A stretch of 39,464 nucleotides of DNA from an uncultured Candidatus Bathyarchaeia archaeon. GTDB lineage: Archaea > Thermoproteota > Bathyarchaeia > TCS64. The position numbers were made by a program, and so were the translations under genes. The notes beneath the pieces are model-generated. The model had not been told where the DNA came from. It searched no databases and saw only the letters and a list, made by a program, of their open reading frames with translations. Position 1 is the stretch's first letter. Each line of letters opens with the position of its first letter. The stretch spans positions 1 through 39,464 of the forward strand of contig CAZCKR010000001.1 of NCBI GenBank assembly GCA_964499305.1, in the 5' to 3' direction. Below are positions 1-39,464 of this stretch, piece by piece.

Positions 1-112
1 TCCTGCGTCTGCTCATGTTGTCTACGCCGCAGACGTCGTGGCCTCTGCCGCTGAGGTACATGCTGAGGGGCCAGCCTAGGTAGCCGTCCATTCCCATTAC
101 CATTACGTTCAT
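1..112 (-). CDS. NAD-dependent epimerase/dehydratase family protein, N-terminal fragment (UDP-sulfoquinovose synthase-like); continues past window start
   Basis: Reverse-strand ATG at 112-110 translates to MNVMVMGMDGYLGWPLSMYLSGRGHDVCGVDNMSRRR. This is a Rossmann GxxGxxG N-terminus typical of SQD1/Agl3-type SDR enzymes. Only 37 codons are visible. Confidence 0.45.
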   Translation of the reverse strand, partial: MNVMVMGMDGYLGWPLSMYLSGRGHDVCGVDNMSRRR

Positions 113-176
113 GTGTCTTTCTCCTGTAACACTATCCAGTATTGGATATTACTACTTGATGATAGTAAGTTTTTTG

Positions 177-184
177 TTTATAAA
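177..184 (+). promoter_or_regulatory. candidate TATA box (TTTATAAA) for the TrmB-family gene
   Basis: AT-rich octamer about 44 nt upstream of the ATG at 228, in a 115-bp divergent intergenic region. The spacing fits an archaeal TATA/TSS with a short leader. Confidence 0.3.
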
Positions 185-227
185 CTTATGTAGATATATG
201 GACAACCTAAACACAGGGAGGAATGCG

Positions 228-1064
228 ATGGAGCCCAAGGTCAACCAGGTAAAGTTCAGCCTCATGAACATGGGGCTCAACGAGTACCAGGCCTCAGCCC
301 TGGCCCACCTCATGTACCTGGGCGAGACCAAGGCAACCACCCTCAGCAAGGCCAGCGGCGTACCCAACGCCCGGGTGTACGGTGTGCTCGACGAGCTGAG
401 CCAGAAGGGTCTCCTCATTATGAGGCCGGGCCGCCCCGCCCTCTACGCCCCGCTCTCGCCTGAGGAGATAGCCGACGCCTTGGTATCGGTCTCCCGGGAG
501 GAGATCAGAAGGCGGCTAAGCGTCGTGGGGTCTTACCGGAGCGAGTTCGAGTCGGCCGCGGCCGAGATGTACCTGAAGGCTGGGGCGAGCGAGCAGCGGA
601 CCGGCCTAATACGCGTGGTCAGCGTCGGCGACGTCTCGATAGAGGAGACCCGCAAACTCTACAGGTCAGCCAAAGAGACGCTGCTAATCTCCACGAGGGC
701 CATGGAGTACTTCCAGCAGGTGAACGAAGACTTGGCGGACGCCCTGAACCGGGGGGTATCCGTCAAGATACTCATGAGGTCTCCGGAGAGCCTCAGCGAA
801 CCGGATAGAGAGAAACAGGATGCAATTCTCGGGGTCATCGGAGCCGCGTTTGAGGACGGATACGAGGTGAGGTTCTCTGACGAGGTGGAGATCCGTGGCT
901 GCGTCGTGGACCCTGCAGACGGCGGCATGGCGTTGTTCCTGGTGGAGGAGGAGGGGGTTCCGTTCTTCCTAAGGGAGGCGGCTCTCACGTTCCACCCCGG
1001 CGTCGCAAGGGCGCTGGGAGCCATGTTCGACCTCAAGTGGAGGTTCGACTCCAGTCCAGCTTAG
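228..1064 (+). CDS. TrmB-family transcriptional regulator
   Basis: N-terminal wHTH LNEYQASALAHLMYLGETKATTLSKASGVPNARVYGVLDELSQKGLL is typical of TrmB, followed by a TrmB-like C-terminal domain. The ORF track starts at 111, but 111-227 is AT-rich promoter-like DNA that overlaps the divergent gene. The in-frame ATG at 228 (MEPKVNQ) is preferred. Confidence 0.8.
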   Translation: MEPKVNQVKFSLMNMGLNEYQASALAHLMYLGETKATTLSKASGVPNARVYGVLDELSQKGLLIMRPGRPALYAPLSPEEIADALVSVSREEIRRRLSVVGSYRSEFESAAAEMYLKAGASEQRTGLIRVVSVGDVSIEETRKLYRSAKETLLISTRAMEYFQQVNEDLADALNRGVSVKILMRSPESLSEPDREKQDAILGVIGAAFEDGYEVRFSDEVEIRGCVVDPADGGMALFLVEEEGVPFFLREAALTFHPGVARALGAMFDLKWRFDSSPA

Positions 1065-1109
1065 CTCAGGGTTTAAATCGAGGTCTCCGTTCATCCTCAA
1101 TGATTATGC

Positions 1110-2159
1110 ATGGTGCGTTGCCCTAGCTGCGGCGAGTGGAACGACGAGGAAGCCTCGTACTGCACGAGATGCGGTAACAGCCTAGGCTCCCCCCGGCGGG
1201 ACGCGGGGTTCGACAGGCTCAGATACGATGTCGGCGCGCAGACTCTGTGGATCACGCGGATCATCGCGTACGCCATAGATTCATTCATCGTCGGCGCGCT
1301 GGGGGCGTTGCTGGCTTTACTGGCCTACGTGCCTCTGTGGGTCGGCTCCATCTTCTCGGGGGAGCTGGACTGGACGGGTGTCTGGCGGCTGCCCTTCATC
1401 CTCGGGGCGGGGCAGGTGATCTACTTCACCGCGATGGAGTACATGTACGGTGCTTCGCTGGGCAAGCAGCTTCTAGGCCTCAGGGTGGAGGCTTCAAACG
1501 GGGGTAAACCTTCCCTAGTGGCCGCCTTCATGAGAAACGTCTCCAAGATCCATGGCTTGATCCTTTTCATCGATGTCGCCATGGGTTTAGCTCTGACCGA
1601 AGACCCCCGGGACAAGTTCACCGACGGCGTCTCGGGCGCATACGTCGTGCGGGGCAGCGCAGGTCCATTGTTCCGTGGCTTCGGTATTGAGCGTTCCATC
1701 CGCCGCTCTTTTGAAGACGAGTGGGCTGAGTTCAGCGAGTGGGGTGAACGGGATGTTCTGGAGGGCGTGGGCTTCGGCGTCTTCCTCCTGGTGGTCGCCA
1801 CCATCGCGTTGAACTACCCGGGGACACACCGCGTCCTCTTCGACTGGGTCCGTGGCTGGGGCGTGTCTGGTTTGACTACTGTCCCGGGGCAGCTTCTGCC
1901 CCCGCTCTACTGGTTCTTCACCGCCATGGGGACCTGGAGCTTGATATCCGCGGTCATAAGGTACTACTCCGGGTGGAACAGCTGGCGCGCCGCCCAGGAC
2001 CTCGTGGGCGGGGTGTTCAACTTCTTCCTCGTATACCTGATCCAGCGCTACGGGACGGCGGCGTTCACCTGGAGGATGCTGTTCCCCGCCTTCCTCGTCT
2101 TCGTCGGGGCACAGGTTGTGATATCTGTGTTCGTCTACCCCTCCATGCGGCGAAGATAA
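1110..2159 (+). CDS. zinc-ribbon / RDD-family membrane protein
   Basis: N-terminal CPSCG-x13-CTRCG zinc ribbon. RDD-type region (R..AYAIDS, GASLGKQLLGLRV) and several hydrophobic helices. Confidence 0.7.
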   Translation: MVRCPSCGEWNDEEASYCTRCGNSLGSPRRDAGFDRLRYDVGAQTLWITRIIAYAIDSFIVGALGALLALLAYVPLWVGSIFSGELDWTGVWRLPFILGAGQVIYFTAMEYMYGASLGKQLLGLRVEASNGGKPSLVAAFMRNVSKIHGLILFIDVAMGLALTEDPRDKFTDGVSGAYVVRGSAGPLFRGFGIERSIRRSFEDEWAEFSEWGERDVLEGVGFGVFLLVVATIALNYPGTHRVLFDWVRGWGVSGLTTVPGQLLPPLYWFFTAMGTWSLISAVIRYYSGWNSWRAAQDLVGGVFNFFLVYLIQRYGTAAFTWRMLFPAFLVFVGAQVVISVFVYPSMRRR

Positions 2160-2198
2160 TCTTCTTATGATGACCCCGCGCTTCTCATTTGAACACAC

Positions 2199-3149
2199 AT
2201 GAAGGTCCTCGTGACAGGCGGAGCCGGCTTCATAGGCAGCCACCTGGTGGACAGGCTCATGGAGAAGGGAGATCAAGTCAGGGTCATCGACAACCTCGCC
2301 TCCGGCTCACTCGGCAACCTCGACCGATGGATAGGCCACCAAGGCTTCGAGTTCATCGAGGGAGACCTCCTCGAAAGAGACGCTTCCCTGGAGGCTGTTG
2401 AAGGGTGCAGCCAGGTGTTCCACCTCGCGGCGAACCCGGAAGTCCAGGTCAACAAGGCCGGCCCAGAGGAGCATTTCCGCCAGAACATCGAGGCGACGTA
2501 CAGCCTTCTCGAGGCCATTGCTAGACGAGGGGGTGTTGAGCATCTCGTCTTCGCCTCCACGAGCACCGTCTACGGCGAGGCAACCGTGCTGCCGACCCCC
2601 GAGGGGTATGGTCCGACGAAGCCCATATCCATGTACGGTGGCTCCAAGCTGGCCTGCGAGGCCCTGATCAGCGCCTACGCGTCCATGCACGGCTTCAAGG
2701 CCGTGACATACAGGCTGGCGAACGTCGTGGGGCCCAGGAGCAACCACGGCGTCATCTGGGACTTCGTCGGGAAACTCAGGGGAACCCCGGGGGAGCTTGA
2801 GGTGCTGGGGGACGGCACCCAGTCCAAGTCCTACCTGTACATCGATGACTGCGTCGACGGTTTCCTGAAGAGTGTAGAGTCGGTCGAGCAGGTCGCGGTG
2901 TTCAACCTTGGAAGCATGGACAGGGCCAGCGTGCTCAGGATTGCAGAGATAGTAAAGGAGGAGGCAGGACAGCCCGAAGCCAGGATACGTCTCACGGGCG
3001 GCCTAGACGGGGGGAGAGGGTGGAAGGGAGACGTCAAGCTCATGCAGCTGGACACCGCGTCTCTGCGCCGGCTCGGGTGGGCTCCCAGGTATAACAGCGA
3101 AGAAGCTGTCAGGCTGACCGCGAGAGCCGTCTCCGAGCAGAGGCGTTGA
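2199..3149 (+). CDS. NAD-dependent epimerase/dehydratase (UDP-glucose 4-epimerase-like SDR)
   Basis: VTGGAGFIGSHLVDRL Rossmann motif, STSTVYG, and catalytic YGGSK (YxxxK). Confidence 0.85.
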   Translation: MKVLVTGGAGFIGSHLVDRLMEKGDQVRVIDNLASGSLGNLDRWIGHQGFEFIEGDLLERDASLEAVEGCSQVFHLAANPEVQVNKAGPEEHFRQNIEATYSLLEAIARRGGVEHLVFASTSTVYGEATVLPTPEGYGPTKPISMYGGSKLACEALISAYASMHGFKAVTYRLANVVGPRSNHGVIWDFVGKLRGTPGELEVLGDGTQSKSYLYIDDCVDGFLKSVESVEQVAVFNLGSMDRASVLRIAEIVKEEAGQPEARIRLTGGLDGGRGWKGDVKLMQLDTASLRRLGWAPRYNSEEAVRLTARAVSEQRR

Positions 3150-3310
3150 AAGGTTTAATTCTACATGTACGACATCTAAGCTTGGTGTCTTAACTGCCCT
3201 ACTGTCCACGCTGCGGCCTAGAGACCTCGGACGACGCTGTCCACTGCCCCCGATGCGGCACCCAGATACAGTACAGTAAAGCTGCCGCGGAGCCGGAGCG
3301 GCGCGGAGCG

Positions 3311-4087
3311 GTGGAGCACCTGAAGTACGCCGTCAACCTAGCCAGAGACAAGCCCATGGTCTTCAGTCCCTCCCTCGTAGAGCTTCTCATCGCCGTCGTA
3401 ACCCAGAGGATACTTGAGTCGTGGGCCGTCTACATCGACTTCATCGACGCGTTAATGGATTACATGTACTCCAGGACAGGCGTCACGCCGGTCTCGTATG
3501 TTTCCACTGGCTTCGAGTTCGACTGCACGCGGTTCATAAGCTGGGTCCCAGCAGCCTTGATAGGGTTATCTTTGATCTCGTGGGTGGCTTCCCTGGCCTC
3601 CATAAGGGCTTCCTGGAGGGCGGTCCGCGGGGAGGAACCGATGTTTCAGGAGAGCTTCTCATATGTTGGGAGACGCATCCTGCGCTTCATGTACGTGTCC
3701 CTCCTCTCGACGACGTTTTTCGTCATAGCCTCCGGCGTGGCGGTCACCCCATTGATCTTCAGCGAATCCATTGGGTTCGGCCCTGCGTTCCTCATCTTCT
3801 TCGTGGTGATGCTCGGGCTGTTCGCCGTAGCCATCCTAGCTGCCCCCACCTTCATCGTAATGATCGGAGAAGACGAAGGGTTCGTGCCTTCGCTGAGGAA
3901 GACTGTCAGGTTCACGCGAGGCGTCTTCTGGACGTACGTGGGGCTGGGTATACTGCTTGCACTAATGTTCTTCGGGCTCAACCTAGTTCCATACGTCGGG
4001 TACTACCTCACCTTCATCCCGGGGGTCATAGGGAACATCGCCATCATTGATCTCTACAACCAGTACAGGGCGGCCAGCGAGCTCTAG
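3311..4087 (+). CDS. multi-pass membrane protein of unknown function (zinc-ribbon-coding sequence lies in frame upstream, see findings)
   Basis: GTG-started ORF with 5-6 hydrophobic segments. Codons 3194-3310 in the same frame encode CPRCG-x10-CPRCG but have no start codon. Confidence 0.6.
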   Translation: MEHLKYAVNLARDKPMVFSPSLVELLIAVVTQRILESWAVYIDFIDALMDYMYSRTGVTPVSYVSTGFEFDCTRFISWVPAALIGLSLISWVASLASIRASWRAVRGEEPMFQESFSYVGRRILRFMYVSLLSTTFFVIASGVAVTPLIFSESIGFGPAFLIFFVVMLGLFAVAILAAPTFIVMIGEDEGFVPSLRKTVRFTRGVFWTYVGLGILLALMFFGLNLVPYVGYYLTFIPGVIGNIAIIDLYNQYRAASEL

Positions 4088-4140
4088 TTTCTGTAGTCAT
4101 CCACTACTTACAAGTTATGATAAAACCTTGAAGCCAAGAC

Positions 4141-4341
4141 ATGAGCAGACAGAATTCGAGGGAACGCCGAGTGTATAACGTCGACTTGGTGATGTGCTGC
4201 TTGGTCGGCTACCTGTTTGTCTTCATCCTCGCCATCTGGGTGATCAGGAACAAGGTAGCTAGGCAGAGCGTGAAACAAGTACAGGTAGAGACGCTTCTAC
4301 CCGATGAGGTTATCCTCATGGAGGAAGAGGTCGTCGCCTAA
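4141..4341 (+). CDS. small hypothetical membrane protein
   Basis: 66-aa ORF with one clear TM helix (LVMCCLVGYLFVFILAIWVI) in an otherwise AT-rich spacer. No recognisable family. Confidence 0.3.
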   Translation: MSRQNSRERRVYNVDLVMCCLVGYLFVFILAIWVIRNKVARQSVKQVQVETLLPDEVILMEEEVVA

Positions 4342-4411
4342 GCCAGTATCTTTGCGCGTTGTATAGGCATAAACTCTTTTTCTCTGTGCTTCTTAGCCTT
4401 TGTGAGGTATC

Positions 4412-5155
4412 ATGTATTCTGAGAGTCACTGCCACCTGAGTGGGATCACAGGCGAAGGGATCGAGAAAGCGAGGAGCGACGGGTTCAGGCTGCTGTTGAC
4501 CTCCGGCATCGATCTGGACTCGTCCATCGAGGCGGTCGCCTCGGCCAAGAAGTGGGACATCGTCAAGGGGTGCGTAGGGATACACCCGTGGTACGCCGAC
4601 GAGTACACTCCAGAGGTCGACAACCGGTTCAGGGCGCTTGCCCAGGAGCCAGAGGTAGTCGCCATAAGCGAGATAGGTCTCGACTTCAAGGGCCGCATGA
4701 CCAAGGAGTGGGTCAGGGAGGATAGGTGCATCGACAGGGACATACAGATCGAGAGCTTCAGGGGCCAGCTGAGGCTAGCCAAGGAGCTGAGAATCCCGGC
4801 CATCGTCCACGACAGGGCGGAGGGGACGGAGATCATCGACATCATGCTGGAGTCCGGGAGCACGGAGACGGGGCTAGCCATCCACGGGTTCAGCAAGGAC
4901 CCGGGTTACGCCGAAACATGCGTGAACGAAGGCATCTACCTGTCGGTTGGCCTCAGGCCGTTGAAGGCCGCTGAACCCGGTTTCCTTGAGGCGGTGAAGA
5001 AACTGCCGTTGGAGCACCTCCTCACGGAGACCGACTCAAGCGATCCGCAGGGAGTCCTCACCGTCTGCGACATGATCGCGGAGATGAAGGGACTTACGAG
5101 GAAGGAAGTAGGGGAAGCGGCCACCGAGAACCTTATGAGGCTCTGTAGACTCTAG
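4412..5155 (+). CDS. tatD: TatD-family metal-dependent hydrolase/DNase
   Basis: N-terminal SHCHL metal-binding motif, GIHPW, EIGLD, HDR, and ETDS near the C-terminus. Length is typical of TatD. Confidence 0.85.
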   Translation: MYSESHCHLSGITGEGIEKARSDGFRLLLTSGIDLDSSIEAVASAKKWDIVKGCVGIHPWYADEYTPEVDNRFRALAQEPEVVAISEIGLDFKGRMTKEWVREDRCIDRDIQIESFRGQLRLAKELRIPAIVHDRAEGTEIIDIMLESGSTETGLAIHGFSKDPGYAETCVNEGIYLSVGLRPLKAAEPGFLEAVKKLPLEHLLTETDSSDPQGVLTVCDMIAEMKGLTRKEVGEAATENLMRLCRL

Positions 5156-5279
5156 CCCCTCCCTTTTTACTGTTGTATTTTACCTAAACCGTCAATTTTA
5201 TTGATTGATTCAACGTTTTTTGCCGTGAATAAACGTTATTAGTGTACGGCTATTATAGTCTTCTTTCAAGTGTTCTAAT

Positions 5280-6305
5280 TTGAGTGAGATGCTGGTCAAG
5301 GTGCTCGCGAAGTCTAGTTTCAGCAGCTTCGTGGGCGCTCTCGGCGACTACGGTGACCTTTACGCCCCGGTTAAGACTAGCGAGAAGGTACACTCGTTCA
5401 AGGAGATCGAGAGCCTCACGGACATCGACCTCTCGTACACTAGGACCATGATTCCGCCGAAAAAGTTCTTCATCCATCCAGAGGAAGTCATCTTCGAGTT
5501 CAACATCGATGAGGAACTGTATATAGAGCCGCCTGGGGGCGATGAGAGGATAGTCCTCTTCGGCGTCCACTCCTGCGACATAAACGCGTTGAACCTCCTC
5601 GCCAAGGTCTTCACAGAGGAGTTACCAGACAAATATTACTTGGAGAGGAAAGAGAGGTCCTTCATCGTCGGCGTGAGCTGCGTCCCTGACGAGTACTGTT
5701 TCTGCCACTCCACCGGGACGAGCTACGCCCAGGAAGGATTCGAGCTTTTCCTCCACGACATAGGTGACAGCTACTTCGTCCGGGTGGGGTCCCTCAAGGG
5801 CCACGAGTTCATAGCGACGCATCCAAGCCTATTCGAGGCTGCAGAGCAGAGTCACTATGACGCCTTCAAAGACGCGGAGAGGAAGATGTACGCGTCGTTC
5901 ACAAGAGAGCTAGAGATGGCTGGCCTCCAAGACCTCCTCGACATGGCGTACGAGAGCGAAGTCTGGACCGAGTACGGTGACAAGTGCCTAGGCTGCGGCT
6001 CCTGCAACCTGGTCTGCCCACGATGCCGGTGCTACGACGTCGAGGACCATATAAATCTGGACCTTAACACCGGTGAGAGGGTCCGGAAATGGTACTCATG
6101 CATGCTGAGTGAGCACGGCCTGGTAGCCGGAGGCCACAACTTCAGGCCAACGGCGCGTGAAAGGATACGGAACAGGTTCAACTGTAAGGGGAGCCTCCGC
6201 GAGGACATGCCCAACTGTGTGGGCTGCGGACGCTGCACAGTTTTCTGCCCAGCAGAAATCGACTACGTTGAGGTGATGAAGAAGGTGCGAGGTGACATCA
6301 AGTGA
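5280..6305 (+). CDS. hydB: sulfhydrogenase (group 3b NiFe hydrogenase) beta subunit, 4Fe-4S protein (AsrA-like)
   Basis: CLGCGSCNLVCPRCRC and CVGCGRCTVFCP ferredoxin-type clusters. First gene of a beta-gamma-delta-alpha operon as in Pyrococcus sulfhydrogenase. Alternative ATG start at 5289. Confidence 0.85.
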   Translation: MSEMLVKVLAKSSFSSFVGALGDYGDLYAPVKTSEKVHSFKEIESLTDIDLSYTRTMIPPKKFFIHPEEVIFEFNIDEELYIEPPGGDERIVLFGVHSCDINALNLLAKVFTEELPDKYYLERKERSFIVGVSCVPDEYCFCHSTGTSYAQEGFELFLHDIGDSYFVRVGSLKGHEFIATHPSLFEAAEQSHYDAFKDAERKMYASFTRELEMAGLQDLLDMAYESEVWTEYGDKCLGCGSCNLVCPRCRCYDVEDHINLDLNTGERVRKWYSCMLSEHGLVAGGHNFRPTARERIRNRFNCKGSLREDMPNCVGCGRCTVFCPAEIDYVEVMKKVRGDIK

Positions 6306-7183
6306 AGGTGAACCCCCTTGAGCCGATGAAGGCCAAGATCACAGAGATCGAAACGATGACTGAGATAGAGAATCTGATCACCATAAAGTTCCATGACCGC
6401 GAGTATGCGGAGAACTTCAGCTACATGCCGGGCCAGTTCGTGACGCTCGGGGTCATGGGCGTCGGGGAGGCCCCCATAAGCATATGCACCGCCCAGAACG
6501 ATGAGCTTGAGCTAGAGTTCTGCATAAGGAACGCAGGAAGGGTGACGAACGCCATCCACAACCTAAAGGTGGGCGACACGGTGTGGGGCAGAGGTCCCTA
6601 CGGGAACGGCTTCCCCATGGACGTGTACGAGGGAAACGATCTCCTGCTCATCGCCGGTGGCCTCGGCATCGCCCCCATACGAGGGGTTCTCCAGTACGCC
6701 CTGCAGAACAGGGAGAAGTACGGCGATATATCCGTCCTCTACGGCGTACGTTGCTACGATCTGATGCTGTTCAAGGACGACATGTTGGACTACTTCAGGA
6801 ACGGTGACAGGCACGGCGTCAAGTTTTACCTGAGCTACGAGGACAAGGAAGACCAGGTCTGCTACGGGCTGGAGTGTGAGAGAGACGACAGATGCATGTA
6901 CGGCATGGTGACGGACCTGTTCAAGAAGATCGACCGTCCATCGAAGAAGACCTACGCGATAATAGGCGGCCCGCCGATCATGTACAAGTTCACCATCATG
7001 CAGCTGGAGAAACTGAACTTCAGGCCCGAAAGAGTCTACATGACGTTAGAGAGGCGGATGCGCTGCGGAGTCGGCCAGTGCGGACACTGTATAGTGGGCA
7101 CAGGGAAGAGCATCAAGTACGTCTGCAAGGACGGCCCGGTGTTCACGCTCTGGGACGCCATGAACACAAAGGGGATGATCTAG
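6302..7183 (+). CDS. hydG: sulfhydrogenase gamma subunit (FAD/NAD(P)-binding, 2Fe-2S; AsrB-like)
   Basis: Ferredoxin-reductase-type fold (PGQFV, GGLGIAP) and C-terminal CGVGQCGHC...C cluster. GTG start overlaps the hydB stop (GTGA). Confidence 0.85.
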   Translation: MKVNPLEPMKAKITEIETMTEIENLITIKFHDREYAENFSYMPGQFVTLGVMGVGEAPISICTAQNDELELEFCIRNAGRVTNAIHNLKVGDTVWGRGPYGNGFPMDVYEGNDLLLIAGGLGIAPIRGVLQYALQNREKYGDISVLYGVRCYDLMLFKDDMLDYFRNGDRHGVKFYLSYEDKEDQVCYGLECERDDRCMYGMVTDLFKKIDRPSKKTYAIIGGPPIMYKFTIMQLEKLNFRPERVYMTLERRMRCGVGQCGHCIVGTGKSIKYVCKDGPVFTLWDAMNTKGMI

Positions 7184-7184
7184 G

Positions 7185-7952
7185 GTGAAGCCGAGAGTAG
7201 GAATATTCAGTCTCACAGGCTGCGCCGGCGACCAGCTCCAGATACTCAACATGGAGGACGAGCTGCTCGACCTAGTCAGCCACATCCATATCGTGGACTT
7301 CCAGGAGGGAAGCAGCTACAAGGAGGAGGGCCCCGTCGACATCGCCTTCGTTGAGGGCAGCGTGTCCACAGAGACAGACCTCAAGCATCTGAAGGAGATA
7401 CGTGAACGCAGCAAGGTCCTCATAGCCTTCGGGAACTGCGCCGTCGAGGGCGGCATACAGGCCATGAGGAACGATGAGGGCTCCATCGACGGAAGGCTGA
7501 AAGAGGTCTACGGCGTCGAGCCAGGGTTCTTCGACGCCAGGCTCAGCAAGCCGCTGAGCGAGTACGTCGACGTAGACCTCGACATACCCGGCTGCCCCGT
7601 CGAGAAAGAAGAGACCCTCAGAGCCATAACGTCGCTGCTCCACGGCGATACCCCGCTAAGGTTCACTTACCCGGTGTGCGTGGAGTGTAAGCTCAACGAG
7701 TACCCCTGCGTCATAGTCGAGAGCGGAAAGCCATGCCTAGGGCCGGTAATCAGGGCTGGCTGCGATGCAAGGTGCCCAGGCTTGGGGCTGGACTGCATCG
7801 GCTGCAGGGGACCCGTCGACTCAGCCAGCGGCTTCGCGTCAGAGTACAGCATGTTACTGGAGAAGGGATACAGCAAGGAGTTCATCCTCAACAGGCTCCG
7901 CGTCTTCAGCGGAGAGGTGAAGGAAGACTTCCTGGGAGGCGACCAGCGATGA
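7185..7952 (+). CDS. hydD: sulfhydrogenase delta subunit (NiFe hydrogenase small subunit)
   Basis: LTGCAGDQ, GxCA, PGCP and C-terminal Cys clusters typical of F420-non-reducing/3b small subunits. Confidence 0.85.
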   Translation: MKPRVGIFSLTGCAGDQLQILNMEDELLDLVSHIHIVDFQEGSSYKEEGPVDIAFVEGSVSTETDLKHLKEIRERSKVLIAFGNCAVEGGIQAMRNDEGSIDGRLKEVYGVEPGFFDARLSKPLSEYVDVDLDIPGCPVEKEETLRAITSLLHGDTPLRFTYPVCVECKLNEYPCVIVESGKPCLGPVIRAGCDARCPGLGLDCIGCRGPVDSASGFASEYSMLLEKGYSKEFILNRLRVFSGEVKEDFLGGDQR

Positions 7953-9229
7953 CGCGTAGACTGACGGTGGACGAGCTCACACGGGTGGAGGGACACGGCG
8001 GCGTCGAGGTAATGCTCGACGGCAGCGAGGTGAAGGACGTCAAGTTCAACGTCTTCGAGGGGCCCCGGTTCTTCGAGAGCATAATCAAGACGGTCCACTA
8101 CGAGAAGATACCCGACATGACCCGCCGGATATGCGCCATATGCACGGCGAGCCACAGCCTGGCGTCCATCGGCGCCATAGAGAACGCCTTCAACGTCGAG
8201 AACACGCCTCAGACCGAGCTGCTGCGAGACCTGCTGATACACGGCGAGAGTATAGAGAGCCACGCCCTCCACGTCTACATGCTTGCGCTCCCCGACTTCC
8301 TGGGCTACCCTGACGCCATCGCCATGTCCGCGGACCATATGGACGCCGTGAAGAACGCGCTAGCCCTCAAGAAGACGGGGAACATGATCCACACAACTCT
8401 GAGCGGGCGAGACGTTCACGGCATGAACGAGCGGGTCGGAGGCTTCTCCAAGGCGCCCACCGAGGAAGCACTCACCGAGGTGAAGAAGATGCTGGAGAAG
8501 GTGCAGCCTGCGGCTGAGCTGGCCGTCGAGCTCTTCAAAGGCTTCGAGCTTCCCGCCTTCAACGAGTCAGATAACGTCCATATGGCCATCGATCCGGGTG
8601 AAAGGTTCGGGTACCTCGGCACACACGTGCTGGTCTCAGGCGGAGAGAGACACCCGCAAGAGGACTACGAGAAACTGACCAACGAGAAAGTGTACAGACA
8701 CAGCTACGCCAAGCACTCGACGTACAGCGGAGGCCCGTTCATGGTCGGCGCTCTCCCCCGAGTCCAATTAAATCATGACAAGCTAATTGGAACAGCGTGG
8801 GAGCTGTACAGGGAGCACAGCGACATGGCCGATCAGCGGAACACGCTGAGTAACAACTTCTGCCAAGCGCTGGAGCTCGTCCACGACGTGGAGAGAGGCA
8901 TAGAGGTCATAGACACGCTGCTGGGTAACGGACTAGAGGAGGAGGGAATCGCCGAGGTCGAGGTCCATGAGGGCAGAGGGATAAACGCCGTCGAGGCTCC
9001 GCGTGGCCTGCTATACCACGATTACAGCTTCGACGAAGACGGCTGCATAACCAAGGCTAACATAATAACGCCGACGGCCCAGAACGCCGCCAACATCGAG
9101 AAGGACATACGCGTGATAGCGAGTAACCATGTGGGCGAAGACGCCGAGCTCATGAACAACATCGAGGTAATGATTAGGGCTTACGACCCATGCATCTCAT
9201 GCTCGGTCCACCTCGTAAGGCTGAGATAG
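7949..9229 (+). CDS. hydA: sulfhydrogenase alpha subunit (NiFe large catalytic subunit)
   Basis: RVEGHG, L1-type RICAICTASH, and C-terminal DPCISCSVH followed by a short cleavable tail. ATG at 7949 overlaps the hydD stop (ATGA). The track's 7733 start would overlap hydD by 220 nt and is rejected. Confidence 0.9.
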   Translation: MTRRLTVDELTRVEGHGGVEVMLDGSEVKDVKFNVFEGPRFFESIIKTVHYEKIPDMTRRICAICTASHSLASIGAIENAFNVENTPQTELLRDLLIHGESIESHALHVYMLALPDFLGYPDAIAMSADHMDAVKNALALKKTGNMIHTTLSGRDVHGMNERVGGFSKAPTEEALTEVKKMLEKVQPAAELAVELFKGFELPAFNESDNVHMAIDPGERFGYLGTHVLVSGGERHPQEDYEKLTNEKVYRHSYAKHSTYSGGPFMVGALPRVQLNHDKLIGTAWELYREHSDMADQRNTLSNNFCQALELVHDVERGIEVIDTLLGNGLEEEGIAEVEVHEGRGINAVEAPRGLLYHDYSFDEDGCITKANIITPTAQNAANIEKDIRVIASNHVGEDAELMNNIEVMIRAYDPCISCSVHLVRLR

Positions 9230-9287
9230 CCTTCACAAATTCTTCTACCCTTGACTGCTTTTCAAACGGTTTACAATCGACCGATCA

Positions 9288-9569
9288 ATGGCTTTGATGG
9301 AATTGACCGCCACCAGTGAACCAACCCCTATACGTGGCTTCATGATAGGTTTCTTGGGGATCATTCTATCCACAGGGCTTTTGATGGCGAGCCTCTGGCA
9401 CATCGAGATAGCGTCCGCGTTCCCTGGCGATGTGTTCGATTTTCCGTTCTACCTGTGGAGGGTGAACAAGTGGTGGGCGAGGGACTTCTGGTACCTCATC
9501 AACGTGATCTCTTGGGTGCTCGCGGTGCTTTCGACGGCGTCAATCGTCAGGACGCACCACAGAAAGTAA
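9288..9569 (+). CDS. hypothetical small membrane protein
   Basis: 93-aa ORF with 3 hydrophobic segments. No family recognised. Confidence 0.4.
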   Translation: MALMELTATSEPTPIRGFMIGFLGIILSTGLLMASLWHIEIASAFPGDVFDFPFYLWRVNKWWARDFWYLINVISWVLAVLSTASIVRTHHRK

Positions 9570-9607
9570 AGGTTAATTCACGCCGTCACCGTCTTTGTCT
9601 GTCTGAG

Positions 9608-9931
9608 TTGAACGAGGAGACAAGGAAGGCGCTGGACCAGATCAGGAGCATCGGGACGAACCTCACATTCGAGGGAGAGTACGTCGCCGACTTCATCGAG
9701 AGGCTTGACAAGGTCATCGAGGTAGTGGGCGTCAAGATGGAGGGAGACACCCTGAAGATACTGGTTGGCGGGCCAAGAGCCCCCTCTCAGGAGGAAGTCC
9801 TACGGGTCTTGACGAAGGCCAGCCTCCTCAACGTTACCGCCGCGGGCTACGAGGACACGGAGTACGGGAAGATGATTTACTTCGAGTACTATCTGCCGCC
9901 GTGGAACGCTTCATATGTGGGCCAAGTCTAG
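9608..9931 (+). CDS. hypothetical protein
   Basis: The coding-like part of ORF 9455..9931 begins about the in-frame TTG at 9608 (LNEETRKALDQIRS...). The upstream part overlaps the previous ORF. Confidence 0.45.
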   Translation: MNEETRKALDQIRSIGTNLTFEGEYVADFIERLDKVIEVVGVKMEGDTLKILVGGPRAPSQEEVLRVLTKASLLNVTAAGYEDTEYGKMIYFEYYLPPWNASYVGQV

Positions 9932-10208
9932 ACCGTTTTCGCCCTAAATTTATGAGATGAAAAGCATCTATGTTTCCGCGTAGAGGGGACGCGGTTACAA
10001 TCAGTTAATCAAAACCTCCTGCCCTCAAAATGTCACGGGTCTTCGATGGTGGTAAGACTCGCCTCTTAACGTTGGGAAACGCAATGAAACAACGAGTCTT
10101 ACCGGTATTGATAATGTTGAATTCTTTTTAAACCTTGACATGTGTAACCGTACAGAAAATTAATCGGTGACAGCTTTTTCGGCTTCGGACGGGTCTTGGC
10201 TAAGCTAC

Positions 10209-10478
10209 CTAAAACACCTTGTCCTTCTGCTCCGCACGGTAGAGCTTCTTGTAGACGGAGTCCCACTTGCCCTGACTCATCTTGTCGCAGATGTCCTGCA
10301 TGACCTTCCTGAACGCCTTCTTCTGGACCTCGTCCTCGTACTTGTAGTACAGGGCTGAGAGGTCGGCCCAGATCTCCTCTTTTATGGCCTCAAGCTCGAC
10401 GTCGCTGGGCGGAAGTATCTGGTCTATTACCTCTTTAACCATGCCCTTGAAGCCGTTCTGTCTATCATCAGACGCCAT
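10209..10478 (-). CDS. hypothetical protein (helical, acidic/basic)
   Basis: 89-aa ORF with protein-like composition and codon usage. No family recognised. Confidence 0.55.
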   Translation of the reverse strand: MASDDRQNGFKGMVKEVIDQILPPSDVELEAIKEEIWADLSALYYKYEDEVQKKAFRKVMQDICDKMSQGKWDSVYKKLYRAEQKDKVF

Positions 10479-10746
10479 TGGCTACCGGGACACAAACGAC
10501 AAATTGGTTCATATAAGGGTTCCGAGAACAACCCCCCTAATTTATATGTATAGATAAAAATCATCCTTTTCCATCTACAGAATTTATATTTTTAATATAG
10601 ATTAAAATTCTGGTTCCCTGAGATAGATCTACGCCAGGAATCAGGCAACGAAAAAGTGAAAAACCTTTTCTGAAACATAGGCAAAAGCAGGGACTATCGA
10701 TGAAAAATCTTATGATTCAGTGAAAAACATTGAAAACGTGTGAGAG

Positions 10747-11580
10747 ATGCCGCAGAGACTTCCGCCCATACTGACCGCGTACACCGCAAAGAAGCTGCTT
10801 GATGGAAATAACGAAGTATCTCTTGACTTGGGCTTGACGACGACGAAAATAAAACGGACAAATGAGGGAATATCTTTCCCCAAAGGAGAATGCGTCGACT
10901 ACGGATCTCTCGAAAAGATAGCGGAAAAAGAAAACGCGGCCTACTTCGTATCAGGCGAGAACGTGTACCAAGTCGCCACATCAGGGAAACACTTTTATAA
11001 ACTAGTACCAACGCCCGGCGCCCCGACCCTGGAGATAGACGGAATCAGGATGCACAGGACCAAGGACACGACGCCCGACGTGGACGCCAGAGAAAAGCTT
11101 AGCATATTAGGTCTCGACGGCGGCTGCGTCCTTGATACGTGTATGGGGCTCGGGTACACGGCAGCGGAGGCCCGCCGGAAGGGGGCAGAGAAGGTAGTCA
11201 CAGTCGAGCTTGAACCGTCTGTCGTCCACATTTCAGCGTTAAACCCTTGGTCGAGGGACGTCTTCGAGGACCCGGACATACACAAGATACTCGGGGACAG
11301 CTTCACCTTGGTCGGGTGCCTGCCTGACGGCTTCTTCGACTACGTCATCCACGATCCGCCCCGCCACGGCCACGCGGGAAGGCTCTACGGGAGCGAGTTC
11401 TATCATAGACTATTCGACGTTCTAAGGCAGGGCGGGCGGCTGTTCCACTACACGGGAGAGCCCCGCTCTAGGTACAGGGGCGTCTCGCTGCAGCGAGGTG
11501 TCAGCCGCCGCCTCCGCGCCGCAGGATTCAGGGAAGTCGAGTACCACCCGACGGTAATGGGCGTCACGGCGTCGAAGTAA
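10747..11580 (+). CDS. class I SAM-dependent methyltransferase (archaeal COG2521-like)
   Basis: Motif I VLDTCMGLGYTA, acidic loop TVELEP, and motif IV IHDPP. Confidence 0.75.
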   Translation: MPQRLPPILTAYTAKKLLDGNNEVSLDLGLTTTKIKRTNEGISFPKGECVDYGSLEKIAEKENAAYFVSGENVYQVATSGKHFYKLVPTPGAPTLEIDGIRMHRTKDTTPDVDAREKLSILGLDGGCVLDTCMGLGYTAAEARRKGAEKVVTVELEPSVVHISALNPWSRDVFEDPDIHKILGDSFTLVGCLPDGFFDYVIHDPPRHGHAGRLYGSEFYHRLFDVLRQGGRLFHYTGEPRSRYRGVSLQRGVSRRLRAAGFREVEYHPTVMGVTASK

Positions 11581-11627
11581 CTGGGAAAACCTAAATCCTG
11601 TCCAGCCCGATATTCAAGCGGTAACGC

Positions 11628-12653
11628 ATGTCCACGTCTAGGCGTCTCCCGACGGGAAAGGTGCCGAAGGAGGTACTGAAGAGACTCGTCTTCACCTGCC
11701 TCGGGGCGCCGCCGGAGAGAGTGCTCAAGGGGCCGAGCGTCGGCGAGGACGCGGCTCTCCTGGACATGGGCGAGAGCATCCTCATCGCCAAGGCGAACCC
11801 CATCACGGGGGCTGAGGCCAGGATAGGGTGGCTGGCGGTTCACATCAACGCCAACGACGTCGCCGCCAGGGGGGCCGAGCCCCGGTGGTTCCTCAACGTA
11901 GTGCTGCTCCCGGAGGGGTCGGACGAGTCCCTTCTGGAGACCATCGCGGGAGAGATGCATGACGCCTGCTGCGAGCTCGGCGTGAGCATAGTGGGGGGTC
12001 ACACCGAGGTGGCGCCCGGCTTGGAGAGGCCCATCGTGGCCGGCTTCATGCTGGGCGAAGCCCCGCGGGGGGGCATCGTCACGACCGGCGGCGCGAAGCC
12101 GGGAGACCACATAATACTCACCAAGGGGATGGGTATCGAGGGGACCGGGATACTCGCCTCTGATCTGAGGGAGAGGCTGAGAGGGAAAGTCGGTGAACCC
12201 GTCCTAGAGAAGGCGTCCACGTTCCTGGACATGATCAGCGTCGTCCCCGAGGCCCTGAAGGCGAGCAGGGCCGGGGGTGTCCACAGCATCCACACACCGA
12301 CCGAGGGGGGCGTGCTCAACGGCCTGTTGGAGGTGTCGGAGGCGTCGGGGCTGGGGTTCAGGGTCTACGCGGACAGGCTGCTCGTCGCCGAGGAGACCAG
12401 ACTAGTATGCGGCGCCCTCGGCGTCGACCCTTTGAAGCTCCTCAGCAGCGGCAGCCTCCTCATAGCGGCTGACCCTGACAGGTCGACGGACGTCATCGAG
12501 GCCATGAGGGAGGTCGGCGTCGAAGCCGGGGTGATCGGGGAGATGCTGTCAGAGGGCTGTGAGAGGCTGATGGTGAACGGCGACGGGTCCGTGAGCCGCG
12601 TGGAGCCGGTGGACCAGGATGAGCTGTTCCGGGTTCTGGAGGAACAAGGGTAG
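11628..12653 (+). CDS. AIR synthase-related protein (PurM/HypE/ThiL superfamily)
   Basis: GEDAALLD, ANDVAARGAEP and GGHTEV motifs of the PurM-like fold. It lacks the C-terminal PRIC motif of HypE. Confidence 0.75.
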   Translation: MSTSRRLPTGKVPKEVLKRLVFTCLGAPPERVLKGPSVGEDAALLDMGESILIAKANPITGAEARIGWLAVHINANDVAARGAEPRWFLNVVLLPEGSDESLLETIAGEMHDACCELGVSIVGGHTEVAPGLERPIVAGFMLGEAPRGGIVTTGGAKPGDHIILTKGMGIEGTGILASDLRERLRGKVGEPVLEKASTFLDMISVVPEALKASRAGGVHSIHTPTEGGVLNGLLEVSEASGLGFRVYADRLLVAEETRLVCGALGVDPLKLLSSGSLLIAADPDRSTDVIEAMREVGVEAGVIGEMLSEGCERLMVNGDGSVSRVEPVDQDELFRVLEEQG

Positions 12654-12741
12654 AGCCACTTTCACTCGCCCCTCCGCTTACTGTATATCTGAACCTACGA
12701 AATGCATAAATTCCTGTCTGCGTCCCCTGAAACGGGGTTAG

Positions 12742-13914
12742 ATGACGCAGCGAGGCATCTTCGTCGACGAGGCCATACTCGACATCAGCTACGTGCCCGA
12801 CGTCATACTCCACCGCGAGGCGGAGTTCAGGGCGCTGGAGAGTCTTTTCGACCACATGGTCGCGGCCCCCTACGAGATGAGCCAGAAAGTCATTATACTC
12901 GGCGGCGTCGGGAGCGGCAAGACCCTCCTGGCCCACTACTACGGGCGGAGCCTCCGCAAGAAGGCCGAGCGCCGCCGCGTCACCTACGAGTACATCCACG
13001 TCAACTGCAGGGAGCAGAGGGGCAGTCTCTTCATGATCCTCAGCCAGGTGGTCAAGCGGCTACGCCCCGAGTTCCCCGAGAGGGGATACGCCGCCAACGA
13101 GCTCATGGACATACTCAGGCAGATCATGGACGAGGACAACGCCCAGATACTCCTAGCCCTGGACGAGGTGGACATCCTCATCGAGAACGAGGGAAGCGAC
13201 GCCCTCTACTACCTCACCAGGTTCCACGAGACCGAGCCAGACGAGCCCCGCCGCCTAAACATCATGTTCATCAGCAAGGACCAGGAGGTCTTCAGGAAGC
13301 TGGACAGGAGCACCCTGAGCAGCCTCCAGCGCAACGTCATAAGGATGCGGGACTACGACCAGGCCCAGCTGGCCGACATACTCCTGTACCGCGTCGAGAA
13401 GGCGTTCAGGAAGGACGCGGTGCCTCCCGAGATAGTGGACTTCATCAGCGAGCTGGCGTACAAGGAGAACAGCGACGCCAGGTACGCCATCGACGTGCTC
13501 CACGGCTCAGGCAGGATGGCTGAGCAGAGCGACGCGCTCCAGATCCAGCCCGAGCACGTCCGGACGGCAGCCATGGGGGTCTTCCAGACCCTGAACAAGG
13601 AGGCGGTCCGGCAGCTCAGCCCCCACGAGAAGCTGGTGCTCCTGGCGGTCGCCCGGTTCTTCAAGGCCAACGACGTGACCCACGGCACCACGGGCGAGAT
13701 CGAGGAAGCCTACCGCCTGGTCTGCGAGGAGTACACGGAGGAGCCCCGGGGCCACACCCAGTACTGGAAGTACCTCAAGAACCTGAAGAGCCTGGACTTC
13801 GTCAACGTCAAGCTACAGGCAAGCAGCCAGGGCAGGACCCAGCTCATCAGCCTGGAGAAGATACCCGCCGAGGAGTTGGAGAAGGAGGTGGCGAGGATCA
13901 TTGATGCGTCGTAG
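12742..13914 (+). CDS. cdc6: Orc1/Cdc6 replication initiator
   Basis: Characteristic N-terminus (LDISYVPDVILHREAEF), Walker A GGVGSGKT, Walker B LALDEVD, sensor regions and a C-terminal winged helix. Confidence 0.93.
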   Translation: MTQRGIFVDEAILDISYVPDVILHREAEFRALESLFDHMVAAPYEMSQKVIILGGVGSGKTLLAHYYGRSLRKKAERRRVTYEYIHVNCREQRGSLFMILSQVVKRLRPEFPERGYAANELMDILRQIMDEDNAQILLALDEVDILIENEGSDALYYLTRFHETEPDEPRRLNIMFISKDQEVFRKLDRSTLSSLQRNVIRMRDYDQAQLADILLYRVEKAFRKDAVPPEIVDFISELAYKENSDARYAIDVLHGSGRMAEQSDALQIQPEHVRTAAMGVFQTLNKEAVRQLSPHEKLVLLAVARFFKANDVTHGTTGEIEEAYRLVCEEYTEEPRGHTQYWKYLKNLKSLDFVNVKLQASSQGRTQLISLEKIPAEELEKEVARIIDAS

Positions 13915-14197
13915 AGAGGAGCGGATGGTCGAGGACATCCTCGGCAGCAGGGGCCGCATCAGGGTGCTTCAGGTGCTCACCGAGAGCGGGGAGCTCAACA
14001 TAAGCGAGGTGAGCCGCCGCACCGGACTCAACTACACGAGCGTGCAGAGGCACCTCATGAAGCTCAAGGAGCTGGGGCTCCTCAAGGAGAAAAGGTACGG
14101 CAAGATCAGGATATTCGAGGTCCAGTTCAGGAGCCTCGGCATAGTATTCGAGAACGGCAGACCCGTGAGCGTCCAGATCCAGGGCCAGAGCCCTTAG
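13904..14197 (+). CDS. small winged-helix (ArsR/TrmB-like) DNA-binding protein
   Basis: RIRVLQVLTESGELNISEVSRRTGLNYTSVQRHLMKLKELGLL is a classic wHTH. Overlaps the cdc6 3' end by 11-14 nt. Confidence 0.7.
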   Translation: MRRREERMVEDILGSRGRIRVLQVLTESGELNISEVSRRTGLNYTSVQRHLMKLKELGLLKEKRYGKIRIFEVQFRSLGIVFENGRPVSVQIQGQSP

Positions 14198-14292
14198 CCG
14201 ATCTCCTCCACGTAAGAGATATGACTAGGACGCCGTAGAGTCTAGGACAGAACCATGAACTACCCGGTCGACCGAGATCCAGACGATGTTTT

Positions 14293-15015
14293 TTGAGAAC
14301 CAGAACCACGTCGCTGACCAGGTTCACCATGTTTTTCCTCGTCTTCATCCTGGCCGTGATGTACCTCGACGTAAGCCATAGGGTGGGCAGGGTCGGCTCA
14401 GCCGTCAAGGTGGCGTACATAGACCCGCTCTACGCGGAGAGCCCGGGGTTCTACGAAGACGTCGACGCGCTGTTCAGTGGCGAGAGATACGTGTTTGAGC
14501 CCACCCTCGGGGACGCCGTCACCGTCGAGCACCTAAGGAGAATCCCCAAGGGGTACGACTTGATCATCCTCCGGGTGCACAGCACCGTAAACGAGGACAT
14601 GGTGTGGTTCTTCACCGGGGAGGAGTACAGCCAAGACAAGTACGTGCTGGAGCAGCTAGTGGACGAGGTCCACCCGGCGAGGCCTAGCCTCGGGTCTGAG
14701 CGTCTCTTCGCCGTCGGCGCGGACTTTGTGAACCACTTCATGGTGGACAGGTTCAGGGGCTCGGTGGTGATGGTCATGGGCTGCGACGGCATCAGGTCCA
14801 CCGACCTGGCCGAGGCTTTCGTCGACAACGGCGCGAGGCTGTACATCAGCTGGGACGGCCCAGTGACTCTGGAGCACACGGACCGCGCCTTCAGACGTCT
14901 AATCGTAGCCATGGCAGAGGAAGGCGTCGAGGAGAAGGAAGCGGTCAGCCTAGTAATGGAGGAGGTTGGCTGCGACCCTGACTACAACTCCTCCATCGCT
15001 TGGTTTCCGCCGTGA
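14293..15015 (+). CDS. membrane-anchored hypothetical protein
   Basis: N-terminal TM anchor (FFLVFILAVMYL) followed by a roughly 200-aa globular domain. No family recognised. Confidence 0.55.
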   Translation: MRTRTTSLTRFTMFFLVFILAVMYLDVSHRVGRVGSAVKVAYIDPLYAESPGFYEDVDALFSGERYVFEPTLGDAVTVEHLRRIPKGYDLIILRVHSTVNEDMVWFFTGEEYSQDKYVLEQLVDEVHPARPSLGSERLFAVGADFVNHFMVDRFRGSVVMVMGCDGIRSTDLAEAFVDNGARLYISWDGPVTLEHTDRAFRRLIVAMAEEGVEEKEAVSLVMEEVGCDPDYNSSIAWFPP

Positions 15016-15140
15016 AACACGTTCTCATGGAGCCGTAAACAGGTTAAGGAAGTATTTTTAAATAGGCTCCGGGTTGTTGAGAGGGTAGAACGCGCAGGTT
15101 AGACATAGCTGACACTGTGCGAAATATAGGCGGAAAACGA

Positions 15141-15371
15141 ATGATAGTCCCTGTTCGGTGCTTCTCATGCGGGAAGGTCATAGGCGACAAGTGGGAGGAC
15201 TTCAACAAGCGCATAGAGGCCGGGGAGAACCCCGGAGAAGTCCTCGACAGCCTAGGCGTCACCAGGTACTGCTGCCGCAGGATGCTCCTCGGCCACGTCG
15301 AGATAATCGACGACGTATTAAAGTTCCACGAGGATCGGGAGATCCCCGACCTCAGAGGAGGACCCAGCTAA
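15141..15371 (+). CDS. rpoN: DNA-directed RNA polymerase subunit N (Rpo10)
   Basis: [21 protein letters not shown]...RYCCRRML is the canonical RpoN/Rpb10 zinc-bundle sequence. The internal ATG at 15141 is preferred over the track start at 15117. Confidence 0.9.
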
Positions 15372-15982
15372 TGGAAGTCGAAGTAAACGAGAACCTGCTC
15401 CTGCCTCAGGAGATACTGCTAAGCGCGGGCGTCCACATAGGCACCCGCATCAAGACCAAGGACATGGAGCCCTTCATCTACAAGGTGAGGCCCGACGGCC
15501 TCTTCGTGCTGGACATGGAGCAGATGAACGAGCGCATCAAGATGGTGGCCCGTTTCATGTCCAGGCTGGACATGAGCAAGATCGTGGTGGCCAGCAGCAA
15601 GCGGTACGGCAGGAACCCCGTCGAGAAGTTCTGCGAGATGCTCGGGTGCAGGCCGTACATCGGGCGGTTCACGAGCGGGTCCTTCACGAACCCGGAGTAC
15701 GCTGACTTCTTCGAGCCCGTGGCGGTCATCGTCACCGACAGCCTCGCCGACCAGCAGATAGTCGAGGAGGCCAGCCAGATCGGGATCCCTGTGGTCGCGC
15801 TCTGCAGCACAGACAACAGCCTCAAGAACGTGGACCTCGTGATACCCGTGAACAACAAGGGCCGCAGGAGCCTCGCCATAGTCTACTGGCTCCTCGTCAG
15901 AGAGATCATGAGAGAGAGAGGAACTCTCCCCGCCAGCGGAGAATTCGGCGCAACCATCGAGGACTTCGAGACCACGCTGTAG
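15371..15982 (+). CDS. rps2: 30S ribosomal protein S2 (uS2)
   Basis: LLSAGVHIGTRIKTKDMEPFIYKVRPDGLFVLD is the conserved uS2 N-terminus. The ATG shares one nt with the rpoN TAA stop. Confidence 0.9.
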   Translation: MEVEVNENLLLPQEILLSAGVHIGTRIKTKDMEPFIYKVRPDGLFVLDMEQMNERIKMVARFMSRLDMSKIVVASSKRYGRNPVEKFCEMLGCRPYIGRFTSGSFTNPEYADFFEPVAVIVTDSLADQQIVEEASQIGIPVVALCSTDNSLKNVDLVIPVNNKGRRSLAIVYWLLVREIMRERGTLPASGEFGATIEDFETTL

Positions 15983-16834
15983 GTGACGGGTTTGAGCGTC
16001 AGGCGGCCGGTAGTCGCTGGGGCCTTCTACCCCGCGCAGCCTGATCGCCTCAGACAGCAGATCGAACAATGTTTTAGCCATCAACGCGGACCCGGCAGGC
16101 TGCCCGGCGAGACGCAAGCAAAACGCACGATCCATTCGGTTGTATGCCCCCACGCAGGCTACGTTTACTCGGGGCCGGCGGCGGCGCACAGTTACCTCGC
16201 CCTAGCCGAGGAAGAGAAGCCCGAGACCGTCATAGTCGTCGGGCCCAACCACTCGGGCTGGGGGACCCCTGTTTCCATGATGGGTGAGGGCAGCTGGGAG
16301 ACACCGCTAGGGCGCGTGCCTCTGGATACGGCTCTCGCCAAGGAGATATTCGAGCGCTCTGAGGTCATCGACTACGACCACACAGCGTTCCTGAGGGAGC
16401 ACAGCGTCGAGGTGCAGGTGCCTTTCCTGCAGTACATCTACGGCGACTTCAAGCTGGTGCCCATATGCATGGGGCACCAGGACCTGGAGACGAGCAGAGA
16501 GGTGGGCGAAGCCATCCACAGAGCCACGGAGGATAAGAACGTCCTCGTGATCGCGTCGACTGACCTGACCCACCAGGAGCGCAGGGAGTCGGCGAACAGG
16601 AAGGACCGGCTGGTAATAGACGCCATACTGGAGATGGACGAGGAGAAGCTCCAGAGAGTCGTGAGGGAGCACAGGATAACCACGTGCGGCTACGGCCCAG
16701 TGTCAGCCGCGTTGGTGGCCTCCAAGCTCGCCGGAGCCGGAGAAGCAGAGTTACTTTCATACTATACCAGCGGAGACATTATAGGAGACTACAGCGCGGT
16801 GGTGGGCTACGCCGCCCTGAAGATAACCCGGTGA
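15983..16834 (+). CDS. MEMO1-family protein (AmmeMemoRadiSam system protein B-like)
   Basis: RRPVVAGAFYP and CPHAGYVYSG motifs of the MEMO/UPF0103 family. GTG start abuts the rps2 stop. Confidence 0.85.
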   Translation: MTGLSVRRPVVAGAFYPAQPDRLRQQIEQCFSHQRGPGRLPGETQAKRTIHSVVCPHAGYVYSGPAAAHSYLALAEEEKPETVIVVGPNHSGWGTPVSMMGEGSWETPLGRVPLDTALAKEIFERSEVIDYDHTAFLREHSVEVQVPFLQYIYGDFKLVPICMGHQDLETSREVGEAIHRATEDKNVLVIASTDLTHQERRESANRKDRLVIDAILEMDEEKLQRVVREHRITTCGYGPVSAALVASKLAGAGEAELLSYYTSGDIIGDYSAVVGYAALKITR

Positions 16835-17845
16835 GTGAAGACGATGCATGTGGAGGCAACGGCGCCAGGAAAGATGATACTGTTCGGTGAGCACAGCGTG
16901 GTCTACCGGGGGCCAGCCGTCGTCCTCGCCATAGACAGGAGGGCACGGGTCTATGCTAGTAAGCGCGACGACCGAAAGATCTACGTGGACGCCGACAACC
17001 TCGGGTTCTCCGGCTACTTCGAGGACGACGTCTACCACGCGGTCAGAGGAAAGGTGTGGAGGGGCAGGAACCTGGCGGCCCTTAACGTGGCGGCCAAGAA
17101 GACCATGGACCGCCTCGGCGTCGAGTCCGGCGTGAACCTGAAGGTGAGGTCCATGATACCCATAGCGGTGGGGCTGGGCAGCTCGGCCGCCATATGCGTG
17201 GCCACGGTGGGCGCCGTGGAGCGGCTCTTCGACGCCGGCCTCAGCAAGGAGGAGATATCCAGGCTGGCGTTCGAGGGTGAGACCATCATACATGGGAAGC
17301 CCAGCGGCGTGGATAACACCGTCAGCACCTTCGGCGGCGTGCTGAGCTACGAGAGGGACTCGGGCATCAAGCACCATAAACTAGACTCGTCCATGCCCTT
17401 CATCATCGGCAACACCTGGAAGAAGCGGTCCACCAGGATGATGGTGGAGAGCGTCGCGGCCCTCAAGGAGAGGAACCCGGCGATGATGGACTCCATAATA
17501 GACGCCATGGGAGGCATAGCCGGGGAGGGTTTGGATGCCCTGCTCTCCAAAGACATCCATCGCATCGGAGACCTCATGAACATGAACCACGGCCTGCTGT
17601 CGGCGATAGGGGTCTCAACCATGAAGCTGGAAAGTCTAGTGCATACCGCGCGGCAGAACGGCGCCCTCGGGGCGAAGCTCACCGGCGCCGGCGGCGGCGG
17701 CTGCATTATCGCCGTAGCCGAGGAGGAGAATTTGAGCGCCGTGGAGAAGGCCATCAGGCGCAGGAAGAGCGATAGCTACAGGGTCCAGCTGACGGACCGA
17801 GGCGTCGAGAGCAGGTGGATTGAGGAAAAGAATGCTGATTCTTAA
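16835..17845 (+). CDS. mvk: mevalonate kinase
   Basis: GHMP kinase motifs APGKMILFGEHSVVY, GLGSSAA and KLTGAGGGGC. Alternative ATG at 16844. Confidence 0.9.
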   Translation: MKTMHVEATAPGKMILFGEHSVVYRGPAVVLAIDRRARVYASKRDDRKIYVDADNLGFSGYFEDDVYHAVRGKVWRGRNLAALNVAAKKTMDRLGVESGVNLKVRSMIPIAVGLGSSAAICVATVGAVERLFDAGLSKEEISRLAFEGETIIHGKPSGVDNTVSTFGGVLSYERDSGIKHHKLDSSMPFIIGNTWKKRSTRMMVESVAALKERNPAMMDSIIDAMGGIAGEGLDALLSKDIHRIGDLMNMNHGLLSAIGVSTMKLESLVHTARQNGALGAKLTGAGGGGCIIAVAEEENLSAVEKAIRRRKSDSYRVQLTDRGVESRWIEEKNADS

Positions 17846-18611
17846 GCTCGGTGGAAGCGTCGTCACACACAAGGACAAGCCGTTCACGCCGCACATCGAC
17901 AACATCGCCCGTCTCGCGGCTGAGATAGCGGAGGCCGACGCCCAGCCCCTGGTCGTCGTTCACGGGGGAGGCTCATACGGTCACCCCGTCGCCACGGAGT
18001 ACGGGATAGCAGAAGGCTACAGAGAGCCGAGGCAGATCATCGGGTTCTCCAAGACACATCAGGCCATGGTGGAGCTCAACGGCATAATCGTTCGTGAGCT
18101 CCTCGACGCCGGGGTGCCTGCGTTCGCCGTCTCTCCCTCCTCCTTCGTAGTGACGGAGGGTAGACGGATAACCGGCATCGACCTCAAAGTCGTAGAGAGG
18201 TGCATCGAGTCTGGGCTTGTCCCCGTTCTCTACGGCGACGCGGTCCTGGACACCCTGCAGGGGTTCGCCATACTCTCGGGCGACCAGCTCGCCGTGAAGC
18301 TGGCTACAGGCCTAGAAGCCGAGAGGGTGGTGTTGGGCTCAGATGTCGACGGGGTATTCACAGATGACCCCAAGCTCGTCGAGGACGCCCGGCTCATTGA
18401 GGAGCTTTCCCTAGGCAATCACGGTGACGAGGCCAAGATCGGTGACGCGCTTGACACGGACGTGACCGGCGGCATGCTCGGTAAGGTAGTTGAGGCAGCG
18501 GAGGCCGTCGAGGCTGGGATAGAGGTCGTGCTGGTCAACGCGACCGTGGGGGGCCGCGTGAGAGCGGCCCTGAGAGGCGAAAACGTAATTGGGACACGGC
18601 TGAAGAGGTGA
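17832..18611 (+). CDS. ipk: isopentenyl phosphate kinase
   Basis: Amino-acid-kinase fold with LKLGGSVVT and VVVHGGGSYGH. Conserved position after mvk. Overlaps the mvk end. Confidence 0.85.
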   Translation: MLILKLGGSVVTHKDKPFTPHIDNIARLAAEIAEADAQPLVVVHGGGSYGHPVATEYGIAEGYREPRQIIGFSKTHQAMVELNGIIVRELLDAGVPAFAVSPSSFVVTEGRRITGIDLKVVERCIESGLVPVLYGDAVLDTLQGFAILSGDQLAVKLATGLEAERVVLGSDVDGVFTDDPKLVEDARLIEELSLGNHGDEAKIGDALDTDVTGGMLGKVVEAAEAVEAGIEVVLVNATVGGRVRAALRGENVIGTRLKR

Positions 18612-18615
18612 ATAT

Positions 18616-19707
18616 ATGAGCGGCATAGAGAAACGGAAGATGAGGCACATCAGGGTCAGCCTGGAGGAGGACGTCGAGGGCAACATAGGCACGGGGCTTC
18701 AGGACGTGAGACTCGTCCACAGGGCCCTCCCCGAGATAGATCTGGACGACGTGGACACCCGGACCACTCTTTTTGGTAGGGAGCTGAGTGCCCCGCTCAT
18801 AATCAGCGCGATAACCGGGGGAACCCAGGAGGCGCTGGAGATCAACGCGTTGCTCGCCGAGGTCGCTGAGGAGAAGGGCATAGGCATCGGCGTGGGCAGC
18901 CAGAGGATCGCCGTGGAGGAGCCCGAGACCGCGGGCACTTTCACCGTCGTCAGGGAGAGGGCGCCCAACGCATTGGTCATCGGCAACCTAGGGTGCCCCC
19001 AGCTCTCGCTGGGGTGGGGCGTCGAGGAGGCGGTGAGATGCGTCGAGATGGTTGAGGCAGACGCCCTCGCGCTCCACATGAACTCCCTGCAGGAGGCGGT
19101 GCAGGTTGGCGGCGACACCAACTACAGCGGCATCCTCGAGAAGGTCAGGGATATAGCGGGCGCCTTGGACACGCCGATAGTTATGAAGGAGACGGGCTGC
19201 GGGATCGCCTACGAGGAGGCGGTGAAGCTCGAGGAGGCTGGGGCGGCCGCCTTGGATGTAAGCGGCGTCGGGGGCACAAGCTGGTCAGCCGTCGAGTACC
19301 ACATCGCAAAGGAGGAAGGGAAAAAGGGCCAGGAGTACCTGGGGCAGGCGCTGTGGAGCTGGGGTATACCCACCGCAGTCAGCGTCGTCGAGACAAGCCA
19401 GAGCACCGGCCTCAAGATCATCGCGTCAGGCGGGATCAGGACGGGCGCCGAGATAGCAAAGTCCATCGCGTTAGGCGCCGACGCCGCGGGGATGGCCAAA
19501 CCTTTCCTGGAGAAGGCTGTGGAGGGTAGGGACGCGCTGGCGGAGTACGTGGACCACGTAATCCAGGAGCTCAAGGTGGTAATGTTCCTAACCGGAGCCA
19601 GGGACGTCGCGGATCTGAAGAACGTCCCCACCTTAATAATGGGCAGGACCGCCGAGTGGCTTAGGCTTCGGGGGTTCGATGCGTCGAAGTACGCTGAACG
19701 ACCCTGA
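18616..19707 (+). CDS. fni: type 2 isopentenyl-diphosphate delta-isomerase (FMN-dependent)
   Basis: TIM-barrel IDI-2 signatures (KRKMRHI, GSQR, SGVGGTSW, SGGIRTG). Confidence 0.9.
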   Translation: MSGIEKRKMRHIRVSLEEDVEGNIGTGLQDVRLVHRALPEIDLDDVDTRTTLFGRELSAPLIISAITGGTQEALEINALLAEVAEEKGIGIGVGSQRIAVEEPETAGTFTVVRERAPNALVIGNLGCPQLSLGWGVEEAVRCVEMVEADALALHMNSLQEAVQVGGDTNYSGILEKVRDIAGALDTPIVMKETGCGIAYEEAVKLEEAGAAALDVSGVGGTSWSAVEYHIAKEEGKKGQEYLGQALWSWGIPTAVSVVETSQSTGLKIIASGGIRTGAEIAKSIALGADAAGMAKPFLEKAVEGRDALAEYVDHVIQELKVVMFLTGARDVADLKNVPTLIMGRTAEWLRLRGFDASKYAERP

Positions 19708-19760
19708 GATAACCTTTAAGAGTCGATCGCGTTGTCTATCACAGAATCGGGTGTAGGACC

Positions 19761-20765
19761 ATGGCTCAAGTGAAGGCCATAGAGCAGAAACTGGCTGAGA
19801 ACGCGAAGATGATCAACAGCTTCCTCGCAAGGGAGCTCAGCGGACAGGAGCCTAAATCCCTCGAGAAGGCGAGCCTGCACCTCATAGAGGCGGGGGGTAA
19901 ACGGCTTAGGCCGTACATGACCATCAAGGCGTGTGAGGCGGTTGGCGGGCGAGCCGAGGACGCCGTCCCGTTCGCCGCCGCCGCCGAGTTTCTCCACAAC
20001 TTCACTCTCGTACACGACGACGTGATGGACCACGACGACCTCCGCAGAGGCAAACCCACGGTGCACAAGGTGTATGGCATGCCCATGGCTATTCTAGCCG
20101 GTGACCTTCTTTTCGCCAAAGTATACGACGTCATCCTAAGAAACAAGCCCTCAGGTATGTCCCCCGAGCGGTTCCTTGAGAGCATAGACAAGGTCACCGA
20201 GGCTGCTTTGATACTGTGCCAGGGGCAGGCGCTTGACATCAGCTTTCCGAGCGCCTCGGACGTGACCGTGGACGACTACATCCACATGGTGGGCGCGAAG
20301 ACCAGCGCCTTGTTCAGGGCGTGCGCCCAGGTGGGTGCGTTGGCGGGCGGTGGCTCGGATGAGCAGGTTGATGCCCTTGGCAGCTTCGCGTGGGACGCCG
20401 GCGTCGCCTTCCAGATCGAGGACGATGTACTGGGGGTGACGGCGGACGAGGAGACGCTCGGTAAACCCGTGGGGAGCGACCTCCGGGAAGGAAAAAAGAC
20501 CTTGATAAACATACACGCCTTGGAGAACGCCACCGAAGAGCAGAGGAAGCATATTGACATGGCGTTCGGGGTCGAGGACGCATCACACCAAGACATCGAA
20601 GCCGCCGTCAAGACCCTGGCGGAGATGGGCTCCATCGCCTACGCGAAAAACGTGGCGGATAAGTACATAAAGAGGGCGTTCAAGACGCTGGACGTGATAC
20701 CCGACACCCCAGCCAAGGCCGAGCTGAAGACCCTCGTGGAGTACTTCGTCAAACGCGACTACTAG
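19761..20765 (+). CDS. idsA: geranylgeranyl diphosphate synthase (trans-polyprenyl synthetase)
   Basis: First Asp-rich motif LVHDDVMDHDDLRRG and second motif FQIEDDVLG. Confidence 0.9.
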   Translation: MAQVKAIEQKLAENAKMINSFLARELSGQEPKSLEKASLHLIEAGGKRLRPYMTIKACEAVGGRAEDAVPFAAAAEFLHNFTLVHDDVMDHDDLRRGKPTVHKVYGMPMAILAGDLLFAKVYDVILRNKPSGMSPERFLESIDKVTEAALILCQGQALDISFPSASDVTVDDYIHMVGAKTSALFRACAQVGALAGGGSDEQVDALGSFAWDAGVAFQIEDDVLGVTADEETLGKPVGSDLREGKKTLINIHALENATEEQRKHIDMAFGVEDASHQDIEAAVKTLAEMGSIAYAKNVADKYIKRAFKTLDVIPDTPAKAELKTLVEYFVKRDY

Positions 20766-20817
20766 AGAAAGGAATAATAGACCTAGTCCTCGTATTTCAT
20801 CGAGACCAGCAGTGTCC

Positions 20818-22548
20818 ATGAGCAACCAGAAGATAAGGAAGGCCGCAGTCAAGCACGCGGCTCACAACGCCTCACAGCACGACGGCGTAGCCCAGGCAGG
20901 GTCAGTGATCGGTAAGGTTCTCGGGGAGTTCCCCGAGCTGAGGCCGAGGGCAAAGGAGGTCGTCCCCACGATAAACGACGTTGTGAAGGAGGTGAACTCG
21001 TGGACACAGGAGGAGCAGCTGCGGTACGTAGCGGAGAACCACCCGGAGCTCTTGGAGCGGAGGAAGGTAGAGGAGGAGAAGAAGACGCTGCCGCCGCTGG
21101 AGAACGTGGACGAGTGGCCCATGGTAAAGACGAGGTTCGCGCCGAACCCCGACGGCGCGCTGCACCTTGGGAGCGCGGAGCCCATCATCTTCTGCGACGA
21201 GTACGCCAAGATGTACGACGGCCACTTCATACTCCGGTACGAGGACACCAGCGCCGAGGTCAAGCCCCCAATACCTGAGATGTACGAAGCCATACTGGAG
21301 GACATCGAGTGGCTCAGAGTAAAGGTAGACGAGCAGTACCGGCAGAGCGACAGGCTCCCCATCTACTACGAGTACGCCGAGAGGCTCCTGAGGGAGGGGA
21401 ACGCCTACGTCTGCACATGCGAGGTGAAGGCCTTCAGGAAGCTCTACATGGCCAGCATGGCGTGTCCGTGCAGGGACCTGCCCCCCGAGGAGCAGCTCAG
21501 GCGATGGGGGAAGATGCTGGACGGCACCTACGAGAAGGGCGAGGCGGTGGTCAGGATAAAGACCGACCTCGACGACCCTAACCCCGCGGTGAGGGACTGG
21601 CCCGCGCTCCGCATCAGCGACGTCGAGCACCCCCTCCAGGGCAACAGGTACCGTGTTTGGCCTCTCTACAACTTCAGCTGCGGCGTCGACGACCACCTCA
21701 TGGAGGTGTCCCACATCATCAGGGGCAAGGAGCACGACGTCAACACCACCAGGCAGAGGTGGCTCCAGAGGCACCTGGGCTGGCGGTACCCCGAGATCAT
21801 CAACGTCGGGAGGCTCGGCTTAGAGGCGGGTATCCTCAGCAAGTCCAAGATGCGGGCCGGGATAGAGGCCGGCACGTACTCGGGGTGGGACGACCCCAGG
21901 CTCGGCACGCTGAGGGCGCTGCGCAGACGCGGGCTGCAGCCGGAGGCCATAAGGGCCATAATGATCCACGTGGGCCCCAAGCCTGTGAACGTCACCATAA
22001 GCTGGGACAACATCGCGGCCGAGAACAGGAAGATCATCGAGACCACCTCTGACAGGTACTTCTTCGTGGAGGACCCCGTGAGGCTCACCGTCACGGGTGT
22101 ACCGGAGAAACACGTCGCCAGGCTGCCGGTGCACCCCGACTTCCCCGAGAGGGGTACAAGAGACTATGTGCTGGCGCCGAAGGGTGGCGCGCTGGAGTTC
22201 AACGTATCCGGGAAAGATCTGGAGCGGCTCAGAGTCGGCGGCGTGACCCGGCTGATGGGCGTCATGAACATAGAGGTGACGGAAGTGGATGGATCCGGTG
22301 TCAAGGCCGTGTATCACTCGACGGATTACCAGCTGGCGAGGGACGAGGACGCGCCCTTCATACACTGGCTGCCGGCAGGCGTCGGCGTAGATGCCAGGGT
22401 GGTCCTACCGGACGCCACAAAGGCGATTGGATTCGCGGAGGAGAGGGTGCAAGAGATGAAGAGTGGCGAGATGTTCCAGTTCGAGAGGTTCGGTTACTGC
22501 CGCGTGGACACGGCTAAGCCCTTCGTCGCCTACTTCACCCATAAATAA
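20818..22548 (+). CDS. gltX: glutamyl-tRNA synthetase (archaeal type)
   Basis: RFAPNPDGALHLGSA (HIGH-type) and LSKSKM (KMSKS-type) class I motifs. Size and C-terminal domain are typical of archaeal GluRS. The track's GTG start at 20812 is also possible. Confidence 0.9.
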   Translation: MSNQKIRKAAVKHAAHNASQHDGVAQAGSVIGKVLGEFPELRPRAKEVVPTINDVVKEVNSWTQEEQLRYVAENHPELLERRKVEEEKKTLPPLENVDEWPMVKTRFAPNPDGALHLGSAEPIIFCDEYAKMYDGHFILRYEDTSAEVKPPIPEMYEAILEDIEWLRVKVDEQYRQSDRLPIYYEYAERLLREGNAYVCTCEVKAFRKLYMASMACPCRDLPPEEQLRRWGKMLDGTYEKGEAVVRIKTDLDDPNPAVRDWPALRISDVEHPLQGNRYRVWPLYNFSCGVDDHLMEVSHIIRGKEHDVNTTRQRWLQRHLGWRYPEIINVGRLGLEAGILSKSKMRAGIEAGTYSGWDDPRLGTLRALRRRGLQPEAIRAIMIHVGPKPVNVTISWDNIAAENRKIIETTSDRYFFVEDPVRLTVTGVPEKHVARLPVHPDFPERGTRDYVLAPKGGALEFNVSGKDLERLRVGGVTRLMGVMNIEVTEVDGSGVKAVYHSTDYQLARDEDAPFIHWLPAGVGVDARVVLPDATKAIGFAEERVQEMKSGEMFQFERFGYCRVDTAKPFVAYFTHK

Positions 22549-22563
22549 GGAAAACTGGAACGG

Positions 22564-23325
22564 TTAACAGCAGTCGAGCCCAGACACGGGTTTGAACCCC
22601 TGTATCTCGGCGCTGTATATGCCTCCGCTGCCTCTTCGGCTGAGCTCTTCTACCTCCGTGAACCCGGCCTCCCTCAGCTTCTTGACGTAGTCACCGCCGT
22701 CCATGGCGCCTGCTACGCACCCCGCCCAGCTGTCCAGGTCGTTCTTGACGTGGTCTGGGAGCCCACCGTCCGTCACTATGTCCGAAACCATTAGTCTTCC
22801 GCCTGGTTTGAGAACCCTGTACGCCTCGGCGAAGACCTTGTCCTTGTCCGGAGCCAGGTTTATGACGCAGTTGCTGATGATTACGTCGACAGAGCTGTCC
22901 TCCACGGGCAGCTCCTCGATGTCTCCCTTTCTGAACTCGACGTTCTCGACGCCTGCTTCGGCCGCGTTCTTGTTGGCTAGGCTGATCATCTCGTCGGTCA
23001 TGTCTACGCCTATGGCCTTGCCGTTTGGCCCCACCCTGTGGGCTGCGAGGATCACGTCTATGCCTCCACCCGAGCCCAGGTCTAGGACGGTCTCCCCTTC
23101 TCTGAGGCCCGCGATGGCGGTAGGGTTACCACAACCGGCCGCTGCTCCGACGGCTTCCTCGGGAAGGTTTGACAGTTCCTCGGCTGTGTATCCGACTCGT
23201 TTGGCCCATGTATTGGCCGTAGGCGTTCCACAGCAGCTGGCTCCGCAGCCACAGCTTGACTGGGCTCTCACGGCGTGCTCGGCGTATCTCTTCTTGACGT
23301 GTTCTTTGATCTCTTGGTTTGACAT
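22564..23325 (-). CDS. arsM: arsenite S-adenosylmethionine methyltransferase
   Basis: SAM motif VLDLGSGGGID plus the conserved ArsM cysteine contexts (CGCGASCCG, GCGNPTA, SNCVINL, WAGCVAGA). Confidence 0.85.
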   Translation of the reverse strand: MSNQEIKEHVKKRYAEHAVRAQSSCGCGASCCGTPTANTWAKRVGYTAEELSNLPEEAVGAAAGCGNPTAIAGLREGETVLDLGSGGGIDVILAAHRVGPNGKAIGVDMTDEMISLANKNAAEAGVENVEFRKGDIEELPVEDSSVDVIISNCVINLAPDKDKVFAEAYRVLKPGGRLMVSDIVTDGGLPDHVKNDLDSWAGCVAGAMDGGDYVKKLREAGFTEVEELSRRGSGGIYSAEIQGFKPVSGLDCC

Positions 23326-23349
23326 TCATTATCCTCCTTTTATCAGACG

Positions 23350-23363
23350 CCCAATATATCGGG
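23350..23363. promoter_or_regulatory. near-palindromic CCCAATATATCGGG site (candidate operator / arsM TATA region)
   Basis: 14-bp imperfect palindrome 25 nt upstream of the arsM ATG. Its first 10 nt recur exactly at 23406-23415. Confidence 0.35.
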
Positions 23364-23405
23364 CATCCAATACATTTTATGAAACTTATATAAACATATT
23401 GGTTA

Positions 23406-23415
23406 CCCAATATAT
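23406..23415. promoter_or_regulatory. second CCCAATATAT copy immediately upstream of the PadR start codon
   Basis: Exact 10-nt repeat of 23350-23359 within a 92-bp divergent intergenic region. A TATATAAA box lies at about 23387-23394. Confidence 0.35.
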
Positions 23416-23417
23416 AG

Positions 23418-23795
23418 ATGACTGAGAAAGACGAGTGCTGCTCCAACATACCGGACTGCTGCGACATGCGCGGCCTACTATCATTCAGCATACTGTGGCT
23501 CCTCACCAAGGGGGACATGTACGGCCAGGAGCTGGCCGGGGAACTCGGGAAGATGCGGGGCACAAAGCCAAACCCGGGAACCCTCTACCCAGCCCTCAAA
23601 GAGCTAGAGAGACGAGAGTTGGTGGAGACAAGGAAGGAGGGGCGAAAGAAGTTCTACGTGCTCACCGACTCAGGCCGCACGGGGGTGGTACAGGCGTGCG
23701 AGTACTTCTGCACCGTCTACGCCGACATATTCCGTGAGTACGGCGCGGACGAGTGGCCAAGTTCACACGTCTGTGTTAACGGGCGGAACGTTTAA
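23418..23795 (+). CDS. PadR-family transcriptional regulator with Cys-rich N-terminal extension
   Basis: [24 protein letters not shown]...[16 protein letters not shown] is the PadR wHTH. The N-terminus reads [16 protein letters not shown]. Confidence 0.8.
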
Positions 23796-23838
23796 TAAAG
23801 GACGATCAGGTAACACTATCCACCATGAGGGAAATGAT

Positions 23839-24228
23839 ATGTCAGGAGATGTAGATCCTTCGAAACCCTTCTACGTAAGGTTCGAAGTGCCGAAGGAAGT
23901 GGCGGACGCGGCGTACGAGGCGCTGAAGATCGCCACTGAGACTGGTAAGATCAGGAAAGGGACCAACGAGGCCACCAAGAGCATCGAGAGGGGTAAAGCA
24001 AAGCTCGTGCTGATAGCCGAGAACGTTCAGCCTCCGGAGATAGTCGCGCACCTGCCGCTTTTATGCGACGAGAGGAAGGCGCCGTACGTCTATGTCCCGG
24101 AGAAGCAGAAGATCGGTGAAGCCCTTGGCATACACGTGAGTTCATCTGCAGCCTCCATCGAGGACGCGGGTGACGCCGAGAACCTGGTCGCCGAGATAGT
24201 AAAGAAAGTCCAGGAACTCGTGAAGTAG
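23839..24228 (+). CDS. rpl7ae: 50S ribosomal protein L7Ae (eL8; K-turn binding)
   Basis: YVRFEVPKE...[42 protein letters not shown] is canonical L7Ae. The ATG at 23839 lies inside the longer track ORF. Confidence 0.92.
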
Positions 24229-24229
24229 G

Positions 24230-24442
24230 ATGAGCCAAGATTCTGACCTTCTCACACCCGCCACAGTCATCCAGATCCTTGGCAGGACAGGGCTGACGGG
24301 CGAGGTCATGCAGGTAAGAGTCAGGATTGAGGAAGGCAGAGACAAGGGACGGATCATCACCCGCAACGTGAAAGGGCCTATACGCATCGACGACATACTG
24401 CTTCTGCGCGAGACAGAGCGCGAGGCCAGGAAGATCAGGTAG
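24230..24442 (+). CDS. rps28e: 30S ribosomal protein S28e
   Basis: [24 protein letters not shown]...[29 protein letters not shown] is canonical eS28. Confidence 0.9.
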
Positions 24443-24640
24443 GTGAAGCCGTTGCCCCAGGTACATAAGTGTAGTTTCTGCGGTAAGGAGATCGCCCCCG
24501 GGACAGGGATGAACTTCGTGAGGCGCGACGGAAGGGTTCTGCGTTTCTGCAGCGGAAAATGCAGGAAGAGCACGCTGGACATGAGGCGTGATCCCCGCAA
24601 GTTCAAGTGGACCGAGGCCTGGAAGCTTAGGCAGAGATAG
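24443..24640 (+). CDS. rpl24e: 50S ribosomal protein L24e
   Basis: [31 protein letters not shown] zinc-ribbon of eL24. GTG start abuts the S28e stop. Confidence 0.88.
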
Positions 24641-24785
24641 CCCGGCTCTTACGTCTAATCCTTTATTTACTCGTAGTTGATTCTTCGCGGAATATTAGTG
24701 GATTTCCGGTGTATTACACGAGAATTTAGTGACATCTGTGGGTAATGCATATATCGCCATGCATCCAAGATCATAACGGGGTAAC

Positions 24786-25052
24786 ATGTCGCTAAACATC
24801 CCGGAACATCTCCGTTGGTATGTCACTCTCACCGAGGAAGGAGACACGGTAGACAGGTTCAAGTGTCCCGTGTGTAGCTTCAGGACTCGGCTCGGCCCTG
24901 GAGCCCTCAGAATGCATCTCATACTCAAATCAGATCCGAAGGTCGAGACTCAGTACGACCACGCCCACGAAGAGTACATGAAGACTATTGAGTTCACCCT
25001 CGACACCGTGAAGGAGCTGGCCGTATTCCCAAGGATCGAGCTCAAGGACTAG
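24786..25052 (+). CDS. hypothetical protein with CxxC motif
   Basis: 88-aa ORF (FKCPVCSFRT...). No family recognised. Confidence 0.45.
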   Translation: MSLNIPEHLRWYVTLTEEGDTVDRFKCPVCSFRTRLGPGALRMHLILKSDPKVETQYDHAHEEYMKTIEFTLDTVKELAVFPRIELKD

Positions 25053-25077
25053 GTGAGGAAACAACCCACCTTTTTTT
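25051..25077 (+). terminator. short hairpin plus T7 run (candidate terminator)
   Basis: GGTGAGG...CCCACC stem followed by TTTTTTT at 25071-25077, directly after the stop codon. Confidence 0.35.
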
Positions 25078-25117
25078 ACACCCGACCGTTAAACCTTAAA
25101 GAAGGCCCGCCTACACC

Positions 25118-25621
25118 ATGCCCATGTACCAGGAGACCCTTGTCATCCTCAAACCGGACGCGCTGGAACGGAACCTCATAGGGGTCATTATAAAGTACTA
25201 CGAGGACGCTGGCCTCGAGGTCCTCGACATACGGTACTGCAAGAAGGTGGGGCAGGGGCGGCTCAAGGAGCATTACCCTGACAGCATGGCTCTAGGCGTG
25301 GGGAAGAAGGCCCAGGCGGCGGTGCCCAGCATCACCGACCCGGAGGCCCACGGCATGAAGGTGCTGGAGAAGCTCAGGGGATACTTCGGCAGGGGCCCGG
25401 TGCTCGCCATACGCATCGGGGGAGAAGACGCCATCAAGGAGGTGCGCCGCGTCACCGGCTACACCGACCCCGCGACGGCCGAGAAGGGCACCATCAGAGG
25501 CGATCTAGGGCTCGACGGCATAGAGAGGAGCACGGCCGAGGGTAGGGCCGTCGAGAACCTGGTCCACGCCTCCGGGAACCCGGAGGAGGCCGAGGCGGAG
25601 CTGCGGCTCTGGCTCCCCTAG
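25118..25621 (+). CDS. ndk: nucleoside diphosphate kinase
   Basis: ETLVILKPDA N-terminus, TIRGDLG, and active-site context NLVHASG. Conserved position after L7Ae-S28e-L24e. Confidence 0.88.
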   Translation: MPMYQETLVILKPDALERNLIGVIIKYYEDAGLEVLDIRYCKKVGQGRLKEHYPDSMALGVGKKAQAAVPSITDPEAHGMKVLEKLRGYFGRGPVLAIRIGGEDAIKEVRRVTGYTDPATAEKGTIRGDLGLDGIERSTAEGRAVENLVHASGNPEEAEAELRLWLP

Positions 25622-26688
25622 CGCTCCACTTTTCCCTGTATGAAGTCCTCGACCCACCGGCGGGCCTCGTCGTCGGGCACCTGCTTCGGCGGGTGCTTGA
25701 AGCTGTAGCTGCTTATGCCGAGGAGGGGTCCCGATATCCCTCTGTCGAGGGCGATCTTTGTGGCCCTTATGGCGTCTATGACGACGCCTGCGCTGTTGGG
25801 GCTGTCGTTGACAACGAGCTTGGCGTCCAAGGTGATGGGCAGGTTGCCGAAGCTGTGGCTGTTGATCCTTATGTAGCATATCTTGTGGTCGCCCAAGAAC
25901 GGCACGTAGTCGCTGGGCCCTATCCGTGTGGGTACCTTGTAGGGGATGAGGCTCTGCACGGCCTCCGTCTTGCTGACGCGCTTGGTCTTGAGCCTTTTCT
26001 CCACGGTCATGTTCTCGAAGTCCGTGTTGCCTCCTATGTTGAGCTGGTACGTGCTGTCCAGCACGACGCCTCTGTCGTAGAAGAGCTTGGCGACGACCCT
26101 GTGGAGGATGGTGGCGCCGACCTGGCTCTTGATGTCGTCGCCGGCCACGGGCAGCCCGGCGTCTGTGAACCTCTGGGCCCACTCGGGCTTCGACGCTATG
26201 AACTCTGGTATGCAGTTGACGAAGGCGCAGCCGGCGTCCAGGGATGCCTCCGCGTACATATCCGTGGCCACGGCGCTGCCCACCGGCAGGTAGTTTATGA
26301 GCATGTCCGCCCGGGCCTCCCTGAGGGACTCGGCTACGTCCACGGGCTCGACGCTCTTATCGGCGCGGAAGCTCTCGTACATGTGGGGGGCGACGCCGTC
26401 GAGTATGGGCGCGGGCTGGACGGTGACGCCGGTCTCGGGTACGTCGGCGAACCTGGCGCAGTTGTTGGGCTCCACCCAGATGGCCTCGCTCAGGTCCCTG
26501 CCGATCTTGTGCTTGTTCACCTCGAAGGCAGCCACGAACTCTATGTCCCTTATGTGGTAGTCGCCGAAGTAGACGTGCATCACTCCTGGGATGGTCTCGC
26601 CCCGCTTCGCGTCCCTGTAGTACTCCACTCCCTGGATTAGGGCGGACGCGCAGTTCCCTACCCCAGCTATGGCTACCCTGATGCCCAT
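25618..26688 (-). CDS. ino1: inositol-3-phosphate synthase (myo-inositol-1-phosphate synthase, archaeal type)
   Basis: IRVAIAGVGNCASALIQGVEYY N-terminus and SQVGATI, NIGGNTDF motifs typical of archaeal MIPS. Confidence 0.88.
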   Translation of the reverse strand: MGIRVAIAGVGNCASALIQGVEYYRDAKRGETIPGVMHVYFGDYHIRDIEFVAAFEVNKHKIGRDLSEAIWVEPNNCARFADVPETGVTVQPAPILDGVAPHMYESFRADKSVEPVDVAESLREARADMLINYLPVGSAVATDMYAEASLDAGCAFVNCIPEFIASKPEWAQRFTDAGLPVAGDDIKSQVGATILHRVVAKLFYDRGVVLDSTYQLNIGGNTDFENMTVEKRLKTKRVSKTEAVQSLIPYKVPTRIGPSDYVPFLGDHKICYIRINSHSFGNLPITLDAKLVVNDSPNSAGVVIDAIRATKIALDRGISGPLLGISSYSFKHPPKQVPDDEARRWVEDFIQGKVER

Positions 26689-26743
26689 TGACTTCCCTCT
26701 GAATCGAAAACTATCCCGGCGATAGCCCTTTAAGACTTTCCAC

Positions 26744-27142
26744 CTAGAGCCAGCTGGCGACCCGCCTGCTCATCGTCTCGTGGAGCGCCTTGTACACCCT
26801 GACGGTCTCCGTGGGGGTCAGCCGGCACTTCAGCTCGTCGGAGAGGAAGGGGAGGACGTTGTGTGCCTTCTCGATTTTGCCGATCCTTGTCCAGGTGACT
26901 TCAACTTGGGCAGGGTAGCTTCGGCCCGACCCCAGGAAGGCGTAGGGGTCCAGGTGTATCCGGGGCTTGGAGGCGGCCTGGAAGGGGCCGTGGAGGCACC
27001 CCGAGTCCAGGTTGTATAGGAAGAGCGGGGTCCCGGGCCTTATCTTCCTGACCTGGTCCCAGTGCCTCTGGGAGTTGCCGAAGAGCCTCTTCCGGAGGCA
27101 CTCATCCATGGTACCGTTGTTGCAGAAGAAGAGGTAGCTCAC
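26744..27142 (-). CDS. stand-alone DCD-domain (PUA-like fold) protein
   Basis: YLFFCNNGTMDECLRKRLFG...IRPGTPLFLYNLDSGCLHGPFQAAS...DPYAF...YPAQVEV matches the signature blocks I recall for the DCD (Dev_Cell_Death) domain: FxCNxxT, LFG, LFLY, HG.F.A.S, PAQV. Confidence 0.6.
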   Translation of the reverse strand: MSYLFFCNNGTMDECLRKRLFGNSQRHWDQVRKIRPGTPLFLYNLDSGCLHGPFQAASKPRIHLDPYAFLGSGRSYPAQVEVTWTRIGKIEKAHNVLPFLSDELKCRLTPTETVRVYKALHETMSRRVASWL

Positions 27143-27365
27143 TCCAAACCCCTGAATGTTTCAGATGCATGTGAAAGAAAAGTGTTTCTTTTGCCCCGCG
27201 ACGGCGCAGAAACACCCATGCGGCAAACCTACAGGTTTCAGCGGGCACCGCATACGTATAGCCTGTTATAAGTTGAACCCACCGTGTTGGAGGCCTGGGC
27301 AGGGTGAAACTGGGCTGCCGGGTGGAAGTATAAGAGCGGCGGTGCCCATGTCTCTCTGAAAGGCT

Positions 27366-28343
27366 TTGAAGGTTCTAGTGGTAAACCCGAGTCTGGCGGA
27401 GAGGATCAGGGACCACCTCCCAGAGGATGTCGAGGTAGTCACGCCCGAGACGGGCACCGACGACGAGCTGGCGGGGTTAGCAGGCGACGTAGAGGTAATA
27501 GTGGCCACCAGGCTGAGCCCCGAGGTGGCTCAGGCGGCGCCCAGGCTGAAGCTGCTGCAGAAGACGGGGGCAGGCGTGGACGACATGCCCTTCGACGCCC
27601 TGAGGGAGGAGACGTGGATGGCGAACACCTCAGGCTCCAACCCGGTGCCCCTAGCCGAGGGAGCAGTGGCCCTGGTATTCGCCCTGGCGAAGAAGGTGAT
27701 CCAGAGGCACGGCAGATTCATGGAGGGCAGGGGCGTCGGACGCGGTGTCCTTCTGAGCGGCAAGAAAGCAGGCATAGTGGGCTTCGGCAGCATCGGGCGG
27801 GAGGTGGGCAGGATGCTCCGGTGTATGGGTATGAGGATACTTGCGGTGAAGCGTAGCAGGGACGACGAGCTCGCCGAGGCCATGGATCTGGAGTTCATGG
27901 GGACCCCCAGCGACCTGATACACGTGATGTCCGAGTCGGACTTCGTCGTCGTCACGGCTCCGCTTACCCCCGAGACCAGGGGCATGATCGGGAAAGAGGA
28001 GCTGCGGGCCATGAAGCCTTCAGCCTATATAGTGAACGTGGCGAGGGCGGCCATCATAGAGGAGGAGCCCCTCTACAGAGCCCTTAGTGAGGGATGGATA
28101 GCGGGTGCCGCAATAGACGTCTGGTGGACGCCCCACTTCTGGGACCCAATGTGGAACAAGGAGGGGAAGCTGGCCTCGGAGTACCCGTTCTGGGAGCTTC
28201 CCAACGTCATATGCACGCCCCACAGCATAGTCTCCAGTGACAGCCGATCCGACGCGGGGCTGAAGATAATGGTGGAGAACATACTAAGGGTCAGGCGGGG
28301 GGAGCCCCCGGTAAACCAGGTGGACAAGAAGCTTAGGTACTAG
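27366..28343 (+). CDS. D-isomer-specific 2-hydroxyacid dehydrogenase (NAD-binding)
   Basis: GIVGFGSIGREVGRML Rossmann motif, NVARAAIIEE, and the catalytic TPH context. Confidence 0.85.
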   Translation: MKVLVVNPSLAERIRDHLPEDVEVVTPETGTDDELAGLAGDVEVIVATRLSPEVAQAAPRLKLLQKTGAGVDDMPFDALREETWMANTSGSNPVPLAEGAVALVFALAKKVIQRHGRFMEGRGVGRGVLLSGKKAGIVGFGSIGREVGRMLRCMGMRILAVKRSRDDELAEAMDLEFMGTPSDLIHVMSESDFVVVTAPLTPETRGMIGKEELRAMKPSAYIVNVARAAIIEEEPLYRALSEGWIAGAAIDVWWTPHFWDPMWNKEGKLASEYPFWELPNVICTPHSIVSSDSRSDAGLKIMVENILRVRRGEPPVNQVDKKLRY

Positions 28344-28360
28344 AAAAGAGGCTCGCGGCT

Positions 28361-30406
28361 CTACGTGGTGCGTTTGTAGTAGCCGGGCCTCGGCGAGTAG
28401 ATGGTGCCGTCCTTCATGAGGACCCCGAATAGCCTAGCGGCCTCGGCTCTCCCGATGCCGTGGTCGCTCTGCAGCGCGTCGTATAGGTCGTCGTCGCGGA
28501 CGCTTCCGCTCACCCTCTCCATCTCGCTTATCACCTGCAGCAGCTTCTGGAGCTGGTTCTGGAGGCTCCGCGGTTTACCTGAGTACAGTATGTCTATGTC
28601 GATCTGGCCTGTCTTGACGTCGATGCCCACCTGCTCCAGGCTTTTCCGCATCAGGTTGATGGCTGCCTCGGCGTCCTCGACGCTTATCTCGGCGCGGAGG
28701 TGGGCCCTGGCGCGGGCCTCGGCGAGCCTGACGAGGCCCTCCAGCTGCCTGGCGGTGATTGCTATGGCGGCGGCTTCGCCTCCCTCGACGCTGGCGTTCC
28801 TCATCTTTACGTAGAAGTCTTTGAAGCGCTCGATGACGTCGTCGGTGATGATGGGGTTGACCTTCTTGGCGTAGCTGATGTACTTCTTGAGGAGCTCCAT
28901 ACTCAGCGGGGCCTCCGCCAACGTCAGCACCCTGTGGAGCCCGAGGATGTGCTCGGCTATGTCGGCGTCCAGCTGGGCGTCGGGCTGGTCCTTGAGTATC
29001 CATATGAGGTCGAACCTGCTGAGGATGGTGACTGGCAGCGTTATGTTCTGGGCGATGGTCTGGTAGGGGTTGTACCGGCCCAGCGACGGGTTCGCCGCCG
29101 CCAGGATGCTTGTCCGCGAGTTGAGGGTGGCCACGATGCCTCCCTTGGCGATGGGAACCACCTGCTGCTCCATGGCGGGGTGTATGGCGCCCCTGTCCTC
29201 GTCCCTCATCTTATCGATCTCGTCGATGCAGCAGACGCCCTTGTCGGCCAGCACCAGGGCGCCCGCCTCCAGCACGAAGCTGCCCGTGCCGCCCTCCTTG
29301 ACGACGGCGGCGGTGAGGCCGGCGGCTGTGCTTCCCCTGCCGGTGGTCATGAGGCCCCTGGGCGCGGCCTTGGATGCGAAGTTGAGCATCTGGCTCTTGG
29401 CGGTGCCCGGGTCACCCACGAGGAGGACGTTGACGTCGCCCCTTATCCTCATGTCGGGCCGCTCCTTGAGGACGCCGCCGAAGAGGAGGTACAGGATGGA
29501 CTCCTTGATGTGCTCGTACCCGTAGATGCTGGGCGCCATGCTGCCCATGAGCTTCCTGAACACCCAGGGGTCGTTGGCCACCTCCAGGATCGCCTCCTCG
29601 TCCTCGGGGCTGATCTCCATGAGATCCATCTCCCTGCCGCTTATCTCCGTGTAGCTGGCGTCCACCTGGATCTCGAAGGTGCGGAGCTCGCCGCCCCTGC
29701 CGTACCGTGGGAGCAGCTTGATGAACCCCGTGAGGGTGATCCTGTCGCCGGGGCGGGCTATGTCCACGAGGTCGTCCTTGAGCTCCACGTGGATGCTCCG
29801 CGGCAGCTGGCCGGGGGGAAGGTCCTCGGGCCGCTCCTGTATGCTGATGTTCTGGCTGTCGATGAACACCGACTCCCTGGGGACGAGCTCGAAGCCCTTC
29901 CTGTTGTCGCAGGCGAGGCACTTCTGGGGCTTCTGAATGGTCTGGCCGCTCTGCTCGATGTGGTTCATCTCGCCGCAGACGGAGCACCTGAACGTCGCCT
30001 TTACGACGAGAGGCATGACGCTGCTGGCGCGGACGATGATGCCGCGGGCCATGATCAGGCGGCCGATGTGGTCGGCGCCTATGCGGCGGAGCGGCGTCTC
30101 GGCGGGAAGGTTCCTGTACCTGACGTTGATCCTGTTCAGGCTCTCGGCGTAGATGGGGTCCCTGGTGCGGAGCTTGCTCCTGACTATGGACTCGAAGATG
30201 GGGGTGAGGCTCTCAGGGTCGTCGAGTATGACGCGTGCCAGCTCCATGTCGAAGGTGTAGACGTCGGTGAAGTCGACTACGATGCTCTTGGTGCCCCTGA
30301 CGGGCATCTCGGCGACGGCTTGGTCGTACTTGTACCGCTCCTCGGCGTCCATGAAGTCCTCTATGAACCGGGTGAAGGCTTCCTCGAAGGTGTCCTGCCG
30401 GGCCAA
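28361..30406 (-). CDS. mcm: MCM replicative helicase
   Basis: Zn motif CSVCGE...CLACDN, Walker A GDPGTAKSQ, Walker B CCIDEIDKM, arginine finger SRFDL, and a C-terminal wH domain. Starts with TTG directly after the GINS stop. Confidence 0.95.
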   Translation of the reverse strand: MARQDTFEEAFTRFIEDFMDAEERYKYDQAVAEMPVRGTKSIVVDFTDVYTFDMELARVILDDPESLTPIFESIVRSKLRTRDPIYAESLNRINVRYRNLPAETPLRRIGADHIGRLIMARGIIVRASSVMPLVVKATFRCSVCGEMNHIEQSGQTIQKPQKCLACDNRKGFELVPRESVFIDSQNISIQERPEDLPPGQLPRSIHVELKDDLVDIARPGDRITLTGFIKLLPRYGRGGELRTFEIQVDASYTEISGREMDLMEISPEDEEAILEVANDPWVFRKLMGSMAPSIYGYEHIKESILYLLFGGVLKERPDMRIRGDVNVLLVGDPGTAKSQMLNFASKAAPRGLMTTGRGSTAAGLTAAVVKEGGTGSFVLEAGALVLADKGVCCIDEIDKMRDEDRGAIHPAMEQQVVPIAKGGIVATLNSRTSILAAANPSLGRYNPYQTIAQNITLPVTILSRFDLIWILKDQPDAQLDADIAEHILGLHRVLTLAEAPLSMELLKKYISYAKKVNPIITDDVIERFKDFYVKMRNASVEGGEAAAIAITARQLEGLVRLAEARARAHLRAEISVEDAEAAINLMRKSLEQVGIDVKTGQIDIDILYSGKPRSLQNQLQKLLQVISEMERVSGSVRDDDLYDALQSDHGIGRAEAARLFGVLMKDGTIYSPRPGYYKRTT

Positions 30407-30910
30407 CTACTCCTCCCCTACCTCACGCATGGTGTCACGCCATTCTGTGACGATTCGGTGAATGTTCTGGTATAAGTCGGCCTCATCTTTCGAGAGCAGA
30501 GAGGCAGATGAATCTGCCTCTGATGACGCTAACCTCATGATGCGTCCGATCCTGGACTCAAGTATCTCCCTGTACCGGGCCCTCATCCTGTTGAGCTGAG
30601 CAGCCTTCTCAGGGTCGCCCTTGACTTGGGAGAAGCTTTGGTAGGCCCGCTCGTAGAAGTCCTCGGGTAGCTGGCTGGGCGGCCCCGCGGGGTTGATGCG
30701 CTCCTTGAAGTGGACCTGGGTCCACTCCGTCTGGCTGACCGCCGGCTCGGAGTACTCTGCGAGGCCGACCTTCACCAGCTCCTGAGCGACCCAGAGCCAG
30801 GTCACGAACTCGTGGCCCTCCTGCACCTCAGGGAGAGCTATCCCAGGCGTCTGTATCCGCGGAAGCTTCTTCAGCGCTCTAAGCTTTACATCTGCGTTCT
30901 CGTACTTCAT
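30407..30910 (-). CDS. GINS subunit (Gins23-like)
   Basis: FVTWLWVAQELVKVGLAEY, FYERAYQ, ILESRIGRIMRLA and DEADLYQNI resemble archaeal GINS A/B-domain blocks. It sits immediately upstream of mcm, as in Sulfolobus. ATG at 30910 (MKYEN) is preferred over the track start at 30988. Confidence 0.7.
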   Translation of the reverse strand: MKYENADVKLRALKKLPRIQTPGIALPEVQEGHEFVTWLWVAQELVKVGLAEYSEPAVSQTEWTQVHFKERINPAGPPSQLPEDFYERAYQSFSQVKGDPEKAAQLNRMRARYREILESRIGRIMRLASSEADSSASLLSKDEADLYQNIHRIVTEWRDTMREVGEE

Positions 30911-31023
30911 ATGGGCTACCCGAGAATGTTGATGGATCATTCGATGACAGACATATAGAACTATTCTGGCGGCTGATGAGAGAGTCAAGATGGTTTAAAA
31001 CCCGCGGCCCCAAATGAACAGGG

Positions 31024-31695
31024 ATGCAATCCACCTTGAGCGACCACCCGAGTATAGAAGCCATGGCGGAGAAGGTCAGGAGCCTCACCAGAGACCCCAG
31101 GGTGAAGAAGATGGTGGAGGACCGCATGGACGAGTTCAGACGCGTCCACTTGATGGACAGCCAGAAATGGTACGAGGAGCTAGTCTACTGCCTGCTAACG
31201 GCCTACAGCAGCGCGTTGATGGGGCAGCGCTGCGTCGACGCCCTCCTCGAAGGCTCCCTCATGGAGGGAAGCCTGGAGGACGTCAGGGAGTGCCTCTTAG
31301 AGGAGGGGCACAGGTTCGCTAACAGGCGCGCCGAGTACATCTACGACACAAGGGAGCTAGCCCCCAGGATCAAGGACATCATCCAGGGCTTCGACGACCC
31401 CAGGGACGCCCGGGAGTGGCTCGTCAAGAACGTCAAGGGCCTCGGCTGGAAGGAGGCGAGCCACTACCTTCGCAACGTGGGCTACTTCGGCCTCGCCATC
31501 ATAGACCGCCACATACTAAGCAACATGGTGGAGCACGGCCTCATCACCGAGGAGGAGTCCAAGAAAGGCCTCACCAGGAAACGCTACCACGCCTACGAGG
31601 AGATCCTCGAGAAGGTGGCGCGGCGGCTCGGCTTGGAGCCCGGGGAGCTGGACCTCTACCTCTGGTACCGGAAGACCGGCAAGGTATTGAAGTAG
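31024..31695 (+). CDS. ogg: N-glycosylase/DNA lyase (archaeal Ogg, Ogg2 family)
   Basis: HhH motif VKGLGWKEASHYLRNVGYFGLAIIDRHIL. Size about 200-220 aa. Confidence 0.8.
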   Translation: MQSTLSDHPSIEAMAEKVRSLTRDPRVKKMVEDRMDEFRRVHLMDSQKWYEELVYCLLTAYSSALMGQRCVDALLEGSLMEGSLEDVRECLLEEGHRFANRRAEYIYDTRELAPRIKDIIQGFDDPRDAREWLVKNVKGLGWKEASHYLRNVGYFGLAIIDRHILSNMVEHGLITEEESKKGLTRKRYHAYEEILEKVARRLGLEPGELDLYLWYRKTGKVLK

Positions 31696-31737
31696 ATTCA
31701 TATCTACGCGGCCCAACAAGTTGGTGGGTGCCCCTTT

Positions 31738-32823
31738 TTGAAGGTCAAGATAGACGGCGAGACCCGGGAGCTCTACACCCTCTGGCGGGAGGGCGAGACG
31801 GTGAAGATGATAGACCAGAGGAAGCTCCCCCACAGGTTCGAGATCGCAGGCTTCGGCGACCACCGAGCCACCGCCGCCGCGATAAAGGACATGGTGTGCA
31901 GAGGAGCCGGCGCCGTTGGCTGTGCCGCCGGCTACGCCATGGCTCAGGCCGCCTTGGAGGCTAAGGACGTGTCTCTTCAGGAGTTTCTGGCCTACCTGGA
32001 GGATGCAGCGGAGACGGTCCGTGGGACTAGGCCCACCGCCGTGAACCTGTTCCACGCCGTCGAGCGTTGCCTCGAAGCCTGCAGGGAAGGCTCCGTGATG
32101 GAGCGCGTCGAGAACGTGCTGTGCATGGCGGACCTGATAGCGGAGGACGACCTCGAGGCATCCAGGAGGATGGGTGAGATCGGCGCCGGCCTCATAGCGG
32201 ATGGCTGCAGGGTGCTCACCCACTGCAACGCGGGGGCGCTGGCGTTCATAGACCACGGCACCGCCCTGAGCCCGGTGAGGGTGGCCCACGGGCAGGGTAA
32301 GAGGGTGTTCGTCTGGGTAGACGAGACGCGGCCACGCTGCCAGGGCTCCAGGCTCACGGCGTGGGAGATGGAGCAGGAGGGCATACCCTACGCCATCATA
32401 GTGGATAACGCGGCGGGCTACTACATGAGGCGCGGCGAGGTGGACATGGTCATAGTGGGGGCCGACAGGGTGGCCGCCAACGGCGACGTCGCCAACAAGA
32501 TAGGCACCTACGAGAAGGCCGTGGTGGCCAAGGCCAACGGGGTACCCTTCTACGTCGCGGCGCCGGAGATGACCTTCGACCTGAGTACACCCACAGGCGA
32601 CGACATAGAGATCGAGGAGCGAAGCCCCGAGGAGGTAACAACGATGTGGGGGCTAGCCGACGACGGCGGGCATACACGTGTGTTGATCCCAGGGAAGGGC
32701 TCATCCGCCAGGAACCCGGCGTTCGACGTGACGCCAGCCGGCTACATAACCGGTTTCATTACGGAGAAAGGGCTGATTAAGCCGCCCTACAAGGAAAAAA
32801 TAGTAGAGACTTTCAGGAAATAG
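31738..32823 (+). CDS. mtnA: S-methyl-5-thioribose-1-phosphate isomerase (aIF-2B-I family)
   Basis: MIDQRKLPH, THCNAG and GADRVAANGDVANKIGTY motifs. TTG start. Confidence 0.85.
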   Translation: MKVKIDGETRELYTLWREGETVKMIDQRKLPHRFEIAGFGDHRATAAAIKDMVCRGAGAVGCAAGYAMAQAALEAKDVSLQEFLAYLEDAAETVRGTRPTAVNLFHAVERCLEACREGSVMERVENVLCMADLIAEDDLEASRRMGEIGAGLIADGCRVLTHCNAGALAFIDHGTALSPVRVAHGQGKRVFVWVDETRPRCQGSRLTAWEMEQEGIPYAIIVDNAAGYYMRRGEVDMVIVGADRVAANGDVANKIGTYEKAVVAKANGVPFYVAAPEMTFDLSTPTGDDIEIEERSPEEVTTMWGLADDGGHTRVLIPGKGSSARNPAFDVTPAGYITGFITEKGLIKPPYKEKIVETFRK

Positions 32824-33211
32824 CGGCCTCTACCTCAAGGTACGCCTGCTTGTGCGTCAGGAGCCCAAGCAGCACGGGCTTCGAGGCCAGGTTTCCTACT
32901 ATGGGGAGCCTGTCCACGTCTTTCTCGTCCATGATCATCAGCGCCTCCTCGTTGGGCAACCCGCTCTCCACCCAGTACAGAGGCTCGGACATGACGTCCC
33001 GGACTGGTACCAGGTGAGGGTCGCTCTTCTCGGAGTCGACCTTCCGCGCTATGTCGCCGTCAGTGAGCATGCCCACGGGCTCGCCTTCCAGGGTGACCAC
33101 CAGGCACTCGGCCCTGAAGTACTTCATGAGGCTGTCAGCGTACTTGACGGGATAGTCAGCCCTGATGGTTATGGCGTCCTGGAGAACCAGATCCTCTAAT
33201 CGACGCGGCAT
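32813..33211 (-). CDS. CBS-domain pair protein
   Basis: Two CBS repeats (VVTLEGEPVGMLTDGDIARKV; DVDRLPIVGN). ATG at 33211 is preferred over 33268. Confidence 0.75.
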   Translation of the reverse strand: MPRRLEDLVLQDAITIRADYPVKYADSLMKYFRAECLVVTLEGEPVGMLTDGDIARKVDSEKSDPHLVPVRDVMSEPLYWVESGLPNEEALMIMDEKDVDRLPIVGNLASKPVLLGLLTHKQAYLEVEAAIS

Positions 33212-33382
33212 CTCTAAGTGGCTCCGGTACCCATTAACCGGTTTTATAGGATATCGTTTGTGGAGCAAAGAAACGTACCCGGGTAACCTTCTACCGATAT
33301 AGATTCGTGGTCTGTTACGGTGGGCGGCTCGGGCTGACCAAATCGCTTAAATCGTTGTACCTGTCATTTTCTCGGTGTCCCG

Positions 33383-33499
33383 CCCGCCCTAGCTCAATGG
33401 CAGAGCATCCGGCTGTAGTCGTCGCCCCGCGGGGCGGTGGCGTTCAGGCCATGAGCAGACACCGGAGGGTTGCAGGTTCAACTCCTGCGGGCGGGACCA
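33383..33499 (+). tRNA. tRNA-Tyr(GUA) with a 42-nt intron after position 37 (33419-33460); CCA encoded
   Basis: Hand-folded cloverleaf: acceptor CCCGCCC/GGGCGGG (C1-G72, the archaeal Tyr identity pair), D stem GCTC/GAGC, anticodon stem TCCGG/CCGGA, loop CT-GTA-G[intron]A, T arm GCAGG-TTCAACT-CCTGC, discriminator A, CCA. Confidence 0.85.
33462..33499 (+). repeat. attL: 38-nt 3' half of tRNA-Tyr, repeated at 39285-39322
   Basis: CCGGAGGGTTGCAGGTTCAACTCCTGCGGGCGGGACCA matches 39285-39322 at 37 of 38 positions (G33472 vs A39295). Confidence 0.85.
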
Positions 33500-33584
33500 T
33501 CTTCTAGTCATCGAATCATCTGGGTTGTATTAACAATCCCTGATAAAACTTAGAGGAAGTCTGTATTCATTGACGTTTGGTAAA

Positions 33585-33598
33585 TGGTAGCCCGGAAG
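33585..33598. repeat. 14-nt direct repeat TGGTAGCCCGGAAG (3' end of tRNA-Gln, read on + strand), copy 1
   Basis: Exact second copy at 38580-38593. Together they bracket the tRNA-Gln body and both R-M genes. Confidence 0.55.
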
Positions 33599-33660
33599 AG
33601 ATTCGAACTCTTGACAGAGGCTCCAGAGGGCCCGATCCTTGACCGCTAGACGACCGGGCT
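33585..33660 (-). tRNA. tRNA-Gln(CUG), element-borne, weak stems and one anticodon-stem mismatch (possibly decaying)
   Basis: Reverse complement AGCCCGG-TC-GTCT-AGCGGTCAA-GGAT-C-GGGCC-CTCTGGA-GCCTC-TGTC-AAGAG-TTCGAAT-CTCTT-CCGGGCT-A-CCA. It has the archaeal Gln-type A1-U72. The D stem has two G-U pairs, the T stem is AT-rich, and positions 30:40 are C-C. Confidence 0.65.
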
Positions 33661-33769
33661 ACAGCACAACCAATGAAAATAAAGCGATAATACAAAGCAG
33701 TATAAGATGTGTTAAGACAGTTTACAGAGAGTTATAGAAAATAATTTGTATCTTATTTGCAATTAGATT

Positions 33770-33777
33770 CTAAATAT
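33770..33777 (+). promoter_or_regulatory. candidate TATA box (CTAAATAT) for the R-M operon
   Basis: About 20-27 nt upstream of the ATG at 33797, consistent with a leaderless transcript. The whole region is AT-rich, so specificity is low. Confidence 0.25.
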
Positions 33778-33796
33778 GGGAGCGTAACTTATCTTC

Positions 33797-36700
33797 ATGG
33801 CATTTGATAAAGGTAGAGAGTTCATTAGTTCTTTAATCGAATCGTTTGAAAAAAATCACTCAGATTATTTAAATGAATCATATAATGAGACTCAATTAAG
33901 AAATGATTTTCTCAATCCTTTTTTACGTGCCTTAGGCTGGGATATTGAAAATAGAGCGCAAAAAACACATTATTTGCGTGATGTAATTCAAGAATATGGA
34001 TTATTGGATGATGATTATCAATCCAATAAACGGCCTGATTATACAATTCGACGTAATGAAAAAAGAAAATTTTTTATTGAAGCTAAAAAACCCTCGGTTC
34101 ACATAGAATCTAATGCTGCTGCAGCCTTTCAGACCAGGCGTTATGGTTGGTCTGCACAACTACCGATTTCTGTACTCACAAACTTTGAATATTTAATAAT
34201 TTATAACTGCAGAACAAAACCTAATCAAAGCGACAACGAAAGACACTCTCGTTTTCGTGTCTATCACTACTCTGAATATCTAGAACAGTATGATGAAATC
34301 TATGAAATGTTGTCTTGCGAATCAATGTATTCTGGGGCTTTCGATGACAAATTCATCACGGATGAAATGCATCCCGATCAAGAAGAGTTCGATGAATATT
34401 TCCTTGAACAAATAGAGCGTTGGAGGTTGATGATTGCCTCAGATATTCACAGAAGCAATACACTGGATAGCCATGAATTAAATTATGTAGTTCAAAAATT
34501 AATCAATAGGTTATTATTTTTAAGAATATGCGAAGATAGGGATATTGAAAAATATGAGTTATTAAAAAATGTATCCGATTATGAAACACTAAAAAGGATA
34601 TTCATTGAGTCTGATGAACGTTATAATTCAGGAGTATTTGATTTAATAGAAGATAAATTAGTAAATGAGGTAGCAATAAATGATGAAACATTAATTTCTA
34701 TTTTTAATGAACTCTATTATCCTCATTGTCCTTATACATTTAGTGTTCTTGATGCTCATATTTTAGGAGAAATATATGAGGAGTTTTTAGGTAAATATAT
34801 AGATATTAAAGATGGAGAACTACAATTAATAGAAAAATCTGAAATAAGAGAATCTAAAGGAGTAGTTCCCACTCCAAAATATGTTGTTGATTATATAATT
34901 GAAAAGACCTTATTGCAATATGAGACTTTGAGCTATGATGATTTGATAAATAAAAAAATGATTGATATTTCATGTGGTTCAGGAGTTTTTCTATTATCCT
35001 TATTTGATCATATATGTGAATATTGTTTAAATTGGTTGATGAATGATGGAATTGAAAATCATCTAGATAAAGTGTATAGAGAATCTGAAGATAAGTATAT
35101 GTTAAAATTAAAAACAAAAACAGAAATTCTTACCAATACAATATTTGGTGTCGATATTGACGACCAGGCAGTTGAAGTTACCAGATTTGGCCTATTAATA
35201 AAACTGATTGAAAATGAATCAAAGGAAACTATTGATGGTTACATTCAAGAAATAAAAACAAAGGCATTACCTAACTTATATGACAATATTAAATGCGGGA
35301 ATAGTTTAGTTGATGATTCGTTTTATTCATTCGATAAGAGTGCAATAGGTTCTCATAAGATTATAAACTTAGTTAGGCCTTTCAATTGGGACAAAGAGTT
35401 TAAGGAAATAATGTCAAATGGAGGCTTTGATGTTATCGTTGGAAATCCTCCATACTTGAGAGTCCAACGTATGGAAGAGTACATCCCCCACGAGCATTCC
35501 TATTATAAAAGTAAACATTGTCCTTATTTGTCCAAACATAAAAGTGTAGACAAATATTACTACTTTTTCGAAAGAGGAATAGAATTATTAAAAGATGGAG
35601 GAAAACTAGGTTTTATTTCACCTCATAAATACTTAATTTTAGATGCTGCAGAGAAACTGAGATGTTTAATAGGTGATAATCATTATCTTAAACATATTAC
35701 TCATTTTCATACTGAACAAGTATTTAAGAAAAAGACTACTACTTATGTTGCTATAACAGTCTTAGAAAAAACCCATAATGAATATTTTGATGTATCTCAT
35801 GTTAGTGACCTTAGTCGCTGGATGAACAATAAAACTTCAACTATAGTAACTTATAGAAACGAAGATTATGGATGTAAATCTTGGGTATTCATAAAACCTG
35901 AGTTACAAACCTTTTTTGATGATCTCAGCGAACGTATTCCCATTAAACTTGAAGATGAGTGTGAGATTTTTGTTGGGCTTCAGACTAGTAAAGATCCAAT
36001 TTACATCCGCACCCCAATCGACCAAACTAAAGACCATATTATTATCCGAGATATTAACGATGACGAGTGGCAATGGGAAAAAGAAATACTGAAGCCCATG
36101 CTAAAAGATGTTACGTTAAGGCCCTTTGGACCTGTAGCACCAAATAGCTACGTTATTTTTCCTTATCATATTGAAGATGGTAAAGCTATAATTTATACAA
36201 TCGAAGAGATGCAGAATAGTTTTCCAGGAGTCTGGGCATATTTAACTAATCATCAGGAACTTTTAGAAAGTCGAAGTATTAATCCAGAGGGTACTCCCGA
36301 ATGGTATAGATTTGGCAGGTCTCAAAGTTTAACCAAGTTTAACACTCCAAAATTAATATGCACCACTTTGTCACTTGGTCCGAACTATGTTTATGACGTT
36401 GATAATAACTACATTACGGGTGGCGGAAATGGTCCATACTATGCCATCCGAATACTCAAAGGCAAATCACTTTCACTTCAATACATACATGCTGTTATTT
36501 CGAATCCAATTCTTGAAGCCTTTGTTAAGAAAGGGGCCAGTCATTTTAGGGGGGATTACTATTCTCATGGGAAGATGTACATAGCCAATATACCTCTATA
36601 TGTACCCGATCTTGAAAACCCTGCTGAGAAGGAGCTTTATGATAATATTATAGAGTTAGTCAACTCTCACTACATAACTGTTTCAAATTATTGTGGAGCG

Positions 36701-36832
36701 AGAACGCCATCTCGAAAAAGACTTTACAAAGATCAGATAATTGAGCAACGAAAAGAAATTGATCGTCTTGTGAATACCTTATATGGGTTCACGAATGATG
36801 ATATGAAGTTAGCAGAATCGTTGCTCATGTAG
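33797..36832 (+). CDS. type IIG restriction-modification enzyme (Eco57I-like): N-terminal PD-ExK nuclease + gamma-class N6-adenine MTase + C-terminal target-recognition domain
   Basis: HsdR_N-like nuclease block RPD81YTI...FFIE95AK97. Helical linker NRLLFLRICEDRDI. MTase motif X GVVPTPKYVVDYI, motif I IDISCGSGVFLL, and motif IV VGNPPY (aa 550-553, nt 35444-35455). TaqI-C-like TRD (WYRFGRSQ, YYSHGKMYI). Confidence 0.85.
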   Translation: MAFDKGREFISSLIESFEKNHSDYLNESYNETQLRNDFLNPFLRALGWDIENRAQKTHYLRDVIQEYGLLDDDYQSNKRPDYTIRRNEKRKFFIEAKKPSVHIESNAAAAFQTRRYGWSAQLPISVLTNFEYLIIYNCRTKPNQSDNERHSRFRVYHYSEYLEQYDEIYEMLSCESMYSGAFDDKFITDEMHPDQEEFDEYFLEQIERWRLMIASDIHRSNTLDSHELNYVVQKLINRLLFLRICEDRDIEKYELLKNVSDYETLKRIFIESDERYNSGVFDLIEDKLVNEVAINDETLISIFNELYYPHCPYTFSVLDAHILGEIYEEFLGKYIDIKDGELQLIEKSEIRESKGVVPTPKYVVDYIIEKTLLQYETLSYDDLINKKMIDISCGSGVFLLSLFDHICEYCLNWLMNDGIENHLDKVYRESEDKYMLKLKTKTEILTNTIFGVDIDDQAVEVTRFGLLIKLIENESKETIDGYIQEIKTKALPNLYDNIKCGNSLVDDSFYSFDKSAIGSHKIINLVRPFNWDKEFKEIMSNGGFDVIVGNPPYLRVQRMEEYIPHEHSYYKSKHCPYLSKHKSVDKYYYFFERGIELLKDGGKLGFISPHKYLILDAAEKLRCLIGDNHYLKHITHFHTEQVFKKKTTTYVAITVLEKTHNEYFDVSHVSDLSRWMNNKTSTIVTYRNEDYGCKSWVFIKPELQTFFDDLSERIPIKLEDECEIFVGLQTSKDPIYIRTPIDQTKDHIIIRDINDDEWQWEKEILKPMLKDVTLRPFGPVAPNSYVIFPYHIEDGKAIIYTIEEMQNSFPGVWAYLTNHQELLESRSINPEGTPEWYRFGRSQSLTKFNTPKLICTTLSLGPNYVYDVDNNYITGGGNGPYYAIRILKGKSLSLQYIHAVISNPILEAFVKKGASHFRGDYYSHGKMYIANIPLYVPDLENPAEKELYDNIIELVNSHYITVSNYCGARTPSRKRLYKDQIIEQRKEIDRLVNTLYGFTNDDMKLAESLLM

Positions 36833-36840
36833 GAGTCCTT

Positions 36841-38490
36841 ATGTCTGGCAAGGAAACGGAACAAAAACTACGTGGTGGGTATTACACTCCTAGAGAAATT
36901 ACTGATTTCATTTGTGACTGGGCGATTATCTCGGAAACTGATATAGTCCTGGAACCAAGTTGTGGCGACGGCAGATTTCTCGAATCAATAATAGAAAAGT
37001 TGCATTCTAAAGGATGTTCCATGGATAAAATATCAGAAAATGTTCATGCCGTTGAATTATATCCTAAAGAGGCAAAAAAAGCAGTTGATAATTTATTAAA
37101 GTTGGGTGTTCCTAATGCACAGGATATTGTAAAAGTCTCTGACTTTTTCTTATACTACGAGTCTGAAATAAACAAGACCCAGTTTGATGTTGTTGTGGGA
37201 AATCCTCCCTTTATCAGGTACCAAAATTTTCCAGTAGAGTATCGCGAACGTGCAATCCGTAATATGAAGAAACTAGGGCTAAATCCTAACAGATATACGA
37301 ATACGTGGGTTCCTTTTCTTGTACTTTCTATTGATCTTTTGAAGCCCGGTGGGCGAATTGGTATGATTATACCTGCTGAATTATTCCAGGTAGGATATGC
37401 ATCAGAAACTAGAGAATTTTTGAGTGCTCATCTTGACAACTTGACCATTATAATGTTTAAAAAACTGTTATTCAAATCAGTGCAACAAGAAGTTGTGCTG
37501 GTTCTCGGTGAAAAAAACCAGTCTCTTAATCCTAAAATTCGAATAGTTGAGTTTGAAAATCTCTATGATTTATCTAATTTTACTAATAGTAGGATTAATT
37601 TGAACTCACTAAATTTGAACGAATATAAACCATTAATCAAATCTGATGAAAAATGGACACAATATTTCCTTGATACTAGTGAAATTAAATTTCTAAATAA
37701 AATGAAAAAAAATCCTCATATAACATGGTCAAATGAATACTATGATGTTGATGTAGGGGTGGTTACTGGAAGAAATAATTTTTTTATTTTGAGTAAGGAT
37801 GAAGTTGAAGAAAAAGGACTTGAATCTGAGGTCATACAAATTGTGACTCGGTCCTCTCATCTCAAAGGTTTAATTTTCGAAAAAAATGATTTTATCGATA
37901 ATATTGAATCTGGTTATTCCTCTTATCTTTTTAGACCTTCTCCCATTAAGGGTCTTTCAGATTCTGCAGTTACGTATATTAAAGAAGGTGAAAAATCGAA
38001 TTACCATTTAGGGTATAAGTGTAGAATTAGGGATCCTTGGTATATTGTGCCAACTTTATGGGTTCCTGATGCATTTATGCTTCGGCAGGTCCATGATTTT
38101 CCCAAATTAATTGCGAATCAAACGAATGCCACATGTACGGATACAATTCATCGTGTAAAGTTCAAGAAAGAAACTCAGTTAACCATAATACCTGCTTTTA
38201 TGAATTCATTGACCTATGCATTTTCTGAAATCACTGGAAGGAGCTATGGAGGCGGTGTACTGACATTTGAACCAAGTGAAGCCGAACGTTTACCAATACC
38301 TAATAAAAACCACGATATCTTAGATATTGAAAAATCTGATGCCATTTTACGTACTCAAGGTATTGACGCTGTTCTCGATTATCATGATAATATTTTGCTT
38401 AAAAAGGGTCTTGGTATGAGTGATCCCGAGATATCAGTTCTAAGAGCCATTTGGCAAAAGTTACGTGATAGACGAATAAACCGAAAATAA
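36841..38490 (+). CDS. stand-alone N6-adenine DNA methyltransferase (Eco57I-M-like companion methylase)
   Basis: GGYYTP motif X, motif I LEPSCGDGRFL, motif IV VGNPPF (nt 37201-37212), and a C-terminal YGGGVLTFEPSEAERLPIP block typical of this MTase family. GGAG 8 nt upstream of the ATG and 8 nt after the upstream stop. Confidence 0.85.
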   Translation: MSGKETEQKLRGGYYTPREITDFICDWAIISETDIVLEPSCGDGRFLESIIEKLHSKGCSMDKISENVHAVELYPKEAKKAVDNLLKLGVPNAQDIVKVSDFFLYYESEINKTQFDVVVGNPPFIRYQNFPVEYRERAIRNMKKLGLNPNRYTNTWVPFLVLSIDLLKPGGRIGMIIPAELFQVGYASETREFLSAHLDNLTIIMFKKLLFKSVQQEVVLVLGEKNQSLNPKIRIVEFENLYDLSNFTNSRINLNSLNLNEYKPLIKSDEKWTQYFLDTSEIKFLNKMKKNPHITWSNEYYDVDVGVVTGRNNFFILSKDEVEEKGLESEVIQIVTRSSHLKGLIFEKNDFIDNIESGYSSYLFRPSPIKGLSDSAVTYIKEGEKSNYHLGYKCRIRDPWYIVPTLWVPDAFMLRQVHDFPKLIANQTNATCTDTIHRVKFKKETQLTIIPAFMNSLTYAFSEITGRSYGGGVLTFEPSEAERLPIPNKNHDILDIEKSDAILRTQGIDAVLDYHDNILLKKGLGMSDPEISVLRAIWQKLRDRRINRK

Positions 38491-38579
38491 TTACTTAAAT
38501 TTATAGTGTGCGCGAAACCGTTTAAGAACCCTCTTCCATTAAAAGAACCCATATAACAACCCTTTTCAGGAGATTTGGG

Positions 38580-38593
38580 TGGTAGCCCGGAAG
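38580..38593. repeat. 14-nt direct repeat TGGTAGCCCGGAAG, copy 2 (isolated tRNA-Gln 3'-end fragment)
   Basis: Exact match to 33585-33598. The flanking sequence is not tRNA-like. Confidence 0.55.
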
Positions 38594-38721
38594 GTACTAT
38601 ATTATCCAAGCCTCTACCAGATAATTAACTTAATCGAACCTTTTTCGAGTATCAATTCACTTTAAACCATCCCCTCGATTCATCAAACAGGTAACCCATT
38701 GACGCGCAACGGGGCACCGCC

Positions 38722-39269
38722 TTGAGGGGATACATCTTCACCGAGACCGAGCGAAAGATGCTGAGAAAATGGATCGAAAAAGGAGAGGAACCCAAGACAG
38801 CCACAGTGCTGTTCTCCAGAATGAGAAGAACCAAACCCACACTCATGGAGGACATCAAACTCTACTTAGACACGAGAAAACGCCTGGTCGCACAACATCG
38901 CTGGAGATTAAACGTACCCCACACCCTAATCACCAGACATCTAGAAGGACTCGCATCGACCCCCACCAGAAGAGAAGAACCTACATAGACAGGCTCGAAC
39001 AACTCTGGGCCCAGCTGGACACCATAATCACAGACCCGGAAACCGACCAGCGCACCCGCATCAAAGCCATGAACACCCTCATGCGCTGCCTCCAAATCGC
39101 CTACGGAATGGTAGAGGCAATCGAAATAGAGCAGATCGAGAAAGACATCAGGAAACTCGAAGAACAGGTAGCCCAAGAGGAGCACCTCGGGTACAAGCAA
39201 CCCGGAGACACACACACCCATAAAAAACCTCAAAGTTACCGCCCACTGTTACCAACACACAGACCATAA
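38722..39269 (+). pseudogene. frame-disrupted small element gene (two overlapping coding-like frames)
   Basis: Frame A (38722-38988) begins MRGYIFTETERKMLRKWIEKGEEPK... Frame B becomes protein-like only from about 38980 (YIDRLEQLWAQLDTIITDPETDQRTRIKAMNTLMRCLQIAYGMVEAIEIEQIEKDIRKLEEQ) and has no start codon there. This suggests one gene broken by a frameshift. Confidence 0.4.
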
Positions 39270-39284
39270 AACGAGAGGCAGCCC

Positions 39285-39322
39285 CGGAGGGTTACAGGTT
39301 CAACTCCTGCGGGCGGGACCAC
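39285..39322 (+). repeat. attR: displaced copy of the tRNA-Tyr 3' half
   Basis: CCGGAGGGTTACAGGTTCAACTCCTGCGGGCGGGACCA. No upstream tRNA 5' half. The A at 39295 would break the T stem. Confidence 0.85.
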
Positions 39323-39464
39323 TTCTCGCGGGTGTTCAAAACTCTAGTATTATAACTGGGATCACGTTCATTGTTCTCGGTATAGCTGTCTGGGGTGTGG
39401 ACGCTGAAGCACGGCTATCTGGTAGGCATATCGGTTCTTTTACTGTGCTCAGTGGTCGCGTTTG

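Follow-up and report, generated by a model that had tools for sequence, protein, structure and literature searches.

The window, i.e., the whole 39,464-nt stretch of an uncultured Candidatus Bathyarchaeia genome (G000) that was analysed here, carries on its + strand an intron-containing tRNA-Tyr(GTA) gene at positions 33383–33499, the last 38 nt of which (33462–33499, CCGGAGGGTTGCAGGTTCAACTCCTGCGGGCGGGACCA) constitute attL. This intron-bearing gene escaped ARAGORN and was called with Rfam instead (RF00005, 54.9 bits, covering 33383–33496); it is 100% identical to the tRNA-Tyr genes of two sister-species genomes (G021 and G023). A second copy, attR, lies on the same strand at 39284–39321 as a partial copy of the tRNA-Tyr 3' half with one mismatch (G33472 vs A39294); the length and the mismatch given by an earlier, sequence-only reading of this DNA therefore stand, while its position for the second copy (39285–39322) is 1 nt off. 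The CTTCT that it described 3' of both copies is also there, with a spacing that differs by 1 nt (ACCA-T-CTTCT at attL vs ACCA-CTTCT at attR). The 38-mer had 0 matches in 100 dinucleotide-preserving shuffles, a search of the whole 1.99-Mb assembly returned these two copies only, and the second copy has no complete tRNA around it, Rfam finding only the tRNA-Tyr and a tRNA-Gln in the window.

The foreign composition claimed for the 5.8 kb of DNA between the repeats was borne out, the GC content falling from 58–64% to 26–39% over ~33500–38500 and then standing at 42–53% in 38500–39300. Two outer parts of this interval, one of 85 nt at the left end and one of ~690 nt at the right end, have a GC content of 47–53% and are together referred to here as the frame. 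Its left arm, E1L (33500–33584), is non-coding and shows 81% identity over 86 nt (33500–33585) with the stretch following tRNA-Tyr in the genome of another species (G002), a homology that ends exactly at the start of the tRNA-Gln 3' end. The right arm, E1R (38594–39283, + strand), comprises a TATA-like promoter region, ORF-A (38722–38988) and ORF-B (~38943–39269, in the −1 frame relative to ORF-A), and is 87.6% identical to its counterpart in G002 and 90.5% identical to those in two metagenome contigs (L085 and L086). A short motif located between ORF-B and attR (AAAGTTACCGCCCACTGTTACCA, 39232–39254, + strand) has further copies in the genus, many of them immediately next to a tRNA gene 3' end and in the opposite orientation; it was considered as an end of the element and rejected, since elsewhere it is found just downstream of host tRNA genes.

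With dN/dS values of 0.4 for ORF-A and 0.1 for ORF-B, the one gene of the frame, which occupies two reading frames, is under purifying selection, and the same two-frame layout was found at 8 loci. Homologues of ORF-A/B lie directly upstream of TerL in proviral regions of Bathyarchaeia, portal and HK97-type capsid genes being located ~7–10 kb away at one of these TerL loci. From this neighbourhood of a single gene in other genomes we infer that the frame is related to head-tailed proviruses, such as those reported from Bathyarchaeia (PMC11705971, PMC10848311). The island holds none of the capsid, portal or terminase genes of a Caudoviricetes-like provirus, homologues of TerL, portal and capsid were found nowhere in this genome, and a scan of viral contigs returned no relative. 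A role of ORF-A/B as a small terminase was considered and rejected, gene position being its sole basis: no Pfam or PHROG family was matched by either frame, and the AlphaFold model of ORF-A (pLDDT 65.7) found no structural match in BFVD.

Within the frame lies an inner cargo of 5.0 kb (33585–38593) with a GC content of ~30%, as opposed to 47–53% in the frame itself. At its left edge it bears a tRNA-Gln(CTG) gene on the − strand (33585–33660; ARAGORN, with an Rfam score of 40.9 bits), whose 3' end, TGGTAGCCCGGAAG when read on the + strand (33585–33598), is the left copy of a 14-nt repeat. The right copy (38580–38593, + strand) is exact, forms the right boundary of the low-GC cargo and coincides with the GC transition; the repeat had 0 matches in shuffles. 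The tRNA-Gln copy is 90–95% identical to the genus's own tRNA-Gln(CTG) genes, the match continuing 10–13 nt into the leader, and judging from this likeness it is of the genus's own type; it has a C30–C40 mismatch; the canonical tRNA-Gln locus is found at the end of contig C65. Further upstream of the copy, a TATA-like stretch resembles the canonical one by eye. Modules bounded by the tRNA-Gln 3' end also occur in two other genomes (G009 and G018), and G023 retains a scar of it.

The remainder of the cargo is taken up by two intact genes on the + strand. The first (33797–36832) encodes a 1011-aa Type IIG R-M enzyme of the Eco57I type, with Pfam matches to HSDR_N, N6_Mtase and Eco57I (the last at 2.4e-40) and a PADLOC match to REase_MTase_IIG (982 bits, residues 9–1003 of 1011), and the second (36841–38490) encodes a separate 549-aa M.Eco57I-like N6-adenine methyltransferase, matched by M_Eco57I_C at 1.3e-39, by N6_Mtase and, over its full length, by the PADLOC model MTase_II (609 bits). 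Both hallmarks of an Eco57I-type system, i.e., a bifunctional enzyme combining HSDR_N with Eco57I/N6_Mtase domains and an adjacent M_Eco57I_C methylase, are thus present. The two-gene layout and domain content are those of Eco57I, in which a nuclease of ~1000 aa (HSDR_N, N6_Mtase/Eco57I and a specificity part) is followed by an M.Eco57I-like protein of ~550 aa with M_Eco57I_C; the differences are the archaeal host and the distance to the nearest database relative, which is only 48% identical. The pair would presumably restrict DNA that enters the cell and, through post-segregational killing, help to maintain the island.

When the ORFs between the repeats were scanned against Pfam and NCBIfam, no integrase family was matched, in agreement with the sequence-only reading, which had found no integrase there and no split SSV-type int gene; the SSV-type family PF16795 had no match anywhere in the genome, and no homologous ORF crosses either att site, which leaves neither an integrase gene inside the element nor one split between attL and attR. 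The genome-wide search that had been proposed yielded a single tyrosine recombinase (PF00589, contig C13), which is part of a different element, located at the RNase P RNA gene. What remains is a segment with an att site at either end and without genes for recombination or transfer, i.e., the organisation of a CIME-like (cis-mobilizable) element, and the island is today probably unable to move by itself.

An empty tRNA-Tyr site in relatives, suggested earlier as a check on integration, is present in both G021 and G023, where tRNA-Tyr is joined directly to the sequence found here after attR; CTTCTCGCGGGTGTTC, the downstream flank of attR, lies directly 3' of tRNA-Tyr in G023. In two further genomes (G013 and G003) a dehydrogenase gene directly follows tRNA-Tyr. 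AT-rich DNA after tRNA-Tyr in four others (G010, G015, G024 and G019) was examined as candidate inserts and rejected, as it consists of ordinary genes of lower-GC species, including CODH/ACS. The 38-nt repeat, which is the 3' part of the tRNA gene on which it borders, is a genuine att pair, and the claim of site-specific insertion into the tRNA-Tyr 3' half holds.

The same frame was found at the same tRNA-Tyr site in G002, L085 and L086, the two metagenome contigs covering the right arm only, so that their cargo is visible at its right end only. In these three, the attR copies are degenerate, with 11, 5 and 4 mismatches, respectively. The cargo of G002 encodes an OLD/AriA-like ATPase-TOPRIM protein, an HNH protein and a KTSC protein, and that of L086 an uncharacterised 184-aa ORF; the R-M cargo was found in this population alone. 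Look-ups of longer contigs for the L086 cargo and for a 682-aa variant yielded nothing new. Since the same slot holds other cargo in other lineages, the frame has in all likelihood acted as a recurrent landing place for defence genes. Ranked by synonymous divergence, the ORF-A/B copies come in the same order as the host dehydrogenase genes. A recent transfer of the frame, considered because its identity (87.6%) exceeds that of the host flank (80.7%), was rejected: ORF-A/B is under purifying selection, and its synonymous divergence tracks that of host genes.

The sequence-only reading had regarded the R-M system as something that a decaying element retained. This part of it does not stand, because the R-M genes form a separate module of ~30% GC with its own tRNA-Gln and 14-nt boundaries, nested in an older frame of 47–53% GC, and because the same frame holds quite different cargo in G002, L085 and L086; the system was therefore most likely a later arrival. 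We accordingly read positions 33500–39321 as a composite, non-autonomous element integrated in a Bathyarchaeia chromosome, with a composite history in three steps, to which we assign a probability of roughly 70%. In the first step, an element recombined site-specifically into the tRNA-Tyr 3' half, the tRNA gene being rebuilt as attL and the 38-nt partial copy becoming attR. In the second, this ancestor, putatively kin to head-tailed proviruses, would have shrunk to the frame, losing its integrase and everything else except for the 85-nt left arm and, in the right arm, a promoter, the conserved two-frame gene ORF-A/B and a short tail. In the third, a circular low-GC module with a complete tRNA-Gln gene and the Eco57I-type R-M pair aboard would have entered the frame immediately ahead of the ORF-A promoter, by a recombination crossover between 14 nt of the tRNA-Gln 3' end and a matching short site in the frame, giving rise to the 14-nt direct repeat.

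The anatomy left by this third step can be read directly. The proposed mechanism meets a difficulty in the topology of the inner module, in which the order expected after ordinary integration at a tRNA gene is reversed: the complete tRNA-Gln has the partial copy upstream of it, so that an incoming circle with a whole tRNA gene would be required. No such circle or donor of the tRNA-Gln module was found, nor was a pre-insertion frame with an intact 14-nt site. L085 retains only the last 6 nt of the 14-mer at its own cargo junction, and the cargo of G002 and L086 breaks 8–30 nt from the position of the site; judging from this, the slot may be no defined att site but a stretch in which illegitimate exchange takes place. 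In L088, a distant element, the tRNA-proximal 110 nt were aligned to the frame arms and no clear uninterrupted ancestor emerged.

An alternative is that the element is still mobile and helper-dependent, in the manner of CIMEs or satellites, a related autonomous element supplying, in trans, the integrase that excises and integrates the frame together with its current cargo, and ORF-A/B being possibly engaged in hijacking the packaging of the helper. In the near-perfect attR of this genome (1 mismatch in 38), three substitutions shared by the attR of L085, L086 and G002 are missing, which suggests that a frame sharing the inner left boundary integrated in a separate event, although gene conversion by the tRNA gene could also yield a clean attR. 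The frame has a patchy distribution, being present in G000, G002, L085 and L086 and absent from G021, G023, G013 and G003, but the synonymous divergence of ORF-A/B ranks as would be expected under vertical descent. The dN/dS of 0.1 for ORF-B and the position of its homologues ahead of TerL also speak for this alternative, but, as noted above, TerL, portal and capsid homologues are absent from this genome. Integrase-less att-bounded modules do recur in the genus, in this genome beside an integrase-bearing element, but neither this MAG, which is 89% complete, nor the surroundings of any frame yielded an integrase specific for tRNA-Tyr. On balance, we consider helper-dependent mobility unlikely. 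Doubtful to the same degree is its broader version, taken as one joint claim, in which the frame would be a maintained satellite-like landing platform that captures defence cassettes as tRNA-bearing circles and is moved in trans between Bathyarchaeia species, the integrases of small integrative plasmids or proviruses would act as the movers, and ORF-A/B would yield a conserved −1 frameshift product acting on helper virus packaging.

Decay in situ, in which an element already bearing the R-M genes integrated at tRNA-Tyr and kept them when its integrase was later deleted, would explain an att pair with no integrase found, and the nearest R-M homologue (48% identity) does share its contig with an integrase 3 kb away, with no tRNA in that neighbourhood. 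The contrast between the R-M block (~30% GC) and the arms (47–53%), the block's own tRNA-Gln and 14-nt boundaries, the unrelated cargo within the same arms in G002, L085 and L086, and the divergence of the arms in step with host genes, as against a cargo confined to this population, all argue against it and make it quite improbable.

In three assemblies from other samples, the junctions were recovered with 99.93–99.98% identity over those reached, each within a single contig, the contigs of L078 and L079 spanning tRNA-Tyr, E1L, tRNA-Gln and the R-M genes and those of L078 and L077 spanning the cargo, E1R and attR. An assembly artefact joining another organism's low-GC DNA to the contig via a common tRNA sequence, to which one might be led by the fact that tRNA genes are typical chimera points and that contig C65 ends 27 nt into the canonical tRNA-Gln, is thus extremely improbable, as both junctions recur inside single contigs of these further assemblies, two positions of the tRNA-Gln copy set it apart from the canonical type, and G002 and L086 repeat the layout of frame plus cargo.

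The nested, later-cargo history preferred here places the island close to several known systems. CIMEs and tandem accretion at att sites are known from the ICESt1/ICESt3 family of streptococci (PMC5704250, PMC7563491); like a CIME, the island is a chromosomal segment lying between the attL and attR of a site-specific integration system, with cargo on board and without recombination genes, whereas it is archaeal, located at a tRNA-Tyr 3' half, probably derived from a virus-like element and lacking an adjacent autonomous partner, with a second att-bounded module nested inside and a mobilisation that is hypothetical. Archaeal elements integrate at tRNA genes via SSV/pNOB8-type tyrosine integrases, and cryptic integrated elements of Thaumarchaeota carry R-M genes (PMC6563490). 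With these, the island shares the tRNA 3' part duplicated as a direct repeat, the foreign composition and the R-M cargo, but it has neither a whole nor a split integrase, nor replication or structural genes, and of its presumed viral ancestor's genes it holds one.

Defence islands at integration hotspots have likewise been described (PMC10121019). Among the frames, the cargo varies from a type IIG R-M system through an HNH protein accompanied by an OLD-family nuclease to uncharacterised genes. Rousset et al. reportedly described, in 2022, defence hotspots inside E. coli P2/P4 prophages and satellites, which resemble the frame in having conserved flanks and defence systems that differ by genome; the flanks of the island differ in being a minimal integrase-less shell of <800 nt at an archaeal tRNA gene, and cargo has been seen in four frames, in two of them at the right end only. 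The att region of the Haemophilus phage HP1 contains whole tRNA genes, and a circle with a complete tRNA gene recombining via its 3' end would give the arrangement of the tRNA-Gln module, with the difference that the target here is a 14-nt site in another element rather than a host tRNA gene and that there is no linked integrase.

Bathyarchaeia are a very abundant uncultured archaeal class, whose integrated elements and defence islands have barely been described, and the locus provides a concrete case of the entry and turnover of foreign defence genes in this class: a very small shell without an integrase has long persisted at a tRNA gene, its defence cargo differing by lineage. Proof of trans-mobilisation would carry the notions of CIME and satellite over to the archaea; failing that, the locus is a well-documented instance of decay and accretion nested in one another, and a warning to tools that call islands only where an integrase is present. 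The same genus contains more integrase-less att-bounded modules, located at tRNA-Gln or the RNase P RNA gene, as well as small integrative plasmids, from which a recombinase could come. Autonomous counterparts exist within the genus: at the RNase P RNA gene of this genome (contig C13), an integrase-bearing element stands in tandem with an integrase-less att-bounded module, an array analogous to that of a CIME and its partner, and contig C2 of G002 bears an integrase together with a rolling-circle Rep and a tRNA-Arg repeat of 28 nt.

The insertion at the intron-bearing tRNA-Tyr(GTA) gene (33383-33496, with the CCA extending to 33499; detected with Rfam, missed by ARAGORN, anticodon read from the sequence) is bounded by a genuine att-like repeat, as a sequence-only reading had proposed. 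The 38 nt ending the tRNA (attL, 33462-33499) are repeated at 39284-39321 (attR) with one mismatch, G versus A at repeat position 11; the first copy had been correctly placed, but the second one base too high. CTTCT does lie downstream of both copies, although at attL it is displaced by one T. A genome search recovered two copies only, shuffled sequences gave no similar match, and neither the sequence nor Rfam revealed a tRNA 5' half ahead of the second copy, which excludes its being part of another complete tRNA-Tyr gene. GC content between the copies is 26-39% versus 58-64% outside, returning to 42-53% over the last 700 nt.

The window makes up the first 39,464 nt of contig C1, which measures 56,691 nt and is part of a Bathyarchaeia MAG of 1.99 Mb (205 contigs, 89% complete, 58.5% GC). 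The junctions are no chimera of this MAG, because contigs from three other samples agree with C1 at 99.93-99.98% identity: JGI 3300008517 over 33381-39413, JGI 3300028837 over 33362-38947 and Logan SRR3095939 over 33695-39464. tRNA-Tyr genes from 22 species of the genus show 91-100% identity, and empty sites were found in two relatives: in G023 the tRNA is followed by CTTCTCGCGGGTGTTC, the 16 nt found after attR in the genome under study (G000), and in G021 by TCTTCTAG and GGTGTTCAAAAGTCTAGTATTATAACTGG, the latter being the attR flank of G000. In two further relatives, G013 and G003, the next host gene, 3-hydroxyisobutyrate-dehydrogenase-like (C1 41024-41930 in G000), comes immediately after tRNA-Tyr. 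The repeat pair and the empty sites together bear out the proposed site-specific integration.

Apart from small ORFs without family, the repeats enclose genes for a type IIG enzyme and a methylase. The claimed absence of an integrase from the island held in ORF scans and in genome searches: PF16795 gave zero matches in G000, and PF00589 a single gene, on contig C13, belonging to a separate element at the RNase P RNA gene.

What has to be abandoned is the idea that the element "retained" an R-M system, since the R-M cassette entered an old shell separately and at a later time. A 14-mer, TGGTAGCCCGGAAG, the reverse complement of the 3' end of a tRNA-Gln(CTG) gene at 33585-33660, occurs at 33585-33598 and 38580-38593, exactly at the GC transition, and this repeat was not recovered in shuffled sequences. 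The island can be divided into a frame, consisting of the conserved parts 33500-33584 and 38594-39283, and a cargo (33585-38593). G002 (CAZGZR010000037.1), a more distantly related species of the same genus, has the sequence outside the 14-nt pair in common with G000: its left arm (86 nt after tRNA-Tyr) is 81% identical to 33500-33585 and its right arm (725 nt) is 87.6% identical to 38602-39323. The right arm contains an attR degenerated by 11 mismatches and is directly followed by the dehydrogenase gene. Between the arms of G002 lie 3.16 kb of unrelated DNA (22-34% GC), coding for an AAA_15 and OLD-TOPRIM protein (PADLOC label AriA/Old/GajA-like), an HNH endonuclease and a KTSC protein. Two metagenome contigs, L085 and L086, have the same right arm at 90.5% identity, with 5 and 4 attR mismatches respectively and the dehydrogenase gene next, and the DNA ahead of it differs from the G000 cargo. 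The inner left boundary is identical in G000 and G002 (...GGTAAAT); the inner right boundaries vary by 0-30 nt, all just upstream of a conserved TATA-like stretch preceding ORF-A, the first gene of the right arm.

Of the two R-M proteins in the G000 cargo, the one of 1011 aa has matches to HSDR_N, N6_Mtase and Eco57I and a full-length match to PADLOC REase_MTase_IIG, and the one of 549 aa a match to M_Eco57I_C and a full-length match to MTase_II; NPPY/NPPF and SAM-binding motifs can be read from both translations. The nearest relative among 5.8 billion proteins searched is 48% identical, in a mainly bacterial family. The tRNA-Gln copy is native to the genus in type and not foreign: it is 90-95% identical to the tRNA-Gln(CTG) genes of the genus, with similarity reaching 10-13 nt into the leader and, by eye, a TATA-like stretch farther upstream resembling canonical loci, and departs from the canonical gene by a C30-C40 mismatch and one variable-loop base. 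At the canonical locus of G000 (C65, 9401-9427) the contig breaks off after 27 nt of the tRNA, and in many relatives, too, tRNA-Gln is found at contig ends.

In the tRNA-Gln direction the order is partial copy, cargo and full tRNA, opposite to that left by an ordinary insertion. It would arise most simply if a circle bearing the entire tRNA-Gln gene recombined, by one crossover, with a short site of matching sequence in the frame. Other genomes support the use of the tRNA-Gln 3' end as a putative att site in the genus. On contig C169 of G009 (L080), 2.2 kb carrying an MmgE/PrpD gene separate a full tRNA-Gln from the partial copy after it, and on contig C67 of G018 (L081) the same arrangement encloses 5 kb of low GC that include a TIR-domain gene; both modules have a common conserved arm beside the partial copy. 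The scanned ORFs of the two modules lack integrase-family matches, and all PF00589 matches of G018 are on other contigs. A scar in G023 (contig C50, L036) consists of a partial copy, CTTCCGGGCTACC, 10 nt past tRNA-Gln, which, together with the contig ends at tRNA-Gln, points to an integration hotspot.

The origin of the frame can be approached through ORF-A (38722-38988) and ORF-B, which follows in the -1 frame (pair 38722-39269). This layout, with an overlap of about 45 nt across which both frames are conserved, is kept at eight loci (the window, L071, L072, L073, L085, L086, L087 and L088) and looks like a programmed -1 frameshift. For G000 versus G002, dN/dS is 0.4 for ORF-A and 0.1 for ORF-B, with other frames >1. 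The pair has zero Pfam or PHROG family matches, its structure model is weak and a structural match was not found. In G018, G043, L072 and L073, its homologues lie in proviral regions between an ATPase-GNAT gene and, directly downstream, a large terminase gene (Terminase_6N and phrog_2 matches, 6.7e-28); L072 also has portal and HK97-type capsid genes about 7-10 kb upstream. On L088, a distant contig, no gene separates the pair from the preceding tRNA-Tyr, and the element extends past the pair. Since the pair adjoins terminase elsewhere and tRNA-Tyr in L088, the frame most plausibly represents what is left of an element that integrated at tRNA-Tyr and was related to head-tailed proviruses.

The dehydrogenase gene groups G000 with G021, G023 and G013, and G003 with L085, L086 and G002; the frame is carried by G000, G002, L085 and L086, and not by G021, G023, G013 and G003. 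At synonymous sites ORF-A/B diverge by 0.12-0.37, roughly half as much as the host gene in the same pairwise comparisons and in equal rank order, which fits long co-divergence. Three changes (TT to CC, T to C, G to A) common to the attR copies of the second group are absent from G000, and this speaks against one ancient event only. Separate integrations of an already reduced frame may have occurred, which would imply help in trans; alternatively, the attR of G000 may have been gene-converted by the tRNA.

The genus also has autonomous counterparts at other RNA genes. At tRNA-Arg(CCT) of G002 lies a small integrative plasmid-like element of 4.6 kb and low GC (C2:54486-59185; L092 4486-9185), with a 28-nt att repeat, a tyrosine integrase beside attL, a CcdA-like gene and a rolling-circle Rep. 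Outside the window, the 3' end of the archaeal RNase P RNA gene of G000 is the site of a tandem array (C13:5500-12600, L094). Four copies of a ~42-nt repeat of this end bound a 3.9-kb low-GC unit with RNase III-like and MauJ-like genes and an integrase whose start codon lies within the repeat, a 2.3-kb module that lacks an integrase and carries MFS and EVE genes, and a 182-nt remnant. Accretion and decay at RNA-gene att sites are thus common in this lineage.

The island recalls P2/P4 prophage and satellite hotspots, where variable defence cargo lies within conserved flanks. It likewise recalls the defence islands of E. coli (PMC10121019). In having att sites on both sides and no integrase it agrees with the CIME concept (PMC5704250, PMC7563491). 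Thaumarchaeota are known to have cryptic integrated elements that carry R-M genes, as well as arrays at a single att site (PMC6563490), and Bathyarchaeia have head-tailed proviruses with integrase, direct repeats and tRNA (PMC11705971, PMC10848311). The island differs in three respects: its frame has shrunk to <800 nt, in which one gene is under selection; its cassette is nested, with a complete tRNA gene of its own as a boundary; and its host is archaeal.

Past attR, a 545-aa ORF starting in the window (C1 39397-41034; loci L077, L048, L039) has no match in Pfam, PHROG or PADLOC. It is 682 aa in the SRR3095939 contig, where 647 nt replace ~100 nt of C1, has a 60% identical homologue with a longer open frame in G021, is reduced to a C-terminal remnant in G023 and is missing in G013, G003 and G002; its region is a second variable segment beside tRNA-Tyr. 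The adjoining dehydrogenase gene (C1 41024-41930, L003 2625-3531, outside the window) consists of two overlapping ORFs (160 and 254 aa), elsewhere a single ORF (295 aa in relatives, 284 aa in the SRR3095939 contig), and this split may reflect either a frameshift or an assembly error. A motif, AAAGTTACCGCCCACTGTTACCA, at 39232-39254, 29 nt ahead of attR, recurs in the genus (L060-L070, L092, L093), its reverse complement, with a T run behind it, lying directly past the 3' ends of tRNA-Leu(TAG) and other tRNA-like genes, so that the copy before attR is inverted relative to those at tRNA 3' ends.

Follow-up and report, generated by a model that had tools for sequence, protein, structure and literature searches.

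Islands that are flanked by attachment (att) sites and carry no recombination genes have been defined in Firmicutes as cis-mobilizable elements (CIMEs), each by reference to a cognate ICE or IME with the same att sites. Rousset et al. reportedly described defence hotspots of P2 and P4 in 2022, with old among the cargo of P2's own hotspot, and a Pseudomonas study is said to have found defence hotspots in the core genome. Bathyarchaeia are an abundant uncultured group of sediments and, to our knowledge, their mobile elements and defence islands have barely been described. Furuta, Abe & Kobayashi (2010, PMC2853133) reported restriction–modification (R-M) units flanked by direct repeats and minimal units of R, M, and integrase genes with tRNA genes as their integration sites, and noted that a whole tRNA gene may lie within attP. 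In Prochlorococcus, tRNA-seeded islands are built by transient integrative elements, the tycheposons (bioRxiv 10.1101/2020.12.28.424599).

Here, we analyzed a 39.4-kb stretch of DNA (the window) from an uncultured Candidatus Bathyarchaeia archaeon, in which an R-M module with its own tRNA-Gln gene is nested in an older island at the host tRNA-Tyr gene (Table 1). Such nesting had been proposed in a sequence-only reading of the window, and it is borne out by comparison with relatives, which provide both an empty tRNA-Tyr site and the same backbone with other DNA in its slot.

Table 1. Features of the nested locus, in window coordinates, with the evidence for each
Feature	Coordinates	Strand	Evidence
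Host tRNA-Tyr(GTA), 42-nt intron, encoded CCA	33383..33499	+	Rfam tRNA 54.9 bits; aragorn -i
attL of outer island, last 38 nt of tRNA-Tyr	33462..33499	+	38-nt repeat D1
Left backbone arm, 85 nt, 35% GC	33500..33584	.	Conserved in L008/L100 up to the last base before the module
14-mer copy 1, TGGTAGCCCGGAAG	33585..33598	+	tRNA-Gln 3' terminal 14 nt, opposite-strand reading; left module edge
tRNA-Gln(CUG), archaeal type (A1-U72, discriminator A, encoded CCA)	33585..33660	-	ARAGORN; Rfam 40.9 bits
AT-rich spacer, 29% GC, between divergent tRNA-Gln and R gene	33661..33796	.	Sequence, GC
Type IIG R-M enzyme, Eco57I-like, 1011 aa, intact	33797..36832	+	Pfam Eco57I 2.4e-40, HSDR_N 8.8e-12; PADLOC REase_MTase_IIG
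Companion M.Eco57I-like DNA methyltransferase, 549 aa, intact	36841..38490	+	Pfam M_Eco57I_C (PF22837) 1.3e-39, N6_Mtase 1.4e-19; PADLOC MTase_II 609 bits
89-nt spacer, M stop codon to 14-mer copy 2; right-hand module end	38491..38579	.	Sequence, GC
14-mer copy 2 (orphan)	38580..38593	+	At right cargo/backbone junction; junction comparisons
Right backbone arm	38594..39283	+	88-90% conserved in L008/L100, L084, L085, L105
ORF-A (right arm)	38722..38988	+	Right-arm ORF
ORF-B (right arm), -1 frame	~38985..39269	+	Third-position substitution bias 22/33
attR of outer island, copy of last 38 nt of tRNA-Tyr, 37/38 identity	39284..39321	+	38-nt repeat; L004/L005 alignment

The tRNA-Tyr gene was found at the same locus in ~20 relatives (aragorn -i). 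The site is cleanly empty in two close relatives, L004 and L005, where a single att copy is joined to the same right flank. With att repeats from the 3' half of the tRNA, an intact tRNA at one end, and this empty site in relatives, the outer island appears to be a tRNA-targeting element. The outer layer (33500-39321) is a degenerate element that lacks an integrase and sits at the 3' end of the host tRNA-Tyr gene, its backbone consisting of the 85-nt left arm and a ~0.7-kb right arm with two small ORFs, with a cargo slot between them. In blastn, window positions 27312-33585 correspond to L008 5587-11879. ORF-A and ORF-B have no match in Pfam, PHROG, or PADLOC, and scans of viral contigs found nothing; distant homologues of the two, 46% identical, lie just upstream of a terminase large subunit in L087. 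The outer island may be the remnant of a head-tailed provirus or satellite. The Pfam domains of the window ORFs include no integrase or recombinase in the module, which the earlier reading had called integrase-less, or in the outer island or the rest of the window, and no integrase is present in the L008/L100 island, the sole other complete copy of the outer island.

Between the two 14-mers lie the tRNA-Gln body, the Eco57I-like type IIG R-M ORF, and the M.Eco57I-like ORF, and nothing else, in agreement with what had been noticed initially. The repeat-bounded unit spans 4995 bp and has a GC content of 33.6%, compared to 59.5% for the Bathyarchaeia chromosome. The PADLOC REase_MTase_IIG model matches the R protein over its full length (residues 9-1003) with 982 bits. 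Pfam assigns an N-terminal HSDR_N nuclease, Eco57I, and N6_Mtase (N6-adenine methyltransferase) domains, and the protein has PDB matches among adenine methyltransferases. This predicted large fusion, with a nuclease of the PD-(D/E)XK type at the N terminus and an N6-adenine methyltransferase of the gamma class, is that of an Eco57I-like type IIG/IIS enzyme, and a separate putative methyltransferase with the M.Eco57I C-terminal domain fits an Eco57I-like R-M system. The spacer upstream of the R gene presumably carries the promoters of both this gene and tRNA-Gln.

In a search of 5.8 billion proteins, the R protein was found at 100% identity only as itself, all such contigs representing the same locus. 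The next match and nearest homologue, P0002 (48% identity), adjoins a tyrosine integrase in another element, and this R-M lineage therefore does travel on integrative elements. Gln codons in the module are mostly CAA, and host genes use CAG almost exclusively. Judged by GC content (34% versus 60%), Gln codon bias, and the absence of tRNA-Gln at the locus in ~20 relatives, the segment comprising the R-M genes and tRNA-Gln is foreign. At present, the module most likely serves as a fixed R-M defence locus of the ordinary kind, with an additional tRNA-Gln that may be functional.

The covariance score of this tRNA, which has the Gln anticodon CUG, lies above the Rfam gathering score of 29. The Rfam alignment places a C-C mismatch in the anticodon stem, so that the four stems are not all fully paired, and the fold of minimum free energy differs from the cloverleaf (z = -0.57). 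The modest score and the stem mismatch count against the mechanism that we propose below. At 60% GC, compared to 29-37% around it, tRNA-Gln is the sole GC-rich segment of the module.

The outer backbone was found in four other lineages (L008/L100, L084, L085, and L105). It is integrase-less there as well, as judged from the complete L008/L100 copy and from the ORFs in the recovered contig parts of L084 and L085. The slot junction is kept in three of the four, with different low-GC DNA in each; L105 has the right arm, with its contig ending at 38638 and no junction visible. In L008/L100, homology with the window covers the left arm up to 33585 and resumes at 38602 in the right arm, and the cargo in between encodes KTSC, an OLD-family nuclease (OLD/GajA-like), and HNH. 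In L084 and L085, the right arm is ~90% identical and is preceded in each by yet other low-GC DNA, the recovered cargo being partial. Both lineages with identifiable cargo hold anti-virus genes, namely, R-M in the window and the OLD-family nuclease with HNH in L008. This pattern of shared flanks around differing cargo, seen in the window, L008/L100, L084, and L085, fits a defence hotspot.

These comparisons also define the edges of the module. The left homology breakpoint with L008 falls at 33585/33586, on 14-mer copy 1, and the two sequences share this junction to the exact nucleotide. The right breakpoint lies within 38588-38602 (38588 with L084 and 38602 with L008), at copy 2; right junctions vary between lineages by up to ~30 nt. 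The 14-mers had been suggested as boundaries with some reserve, given the AT-rich sequence beyond them. That uncertainty is now resolved: 33500-33584 and 38594-38700 are conserved backbone arms outside the module, which begins exactly at 33585. No 14-mer-like sequence within 3 mismatches is present in the L008 slot, where only the first T is kept, and the L008 cargo, the other cargo with both ends visible, lacks flanking repeats, so that exchange of the slot contents does not in general go through the 14-mer site. Repeat-free boundaries in homologous islands had been named in advance as an argument against the sequence-only reading; the breakpoints do fall on the 14-mers here, and the cargo in L008 is repeat-free. 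The last 6 nt of the 14-mer, CGGAAG, also occur in the L084 backbone copy. The uninterrupted target that had been predicted, a backbone copy whose empty slot has just one 14-mer, was not found.

The 14-mer TGGTAGCCCGGAAG occurs exactly twice in the window, on the + strand in both cases, and a third copy is absent from the window even when up to 2 mismatches are allowed. Sequence search, ARAGORN, and Rfam all confirm the sequence-only identification of copy 1 as the 3' end of the minus-strand tRNA-Gln. Copy 1 comprises CCA, the discriminator A, the 7-nt 3' strand of the acceptor stem, and 3 nt of the T stem. The orphan copy is upstream of tRNA-Gln in the orientation of the tRNA, and the whole tRNA body thus lies within the repeat-bounded unit. 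A scan of 38450-38800 gave no tRNA-like signal around the orphan copy (E <= 10).

We propose that the inner module was inserted by recombination of a circular form via the 3' end of its tRNA-Gln, in the slot of a degenerate tRNA-Tyr island, a reading in which we place about even confidence. The slot holds different AT-rich DNA depending on the Bathyarchaeia lineage, here the 5.0-kb foreign module of tRNA-Gln(CUG), R, and M. The 14-bp direct repeats would be the crossover scars of one reciprocal recombination between the 3' terminal 14 bp of tRNA-Gln on the circular module and a matching 14 bp in the slot, and such a crossover would keep the whole tRNA between the repeats. The enzyme would most likely be a tRNA-end-specific tyrosine recombinase, either supplied in trans or later lost by deletion; we know of no cognate integrase. 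This mechanism accounts best for the geometry and is unproven; we infer its circular intermediate, its enzyme, and the presence of a 14-mer in the slot beforehand. It is supported by the coincidence of the repeat with the exact tRNA terminus, where the identity blocks of integrase att sites classically lie. Plasmids, phages, and viral contigs gave no match to the tRNA, to the module, or to the sequences predicted for the circle junction and the empty slot. The original suggestion of a circle with its own tRNA as attP, mobilised in trans, has thus gained neither a second copy of the 5-kb unit with different flanks nor a circle junction nor a single-14-mer empty slot.

Exact 14-mer repeats do arise by chance in the window, an observation that counts against this proposal. 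The window contains about 13 unrelated pairs of exact 14-nt direct repeats, and such a pair turns up in 16% of block shuffles of 33000-39464 (6.5 kb). By itself, the 14-mer repeat is without significance, and its position is what counts: the repeat is more than chance because the left copy is the exact tRNA end and both copies sit on breakpoints set independently from other genomes. We estimate the probability that a random 14-mer pair would show both positional coincidences at ~1e-6 to 1e-7, which makes a coincidental repeat, unconnected with the arrival of the module, very improbable. Slightly less credible still is a native tRNA-Gln alongside which the R-M genes were inserted. The near-exclusive use of CAG by the host calls for a CUG-reading tRNA-Gln, and the gene is of archaeal type, but its AT-rich T stem is unlike that of the host tRNA-Tyr, it sits within an island missing from the empty sites, and ~20 relatives, two of them at 91% nucleotide identity, have tRNA-Tyr here without a nearby tRNA-Gln (aragorn -i). 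The synteny of the two tRNA genes in relatives that would have spoken against the sequence-only reading is thus not seen, and on these comparisons, tRNA-Gln is part of the inserted module. A transposon or casposon with target-site duplication was rejected. The module has no terminal inverted repeats, transposase, or Cas1, the sole inverted match between its ends being the acceptor-stem complement, and the 14 nt with which the tRNA is completed could not have come by chance from target-site duplication.

Two other routes deserve more weight, although we regard each as unlikely. The same geometry could result from short-homology (illegitimate or RadA-type) recombination of circular or concatemeric foreign DNA at an existing 14-bp identity, with no dedicated recombinase, the tRNA end being used as the only GC-rich, stably annealing stretch of an AT-rich molecule. 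The lack of an integrase throughout the window, the frequency of chance 14-nt identities, the restriction of high GC content to the tRNA, and the other cargos without a common att sequence all agree with such an event. An identity block that ends exactly at the CCA terminus, a ~1-in-5000 position of the module, is instead the signature of a tRNA-type att site rather than of random microhomology, and the target is a slot with repeated cargo turnover rather than a random genomic site. Comparably unlikely is homologous recombination through the arms. In that case, the whole inter-arm stretch, with both 14-mers, would derive from a different member of the backbone family, such as a virus or satellite residing in a low-GC host, and the paired 14-mers would go back to an earlier event in that donor or to imprecise excision that carried along donor flanking DNA. 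Arms that are 88-90% identical in several lineages, with unrelated slot DNA in the three with a junction, and the base-identical left junction of the window and L008 are consistent with this route, as is the terminase gene next to the ORF-A/B homologues, a possible sign that the backbone was drawn from a pool of viruses. For tycheposon islands, too, a model has been proposed in which tRNA islands capture flanking DNA of the donor (bioRxiv 10.1101/2020.12.28.424599). Arm recombination, however, only shifts the question of how the repeat arose into a different genome, where circle-type recombination would be needed too, and no donor backbone with an R-M and tRNA-Gln cargo was found.

The claim of the initial reading that this arrangement is not a standard described element class was overstated since CIMEs, repeat-flanked or tRNA-integrated R-M units, and whole-tRNA attP sites were already described. 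Like the units in PMC2853133, the module is a low-GC R-M pair with direct repeats matching a tRNA 3' end, detected against genomes without the unit. Unlike them, it has no integrase or integrase relic, a repeat of 14 nt rather than 45-49 nt, and an archaeal host; the complete tRNA lies in the insert and not in the target, and the target is an integrated element and not a chromosomal tRNA. Compared with an ordinary tRNA-targeting element, the inner module retains tRNA-derived 3' direct repeats on both junctions but has neither a recombinase gene nor a complete tRNA in its target. Both layers resemble CIMEs in being bounded by att-like direct repeats without recombination (integrase) and transfer genes, and their mobility would need a recombinase in trans; in contrast to CIMEs, no att-sharing ICE or IME partner is known here, and the unit contains a tRNA gene, which CIMEs do not carry.

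The island shares with those of tycheposons a tRNA seed, partial tRNA copies, degenerate integrase-less elements, and foreign flanking DNA left beside the tRNA. Tycheposons, however, encode tRNA-specific tyrosine recombinases and carry partial tRNAs, whereas we observe no recombinase and an inner unit with a complete tRNA that differs from the seed tRNA. As in prophage, satellite, and core-genome hotspots, conserved flanks enclose alternative anti-virus cargo. The differences lie in the archaeal host, a backbone of <0.8 kb without identifiable phage genes, and one cargo with a tRNA and flanking repeats. The locus is an unusual variant of already known defence hotspots, and its inverted geometry, with a complete tRNA inside a repeat-bounded unit and no integrase, is uncommon. 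It is a doubtful step, less probable than either of the two recombination routes above, to read it as one of a class of minimal recombinase-less archaeal cassettes, each a tRNA gene plus a defence system, that use their own tRNA 3' end as attP and are excised as circles by a trans-acting tRNA-end-specific integrase, which would insert them at short look-alike sites in provirus or satellite slots. In function, such cassettes would parallel those of integrons, a tRNA gene taking the place of attC.

Overall, the locus provides a clean comparative example in Bathyarchaeia of a tRNA-Tyr site that is both empty and occupied. It reveals a tiny recombinase-less backbone that persists across Bathyarchaeia lineages, with one slot swapping AT-rich DNA and identifiable defence cargo in two of them, and thereby extends the picture of a defence hotspot in a phage or satellite remnant, which this backbone may be, to this group. 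If general, the arrangement, of which the window gives so far one instance with putative mobility, would suggest a cassette-like route for spreading defence genes by means of a tRNA end and a shared recombinase alone.

The 14-mer TGGTAGCCCGGAAG occurs in the window as two exact copies, both on the plus strand, and no third copy was found in the window at up to two mismatches. ARAGORN and Rfam agree on a minus-strand tRNA-Gln(CUG) beginning at the left copy, which confirms the claim of the sequence-only reading that the 14-mer is present twice and that its first copy is the 3' end of this tRNA. From this position, the left copy comprises CCA, the discriminator A, the seven-base 3' acceptor strand, and three T-stem bases; the second copy is an orphan. 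The tRNA-Gln has an A1–U72 pair and an encoded CCA, which we take to be archaeal-type features. It scores 40.9 bits (Rfam gathering score, 29), its anticodon stem has one C–C mismatch in the Rfam alignment, and its minimum-free-energy fold is not the cloverleaf. Exact 14-nt direct repeats unrelated to this one number about 13 in the window, and 16% of block-shuffled versions of 33000–39464 have such a repeat. The repeat by itself is not beyond chance, and the argument rests wholly on its position, which needs outside sequences. We put the chance that a random pair of 14-mers within these 6.5 kb would coincide with the module edges, as this pair does, at about 1e-6 to 1e-7.

In about 20 relatives, aragorn with intron detection places tRNA-Tyr at the corresponding site, and none of these has a tRNA-Gln near it; the tRNA-Gln was seen only in contigs of the window lineage. 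It is a non-host gene at the present locus. This absence supports the proposed foreign origin of the module (the tRNA-Gln and two restriction–modification genes, R and M, between the 14-mer copies), and the synteny beside tRNA-Tyr that had been named as counterevidence was not seen in these relatives. Glutamine codons number 20 CAA to 7 CAG in R and 9 CAA to 6 CAG in M; in four host genes, they number 63 CAG to 2 CAA. Since the module's Gln codons are mostly CAA, the CUG-reading tRNA is no codon supplement for its own cargo. Viral contigs contained no exact-pattern match to either the 3' or the 5' half of the tRNA-Gln.

The repeat-bounded unit spans 4995 bp at 33.6% GC and contains only the tRNA body and two ORFs; the first 33.4 kb of the window has 59.5% GC. 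PADLOC identifies R as a full-length type IIG restriction–methyltransferase (982 bits) and M as a type II methyltransferase (609 bits). The coordinates of these and other features are collected in the table.

Features of the tRNA-Tyr locus and of related loci (window positions unless another locus is named)
Feature	Position	Description
Low-GC stretch	about 9931-10746	GC 0.40-0.49
DCD-domain ORF	26744-27142 (-)	132 aa
tRNA-Tyr(GTA)	33383-33499	42-nt intron after position 37; CCA encoded
Outer island	33500-39321	
Left backbone arm	33500-33584	AT-rich
Left 14-mer	33585-33598 (+)	
tRNA-Gln(CUG)	33585-33660 (-)	
R	33797-36832	1011 aa; HSDR_N nuclease, Eco57I, N6_Mtase domains
M	36841-38490	549 aa; N6_Mtase and M.Eco57I C-terminal domains
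Orphan 14-mer	38580-38593 (+)	
Right backbone arm	38594-39283	AT-rich at 38594-38700
ORF-A	38722-38988	
ORF-B	about 38985-39269	
attR (tRNA-Tyr copy)	39284-39321	37/38 identical to last 38 nt of tRNA-Tyr
Predicted secreted- or surface-protein gene	39400-39464, continued in L001 5701-7887	682-728 aa
L008 slot (same in L100)	L008 11880-15043	3.16 kb, 20-34% GC; KTSC-domain protein, 635-aa OLD-family nuclease, 201-aa HNH endonuclease
ORF-A/B homologues	L087 39-664, 567-1403	
PAS-domain protein	L090 3509-4204	231 aa

The window is archaeal chromosome, with genes for MCM, GINS, Orc1/Cdc6, ribosomal proteins, mevalonate-pathway enzymes, a hydrogenase, and GluRS. One of its ORFs carries a Dev_Cell_Death (DCD) domain (PF10539, E = 2.2e-25), a domain mainly described in plants and unusual on an archaeal chromosome. 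The low-GC stretch, whose translated frame has no long ORF (16 stop codons), lies upstream of a methyltransferase-like gene matching spermidine synthase. Default ARAGORN overlooks the intron-bearing tRNA-Tyr, which lies directly left of the AT-rich segment; gene and intron are kept at the locus in about 20 Bathyarchaeia relatives. The 3' end of this tRNA is repeated at attR, and the whole outer island is therefore bracketed by tRNA-Tyr att-like repeats. The expectation that an integrase is absent is supported, as no window ORF encodes a recombinase; an SSV-type integrase split at the att sites was rejected because no ORF runs into either att copy.

We compared positions 27000–39464, extended rightwards with contig L001, with 23 related Bathyarchaeia loci. 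In L004 and L005 (about 91% nucleotide identity), sequence homologous to the window from 39322 onward starts directly after tRNA-Tyr, so that the site is cleanly empty and has one att copy. The island is likewise absent from eight further relatives. In L008 (85% identity) and the identical L100, the island is present; homology runs to window 33585 and resumes at 38602. Between these arms lies a slot with different cargo, including an OLD-family nuclease (AAA_15 and OLD TOPRIM domains; AriA/Old/GajA in PADLOC), with no flanking repeat around it and no 14-mer-like sequence in L008 within three mismatches. A metagenome scan with ORF-A and ORF-B retrieved L084 and L085, and a look-up of an antisense right-arm ORF returned only L100, L105, and further window-lineage contigs. 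In L084, L085, and L105, a right arm of about 90% identity leads into a decayed copy of tRNA-Tyr, with the same dehydrogenase gene beyond it; the L105 contig stops before the slot junction, and the L084 and L085 arms are preceded by other low-GC DNA, different again. By these alignments, the slot has at least four different contents, two of them recognizable defence systems; no backbone copy with an empty slot was recovered. The alternative contents between shared arms bear out the proposal that the module is nested in an outer element, and the comparisons together show a genuine outer island that predates the module or is at least independent of it.

Cargo/backbone junctions relative to these loci fall on both 14-mers, as expected if the module ends at the repeats. 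On the left, the window reads ...GGTAAAT/GGTAGCC and L008 ...GGTAAAT/CTCGTAT, the position being the same to the base. On the right, the window reads ...TTTGGG, then TGGTAGCCCGGAAG, then GTACTATATTATCCAAG; L084 reads ...CCCGTTTA, then CGGAAG, then ATACCATATATTCCAAG; the L008 junction lies at TTATCCAAG, and that of L085 about 30 nt further in. The AT-rich stretches beyond the repeats, which had left the boundaries uncertain, align as conserved backbone arms, and that uncertainty is thereby resolved. The presence of CGGAAG, part of the 14-mer, in the L084 arm lends weak support to a pre-existing target sequence. If TGGTAGCC were present at the left junctions of L084 and L085, the complete 14-mer would have stood in the ancestral slot.

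The locus carries a second indel polymorphism. Only the window lineage, L004, and L005 encode a predicted secreted or surface protein between attR and an NAD-binding dehydrogenase gene; in other relatives, tRNA-Tyr or attR adjoins the dehydrogenase directly. Independent metagenome assemblies of the locus (L001, L002, L003, and L102–L104) end at 33362, 33381, 33695, 39324, and 39413, at the tRNA-Tyr att copies or just beyond tRNA-Gln. These ends fit assembly-graph breaks caused by repeats or by strain variation, and the reads could expose empty-site variants.

ORF-A and ORF-B, whose frames are offset by −1, have no match in Pfam, PHROGs, or PADLOC, and viral-contig searches with them were empty; against the PDB, the only match was insignificant (E = 0.44, N-terminal part of a transcriptional regulator). 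Locus L087 encodes 46%-identical homologues with the same −1 offset, and a gene for a terminase large subunit follows immediately downstream of them. The pair may represent a small-terminase-like gene whose frameshift or overlap is conserved, and this neighborhood hints at a head-tailed virus or satellite of which the backbone would be a remnant. PAS-domain proteins in L088–L091 begin with a segment about 40% identical to the first ~50 residues of ORF-A (MRGYIFTE...); they lie in small lower-GC patches within contigs of 60–65% GC.

Beyond its anatomy, no evidence for mobility of the module was found. A blastn search of 33500–38700 against plasmid and phage collections gave no match, nor did viral contigs contain the predicted circle junction ...CAGGAGATTTGGG-TGGTAGCCCGGAAG-AGATTCGAACTC... 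or the predicted empty slot ...GTTTGGTAAA-TGGTAGCCCGGAAG-GTACTATATTATCC.... Exact-protein look-ups of R and M returned only contigs of this locus (99.9–100% identical), and neither these nor a homology search revealed a module copy elsewhere: the best non-self R homologue is 48% identical and most others about 45%, the few with a source name being bacterial. Look-ups of a CBS protein and of a 166-aa ORF gave no match, probably because gene callers had picked different start codons or the opposite strand. The 48% relative of the R–M pair (L096–L099; contig 40–48% GC) adjoins a tyrosine integrase, a 401-aa ORF, and an HTH regulator, so this R–M lineage rides integrative elements elsewhere; its context shows no tRNA and no similarity to the island arms.

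Read in the tRNA direction, the order is orphan, M, R, and complete tRNA, which excludes ordinary integration into a resident tRNA-Gln. A target-site duplication of transposon or casposon type was rejected because there are no terminal inverted repeats and no transposase, and because the 14 nt needed to complete a tRNA could not come by chance from a duplicated target. The right arm gave no tRNA signal at E ≤ 10 and did not align to the tRNA body; it is therefore not a decayed tRNA-Gln, and a long target duplication is excluded as well. On the sense strand of the R–M genes, the orphan complements the 3' end of the tRNA, and a reading as a primer-binding-like site was set aside because reverse transcriptase is absent.

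The simplest event giving the structure would be a single reciprocal crossover between the terminal 14 bp of the tRNA 3' end, carried on a circular tRNA–R–M molecule, and a 14-bp match to them within the slot. A circle with attP in its own tRNA, mobilized in trans, is the best fit and plausible, as a single instance. The recombinase would be a tyrosine enzyme specific for the tRNA end, supplied in trans or since deleted, a proposal to which we give roughly even odds; it is favored over short-homology recombination because the 14-bp identity stops precisely where the tRNA does, as it does at integrase att sites. Recombination through this short homology with no dedicated enzyme is accordingly rated unlikely. 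We also consider it improbable that the whole inter-arm segment was imported from another backbone copy by recombination in the arms, which resembles the flanking-DNA capture proposed for tRNA-seeded islands (bioRxiv 10.1101/2020.12.28.424599) but only shifts the original event elsewhere. For a cassette model, same-geometry modules with other cargo or flanks would be supporting finds; a differently bounded tRNA–R–M segment in a low-GC genome would favor passive capture.

CIMEs are att-flanked elements without an integrase. In hotspots, conserved phage or satellite genes enclose alternative defence cargos, and the hotspot of P2 carries old. Core defence hotspots are reportedly treated in one study (PMC10250203). 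The locus partly resembles CIMEs, defence hotspots, and R–M units with direct repeats, and it departs from the classic integrative-element class in two tested features, having no recombinase gene and a tRNA inside the unit. The sequence-only suggestion of an undescribed element class was overstated: R–M units flanked by direct repeats, R–M plus integrase units inserted into tRNA genes, and attP regions that cover an entire tRNA gene have been described (PMC2853133). More cassettes of the same geometry, or circle junctions in reads, would raise the significance considerably. Contigs of the present locus from several metagenomes are the only ones carrying R at 100% identity, and the module therefore looks fixed in that population. 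With both ORFs intact and aligning to the PADLOC models over their full length, the locus today most likely acts as an ordinary Eco57I-type R–M defence system.
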